A stretch of 22,372 bases of DNA from an uncultured Chroococcidiopsis sp. (GTDB taxonomy: Bacteria; Cyanobacteriota; Cyanobacteriia; Cyanobacteriales; Chroococcidiopsidaceae). Numbering within the stretch: position 1 is the stretch's first letter; every line of letters begins with the position of its first letter. Made by a program: the position numbers and the translations under genes. Location: assembly GCA_964248365.1 (NCBI GenBank), contig CAXTYC010000009.1, positions 126,091-148,462 on the forward strand. Reading direction: 5' to 3'. The notes beneath the pieces were generated by a model. That model saw only the letters and a program-made list of their open reading frames with translations, did no database searches and had not been told where the DNA came from. Below, piece after piece: positions 1-22,372 of the stretch.

Positions 1-110
1 TAAGCATTTATCAATAAGCAGTAAGCATTTATCAATAAGCAGTAAGCATTTATCAGTTACCAACTACCAACTACCAATTACCAACTACCAACTACCAACT
101 ACCAGTTACC
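1..110. repeat. Short tandem repeats: 21-bp unit TAAGCATTTATCAATAAGCAG (about 2.6 copies) followed by heptamer (C/T)TACCA(A/G) STRR tract
   Basis: Directly visible: units at 1-21, 22-42, 43-55, then heptamers to 110. STRR heptamer tracts are typical of filamentous/heterocystous cyanobacteria. Confidence 0.9.
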
Positions 111-280
111 GTTTGTCTTACTCATCAATCGCCAATCACTGTGATTGAGAAAGAGAGGGCAGGGGAATGAGTCGTTACTACTCTCTTAGTTTCCTTTGAC
201 ACCCTTCTCACGATAGCGAATCGCTTGATTGTTAAAGGTGGGGTGAAGCCGCACTTAATGGGGGAGGTTATACGAACCTA

Positions 281-335
281 TTTATCAGTTACCAGTTACC
301 AGTTATCAGTTACCAACTACCAACTACCAACTACC
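281..335. repeat. Heptameric STRR tract (TTACCAG/CTACCAA)
   Basis: Tandem TTATCAG/TTACCAG/CTACCAA units, same family as 56-110. Confidence 0.85.
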
Positions 336-512
336 TCTTCTGGTTCTTCGCGGACAATGTATCTACCAGCAAAGCCGCAGCTTGCATCCTGTATTAGGTG
401 TTATATTGTTTGTTCTATTGTGAGGAGCGGATGAGGAGGCATAAAACTATGCTAGTGTTCTTGACGGTGTAGGCAGGACTGGGGGGGCGATCGCGTATTA
501 TAAGGACAGTGC

Positions 513-1542
513 ATGAATAACTTCGGTGAAAAAGTTAGCTTTATCTGGAGCGTTGCTGACTTAATCCGCGATACATTCAAACGCGGTAAATATCAGGATG
601 TCATCCTACCGCTGACCGTTCTGCGACGGCTTGACTGTGTGTTGCAGTCAACTAAAGCCCAAGTACTGGAAACCTACAATCAATACAAAGACAAGCTGGA
701 GAATTTAGATCCGCTACTGTGTAAAAAATCGGGATTTGCCTTTTACAATACATCAAAATACGACTTTGAAAAGCTTTTAGGCGATGCTCAGAATCTAACT
801 GCGAATTTGAACGCTTATATTAAGTGGCTTCAGCAGCAATATGCGTGAAGTGCTGGAGAAATTTGACTTTCCCAACACGATTAAGAAACTGGATGAAGCG
901 AACTTGCTCTACCTAGTGATGGAGAAGTTCAAAAATATTGACTTGCACCCCCATAAAGTTTCCAACCTGGAAATGGGGTATATCTTCGAGGAACTGATTC
1001 GCAAATTCAACAAAGCGCTGAATGAAAATCCTGGGGAACACTTCACCCCGCGAGAAGTGATTCACCTGATGGTTAGTCTGCTGTTATCCCAAGACAGGGA
1101 AGTTCTCAGCCAGGATTATATTACCCGCACCGTTTACGATCCCTACTGTGGTTCGGGGGGAATGCTGACGATTGCTAAAGAGCGCATTCAAGAAATTAAT
1201 CCAAATATCACTGTATTTTTGTTTGGGCAAGAAGTCAATCGGGAGACTTTCGCCGTGTGCAAGTCAGACTTGTACATGAAAAGCCTTGACGGTCGGGATG
1301 CGGAAAATCTAAAGTTTGGTAGTACCCTTTCTAATGACCAACACGCCGATAAGCAGTTTGATTATCTTCTAGCGAATCCTCCCTATGGCAAAGAATGGAA
1401 AGGAGATCAAACAGCAGTTAAAGCAGAAGCAGATAAGGTAGGAAGTCGCTTTAGTGCTCGTTTACCACGTATTAGTGACGGTCAGTTGCTGTTTCTTCAG
1501 CATATGCTCTCGCGGATGCACTCACCTGAAAAAGGCGAAAGT
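513..1542 (+). pseudogene. hsdM: Type I RM methyltransferase HsdM, frameshifted and C-terminally truncated
   Basis: HsdM N-terminus (FIWSVADLIRD...YQDVILPLTVLRRLD). Removing one extra G at about 824 restores YINGFSSNMREVLEKF and joins ORFs 513..848 and 841..2139. Motifs GEHFTPREV, DPYCGSGGML (motif I) and NPPY (motif IV) are present. HsdM similarity stops after QHMLSRMHSPEKG. Confidence 0.9.
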
Positions 1543-2139
1543 ATGTTACTTAAACGAATTGCCAATGTTCGCTATGGACTAGGACAACCCCCTGCTGAAA
1601 TTGCTGATGGTACTTGCTTAATTCGGGCTACAAACATCAAAAGTGGTTTTATATCTGATGAAGGAATGCTTTATGTTGACCCTAACGAAGTGCCTGAAAG
1701 TAGGAATGCAATTTTATCTTTAGGAGAAATCATTGTTGTGCGGAGTGGAGCATACACAGGAGATTCGGCAATAATACCCCTGAAGTATGCAGGTGCTATC
1801 GCTGGTTACGATATGGTTTTAGCTATCAAAAAAGGGGTTAATTCTTTTTTCGCGTGGCAAATTTTATCTCCTGAAGTGCGTGATTTGCAATTTGGCTTTC
1901 ATCAACTAAGAGCAGCACAGCCTCACTTAAATGCAGAAGAATTAAGAGAAACAATTGTTGTTGTTCCGCCAATTGATGAACAAAAAGCGATCGCCTCTTT
2001 CCTCGATCACGAAACCACCAAAATCGATGCCCTCATTGCCAAAATCCGCACAGGTATAGAGCAGCTGAAAGAATACCGCACCGCCCTCATCTCATCTGCT
2101 GTAACAGGCAAAATAGATGTCCGCGACGAGGTGAAATGA
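1543..2139 (+). pseudogene. hsdS: C-terminal half of type I RM specificity subunit HsdS (one TRD plus conserved region), fused in frame to truncated HsdM
   Basis: TRD-like IRATNIKSG...GEIIVVRSGA...AAQPHLNAEEL followed by the HsdS conserved helix PPIDEQKAIASFLDHETTKIDALI...LKEYRTALISSAVTGKIDVR. Confidence 0.85.
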
Positions 2140-2200
2140 CGCAGCCGATTTATTTTTCAGAACACGCCAAACTATAAATGCAGCTACGTGGTGCAAGATC
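2136..2200 (+). pseudogene. Remnant of DUF4258-like (RelE/BrnT-like toxin fold) gene
   Basis: ATG overlaps the hsdS stop (ATGA 2136-2139). Reads MTQPIYFSEHAKL*MQLRGA, matching the DUF4258-type N-terminal pattern FSxHAxxxMxxRG, with TAA at 2175 and truncation. Confidence 0.55.
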
Positions 2201-2229
2201 TAAGTTGATAGACGTGCCGAGGAATAGCA

Positions 2230-2808
2230 ATGAACGCGCTCACACTAAATCTCCACTCAATGGGAGAACCCACCGACGAGCAATTTGAGCAAATAGCCGC
2301 CACTAACCAAAACCTACGGCTAGAGCGCACAGCAGGGGGAGAATTAGTTATCATGCCACCCACAGGCGGAGAAACCGGAGAACGTAACCTAGATATAGAA
2401 GGGCAAATCTGGCTTTGGAACCGTCAAAATCGGCTGGGGAGGGCTTTTAATTCCTCTACAGGTTTCAAGTTGCCAAATGGCGCAACCCGCTCCCCTGACG
2501 CTTCCTGGGTGGCTCAGGCGCGATGGGATGCTTTAACTCCTCAGCAGCGAAAGAAATTTCCGCCTCTGTGTCCAGATTTTGTAGTTGAACTTCTCTCGGA
2601 AACCGACGATTTAGAAGAAACTCAAGCCAAGATGCAAGAGTATTTAGATAATGGGATTCGTTTAGGTTGGTTAATCAATCCAACAACTCAACAAGTAGAG
2701 ATTTATCTACGCGATCGCCCTATTGAAGTTTTACAATCTCCTACCACTTTATCAGGAGAAGACGTACTGCCAGGATTTGTCTTAGACTTGCAATTAATTT
2801 TTAGTTAA
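2230..2808 (+). CDS. Uma2 family (DUF820) PD-(D/E)XK endonuclease-like protein, 192 aa
   Basis: LERTAGGELVIMPPTGGETG, FNSSTGFKLPNGATRSPDASW and PLCPDFVVEL are hallmark cyanobacterial Uma2 motifs. Confidence 0.95.
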   Translation: MNALTLNLHSMGEPTDEQFEQIAATNQNLRLERTAGGELVIMPPTGGETGERNLDIEGQIWLWNRQNRLGRAFNSSTGFKLPNGATRSPDASWVAQARWDALTPQQRKKFPPLCPDFVVELLSETDDLEETQAKMQEYLDNGIRLGWLINPTTQQVEIYLRDRPIEVLQSPTTLSGEDVLPGFVLDLQLIFS

Positions 2809-2827
2809 ACAGCAATGGTAGACCCAA

Positions 2828-3007
2828 GGGCATTCCTAAATGATTCGTAAACCTCTATAGTTCTTAACTTTGCCTTCTAGCCTGCGGCAACGGCTTTGCA
2901 GTATGCGTCTTTGCGGTAGCCTAGCCTTCGGCAACGCTACGCGAACGGCAAGCCCTTCGGTCTACGTTAAAAAAAGTCTATTTCACAAATCAAATAGGAT
3001 CGCTATA
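2828..3007. mobile_element. MITE-like/composite dispersed repeat with imperfect terminal inverted repeats and nested small palindromic repeats
   Basis: Left end GGGCATTCCTAAATGATTCGTAAA (2828-2851) versus reverse complement of right end (2982-3005) TAGCGATCCTATTTGATTTGTGAA: 16/24 identical. Interior carries SDR-like GCCTTCGGCAACGC motifs. Confidence 0.5.
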
Positions 3008-3016
3008 GGGCAAACC

Positions 3017-3595
3017 ATGAACGCATTAATCTTAAATTTGCCTCCAATTCTCAAACTTACAGACGAGCAGTTTGAACAGCTAGCAGCTGCTAACCGAGAC
3101 TTGCGGCTTGAACTCACGGCTGAGGGAGAGTTAGTTATTATGCCACCTACCGGAGGAAACACGGGTAAACGCAATATAGATCTATCTTTTCAACTACAAG
3201 CCTGGAACCGTCAGAATCAATTAGGTGTTGCTTTCGACTCTTCCACTGCTTTTAGACTTCCCAACGGGGCGGAACGTTCTCCCGATGCTAGCTGGGTGAG
3301 ACAAGCAAGATGGGACGCACTGACACCAGAACAACAAGATACGTTCCCGCCGCTTTGTCCTGATTTTGTTGTAGAGTTGCGTTCTCGTACTGACAGCCTG
3401 GAAGAATTAAGAGCTAAGATGCGGGAATATCTAAATAATGGGTTGCAGCTAGGCTGGTTGATTGACCCCAAAACTAGGCAAGTAGAAATTTATCTACGCG
3501 ATCGCCCCATTGAAGTTTTACAATCTCCCACCACTTTATCAGGAGAAGACGTACTGCCAGGATTTGTCTTAGACTTGCAATTAATTTTTAGTTAA
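3017..3595 (+). CDS. Uma2 family (DUF820) endonuclease-like protein, 192 aa
   Basis: Same motifs and length as 2230..2808. The likely start is ATG 3017 (MNALILNL); the upstream ORF-track extension runs through the repeat element. Confidence 0.93.
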   Translation: MNALILNLPPILKLTDEQFEQLAAANRDLRLELTAEGELVIMPPTGGNTGKRNIDLSFQLQAWNRQNQLGVAFDSSTAFRLPNGAERSPDASWVRQARWDALTPEQQDTFPPLCPDFVVELRSRTDSLEELRAKMREYLNNGLQLGWLIDPKTRQVEIYLRDRPIEVLQSPTTLSGEDVLPGFVLDLQLIFS

Positions 3596-3598
3596 ACA

Positions 3599-6569
3599 AT
3601 GGTAGATACATCGGAAAAAAACTTTGAGGCAACAATTGAACAAAGCCTTTTAGCCAATGGCTACCGCAAACGCGATCCTAAAGACTACGATCGCTCGCTT
3701 TGCCTCATCCCTAATGATGTGTTTGACTTTATCTATGCTACCCAGCCGCAGGAATGGGAAAAATTTCAGCAGCAGGAGGGTGATGAAGCCAAGCAGAAAT
3801 TATTACAACGCCTAATGCAGCAGGTGCGCGATCGCGGTACTCTAGAAGTTTTACGCAAAGGTATCAAAGCTAACGGTAGTAGCTTCAAACTGAGTTATTT
3901 CCGTCCCGTTAGCGGTTTAAATGAAGAACTCCAAAAACTCTACCAAGGCAACTTTTTTACCATCGTTCGCCAACTGAAATACAGCCAGAAGAATGAAAAC
4001 AGCCTAGACTTAGGCATTTTCCTGAATGGACTACCCATATTCACCGCCGAACTCAAAAACCCACTGGGGGGGCAAACTGTTGAGGATGCGATTAAACAAT
4101 ATCGCACATCCCGCGAAACACGCGAACCCTTATTTACAATTGGGCGCTGTTTATCCCACTTTGCCGTAGATCCAGATTTTGTTTATTTTACCACTCATCT
4201 TCAGGGATTCAAAACAAACTTCCTTCCCTTTAACCTGGGACGAAACTACGGCGCAGGTAATCCCCCTTCTGCTTTTGGCTTCGCTACTGCATACCTTTGG
4301 GAGCAAATTTGGTCGCCCGATAGCACACTTGACTTAATCCAAAATTTTGTGCAGTTGGTGGAAGAAGAAGACGAAAAAGACAGAAAGACTGGTAAAAAGA
4401 TCTCGGTTTTCCCCCGTTACCATCAACTCGATGCCGTCCGCCGTTTAGTAGCTGATGCGCGTAATAAAGGCACAGGACAGCGTTATTTAATTCAGCATAG
4501 TGCAGGCAGTGGTAAGAGTAAATCGATTTCCTAGTTAGCGCATCAGTAGCAACTTTACACGGTACAGACGATCGCAGGATTTTTGATTCGGTTATTGTGA
4601 TTAGCGATCGCCGTCAGCTAGACAGCCAGCTTCAACGCGATGTACGCTCCTTTGCTCAAATTGTGGGTGTAGTGGAAAACATTGACCAGACTTCCCGCCA
4701 GCTGAAGCAAGCACTAGAAGAAGGCAAAAATATTATCGTCACCACGCTGCAAAAATTCTCTGTGATTGTCGATCAAATAAGTCAACTTTCGGGAAATCGC
4801 TTTGCAGTCATTATCGATGAAGCTCACTCCTCCCAAACTGGAGAAAGCGCCAAAAAACTTAAAGCTGTACTTAGCGCTACCAGCCTAGAAGCTGCCGAAC
4901 AAGAAGAAGTCGAAGCAGAAGATTTAGAAGATCGCGTCGTAGCAGAAGCGAGAAAGCGAGGTAGGTTGCCCAATTTGAGCTACTTTGCCTTTACCGCTAC
5001 GCCAAAGCCAAAAACCTTGGAATTGCTTGGCACAGTTCATCCCAATGGCAATTATACACCTTTTAGCCTTTATACAATGCGTCAGGCGATCGAGGAAAAA
5101 TTTATTCTCGATGTCTTAAATAACTACACTACCTATAAAACCTACTTTAGCTTACTCAAAACCGTTGAAGACGACCCCCGCTACGACCGTGCGAAAGCAA
5201 ATACTCTGCTCAAATGGTTTGTGGATTTACACGAACACGGGATCGAGCGGAAAGTTGCTATTATGGTCGAACACTTTGCCCAACACGTTGCTAACCAAAT
5301 TGGCGGTAAAGCTAAGGCAATGATTGTCACGCGATCGCGTCTTCATGCAGTTCGCTACAAATTGGCAAGCGATCGCTATTTAAAAGATAAAGGCTATCCC
5401 TACAAAACCCTAGTGGCATTTACCGGAAAAGTAAAAGACGGCATTGAATACAGCGAAACTGGGATGAATACCACCTCAGATGGTAAAAGCATTCCTGAAA
5501 AAGCAACAGCCAAGGCATTTAAACAAGATAAATACCGCTTTTTGATTGTCGCCAATAAATTTCAAACAGGATTCGATCAGCCGTTACTACATACGATGTA
5601 TGTGGATAAAAAGCTAGGTGGTGTAAATGCAGTGCAAACCCTCTCGCGGCTCAATCGCATACATCCAGGTAAAAATGACACAATGGTTCTCGACTTTGCC
5701 AACGAAGCTGACCAGATCCAAAAAGCATTTGAGGATTATTACGACCGGACAATCTTAAGCGAAGGCACTGATCCGAACTTACTATATGACCTACAAACGC
5801 AGTTAGGGGATTTCACTTTTACGACAGCGGCGATATAGATCGCTTCAGTGCGATTTATTTTGCTTCCAATGCAACCCAGGATAAATTACACGCTGCTTTA
5901 GATCCTGTGGTAGAACGATATAGACAAGCGATCGCCCCCACACAATTTGATTTTCGCGGTAAACTAAAAGACTACGAGCGCCTCTATGCCTTTTTGTCAC
6001 AAGTCGTTCCCTTCGCTGATGCCGAGCTAGAGAAATTTTACGAATTTGCTCGGCATTTATCGCGTAAGCTACCAGTCTCTAGCTCGCGGCTTCCTGCCGA
6101 AATTCAACAACATATTGAATTAGATTCCTACCGCATTCAACAAACCAATAGCGGCAAAATTCAACCCAAACGCGGTACTAAGCAATTAGACCCAATTGGC
6201 TCAAAAGGGGCAAGTATGCCTACACCAGAAACACTAGAGCCACTATCGCAAATTATTGGGCAGCTAAACCAGCGTTTCGGTACAGATTTGGGTGATGATG
6301 ACAAGGTATTTATCGAGCAACTTGAGACAAAGTTAGATCGCAGCGACACGCTAAAGGCTAGTATTCGGGTTAATTCGCCTCAAAATGCCCTCCTGACTTT
6401 TAACAACGTGGTCAATGACCAGATGCAGGAAATGATCGAGACGAATTTCAAGTTCTACAAGCAAGTCAACGACGATCCTGAATTTGCCAAAGCTTTGCTA
6501 AATTGGCTGTTCCAAAGATACCTCGACCGAGCAGATAATCAACCTCATGAAGGATCTGAAGGTACTTGA
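3599..6569 (+). pseudogene. hsdR: Type I restriction endonuclease subunit HsdR, disrupted
   Basis: Nuclease motif DLGIFLNGLPIFTAELKN, Walker A HSAGSGKS, DEAH, FTATP and TGFDQP. Lesions: TGG>TAG at 4532-4534 (SIS-W-LAHQ), 1-nt deletion at about 4547, 1-nt deletion at about 5813. These split it into ORFs 3599..4534, 4597..5838 and 5907..6569. Confidence 0.93.
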
Positions 6570-6576
6570 GCGGTGA

Positions 6577-6720
6577 GGCTGGGGGAGCTTCGGGTGCAGG
6601 GGGGACAAGGGGACAAGGGGACAAGGTGAGTAATTACTTTAAGCTTCCCCCTCTCTCCAAGTCTTCCCCCTCCCCAAGTCCAATTCTTGCCCCTAGCCCC
6701 TAGCCTCTAGCCCCTTTCCC
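6577..6720. repeat. STRR-type tandem repeats (GGGGACAA, CCCTAGC) between convergent genes
   Basis: GGGGACAA x3 and CCCTAGC-type x3 visible. Confidence 0.75.
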
Positions 6721-6721
6721 T

Positions 6722-7453
6722 TCAATCCCCCTGTGGGTACTCATCCCACAATGTCGTAATCTCGCGTAGACTTTGGTGATTGCCATTGCCTAAAATCAGA
6801 TGATCCAGCAAGGGAATACCTAAAAACTGCGCCCCTGCTAAGAGTTGACGAGTCAAATCAATATCTTGCAGACTCGGTTCAACATTACCTGAAGGATGAT
6901 TGTGAGCTACAATCACGCGGGTAGCTCCCTGACGAATCACTTCCCGAAAAATTTCACGCGGAGAAGCCAAAGTTTCTGTTGCTGTGCCGATGGTAATCAC
7001 TTGAGTGCCAATTAAGCGATTTTTCACATCTAGAAGTAGAACCGCAAAATGCTCTTGTGCCTGCCACATTAAATCATGACTTAGTGCAGCAGCAGCAGCA
7101 GCAGGGCTTTCTATCGGGTTGCGCTCTAAGGGACGAGATTGAAACACACGCTTGCCTAATTCAATTGCTGCTAGAATTGTGGTTGCCTTTGCAGGTCCAA
7201 TTCCTTCAATGTCCATCAATTGTTGCACACTGACATCCCGCAATATTACTAAAGGGTCGCGCTGATGTTTGCTTAGTTCCTGCAACAGGTATTGTCCTAA
7301 TCCTACAGCAGAAAGTTTTCCAGGTCCCTGACCTGTGCCTAACAGAATTGCAATTAGTTCGGCTGTCGCTAAAGTTTTCGATCCATGAGCCATTAGTCGC
7401 TCACGCGGACGTTCAGTTGTCGGTATATCAGCAATTCTAAGGCAATAGGTCAT
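6722..7453 (-). CDS. radC: DNA repair protein RadC (HhH plus JAB domain), 243 aa
   Basis: ERPRERL...[18 protein letters not shown] (HhH) and [14 protein letters not shown] (JAB metal motif). Start taken at ATG 7453 (MTYCLRI). Confidence 0.95.
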
Positions 7454-7591
7454 AAATATAACCAGTAGTGACGCGGGTAGCAAAAAGACAACACGACAAA
7501 TCAGCAGTCAAATGATTTTGCTGCTAATTGTCTTATTTATAGTTTTCCCTTTTCTGTCTAAAAAATCACACTGAATTTACAAAATACTTAA

Positions 7592-7728
7592 TAGGGTAAA
7601 GGGTAAAGGGTAAAGGTAAAAGGGACTCGGAAATTCATAATTTCTCCCCCAGATCTCTTATCTCCCCCAGCTCCCCCAACTCCCCCAGCTCTGATTATCT
7701 CTCCCTAGCCCCTAGCCCCTAGCCCCTC
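7592..7728. repeat. STRR-type tandem repeats (GGGTAAA, CTCCCCCAG, CCCTAGC)
   Basis: Tandem hepta- and nonamer units visible in the intergenic region. Confidence 0.8.
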
Positions 7729-7739
7729 TGCCTGCTACA

Positions 7740-9329
7740 TTACAAAGGACGATACACGCGATAATTGATACTGGGGAAAATATTATCCATCTGCTCGACT
7801 TTTTCTAACCAACCGCTGTCGATTTTGCCGATTTTGATGTCTTCGTACAGCTTATTAAACCGCATCAGGTGCGATCGCGTCCTTCTGACTGCATAAGGAA
7901 CCATCGTTCCCGTCCGCATAATAAACGCCCAGTCTGAAGATTGTGCTAACAGCAATTCTCGCGCCGCCTGGTTAAGTGCTTTCCACTCCAATTCATCCAC
8001 TGGTTCGCGCCGTCCTAATTCAATCATCCGCTCTGTGGCTTTGTGTAAATGCGGATATATCCAGGCATTGGTTTCATTTAACCAATACTCATGAAATCCC
8101 TTGTAACCCCAACTCGACTGGGAAGGACGACAGACTTGTTGCGTCGGATTCTCCCGTAAGTAGTCTGCCAAATGAGTCATTTTATATGTACCTTGGTCAA
8201 ACCAGGACTTACGGAATAGGTAATCTATAAACCAAGGACCTTCATACCACCAGTGTCCAAACAACTCCGCATCGTAGGGCGAAACAATAATCGGTGGGCG
8301 GTGCATTATACCATAAAGATGCTCAACTTGCCGCTCTCGGTTATACATAAAGTTGGCAGCGTGTTCGGTTGTCTTTTGCCGCGCCCAGTAGGGGTCATAG
8401 AGTGCTTTATCTCCCAATCCCAAACCACGCCCAGTAATCTTGTGATACTTAATGCCCGTGTTTTTCCGCTGACCATTGGGCATTATATAAGGTTTAATGT
8501 ACTCGTATTCTGCTTCCCAACCCAAATCTTTGTAAAATTCACGATATTCGGGCGCACCAGGATAGCCTACCTCAGAAGACCATACTTGCTGAGAAGATTC
8601 ATGATCTCGACCAAAAGCAGCAACACCAGTCTCGGTAAAAATCGGGGCATAGGAACCAAAGCGGGGACGGGGACGAGCGTAAAGAATGCCATGCCCATCG
8701 GTGAGGAAGTAGCGCAAGCCTGCATCGGCTAACATCCGCTCTACTCCTTCATAATAAGCACACTCAGGCAGCCAAATTCCCCTCGGTGGACAACCAAAAG
8801 TTTGCTCGTAGTGTTCACAGGCTACCTTAATTTGCGCCCAGACTGCCTGGGGATACATCTTCATTAGCGGTAGATAGCCGTGAGTTGCCCCGCAGGTGAT
8901 TATTTCCAGGTTGTTAGTATCTTGGAACTGCTTAAACGCAGTTACCAAATCTCCTTTGTAGCGTTCCCACAGTTCACGAATGGAATTGAATTCTTTGGCG
9001 TAAAACTCGGCTAAATAGCGAATATGACCATTTTGAGCATTATGCTCAACTTCCATTTCTACAAGTTCTTCTAGCTTAGCTAGATGTTCGTCGTAGCGTT
9101 CTTGCAGGAGGGGATCGCGTAGCATCGACACCAGAGGAGGTGTCATACTCATGGTAATTTTGAAGTCAACGCCGTCTTGTTTTAATCCTTCAAATACTCG
9201 CAGTAAAGGAATATAGGTTTCTGTAATCGCTTCATAAAGCCATTCTTCCTCCAATACATAATCGCTTTCGGGGTGGCGAACAAAGGGTAAGTGAGCATGG
9301 AGGACAAGGGCGACGTAGCCAATAGCCAT
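7740..9329 (-). CDS. Glycoside hydrolase family 57 (DUF1957) 1,4-alpha-glucan branching enzyme, 529 aa
   Basis: HAHLPFVRHP, GIWLPECAY (nucleophile Glu), PYDAELFGHWWYEG (acid/base Asp) and LLAQSSDWAF are GH57 branching-enzyme conserved regions. Confidence 0.95.
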   Translation of the reverse strand: MAIGYVALVLHAHLPFVRHPESDYVLEEEWLYEAITETYIPLLRVFEGLKQDGVDFKITMSMTPPLVSMLRDPLLQERYDEHLAKLEELVEMEVEHNAQNGHIRYLAEFYAKEFNSIRELWERYKGDLVTAFKQFQDTNNLEIITCGATHGYLPLMKMYPQAVWAQIKVACEHYEQTFGCPPRGIWLPECAYYEGVERMLADAGLRYFLTDGHGILYARPRPRFGSYAPIFTETGVAAFGRDHESSQQVWSSEVGYPGAPEYREFYKDLGWEAEYEYIKPYIMPNGQRKNTGIKYHKITGRGLGLGDKALYDPYWARQKTTEHAANFMYNRERQVEHLYGIMHRPPIIVSPYDAELFGHWWYEGPWFIDYLFRKSWFDQGTYKMTHLADYLRENPTQQVCRPSQSSWGYKGFHEYWLNETNAWIYPHLHKATERMIELGRREPVDELEWKALNQAARELLLAQSSDWAFIMRTGTMVPYAVRRTRSHLMRFNKLYEDIKIGKIDSGWLEKVEQMDNIFPSINYRVYRPL

Positions 9330-9599
9330 AGTGATTTAGGGATTGTGAGTGAACGAGTAACCAGAGGAAGGAACCGAAGTAAACTTTAAGATATCTTAAG
9401 AATTTTAGGTCGAAAGTGGTAGCACAAGCGAACAAAAGACGGCGATCGCCCAAAAAATCCTAAATATGGGTAAACCCAAACTAGGAATTTATATCTGCGG
9501 CAGGATATCGAGGCGATCGCCTTCCTGCTCTAATCAAAATAGGTATGTTTCAACAATACAGCAGCAGTGGGCGACAAATCGCAACAACCAATTAGGCAA

Positions 9600-10742
9600 A
9601 TGGCAGAACCAAAAAAGGTGCAAAGCACAACCTCTAATTCTCCCCAAAAAGACGATGCATCTTTTTTGTCGTTTTTTGCCCAAAATATAGGTGATGTAGG
9701 AAAAGCGATCGTCTCTTTCCCCGAAACTGCTTCTCAACAAATTCAAGTTTGGTTAACCCCAGCCACAAAAACAGCAGGAGAAGCAGTTAATTTTGTAGGC
9801 AATAATTGGTTTATACGTAGAGTCTCTCGTTTCCTCAACCTTGGTTGGCTAGTTGGCGCTACCAGCAATATAGACTTGGCGAAAGCAGAAGCAGAGGTGA
9901 GAAAGCTACAGCAAGAACATCCAAACGAATCACCCAGTCAAATTGCTCATCGGATCATGATAGAGAAAGCTAAACGGGCTGGGGGAATTGGATTAGCTAC
10001 TAGTATAATACCAGGAGCAGCATTAGCATTATTAGCAGTTGATTTGGCAGCAACGACGCAGTTACAAGCGGAAATGGTGCATCAAATTGCGGCTGCATAT
10101 GGACTGGATTTGAAAGATCCTGCCCGTAAAGGTGAAGTATTGGGCATTTTTGGACTGGGATTGGGTGGAAGTAGGTTACTAAAGGCTGCGGGTTTAGGAT
10201 TATTACGTAACATACCCTTTGCCGGAGCGGTAATTGGCGCAAGTTCTGATGCAACTATGCTGTATTCTTTAGGATATGCAGCTTGTAGGTTTTATGAAGC
10301 AAAGCTGAAATCACCAGAGGCTGTAACTTCTAAAGAAACATTACAAACTTTAAAACAACAAAGCGAAAAATATCTGGAATGTGCGATCGCTCAACAAATT
10401 GTCATGGATCGGATTTTGGTAAATATGATCCGCGCAAGTTATCCAGAAAAACAAGCGTCGGAAATTTTGCCTCAGTTAAAAGCACTTAACCTCAGTGCTG
10501 ATTCATTAAAAGCAATCTCCGCTGATATTAAATCACCTCAGCCTTTAGATACGTTGCTAAATCAACTCAATCGTGACTTTGCAATTCCCCTCGCCGCTCA
10601 ATGTTACCGTATAGCCCAAGCTGATGGAGTCACTACGCCCGAAGAAGCAAAGATTATGGAAGCGATCGCTAATAAGTTTAACATTGACATGAATTCAATT
10701 AAGGCAAATGTAGAAGGGGCGATCCCTGCTAACCAGAAATAA
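9600..10742 (+). CDS. EcsC/DUF697-like membrane-associated protein with C-terminal TerB-like helical domain, 380 aa
   Basis: Gly/Ala-rich AVDLAATTQLQAEMVHQIAAAYG...IPFAGAVIGA (EcsC-like) and C-terminal YRIAQADGVTTPEEAKIM (TerB-like). ATG at 9600. Confidence 0.7.
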   Translation: MAEPKKVQSTTSNSPQKDDASFLSFFAQNIGDVGKAIVSFPETASQQIQVWLTPATKTAGEAVNFVGNNWFIRRVSRFLNLGWLVGATSNIDLAKAEAEVRKLQQEHPNESPSQIAHRIMIEKAKRAGGIGLATSIIPGAALALLAVDLAATTQLQAEMVHQIAAAYGLDLKDPARKGEVLGIFGLGLGGSRLLKAAGLGLLRNIPFAGAVIGASSDATMLYSLGYAACRFYEAKLKSPEAVTSKETLQTLKQQSEKYLECAIAQQIVMDRILVNMIRASYPEKQASEILPQLKALNLSADSLKAISADIKSPQPLDTLLNQLNRDFAIPLAAQCYRIAQADGVTTPEEAKIMEAIANKFNIDMNSIKANVEGAIPANQK

Positions 10743-10794
10743 GGGTAAGTTGTGTCTATCTTTGGATGTTACATAGGATCTGGATTATGATGTC

Positions 10795-10868
10795 ACGCAA
10801 AGACGAGGACACTTGCGTGCGGGGGTTTCCCCCGCCCACGCAAAGTGTTCGGTGCAAAGGCGCTAAGA
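10795..10868. repeat. Small dispersed palindromic repeat nested in a CGCAAAG repeat
   Basis: GACACTTGCGTGCGGGGG-TTT-CCCCGCCCACGCAAAGTGTT hairpin flanked by CACGCAAAGACG / GCAAAGGCGCTAAG. Confidence 0.6.
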
Positions 10869-10921
10869 AAGACAAAGAAGGTTAACTGTTGGGTATGCAA
10901 AGCTAAAAATTGAGCTAATAG

Positions 10922-10950
10922 AAGCGCCTGGAAAAATCGGGCGCTTTTTT
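10922..10950 (+). terminator. Rho-independent terminator
   Basis: AAGCGCCTG-N7-CGGGCGCTT followed by a T run. Confidence 0.7.
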
Positions 10951-11025
10951 GCTTCCTGTAGTGATTAGAGCTTTTGAACTGGGCATTCTAAATAGTGAAG
11001 TCTTTCCCAGTCAATATTGCTAGCC

Positions 11026-11694
11026 ATGAAACAGGCAAATGTAACAAAATCCCAATGGGCTGCATGGTTTCCCTATCCCAAATCTTGGGTGAGGGCGCTT
11101 GGTTTACTCCTATTGTTCCTGGGCGTTGTAGCTATTTTAAGAATACTGATCTACTGGGGCTTGCCAGTTTCACTGATTTTATCTCAAAAGCAGGATTCAA
11201 CACCAATAATTGCTTTTCTATCCACAGTCTATTTTGTAATACCAATTATTTTAATTTCTTCTATCCACTACATTTTCTTTGGCAAATCTCGTCCTCGCTG
11301 GCTACCCAAACTTAAGAGTTTGTGGGTAGGATTTTATAGCTGGTTTGCGATTATCGTGTCCACGCTTGTCAGCTTGGGTATTGTTATGCCCTTTATCTAT
11401 AGATCTAAATTTAGCCTTTATCAGTTAGGTTACTTTCCTTTGACAGATACTGAAGTAAGCTGGTTGATTGCTATCTGGATAATTAGTGCTGCCTATCTTT
11501 GCCATGCTGAGTATTTGCTAAAACGTTGGTTGGTTACTAATTTTAGGAAAGCTTACAAGCCATCGGTAACTAGTCAACCTATGGGTAAAAATTTTGCTAT
11601 TGATAATGTAGATGTAGAACTTGATAATTTACGCGGACATATGGGGTTGCACGAAACCAAGAGTAAGGATAAACCAAAGCCTAAAAGGCAGTAA
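11026..11694 (+). CDS. Hypothetical integral membrane protein (about 4 TM helices), 222 aa
   Basis: Long ORF with hydrophobic segments, N-terminal WFPYPKSW and a charged C-tail. ATG at 11026. No function recognised. Confidence 0.75.
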   Translation: MKQANVTKSQWAAWFPYPKSWVRALGLLLLFLGVVAILRILIYWGLPVSLILSQKQDSTPIIAFLSTVYFVIPIILISSIHYIFFGKSRPRWLPKLKSLWVGFYSWFAIIVSTLVSLGIVMPFIYRSKFSLYQLGYFPLTDTEVSWLIAIWIISAAYLCHAEYLLKRWLVTNFRKAYKPSVTSQPMGKNFAIDNVDVELDNLRGHMGLHETKSKDKPKPKRQ

Positions 11695-11700
11695 AGTTTA

Positions 11701-11724
11701 GTAGGGTGCTAAGCTAGCACCTAC
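11701..11724. repeat. GTAG-type REP palindrome
   Basis: GTAGGGTGCTAAGCTAGCACCTAC. Confidence 0.65.
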
Positions 11725-11797
11725 GACGGGGAAGAAAAATAAAGCGATCGCATCTATCTGGAGGCTAGAATAGATATCTAATTACCATAAACCAAAT

Positions 11798-12574
11798 ATG
11801 GAAACCTTACTAGGCACATTTTTGGCTGCATCCTTCTTTCTAGCAGCCTCTGGACTCAAGCTTGACCGAGAATATCAGCGTGGTGTCATCTTCCGACTAG
11901 GCAGAATTCAAGGCGTGAGAGGACCTGGGTTATACTGGATTTTACCTGTCTTAGACCAAAAGGCTCAAGTCGATATTCGCACCAAAACGGTGAATATAGA
12001 ACCACAAGAAACTGTGACTGCTGATAGTGTCACGATTAGAGTCAACGCTGTTCTCTATTACCGAATTCTCGATCCTTCAAAAGCTATTAACAAAGTTGAG
12101 AATTACGAATTAGCTGTTTACCAAACTGCTCTTACTACTCTTCGTAATGTCGTTGGTCAAAACATTTTAGATGATGTCCTGCAAAATCGTGATAAAATTA
12201 ATATCAAAGTGCAGGAAATTGTAGACGAAATTACCGAGCCTTGGGGCATTGTTATTGAGCGGGTGGAAATGAAAGATGTAGAAATTCCCCCAGCAATGCA
12301 ACGAGCAATGGCGAAAGAAGCAGAAGCAATTCGAGAAAAACGCGCTCGGATAATTAAAGCCGCAGCCGAACAAGAAGCCTCGGCTAAGTTAGCAGAAGCC
12401 TCGCAAATGATTATGAAAAATCCAGCGGCTTTGGAATTACGGCGACTGCAAATGTTAACAGAAGTTGGCGCGGAAAATAATACTACCACAATAGTTATGA
12501 TGCCATCTGATTTTATGAATTTGGCTAAGAAATTATCAGATTCAATTTCAGATAATCATCAAAATCCAAAGTAG
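11798..12574 (+). CDS. SPFH/Band 7 stomatin-like (slipin) protein, 258 aa
   Basis: EYQRGVIFRLGR...GPGLYWILP, TLRNVVG, WGIVIERVEMKDV and AMAKEAEAIREKRARII are stomatin family motifs. Confidence 0.95.
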   Translation: METLLGTFLAASFFLAASGLKLDREYQRGVIFRLGRIQGVRGPGLYWILPVLDQKAQVDIRTKTVNIEPQETVTADSVTIRVNAVLYYRILDPSKAINKVENYELAVYQTALTTLRNVVGQNILDDVLQNRDKINIKVQEIVDEITEPWGIVIERVEMKDVEIPPAMQRAMAKEAEAIREKRARIIKAAAEQEASAKLAEASQMIMKNPAALELRRLQMLTEVGAENNTTTIVMMPSDFMNLAKKLSDSISDNHQNPK

Positions 12575-12610
12575 GGTGCGTTAGGTGCTTATGCACCGTA
12601 ACGCACCTAC
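12571..12610. repeat. GTAG-type REP palindrome overlapping the SPFH stop codon
   Basis: GTAGGGTGCGTTA-GGTGC-TTAT-GCACC-GTAACGCACCTAC nested hairpin. Confidence 0.75.
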
Positions 12611-12621
12611 AGTTTAATCAT

Positions 12622-12663
12622 GTAAAAATCATAACAAACAGCAATTAAGATTACCTGTAGGAT
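12622..12663 (+). promoter_or_regulatory. Putative NtcA-activated promoter of cynS
   Basis: GTA-AAAATCAT-AAC (12622-12635; one mismatch to GTA-N8-TAC), exactly 22 nt, then TAGGAT (12658-12663, TAN3T -10 box). Confidence 0.65.
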
Positions 12664-12698
12664 GAATGTCTAAGGAGCAATTTTTGGAGTAAATTAAT

Positions 12699-13136
12699 AT
12701 GCTACCAGACATTACTGAAAAACTTTTAGCAGCAAAGAAAGAGCAAAGTGTAAGTTTCGCAGACTTAGAAAAAGCTGTAGGCAGAGATGAAGTTTGGATT
12801 GCTGCTGTATTCTACCGTCAAGCTAGTGCTTCCGAAGATGAGGCACAAAAGATTTTGTCAGCTTTGGGATTGCCTTCACATCTAGCTACTCAATTAACAG
12901 ATTTTCCACTTAAAGGTAATAGTCCTGTAGTCCCAACTGATCCACTAATTTATCGCTTTTATGAAATCATGCAAGTGTATGGTATGCCACTAAAAAGCGT
13001 GATTCATGAAAAGTTTGGTGATGGTATTATGAGTGCAATAGACTTTACCTTAGATGTGGAAAAAGAAGAAGATCCCAAAGGCGATCGCGTTAGGATAATT
13101 ATGTCTGGCAAGTTCTTACCATATAAAAAGTGGTAA
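12699..13136 (+). CDS. cynS: Cyanate hydratase (cyanase), 145 aa
   Basis: [17 protein letters not shown]...[15 protein letters not shown]...GKFLPY cyanase signature. Confidence 0.97.
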
Positions 13137-13158
13137 ATAGATAAAGTGAGGCTGAGCC

Positions 13159-13205
13159 GATCCCCCCTTTTGTTCCCCCCTTAAAAAAAGGGGTTAGGGG
13201 GGATC
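13159..13205. repeat. Palindromic cyanobacterial repeat / probable bidirectional terminator between convergent genes
   Basis: GATCCCCCC...CCCC-TTAAAAAAA-GGGG...GGGGGGATC inverted repeat. Confidence 0.6.
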
Positions 13206-14467
13206 TAAAATCTCTGTGCTAATTGGGGTAAACGTCCTCGCAAACCTGTCATTAATTGCAGGGCGTATTTTTTCACCGGATGAACTTGCTTTAATATCAA
13301 TAATCCCAAGCGACGCGCGATCACAACGGGCAAGAAATTATTAGAAAACACGCGATCGAGCAAATCAGTAAAACCTAAAATTGTCAAGTTCTCTTGCTTG
13401 CGCCAGCGTTCATAACGCTTGAGTACCTGCAAAGAGCCAATATCTTCCCCTTGATTATAAGCAGATTGTACCACTTGTGCCAACGCTGCTGCATCCCGAA
13501 TGCCCATATTTAATCCTTGTCCACCGACAGGATGACAGCAATGTGCAGCGTCACCAACTAGGGCAAGTCGGGGTGACACATAGCGATCGCTCTGCATCAG
13601 TTGGACTTGAAACACAAAGCGCGAGCCTTCTAGTTGCAATTCTCCCATTTGTTCGCCATATCTGCGCTTCAGTTCTGCTAAAAATTGCTCATCGTCCAAA
13701 GCGACTAATGCTTTCGCCTCTTCATGAGGTGCTGTCCAAACGATGCGGCAACGGTTCCCTGGAAGCGGTAAAATTGCAAATGGTCCACTAGACCAAAAAC
13801 GCTCGTAGGCGATATTGTTGTGGGGTTTTTCTGGTTTGACAAAGGCGACGATGCACGATTGCCAGTATTGCCAACCATGTGTTTTAATTCCAGCAGAAGA
13901 GCGAATACGCGATCGCGCTCCATCGGCTGCTACCAGCAACCTCGTGCGGATAGTTTGAGATTCACCCTCTATATTGAGCGATATTTCGACTCCATCGGGT
14001 TGATATCCAGTTTGCACCACTTCAGCCGGACATAGATATTTCACATTCGGACACTGGTGCATAAACTCCTGTAAGGGAGTTAACAACGCCTGGTGTTCTG
14101 CTACATATCCCAGCACATCTGTACCTAAATCGGTTGGTTGAAACTCCACCACACCAGGATAATCTGCATCTGACAGGCGAACAGAGCGAAAAGACTCAAT
14201 TTGGGGCAGAATTTTATCCCAGATCCCAATGCCCTCTAAAATGAGCTTGGATGACATATGTACAGCATAAGCTTGCCCTTTCATCGCCGCTACAGAATAG
14301 GGTTTTGCCTCAATCAACCCTACACTTAGCCCAGAATCTTTTAAAGCACAGGCAAGGGTTAAGCCGATAATACCACCCCCCACAATTGCTAGATCATAGT
14401 CAAAGCTGTTTTGGGGTGTAGTAGTGTGGGAGGGTGAAATAGTGCGATCTAGCTGCTCCAGTGCCAT
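13205..14467 (-). CDS. FAD-dependent hydroxylase, UbiH/COQ6 family, 420 aa
   Basis: IVGGGIIG (Rossmann fold), LLVAADGARS (DG motif) and LVGDAAHCCHPVGGQGLNMGIRD (GD motif). Confidence 0.93.
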   Translation of the reverse strand: MALEQLDRTISPSHTTTPQNSFDYDLAIVGGGIIGLTLACALKDSGLSVGLIEAKPYSVAAMKGQAYAVHMSSKLILEGIGIWDKILPQIESFRSVRLSDADYPGVVEFQPTDLGTDVLGYVAEHQALLTPLQEFMHQCPNVKYLCPAEVVQTGYQPDGVEISLNIEGESQTIRTRLLVAADGARSRIRSSAGIKTHGWQYWQSCIVAFVKPEKPHNNIAYERFWSSGPFAILPLPGNRCRIVWTAPHEEAKALVALDDEQFLAELKRRYGEQMGELQLEGSRFVFQVQLMQSDRYVSPRLALVGDAAHCCHPVGGQGLNMGIRDAAALAQVVQSAYNQGEDIGSLQVLKRYERWRKQENLTILGFTDLLDRVFSNNFLPVVIARRLGLLILKQVHPVKKYALQLMTGLRGRLPQLAQRF

Positions 14468-14544
14468 TGTTAACAGAATTTTTCAAAAATGATAGGAATA
14501 TTTACTTTCCTTCATTGTGACACGGATAGTTTTGGTGAGCCAGT

Positions 14545-14575
14545 GCGTAGGGCTTTGCCCAAGCTTCGGCATCGC
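14545..14575. mobile_element. 23-nt SDR5-like element inserted within a HIP1 site
   Basis: GCG[TAGGGCTTTGCCCAAGCTTCGGC]ATCGC; a second copy with one mismatch is at 15510-15540. Confidence 0.75.
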
Positions 14576-14597
14576 ACTGTAATCGAGTTTAGCCAAA

Positions 14598-14624
14598 CAA
14601 AAAACCCTGATGGAATATCAGGGC
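14598..14624 (-). terminator. Rho-independent terminator after small-protein gene 1
   Basis: Minus strand GCCCTGA-TATTCCA-TCAGGG-TTTTTT. Confidence 0.75.
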
Positions 14625-14721
14625 TAAATCATTTATTTGATGTAGAAGGTATTTGTGTAGTATCCGTAGCTTTTAGAGTTAGTAGTAAGCCTTGCGAATA
14701 TTTTGTGTGATTATTGTTTCT

Positions 14722-14865
14722 CTAACGATGACGGTAGTGGTGGGTGCGATGATGATGGGTGTGATGATGTCTAAGTGTTTTTGCTTGTGCTGCGCCTCCA
14801 AAGGAGATGGCTACAGGGGTAGCTAGAACTAGAGCTAGAAGTAAACCTTTAGCTAACTTATTCAT
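14722..14865 (-). CDS. Small secreted poly-His peptide, paralog 1 (47 aa; not in ORF track)
   Basis: Translates MNKLAKGLLLALVLATPVAISFGGAAQA-KTLRHHHTHHHRTHHYRHR*. Signal peptide is homologous to the three neighbouring genes and it shares their upstream motif. Confidence 0.8.
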   Translation of the reverse strand: MNKLAKGLLLALVLATPVAISFGGAAQAKTLRHHHTHHHRTHHYRHR

Positions 14866-14893
14866 GACATTGTGTGAAATCAACTACGACTAG

Positions 14894-14948
14894 AGTATGC
14901 AAAAACTACATGACAGCTTTGTGTCAGCTAGATAGAGTTTCTATGTCA
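14894..14948 (-). promoter_or_regulatory. Conserved 55-bp promoter/operator motif, copy 1
   Basis: TGACATAGAAA CTCTATCTAGC TGACACAAAGC TGTCATGTAGT TTTTGCATACT, 28 nt before the ATG. Confidence 0.75.
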
Positions 14949-15033
14949 GATTTGTAAAAGTAAGTAACACTTTGCCAAGTATTAAATATTTCTTGTGCAG
15001 TGATTAATTTGAAGAAATTTTAAGAGCGATCGC

Positions 15034-15063
15034 AAAAAAAACCCGCTGATTTTTCAGCAGGTT
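15034..15063 (-). terminator. Rho-independent terminator after small-protein gene 2
   Basis: Minus strand AACCTGCTGA-AAAA-TCAGCGGG-TTTTTTTT. Confidence 0.75.
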
Positions 15064-15136
15064 CACTTTATCCTATTAACTTCCACTTCCCCAAAATTAT
15101 ACTAATTACTCTTAGCTCTATCGCATAGTAAAGAGA

Positions 15137-15346
15137 CTATTTTTTCATAGCTGATTGGGCAGCATGAGTACTTTTTCTAGCAGCGTGTCTGGTATGCTTG
15201 GCACGATGATGTTTTTTAGGCGTAGCCATAGCGACTTTCTGCTGCTGATGAGTTCCAACTGTCTTAGCCCCAGCTGCATTTGCAGAGATGGCTACAGGGG
15301 CTGCAAAGAATAGAGACAGAAGTAGAGCTTTAGCAAACTTGTTCAT
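15137..15346 (-). CDS. Small secreted Lys/His/Arg-rich protein, paralog 2 (69 aa)
   Basis: Sec signal MNKFAKALLLSLFFAAPVAISANAAGA, then a cationic tail with no D/E. AAGGA RBS upstream. Confidence 0.85.
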   Translation of the reverse strand: MNKFAKALLLSLFFAAPVAISANAAGAKTVGTHQQQKVAMATPKKHHRAKHTRHAARKSTHAAQSAMKK

Positions 15347-15378
15347 GAGAAAATCCTTGTTAGTGCAGTTACCATTAC

Positions 15379-15433
15379 AGTATGCAATTTCTGTATGGCT
15401 GTTTTGTGTCAGATCTATAGAGTTTTTATGTCA
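15379..15433 (-). promoter_or_regulatory. Conserved 55-bp promoter/operator motif, copy 2
   Basis: TGACATAAAAA CTCTATAGATC TGACACAAAAC AGCCATACAGA AATTGCATACT, 32 nt before the ATG. Confidence 0.75.
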
Positions 15434-15509
15434 GATATGTAATAACGGTAAGATTTTGCAGATTATTCAATATTTTTAGTGTGTCGATTATTTGAAGGAA
15501 TTTGAGTGT

Positions 15510-15540
15510 GCGTAGAGCTTTGCCCAAGCTTCGGCATCGC
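15510..15540. mobile_element. 23-nt SDR5-like element inserted within a HIP1 site
   Basis: GCG[TAGAGCTTTGCCCAAGCTTCGGC]ATCGC; the paralogous position at 15026-15033 carries an empty HIP1. Confidence 0.75.
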
Positions 15541-15564
15541 ACAATAATACAGTCGAGCGAACAC

Positions 15565-15597
15565 AAAAAAAATAACCCGCTAAAAAAGTAGCGGGCT
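15565..15597 (-). terminator. Rho-independent terminator after small-protein gene 3
   Basis: Minus strand GCCCGCTA-CTTTT-TTAGCGGG-TTATTTTTTTT. Confidence 0.7.
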
Positions 15598-15665
15598 TGC
15601 TTTCACTTAGTTAAATTAATTTACCAATTTCGCCACTAACTCTTAACTAAGTGGGCGTGTTGAGA

Positions 15666-15872
15666 CTACCTCTTTACCGCCCGATTGGTAGCTTTATGTC
15701 TTCTACCATGATGTCTAACTCTATGTCTCTTAGCACGGGGTTTCCTAGTTGTAGCTTGAGCTACTTGCATCGGCTGGTTTCCAACTGTCTTGGCTTGAAC
15801 TGCGGGTGCACAGATGGCTACAGGGGTAGCAAAGAATAGAGACAGAAGTAAAGCTTTAGCAAACTTGTTCAT
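15666..15872 (-). CDS. Small secreted Arg/His-rich protein, paralog 3 (68 aa)
   Basis: Signal MNKFAKALLLSLFFATPVAICAPAVQA, then KTVGNQPMQVAQATTRKPRAKRHRVRHHGRRHK... Confidence 0.85.
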   Translation of the reverse strand: MNKFAKALLLSLFFATPVAICAPAVQAKTVGNQPMQVAQATTRKPRAKRHRVRHHGRRHKATNRAVKR

Positions 15873-15908
15873 TTGTAGTTACTCATTATTCAAAAACCTC
15901 ACTCCTTA

Positions 15909-15963
15909 AATATGCAAGCAATTCATGACAGCTATGTGTCACTCCTGTAGAGTTTTTATGTCA
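15909..15963 (-). promoter_or_regulatory. Conserved 55-bp promoter/operator motif, copy 3
   Basis: TGACATAAAAA CTCTACAGGAG TGACACATAGC TGTCATGAATT GCTTGCATATT, 36 nt before the ATG. Confidence 0.75.
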
Positions 15964-16030
15964 GTTTTGTCTTTGTACTAAACTGAGCTTCATCAGCTAA
16001 ATTTTTATTTCGATCAACTAATAAGAATAC

Positions 16031-16060
16031 AAAAAGCCCCACTATATAACATAGCGGGGC
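16031..16060 (-). terminator. Probable Rho-independent terminator after small-protein gene 4
   Basis: Minus strand GCCCCGCTAT-GTTAT-ATAGTGGGC-TTTTT. Confidence 0.6.
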
Positions 16061-16161
16061 TAAATGATATTATGTTTTGTTAAGGGCTACCAAAACAAAT
16101 TTTCTATGCAACTAGGTGTCTATCAGCTGTTTGGATAGCAAAAAGACTACTTGTTTGTACT

Positions 16162-16479
16162 TCATTTTGGAGAAGCGGTTGGTGATGCAGCAGGAGAACT
16201 ACTTGGTGACGCGCTAGAAGAAGGAGAAGCGGTTGGTTTTGTAGTAGAAGTGTGCTTTCCAGAACTTGTGGTTGATTTCTTTTTGGTAGAATGATGTCTA
16301 GAATTATGTTTTTTAGGTTTGGTAGTTGTGGCTTGAGCTACTTGTGTGGATTTGTGAGTAGTAGACTGGGCTTTCTGTTGCTGGTTCGTAAGTTGCTTTG
16401 CCTGAACTGTAGGTGCAAATGTGGCGACAGGTGCTGAAACTACAAGAGCTAAAAGTAAAGCTTTAGTGAATTTATTCAT
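16162..16479 (-). CDS. Small secreted Lys/His-rich protein with Ser/Thr/Pro tail, paralog 4 (105 aa)
   Basis: Signal MNKFTKALLLALVVSAPVATFAPTVQA, QKAQS/QVAQA repeats, KKHNSRHHSTKKK and an ASPSSS/ASPT tail. GAGGAG RBS upstream. Confidence 0.88.
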   Translation of the reverse strand: MNKFTKALLLALVVSAPVATFAPTVQAKQLTNQQQKAQSTTHKSTQVAQATTTKPKKHNSRHHSTKKKSTTSSGKHTSTTKPTASPSSSASPSSSPAASPTASPK

Positions 16480-16511
16480 GGGAAACTCCTCATCAAAGAA
16501 CCAATAATTAA

Positions 16512-16566
16512 ACTATGCAGGAAACCCATGACGCTCTTATGTCAATTCCATAAAGTTTTTATGTCA
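16512..16566 (-). promoter_or_regulatory. Conserved 55-bp promoter/operator motif, copy 4
   Basis: TGACATAAAAA CTTTATGGAAT TGACATAAGAG CGTCATGGGTT TCCTGCATAGT, 32 nt before the ATG. Confidence 0.75.
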
Positions 16567-16606
16567 ATTTGGAAATGAGGTTTCCCCAATGTCTAAAAAT
16601 CACTTG

Positions 16607-17371
16607 CTAAGCCATACTGAGAAACATCAGCTGATCTGCCATCTCGAAGTTAGCGGTGACATTTTGCACATCATCTAAAGATTCTAGGGTATCGATTAAC
16701 TTGAGGAGCGATCGCGCCACGTCTGGATCGCTTACCTCGATGGTATTACCAGGAATCCAACGTAGTTCTACATCACTTACGTCAAAGCCTTTGTCTTTGA
16801 GTAGCTGGCTGAGGGTTTCCAGATTTCCCACATTGGTAAACACAATAACTGACTTACCATCCTCATCCTCAATTATTTCGTAAGACTCTGCACCGCCTTC
16901 TAGGGAAGCTTCTAACAATTCTTCTTCCTCAACAGCACCTGAGATTACTACTACGCCTTTTTGTGCAAACATCCAGCTAACACAGCCAGTTTCACCGAGA
17001 TTACCACCATTTTTACTAAAAGCTGCTCTTAAATCAGCCGCCGTGCGATTGCGGTTATCGGTAAGTGCTTCAATTAAGATAGCCACACCTCCTGCACCGT
17101 AACCTTCATAGCGAATAGATTCTAGAGCCGAAGATCCCTCGAACGTACCTGCACCTTTAGCGATCGCTCTTTCAATATTCTCATTTGGAATACCATTGGC
17201 TTTCGCCTTTTCTATCGCCGTTCGCAGTTGAAAATTTCCTGCTGGATCTGGTACTCCATTTCTCGCCGCCACAATAATCGCTCGTGACAATTGAGTGAAT
17301 GTCTTACCCTTTACCGCATCCACCCTTGCCTTCTGACGCTTTATATTAGCCCATTTACTATGTCCTGCCAT
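16607..17371 (-). CDS. yebC: YebC/PmpR family protein, 254 aa
   Basis: [37 protein letters not shown] and LDDVQNV family signatures. Confidence 0.96.
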
Positions 17372-17507
17372 AATTTTAATATCAATACATATCCACTATA
17401 TAGCACTTTAAAATAATTCCTTCTATTCTCTTTTTCTTTCTTTGCGTTTCCCTGGAGTTTAAACCCCAGGCTAATGCGTCGAGTGCGGTTCTTTTTAAAA
17501 GGATATT

Positions 17508-18332
17508 TCACTTACTCCCAGTAAACGTAACTGATTGAATAAAGTAGCGATTAAAAAACGCATAAATCACCAATGCTGGTAAAGTAAATATTATAGATGC
17601 CGCCATAATGTAGTTCCAATAACTAATATACTGTCCCTTAAATGTATTCAATCCCAGAGGCAAAGTAAACATATCTGAATCAGATATAATTACCAACGGC
17701 ATCAAAAAGTTATTCCATGATCCAAGAAAAATAAATATTGCTTGTGCTGCTAAAGCTGGTTTAGCCAAAGGTAAGACAATGCGAAAAAAAGTTTCTAAAT
17801 AACCCAACCCATCAAGTGCAGCAGCCTCCTCTAACTCCTTGGGAAAATTTTCAAAAAACTGCCGCATCATAAATATAAAAGTTGCATTTACAATATTAGG
17901 GACAATCAACCCTTGATAAGAATTCAACCAACCCAAAGATTTTAAAATCAGAAAGCTAGGAATTAACGTAACTTGGACAGGAATCATTAAAACTGCCAAT
18001 AACAGAAAAAATAATATTTGATTTCCCCTAAACCGAATTCTAGCAAGGGCATAGCCAGCCATTGAGTTAAATAATAAATTGAAAGCTGTGACAATGCAAG
18101 CTACTACAACACTATTAAGTAACCAGCGCCCAAACAATGGTTCTTGAATAAAAACTTTTCGATAATTCTCCAGCGTAAATTGCTGGGGAATAAAATTTAA
18201 TCCCCCTGATATAATTTCTGCCAAAGGTTTAAAAGAAGCTGATAGCGCCCAAGCAAAAGGCAAAAAAGTAATGAATGCATATAATACTAATATTATATAT
18301 AAAATTGCTTTTAACCATGTAAACTGTTTCAC
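17508..18332 (-). CDS. Carbohydrate ABC transporter permease (MalG-like), 274 aa
   Basis: EAA loop FPKELEEAAALDG, WNNFLMPL and multiple TM helices. Confidence 0.93.
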   Translation of the reverse strand: MKQFTWLKAILYIILVLYAFITFLPFAWALSASFKPLAEIISGGLNFIPQQFTLENYRKVFIQEPLFGRWLLNSVVVACIVTAFNLLFNSMAGYALARIRFRGNQILFFLLLAVLMIPVQVTLIPSFLILKSLGWLNSYQGLIVPNIVNATFIFMMRQFFENFPKELEEAAALDGLGYLETFFRIVLPLAKPALAAQAIFIFLGSWNNFLMPLVIISDSDMFTLPLGLNTFKGQYISYWNYIMAASIIFTLPALVIYAFFNRYFIQSVTFTGSK

Positions 18333-18398
18333 ATTAACTTACCTCCTTGCATCTTTTTCTTCTTTCGGAGCAAGGCTGCTCCTAGTTAATAACAATAG

Positions 18399-19304
18399 CT
18401 AATTAATCCTCTCTTCTTTAAACCAATAACGTTGAATTAGTGTCACAATCATAATAACGAAAGCTAGCATCAAAGCTAATGCTGCTGCATATCCAATGTC
18501 TAAATTTTTAAAAGCATACTGATAAATTAACAAGACAACTGTCAAGGTTGAGTTATTAGGACCACCAGTACCACGCGAAAAGATGTAAGATTGGTCAAAT
18601 AGCTGAAATGTGCCAATAATTCCCATTACCACAACGAAAAAAGTTACTGGCTTTAAAAATGGTAATGTAATATATATAAACTTATCCCACCAATTTGCCC
18701 CATCAATTGTTGCAGCCTCATAAACGTCTTCAGGAATATCTTGTAGTGCTGCTAAATATATAACCATAAATAAAGGAGCAGTTGACCAAATGTTCATTAA
18801 CATAATTGCCCTTAGTGCTACATTTGGATCGCCAATCCAGTTATAAGTAGGCAATCCTAAAAGAGCAAGAAGATTATTTAATAACCCGTTGGAATTATAA
18901 AGCCATAAAAAAATTAGTGTTAATACTGCTGACGAAGTAACCGTGGGCATAAATAAAATAATTCTAAACCAATTTTTTCCTTTAATCCTAGCATTTAAAA
19001 TTAGCGCTAAACTAAGTGCTATAATCGTTTGACTCGGTACAACGATCGCCACATACGCAGCCGTATTTTTCAGTGCAATCCAGACACGCTCATCATTCGC
19101 CATGCGGACGAAGTTTTTTAAGCCTCTAAAACTATAATCAAACTCACCTAATAGCTGAATTTTATGAAATGCTAAAAGAGAAGCAATCAAAATAGGTAGC
19201 ATCATAAATACTCCCAAAATAATGATGGTGGGAGCCAGAAAGATGTAACCTGTCAAAGTATTTGTATTTTGGGTTTTGGAACTTTTCTTTAAAAGCTTTA
19301 CCAT
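18399..19304 (-). CDS. Carbohydrate ABC transporter permease (MalF/UgpA-like)
   Basis: EAA loop IPEDVYEAATIDGA and FQLFDQ. Start taken at ATG 19304 (alternative GTG 19319). Confidence 0.92.
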   Translation of the reverse strand: MVKLLKKSSKTQNTNTLTGYIFLAPTIIILGVFMMLPILIASLLAFHKIQLLGEFDYSFRGLKNFVRMANDERVWIALKNTAAYVAIVVPSQTIIALSLALILNARIKGKNWFRIILFMPTVTSSAVLTLIFLWLYNSNGLLNNLLALLGLPTYNWIGDPNVALRAIMLMNIWSTAPLFMVIYLAALQDIPEDVYEAATIDGANWWDKFIYITLPFLKPVTFFVVVMGIIGTFQLFDQSYIFSRGTGGPNNSTLTVVLLIYQYAFKNLDIGYAAALALMLAFVIMIVTLIQRYWFKEERIN

Positions 19305-19341
19305 GCCAATGTATGCCACCCTTGCCCACGATAATAGAAGA

Positions 19342-19362
19342 GGTGGGCATTGCCCACCCTAC
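19342..19362 (-). repeat. GTAG-type REP palindrome overlapping the SBP stop codon
   Basis: Minus strand GTAGGGTGGGCAATGCCCACC. Confidence 0.75.
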
Positions 19363-20618
19363 TGAGATAATGCAATTTCTTTGTTTGCTGTTTGCTGTGC
19401 CTTATTCAAGGCGTTTGCTAAAGTTTGCTCACCCAACAAAGCGCTGATAAATTGATTATTAAAATTGTTTACTATTGTCGGTAAATTCTCATCCAATTGC
19501 CAAACAGTAGCATAGGCAGCACTAGCAATAAATGGTGAATATAGTGGTTTTTTATCATATTCTAGAGCGTTAATAACAGATTTACGAGTTGGAAAGACAG
19601 AACCCCCACTTGTCCATGCTTTCATGCCTTCTTTACCAGTTAAGTAGGAAATTAATTCCCAGGCTTCTGGTTTATGTTTTGATTGCTGATTCATCACATA
19701 GGCAACGGTATAAGCCATTGTTCCTTTTTTGCCATTTACTGTAGGTACTTCAGCAGTTGCATATTCAACATGGGGAAAAGTTTCTCTCAAATATGGAATT
19801 AACCAAGAACCTTCAATTACCATTGCAACTTTTTCTTGCCCAAACATTTCACTTCCTGAATCTGTACCTACGTCTGTTGGTTGAACAGTTGTCTTATCCA
19901 GGCGATATTGGTCAATAATTAATTGTAAACCTTTTAAACTTTCTGGTGAGGCGAATGTTGCTTTACCATCCGAGTTGGTTAACTCACCACCAAAGGCTTT
20001 AATCAGAAATACTTGTCGAGCAAGTTCTGGAATTATACCAAAACCATATCGCTTAATGCCATCTTGATTTTTATCAACGGTTAGGATTTTGGCATATTCG
20101 CGTAGTTCTGACCAAGTTTTGGGCGGTTGAGATAATCCAACTGCTTGAAATGCTTTTTTGTTATAAAAAAGGGCTAGGGTAGAAAAGTCTTTTGGTAAGC
20201 CGTATATTTTACCATTCTGTTGAAAAGCTTTGAGGAATTTTGGATTCAAATCTGCTAGATTAAATTCAGTTGTTATATAATTATCCAGCGGTTCTAAAAC
20301 ACCTGGTAGCATAATTTCTGGCGCAGCAAAAGCATCTAAATAAAATACATCGGCTGCTGTTTCTCCAATTAGTCTTGTTTTAAGAACATCCATGTATGCA
20401 TCGGCAATTACATCATACTTAACTTTGATTCGTGGATGTTTGGCTTCAAAGTTTTTGATTACTTGTTGCAGTAATTGTTGTTCGTTTAGATTACTCCAAC
20501 CACTCAGGGTGATTGTCACAATACCATGCAGGTTTGTTTGTCTAGCAGCACTACAGCTTGTGAAGGTAATTATTGTGATTAGGAATAGGGTAAGGAATGA
20601 GAATATTTTTTTTGACAT
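19359..20618 (-). CDS. Sugar ABC transporter substrate-binding lipoprotein, 419 aa
   Basis: Lipobox-like FTSC, YGLPKDFSTLALFYNK, PKTWSEL and FGQEKVAMVIEGSW (SBP family 1). Confidence 0.93.
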   Translation of the reverse strand: MSKKIFSFLTLFLITIITFTSCSAARQTNLHGIVTITLSGWSNLNEQQLLQQVIKNFEAKHPRIKVKYDVIADAYMDVLKTRLIGETAADVFYLDAFAAPEIMLPGVLEPLDNYITTEFNLADLNPKFLKAFQQNGKIYGLPKDFSTLALFYNKKAFQAVGLSQPPKTWSELREYAKILTVDKNQDGIKRYGFGIIPELARQVFLIKAFGGELTNSDGKATFASPESLKGLQLIIDQYRLDKTTVQPTDVGTDSGSEMFGQEKVAMVIEGSWLIPYLRETFPHVEYATAEVPTVNGKKGTMAYTVAYVMNQQSKHKPEAWELISYLTGKEGMKAWTSGGSVFPTRKSVINALEYDKKPLYSPFIASAAYATVWQLDENLPTIVNNFNNQFISALLGEQTLANALNKAQQTANKEIALSQ

Positions 20619-20735
20619 TCAAATTAAATAAATAAACGAACCGCAAAGAACGCAAAGGGCGCGAAGGGAAGAAAGAGAGGATGAGAGGAATTATTTGGGA
20701 CTAGTATATATAAAAATTATGAAAGATAATTAATT

Positions 20736-22061
20736 GTGTTTGTTGGATTAAATAATTTTGTGGAACTGTTAAATCGCTGGTTGGTAAAGATAAGATTACT
20801 GATTTTCCTGATGGTGGCGTTACTGGCTTTAGGTGGATGTCAGGCAGTGCCTAGTCGTTCTGATGCTGCTAGTGTTACTAAAATAACGCTTTGGCAAGGG
20901 GTAAATCCGCCGCCAAATCGGGATGTCTTGCAGGTGCTGGTGGATAGATTTAATCGGGAACATCCTGATATTCAAGTCGAGTCGCTATATGTAGGGCAAG
21001 CAGAACAGCAACTACCCAAGATTTTGGCGGCTGTAGTGGGAAATGCGCCACCGGATTTATTATGGTTTAATGCTACAATTACAGGTCAACTGGTGGAACT
21101 GGATGCTATTCGACCTTTGGATGATTGGTTTGCAGCCTCACCAGTAAAAGATGAAATTGACCAGGCTTTGTTTGAATCGATGGAGTATCAAGGGCATACT
21201 TGGTCTGTGCCGTTTGGTACAAATAATGTGGGAGTTTTTTACCGTCCTAGTTTATTTAAGGCAGCTGGAATTACTCAGTTACCCCAAACTTGGGAAGAGT
21301 TGCGCGTGGTTGCTCGTAAGTTAACTCTTGATAAGAATGGTGACAAGCGAATTGATCAGTATGGGATGCTGTTGCCGTTGGGGAAAGGGGAATTTGCCGT
21401 TTTCCTGTGGCTACCGTTTATGTGGAGTGGTGGCGGTGAGTTGGTGAGTGCTGGTGGGCTACAACCAGCTGCATTGGAAAATAGGGGCGCGATCGCTTCT
21501 CTTCAATTTTGGCGTAATTTAATAGAAGACGGTTCAGCAGTTTTATCTTTGCCAGAAAGAGGTTTTGAAATTGATAGCTTTCTGGCTGGTAAGGTAGCAA
21601 TGCAATTAACTGGACCTTGGACGATTGGACAAATCAAAGCTACTGGTGTCGATTTTGGTGTTTTTCCCATTCCGGTTGATGTCCGCCAAGCTACAGCTAT
21701 CGGGGGTGAAAATCTATTTGTGATGAAGACAACGCCAGAACGGGAGAAAGCAGCGTTGAAGTTTGCCCAATATGTGGTGAGTCAGGAATTTCAAACCGAA
21801 TGGGCGATCGGTACAGGGTATTTGCCAGTGAATCTCAAGGCAAGGCAGAGTGAGAAATATCGGGCATTTGCGGCACAAGAACCAGCCGTAAAGGTGTTTC
21901 TGTCCCAGGCAGAGTATGGGCGATCGCGTCCCATTTTCCCTGGCTACAATCGCCTTTCAGAGAGCTTGGGACGGGCGCTGGAGGCAGTATTATTAGGTAA
22001 AAGTTCACCAGGGTCAGCACTTAAAACAGCTCAGCAGCGGTTAGATTTGATTTTTCGGTAA
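20736..22061 (+). CDS. Sugar ABC transporter substrate-binding lipoprotein (start uncertain)
   Basis: Lipobox LGGC, PFGTNNVGVFYR, PQTWEEL and FLAGKVAMQLTGPW. The true start may be downstream of 20736. Confidence 0.9.
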   Translation: MFVGLNNFVELLNRWLVKIRLLIFLMVALLALGGCQAVPSRSDAASVTKITLWQGVNPPPNRDVLQVLVDRFNREHPDIQVESLYVGQAEQQLPKILAAVVGNAPPDLLWFNATITGQLVELDAIRPLDDWFAASPVKDEIDQALFESMEYQGHTWSVPFGTNNVGVFYRPSLFKAAGITQLPQTWEELRVVARKLTLDKNGDKRIDQYGMLLPLGKGEFAVFLWLPFMWSGGGELVSAGGLQPAALENRGAIASLQFWRNLIEDGSAVLSLPERGFEIDSFLAGKVAMQLTGPWTIGQIKATGVDFGVFPIPVDVRQATAIGGENLFVMKTTPEREKAALKFAQYVVSQEFQTEWAIGTGYLPVNLKARQSEKYRAFAAQEPAVKVFLSQAEYGRSRPIFPGYNRLSESLGRALEAVLLGKSSPGSALKTAQQRLDLIFR

Positions 22062-22282
22062 AAATACTGTCGCCTGAGAATAAATTCCCAGGCTAATAGC
22101 TCAAGTCGGCTTAAGCCGATTACCAGTTGCTAGTATTGCTCACCCTATTAGCCCTTCATTCACTATATAAACAAAACCTGCTCAAGTTAGATTTGATTTT
22201 TCGGTAAAAATACTCTCGCCTGAGAATAAATTCCCAGCCTAATAGCTCAAGTCGGCTTAAGCCGACTACTAGTTGCTAGTAT
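22040..22282 (+). repeat. 97-bp direct repeat (22040-22136 and 22186-22282) including the last codons of the SBP gene and a REP-like double hairpin
   Basis: 93/97 identical. Contains GCCTGAGAATAAATTCCCAGGC and AGTCGGCTTAAGCCGA(C/T)T palindromes. Confidence 0.9.
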
Positions 22283-22372
22283 GGGTGGCAGACTAGCCCC
22301 TCATTTACTAGCCTCTAGCCCGAATGGCACGAAGAAAAGCTCTGAGGTATACAGGATAAGGACTACAGTTTT

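Follow-up and report, generated by a model that had tools for sequence, protein, structure and literature searches.

The window analysed here, a 22,372-nucleotide stretch of DNA from an uncultured Chroococcidiopsis sp. (GCA_964248365.1, contig CAXTYC010000009.1), carries four tandem paralogous open reading frames of 105, 68, 69 and 47 aa on its minus strand, all of them where the original prediction had placed them. A 55-bp motif stands 83-91 nt ahead of each ATG and a hairpin with a T-run (folding z -4.4 to -6.2) follows each gene, which bears out the earlier description of separate units with their own motif and terminator. The features are as follows, with bit scores and ranks of the boxes taken from a matrix built on 13 sites outside the window.

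16607..17371, minus strand: yebC/PmpR-family gene, upstream anchor of the slot (Pfam PF01709/PF20772 and NCBIfam NF001030 above cut-off)
16512..16566, minus strand: box 1, predicted Rre3 site, -10-like hexamer at 16512-16517; 41.9 bits, genome rank 1
16162..16479, minus strand: g1, 105 aa; residues 1-27 a predicted Sec signal, followed by a basic His/Lys core and a Ser/Thr/Pro tail; net charge of the mature part about +13
16035..16061, minus strand: terminator-like hairpin of g1, intrinsic type; folding z -6.2
15909..15963, minus strand: box 2 with -10-like hexamer; 32.5 bits, genome rank 3
15666..15872, minus strand: g2, 68 aa; predicted Sec signal, Arg/His-rich mature part, net charge about +14
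15574..15597, minus strand: terminator-like hairpin of g2; folding z -4.4
15508..15569, no strand assigned: short intergenic repeat (D5), 82% identical to a second copy at 14543-14604; two copies in the genome
15379-15433, minus strand: box 3; 26.0 bits, genome rank 4
15370..15503, minus strand: block upstream of g3 with box 3 inside, homologous to 14885-15020 upstream of g4 (repeats D2, D4, D14)
15137..15346, minus strand: g3, 69 aa; predicted Sec signal, Lys/His/Ala-rich mature part, net charge about +11
15039..15064, minus strand: terminator-like hairpin of g3; folding z -4.5
14894..14948, minus strand: box 4 with -10-like hexamer; 39.0 bits, genome rank 2
14722..14865, minus strand: g4, 47 aa, ATG start; predicted Sec signal and a His/Arg peptide of 19-21 residues (9 His)
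14603..14625, minus strand: terminator-like hairpin of g4; folding z -4.5
13205..14467, minus strand: UbiH-like FAD-dependent hydroxylase, downstream anchor (NCBIfam NF005612 above cut-off)

The homology before the 47- and 69-aa genes extends over about 135 bp, close to the 140 bp first estimated, and to judge from the sequence these blocks are evidently the trace of a tandem duplication. A shared 3'-UTR RNA was considered and rejected; across 29 downstream regions only A/T-rich 7-mers recur.

A family of probable exported, disordered polycations

The four proteins align over their N-terminal 27-28 residues with 13 invariant positions, in agreement with the conserved Sec-type signal peptide that had been proposed; signal peptides were called by sequence pattern. 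Inspection led us to reject lipoprotein export (no conserved Cys) and Tat export (no twin Arg). As predicted, none of the four mature parts contains Asp, Glu or Cys. The claim that they are dominated by His, Lys and Arg holds for three proteins (0.40, 0.44 and 0.74 of the mature part) and fails for the 105-aa protein, which is Ser/Thr-rich with these residues at 0.23.

Mature net charge is positive in all 125 family members that could be parsed, with Asp and Glu together at 1.8% overall. The disorder that the original prediction expected was found in 124 of the 125 mature parts by the charge-hydropathy rule, and the AlphaFold model of g2 contains only the signal helix (residues 3-15). Histidine content ranges from 0 to 43%: it is absent in 10 members, below 5% in 24 and at least 15% in 46. 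The median Met content is 0, and Cys occurs in 3 mature parts. Homologous frames remain open, with in-frame indels only. The prediction had staked itself on homologues keeping both a His/basic bias and their reading frames, and of these the charge and the frames are kept and histidine is not. In three of four sets the mature part has diverged more than the leader; signal dN/dS is 0.00, 0.28 and 0.30 in three sets and 0.86 in the Nostoc first-copy set, and mature dN/dS reaches 1.27 in the Nostoc second copy. The four genes almost certainly encode real exported disordered proteins, whose final destination could be the thylakoid lumen or the medium.

The family comprises 95 clusters at 50% identity, cyanobacterial, unnamed and scattered over lineages, with proteins of 47-120 residues that are often unannotated. 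Neither the four proteins nor 59 members reached the cut-off of any model in Pfam or NCBIfam; the original prediction had recognised no named family either. The slot itself is recurrent, with yebC upstream in 20 of 21 loci and the UbiH-like gene downstream in 16 of 21. Arrays, whose conservation there the original prediction had proposed to test, are the exception: most carriers have a single copy or two, and the array of four has expanded locally. Near the slot lie no exporter, immunity or modification genes, and it is not flanked by metal efflux genes. No family member was found on plasmids, and none of 66 pattern matches on viral contigs belongs to the family. Two matches were dropped as false, a 143-aa protein (G010) and a cytochrome f (G145). 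Named carriers, the cultured Calothrix PCC 7507, Tolypothrix PCC 7101 and Nostoc commune NIES-4072 among them, belong mostly to terrestrial or lichen-type genera, habitat being taken from the genus names. A search of a literature collection with few subscription journals and without the original reports on Hik10-Rre3 returned no description of the family or of the box.

The promoter box and the Hik10-Rre3 system

The box consists of four 11-bp-phased half-sites followed, after a 10-nt spacer, by a -10-like hexamer. Activators of the OmpR/PhoB type bind direct repeats with a period of 10-11 bp that overlap the -35 region at a fixed distance from the -10, and the box has this layout. A scan for the sigma-70 consensus found no promoter beyond chance (6 vs 5.4). 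With a matrix made from the four window sites, the 5.58-Mb genome holds only these four strong sites (68-76 bits, the next at 15.8); it revealed no further target in the genome, and orthologous sites were therefore needed. A matrix seeded from the window sites scored at least 20 bits in 33 of 35 upstream regions, 13 of which had also trained it, and shuffled sequences reached 4.5 at most. A strict pattern gave 45 matches in 37 of 121 genomes vs 7 control matches; each of the four window boxes departs from it by at least one mismatch. The shared promoter signal of the original prediction is supported, and where the prediction named no regulator, comparison points to the two-component system Hik10-Rre3.

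This assignment draws on htrA; according to PMC3195437, Hik10-Rre3 controls no other gene when cells meet salt or hyperosmotic stress. In the genome with the published Synechocystis rre3 (G556), the single pattern match lies at a 452-aa plus-strand HtrA (31.2 bits; two other paralogues score -7 and -14). HtrA is downstream of 5 of 29 inspected strict-pattern matches, four of those five being one family. In 7 of 9 loci the htrA gene near the rre3-hik10 operon has the box. The HtrA genes of G005 and G166 are without it. The response regulator-kinase operon that stands directly upstream of the family gene in G166 and G130 has an orthologue in the window's genome (C12:121051-122858), a reciprocal best match (74%) of the 245-aa protein with Cys38/Cys74 and the published rre3 primers (Tables 1-2 of PMC4361706). 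In G556 the corresponding kinase precedes an Slt-like gene, as hik10 does (PMC3514855). Among profile models, those of WalK, BaeS and MtrB give the kinase its best scores, all under cut-off. After the four boxes, the next promoter in the window's genome (rank 5 of 4890) belongs to a secreted esterase in an rre3-hik10-htrA-MprF cluster. Because the box also precedes the stress protease gene htrA and the orthologous system is present, Hik10-Rre3 likely switches the four genes on; we regard Rre3 control, as read from the sequence, as quite probable.

Some published observations sit less easily with this assignment. His6-Sll0649 (Rre3) gave no gel shift at the htrA promoter and no enrichment (1.05-fold) in PMC5559466. 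The same study reports three other Rre3 targets, which cannot hold the full box because G556 has a single match. The dRNA-seq start of htrA (TU891, a 122-nt leader before the 419-aa start) lies within half-site 4, some 23 nt before the one predicted from the -10; the data cover ten conditions, salt and sorbitol not among them. The family occurs in 4 of 61 genomes and the kinase, far commoner, in 35 of 61. The family was not found in G556, and Synechocystis model work therefore could not have revealed it.

Discussion

We consider it about an even chance that the four genes encode Rre3-induced small exported disordered polycations that act as Asr-like electrostatic envelope protectants. The four separate units seen in the sequence are the starting point of the proposed mechanism. 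Salt, hyperosmotic or other envelope stress would lead Hik10 to phosphorylate Rre3, which would bind across the -35 region at all four phased half-sites and activate transcription alongside htrA. Sec export and predicted cleavage after Ala-x-Ala would release polycations of 19-78 residues, with predicted charges of +5 to +14 at pH 7.5 and +13 to +18 at pH 5. These may attach to anionic surfaces of the envelope and to acidic periplasmic proteins as they unfold, and so limit aggregation, damaged proteins being removed by HtrA, and tandem copies would raise the dose. A protective chaperone-like role, taken by itself, seems slightly better than an even bet, and among the roles that the original prediction listed the Asr-like chaperone fits best. 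Its broader idea, one promoter signal shared by a diversified family whose members are exported, disordered and polycationic, is likewise supported.

More tentatively, and at less than even odds for the whole, Hik10-Rre3 may be the cyanobacterial envelope-stress regulator, ancient across the class, and its box may drive a regulon that is convergent with the RstAB/asr-samT/OmrB regulon of E. coli. This regulon would join the exported disordered polycations to HtrA and an MprF-linked esterase. A membrane micro-peptide encoded after hik10 would feed back on the kinase, and Yfr1-seed small RNAs (candidates with no match in Rfam) would repress envelope genes. In lineages exposed to drought, the polycation genes would be retained and increased in number, their products serving as bacterial envelope hydrophilins.

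The same regulation could serve structural counter-ions that neutralise or cross-link lipopolysaccharide, peptidoglycan or the sheath polysaccharide (sulfated or uronic) while the cells lose water. We think this unlikely, even though charge is the conserved trait and client-binding hydrophobic residues are nearly absent (Trp, Phe, Leu and Ile together make up 0-5% of the four window proteins). In 10 of 23 loci rre3-hik10 has beside it a lysyl-phosphatidylglycerol synthase of the MprF type, an enzyme that likewise makes the envelope more positive, but MprF genes have no box in their own upstream regions, and the terrestrial or lichen-type character of the carriers rests on genus names.

Metal sponges such as SilE and PcoE carry His and Met motifs along the whole chain. 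The proteins described here resemble them in being His-containing, predicted to be disordered and periplasmic, and probably under OmpR-type control (for SilE, PMC5008109), and differ in that Met is nearly absent, His optional and the chain strongly basic. Periplasmic buffering of metals or protons, SilE/PcoE- or Hpn-like, was the lead idea of the original prediction and is now improbable, because the family keeps positive charge and disorder rather than histidine. In its favour are the 9 His within about 20 residues of g4 and the members with at least 15% His; Cd induces htrA and Rre3 mutants are sensitive to it (PMC5559466; PMC4877387), and one review table marks htrA as low-pH-induced (PMC6789579). 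However, according to another review none of the deg genes is acid-responsive (PMC4877387), strong positive charge disfavours cation binding, and a slot flanked by yebC and the UbiH-like gene lies in no metal-resistance cluster. As the core role of the family, metal buffering is not supported, given the members without His and the scarcity of Met and Cys.

We give little credence to exported peptides, or their unusually conserved leaders, acting as feedback signals on the periplasmic loop of Hik10. Signalling through RstB-RstA is strengthened by Asr (PMC13425233), and in G166 and G130 the operon directly precedes a family gene; yet most kinase-bearing genomes lack the family, hypervariable mature sequences poorly suit specific protein contact, and four copies suggest dose rather than signal. 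Slighter still is the case for secreted antimicrobial or competition peptides, including the histatin-like ones first suggested: a conserved leader, a variable core, tandem expansion and the mature dN/dS of the Nostoc second copy would suit them, but there is no amphipathic signal (mean z 0.33; -0.7 to +0.7 in the four window proteins), Trp is absent and large hydrophobic residues nearly so, the dedicated export, immunity and modification genes of leader-core bacteriocins are missing nearby, the genes were not found on plasmids or viral contigs, and the promoter is shared with a quality-control protease.

Most of what is known of the salt/osmotic sensor pair Hik10-Rre3 comes from one target gene. 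Our results supply this pair with a concrete DNA site and a list of targets, and the box can be tested directly in existing Synechocystis mutants. They add an unnamed family of exported polycations that may be the envelope shield of terrestrial cyanobacteria during water loss, and suggest that Asr-like disordered chaperones arose outside the enterobacteria under a different signal.

Comparison with known systems

Orthology of regulator and kinase and the same htrA box tie the locus to Synechocystis Hik10 (Slr0533)-Rre3 (Sll0649) and its target htrA (slr1204); it differs in that the reported targets there are only htrA and three Cd-related genes, and no such box is described in the literature found. 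Spy, co-induced with DegP/HtrA in the Cpx and Bae responses of E. coli through an OmpR-type system (PMC8144458), is likewise a positively charged periplasmic chaperone, but it is a folded helical cradle and the window proteins are predicted to have no fold. The small His-rich BRANT proteins (NF047414, PF28279) are the nearest named clusters by language-model features (0.82-0.88, under the lead threshold of 0.9). At E<=0.1 the BRANT profile matched five of the 59 members, with 3e-4 as the best value, and none of the window four, and BRANT clusters are mostly from Pseudomonadota.

E. coli Asr (NF033636/PF06392), described as a chaperone of the periplasm that is disordered and carries positive charge (PMC10746267, PMC13425233), shares with the family a small size, a Sec-type signal (judged here by pattern) and a basic, His/Lys-rich, disordered mature chain. 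Its promoter is bound over the -35 region by OmpR-family regulators, with a PhoB box at -39 to -22 (PMC9026648). The regulator and known inducer differ (salt or hyperosmotic stress for Hik10-Rre3, acid for Asr), and the window has tandem paralogues with separate promoters. Asr itself is induced by acid through RstAB/PhoBR, and its chaperone/aggregase activity depends on charge. The family proteins are not members of the Asr family: the best member scores 26.1 bits vs a 50-bit cut-off, and the profile has no match at E<=1 to the four window proteins. Weak NF033636 matches (E<=0.1) occur in 14 of 59 members, more than for any other family, and one Nostoc cluster carries the automatic name 'Acid-shock protein'.

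Family and genomic slot

The four tandem minus-strand genes of the window, g1 to g4 (105, 68, 69 and 47 aa), belong to a real, unnamed family. Their open reading frames, common N-terminus, 55-bp upstream motif (hereafter the box) and four terminator-like hairpins were all as originally described, and Pfam and NCBIfam profiles agree that none of the four proteins falls in a named family. A profile built from them retrieved 53 family proteins among 1789 candidates; with a profile of 59 sequences, 95 representatives among 1.84 billion reached E<=0.001, a few of the lowest-scoring being doubtful. The named matches are cyanobacterial and nearly always annotated as "hypothetical". Atlas scores to known clusters lie below 0.9, and a literature search that covered few subscription journals found no published description of the family or the box.

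Family loci were confirmed in genome contigs for 21 of 68 pattern matches. The gene yebC lies 5' of the family gene in 20 of these 21 (the remaining contig ends there), a UbiH-like gene lies 3' in 16, and 10 carry two family copies; yebC is also visible in five of seven metagenome loci in the same slot. The position between yebC and the ubiH-like gene is thus largely conserved; one or two copies, rather than arrays, are usual. In a tree of 29 promoter-plus-signal regions (190 alignment columns; 13 of the 26 internal branches open), the window's copies cluster with the single copies of loci L009 and L028 (97/95), separate from the two Nostoc copies, which argues that the array is a local expansion. 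No further paralogue was found by tblastn in the 5.58-Mb genome of the window (G000).

Distribution is patchy. Translated searches, which overlook weak family members, place the family in 4 of 61 relatives (G000 included, one false match removed), in 3 of 30 yebC loci, with several yebC-ubiH junctions empty, and in 7 of 401 class genomes (one false match removed). Distant members occur beyond the order in G130, G143, G166 and G197. In two genomes (L172 of G512; G451:C238:645) a box stands in the family's slot, 65 nt after yebC, followed by hairpins and a terminator rather than a peptide ORF; here a small RNA may take the place of the family gene.

Elsewhere in the window, a short repeat with two genome copies and no stable fold lies 3' of the g4 and g2 terminators (14543-14604 and 15508-15569). 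At 513-6569, type I restriction-modification genes appear fragmented over several ORFs, and two Uma2-like genes lie among the pieces (names by inspection). A SPFH/band-7 gene followed by cyanate hydratase (11798-13136) is convergent with the UbiH-like gene.

The promoter box and its proposed regulator

Across 35 aligned upstream regions, caught by a regular expression that missed some second copies, the box comprises four 6-bp half-sites with an 11-bp period and A-rich spacers, then 10 nt and a -10-like hexamer, a layout of the OmpR/PhoB activator type. It scores at least 20 bits in 33 of the 35, and 175 shuffles reach 4.5 at most. A matrix of 13 non-window sites, itself seeded from the window (column-shuffled maxima 14.8-20.5), places the window boxes at ranks 1-4 in the genome, at 26-42 bits, with the next site at 15.9. 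Of the 35 regions, a single one departs clearly from the box, that of an atypical ORF after yebC in G409 (L033:1486-1839), where a family-like signal precedes Asn/Pro/His/Leu repeats without a box; in G409 the kinase discussed below was not found (29/29 candidates scored). The PhoB box of asr likewise overlaps the -35 region, according to excerpts of PMC9026648.

An OmpR-type regulator and a HAMP kinase lie immediately 5' of the family gene in G166 and G130. Their G000 orthologues (C12:121051-122858) neighbor two esterases, a split MprF-type lysyl-phosphatidylglycerol synthase and HtrA, and among 4890 G000 upstream regions the box ranks 5 at an esterase, 9 just 3' of the kinase and 40 at htrA. 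HtrA is present in 9 of 23 regulator loci, seven of them with a box (6-21 bits). The regulator is orthologous to Rre3 (Sll0649): a published rre3 primer (excerpt of PMC5559466) matches exactly only G556 of 251 genomes, and the 245-aa protein there is the reciprocal best match of the G000 regulator (74%) and carries Cys38 and Cys74, both listed for Rre3 in the available part of PMC4361706. The G556 kinase lies 5' of an Slt-like ORF (judged by eye), and hik10 is placed before slt in an excerpt of PMC3514855. Allowing one mismatch, the degenerate box occurs once in G556, before a 452-aa Deg protease that is the only plus-strand one and therefore slr1204 (31.2 bits; paralogues -7 and -14). Under salt and hyperosmotic stress, Hik10-Rre3 is stated to control no gene other than htrA (partial texts of PMC3195437 and PMC3264485). 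The strict box pattern yields 45 matches in 37 of 121 genomes (reversed control, 7); among 29 inspected, five precede HtrA, four of these from one family, and several are simple repeats or lack an explanation. Of 20 genomes carrying the kinase 12 have the strict box, as do 2 of 12 lacking it (Fisher p 0.028), a weak association, since related genomes are not independent samples and calls of kinase absence are unreliable. The motif is a well-supported candidate Rre3 box.

Other evidence weighs against Rre3 control. In the part of PMC5559466 consulted, the htrA promoter served as a negative control and gave no gel shift with His6-Sll0649; HtrA was nonetheless reduced in the mutant under Cd. A dRNA-seq start for htrA, 122 nt upstream of the 419-aa start under conditions without salt and sorbitol (excerpt of PMC4195498), falls inside half-site 4, about 23 nt upstream of the predicted start, and the two conflict. 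The box is absent at the HtrA genes of G005 and G166. No deg gene responds to acid stress according to an excerpt of PMC4877387, at odds with a table in PMC6789579, also seen in excerpt, that gives a plus at low pH. 

Composition and proposed function

Mature parts were cut by a pattern rule from 125 of 132 sequences (two window proteins present twice), five frameshifted, overlong or doubtful sequences having been removed beforehand. At pH 7.5 every one of the 125 carries a net positive charge; by the charge-hydropathy boundary 124 count as disordered, and 85 lack Asp/Glu. The profile is biased toward basic sequences, yet many confirmed loci matched by signal only are likewise basic. The claimed His/Lys/Arg dominance stands for three window proteins; the 105-aa protein is rich in Ser/Thr instead. 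The signal helix is the sole structure predicted by AlphaFold (mean pLDDT 63, pTM 0.20). In four small sets, dN/dS is 0.86, 0.28, 0.00 and 0.30 for the signal and 0.66, 1.27, 0.34 and 0.46 for the mature part, and all indels are in-frame; selection thus appears to act on composition rather than sequence.

We propose that Rre3 would bind the box and co-induce family genes with htrA under salt, osmotic or other envelope stress. Sec export and cleavage are predicted to release disordered polycations, which may shield anionic surfaces as well as acidic proteins that are unfolding. The family would thereby work like Asr, the E. coli acid shock protein (NF033636/PF06392; the original study is reportedly Ren et al. 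2022), without being a member: its best Asr score is 26.1 bits vs a 50-bit cut-off, and matches to the His-rich BRANT family (NF047414) are weaker. Excerpts of PMC10746267 and PMC13425233 portray Asr as a periplasmic chaperone that is disordered and positively charged and supports outer-membrane integrity (further background in parts of PMC10595154 and PMC12871917). A second analogue is Spy, whose capture of clients is driven by positive charge (excerpt of PMC8144458).

Among other roles, cross-linking of polymers by the polycations is unlikely, if the best placed. Metal or proton buffering is less probable still; His makes up 0-43% of mature parts (median 12%) and is missing from 10 of 125, median Met is 0, and Cys occurs in three. 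Feedback on Hik10 seems very improbable, and antimicrobial action is the most doubtful: the amphipathic moment shows no excess over shuffles across the 125 mature parts (mean z 0.33).

Other box-preceded units

Boxes also precede the following units (G and L numbers denote genomes and loci compared).
G000:C2:22109 (-), G000:C8:150198-150330 (+), L132, L141, L142, L151, L198: short terminator-ended units with a Yfr1-like seed, box directly 5'
L158, L165, L199, L175, L075:8909 (-): membrane peptide of 32-48 aa ending Y/C-L-F-P
G000:C12:123032: box kept, no intact Y/C-L-F-P peptide ORF
L074:1735-2103, L072:8583-8954, L075:6322-6708 (-): secreted helix-hairpin-helix (ComEA-like) proteins, one bearing the window family's signal peptide
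L126 (G436): a different secreted protein, 59 aa, His/Trp/Arg-rich

The short units with this seed are candidate Rre3-controlled Yfr1 paralogues. Four tested loci gave no Rfam match, and the canonical Yfr1-like gene of G000 (C16:8262) has no box (for background on Yfr1, see the available part of PMC6974561). The Y/C-L-F-P peptide, found immediately 3' of hik10 in four genomes, is a candidate for feedback modulation in the manner of MgrB or SamT. Beside rre3-hik10 in G000, C12:115038-120657 (L077) holds an esterase, a hydrolase, the split MprF-type synthase and the second esterase; two back-to-back boxes lie at 115038-115153, one directed into an ORF-less region.
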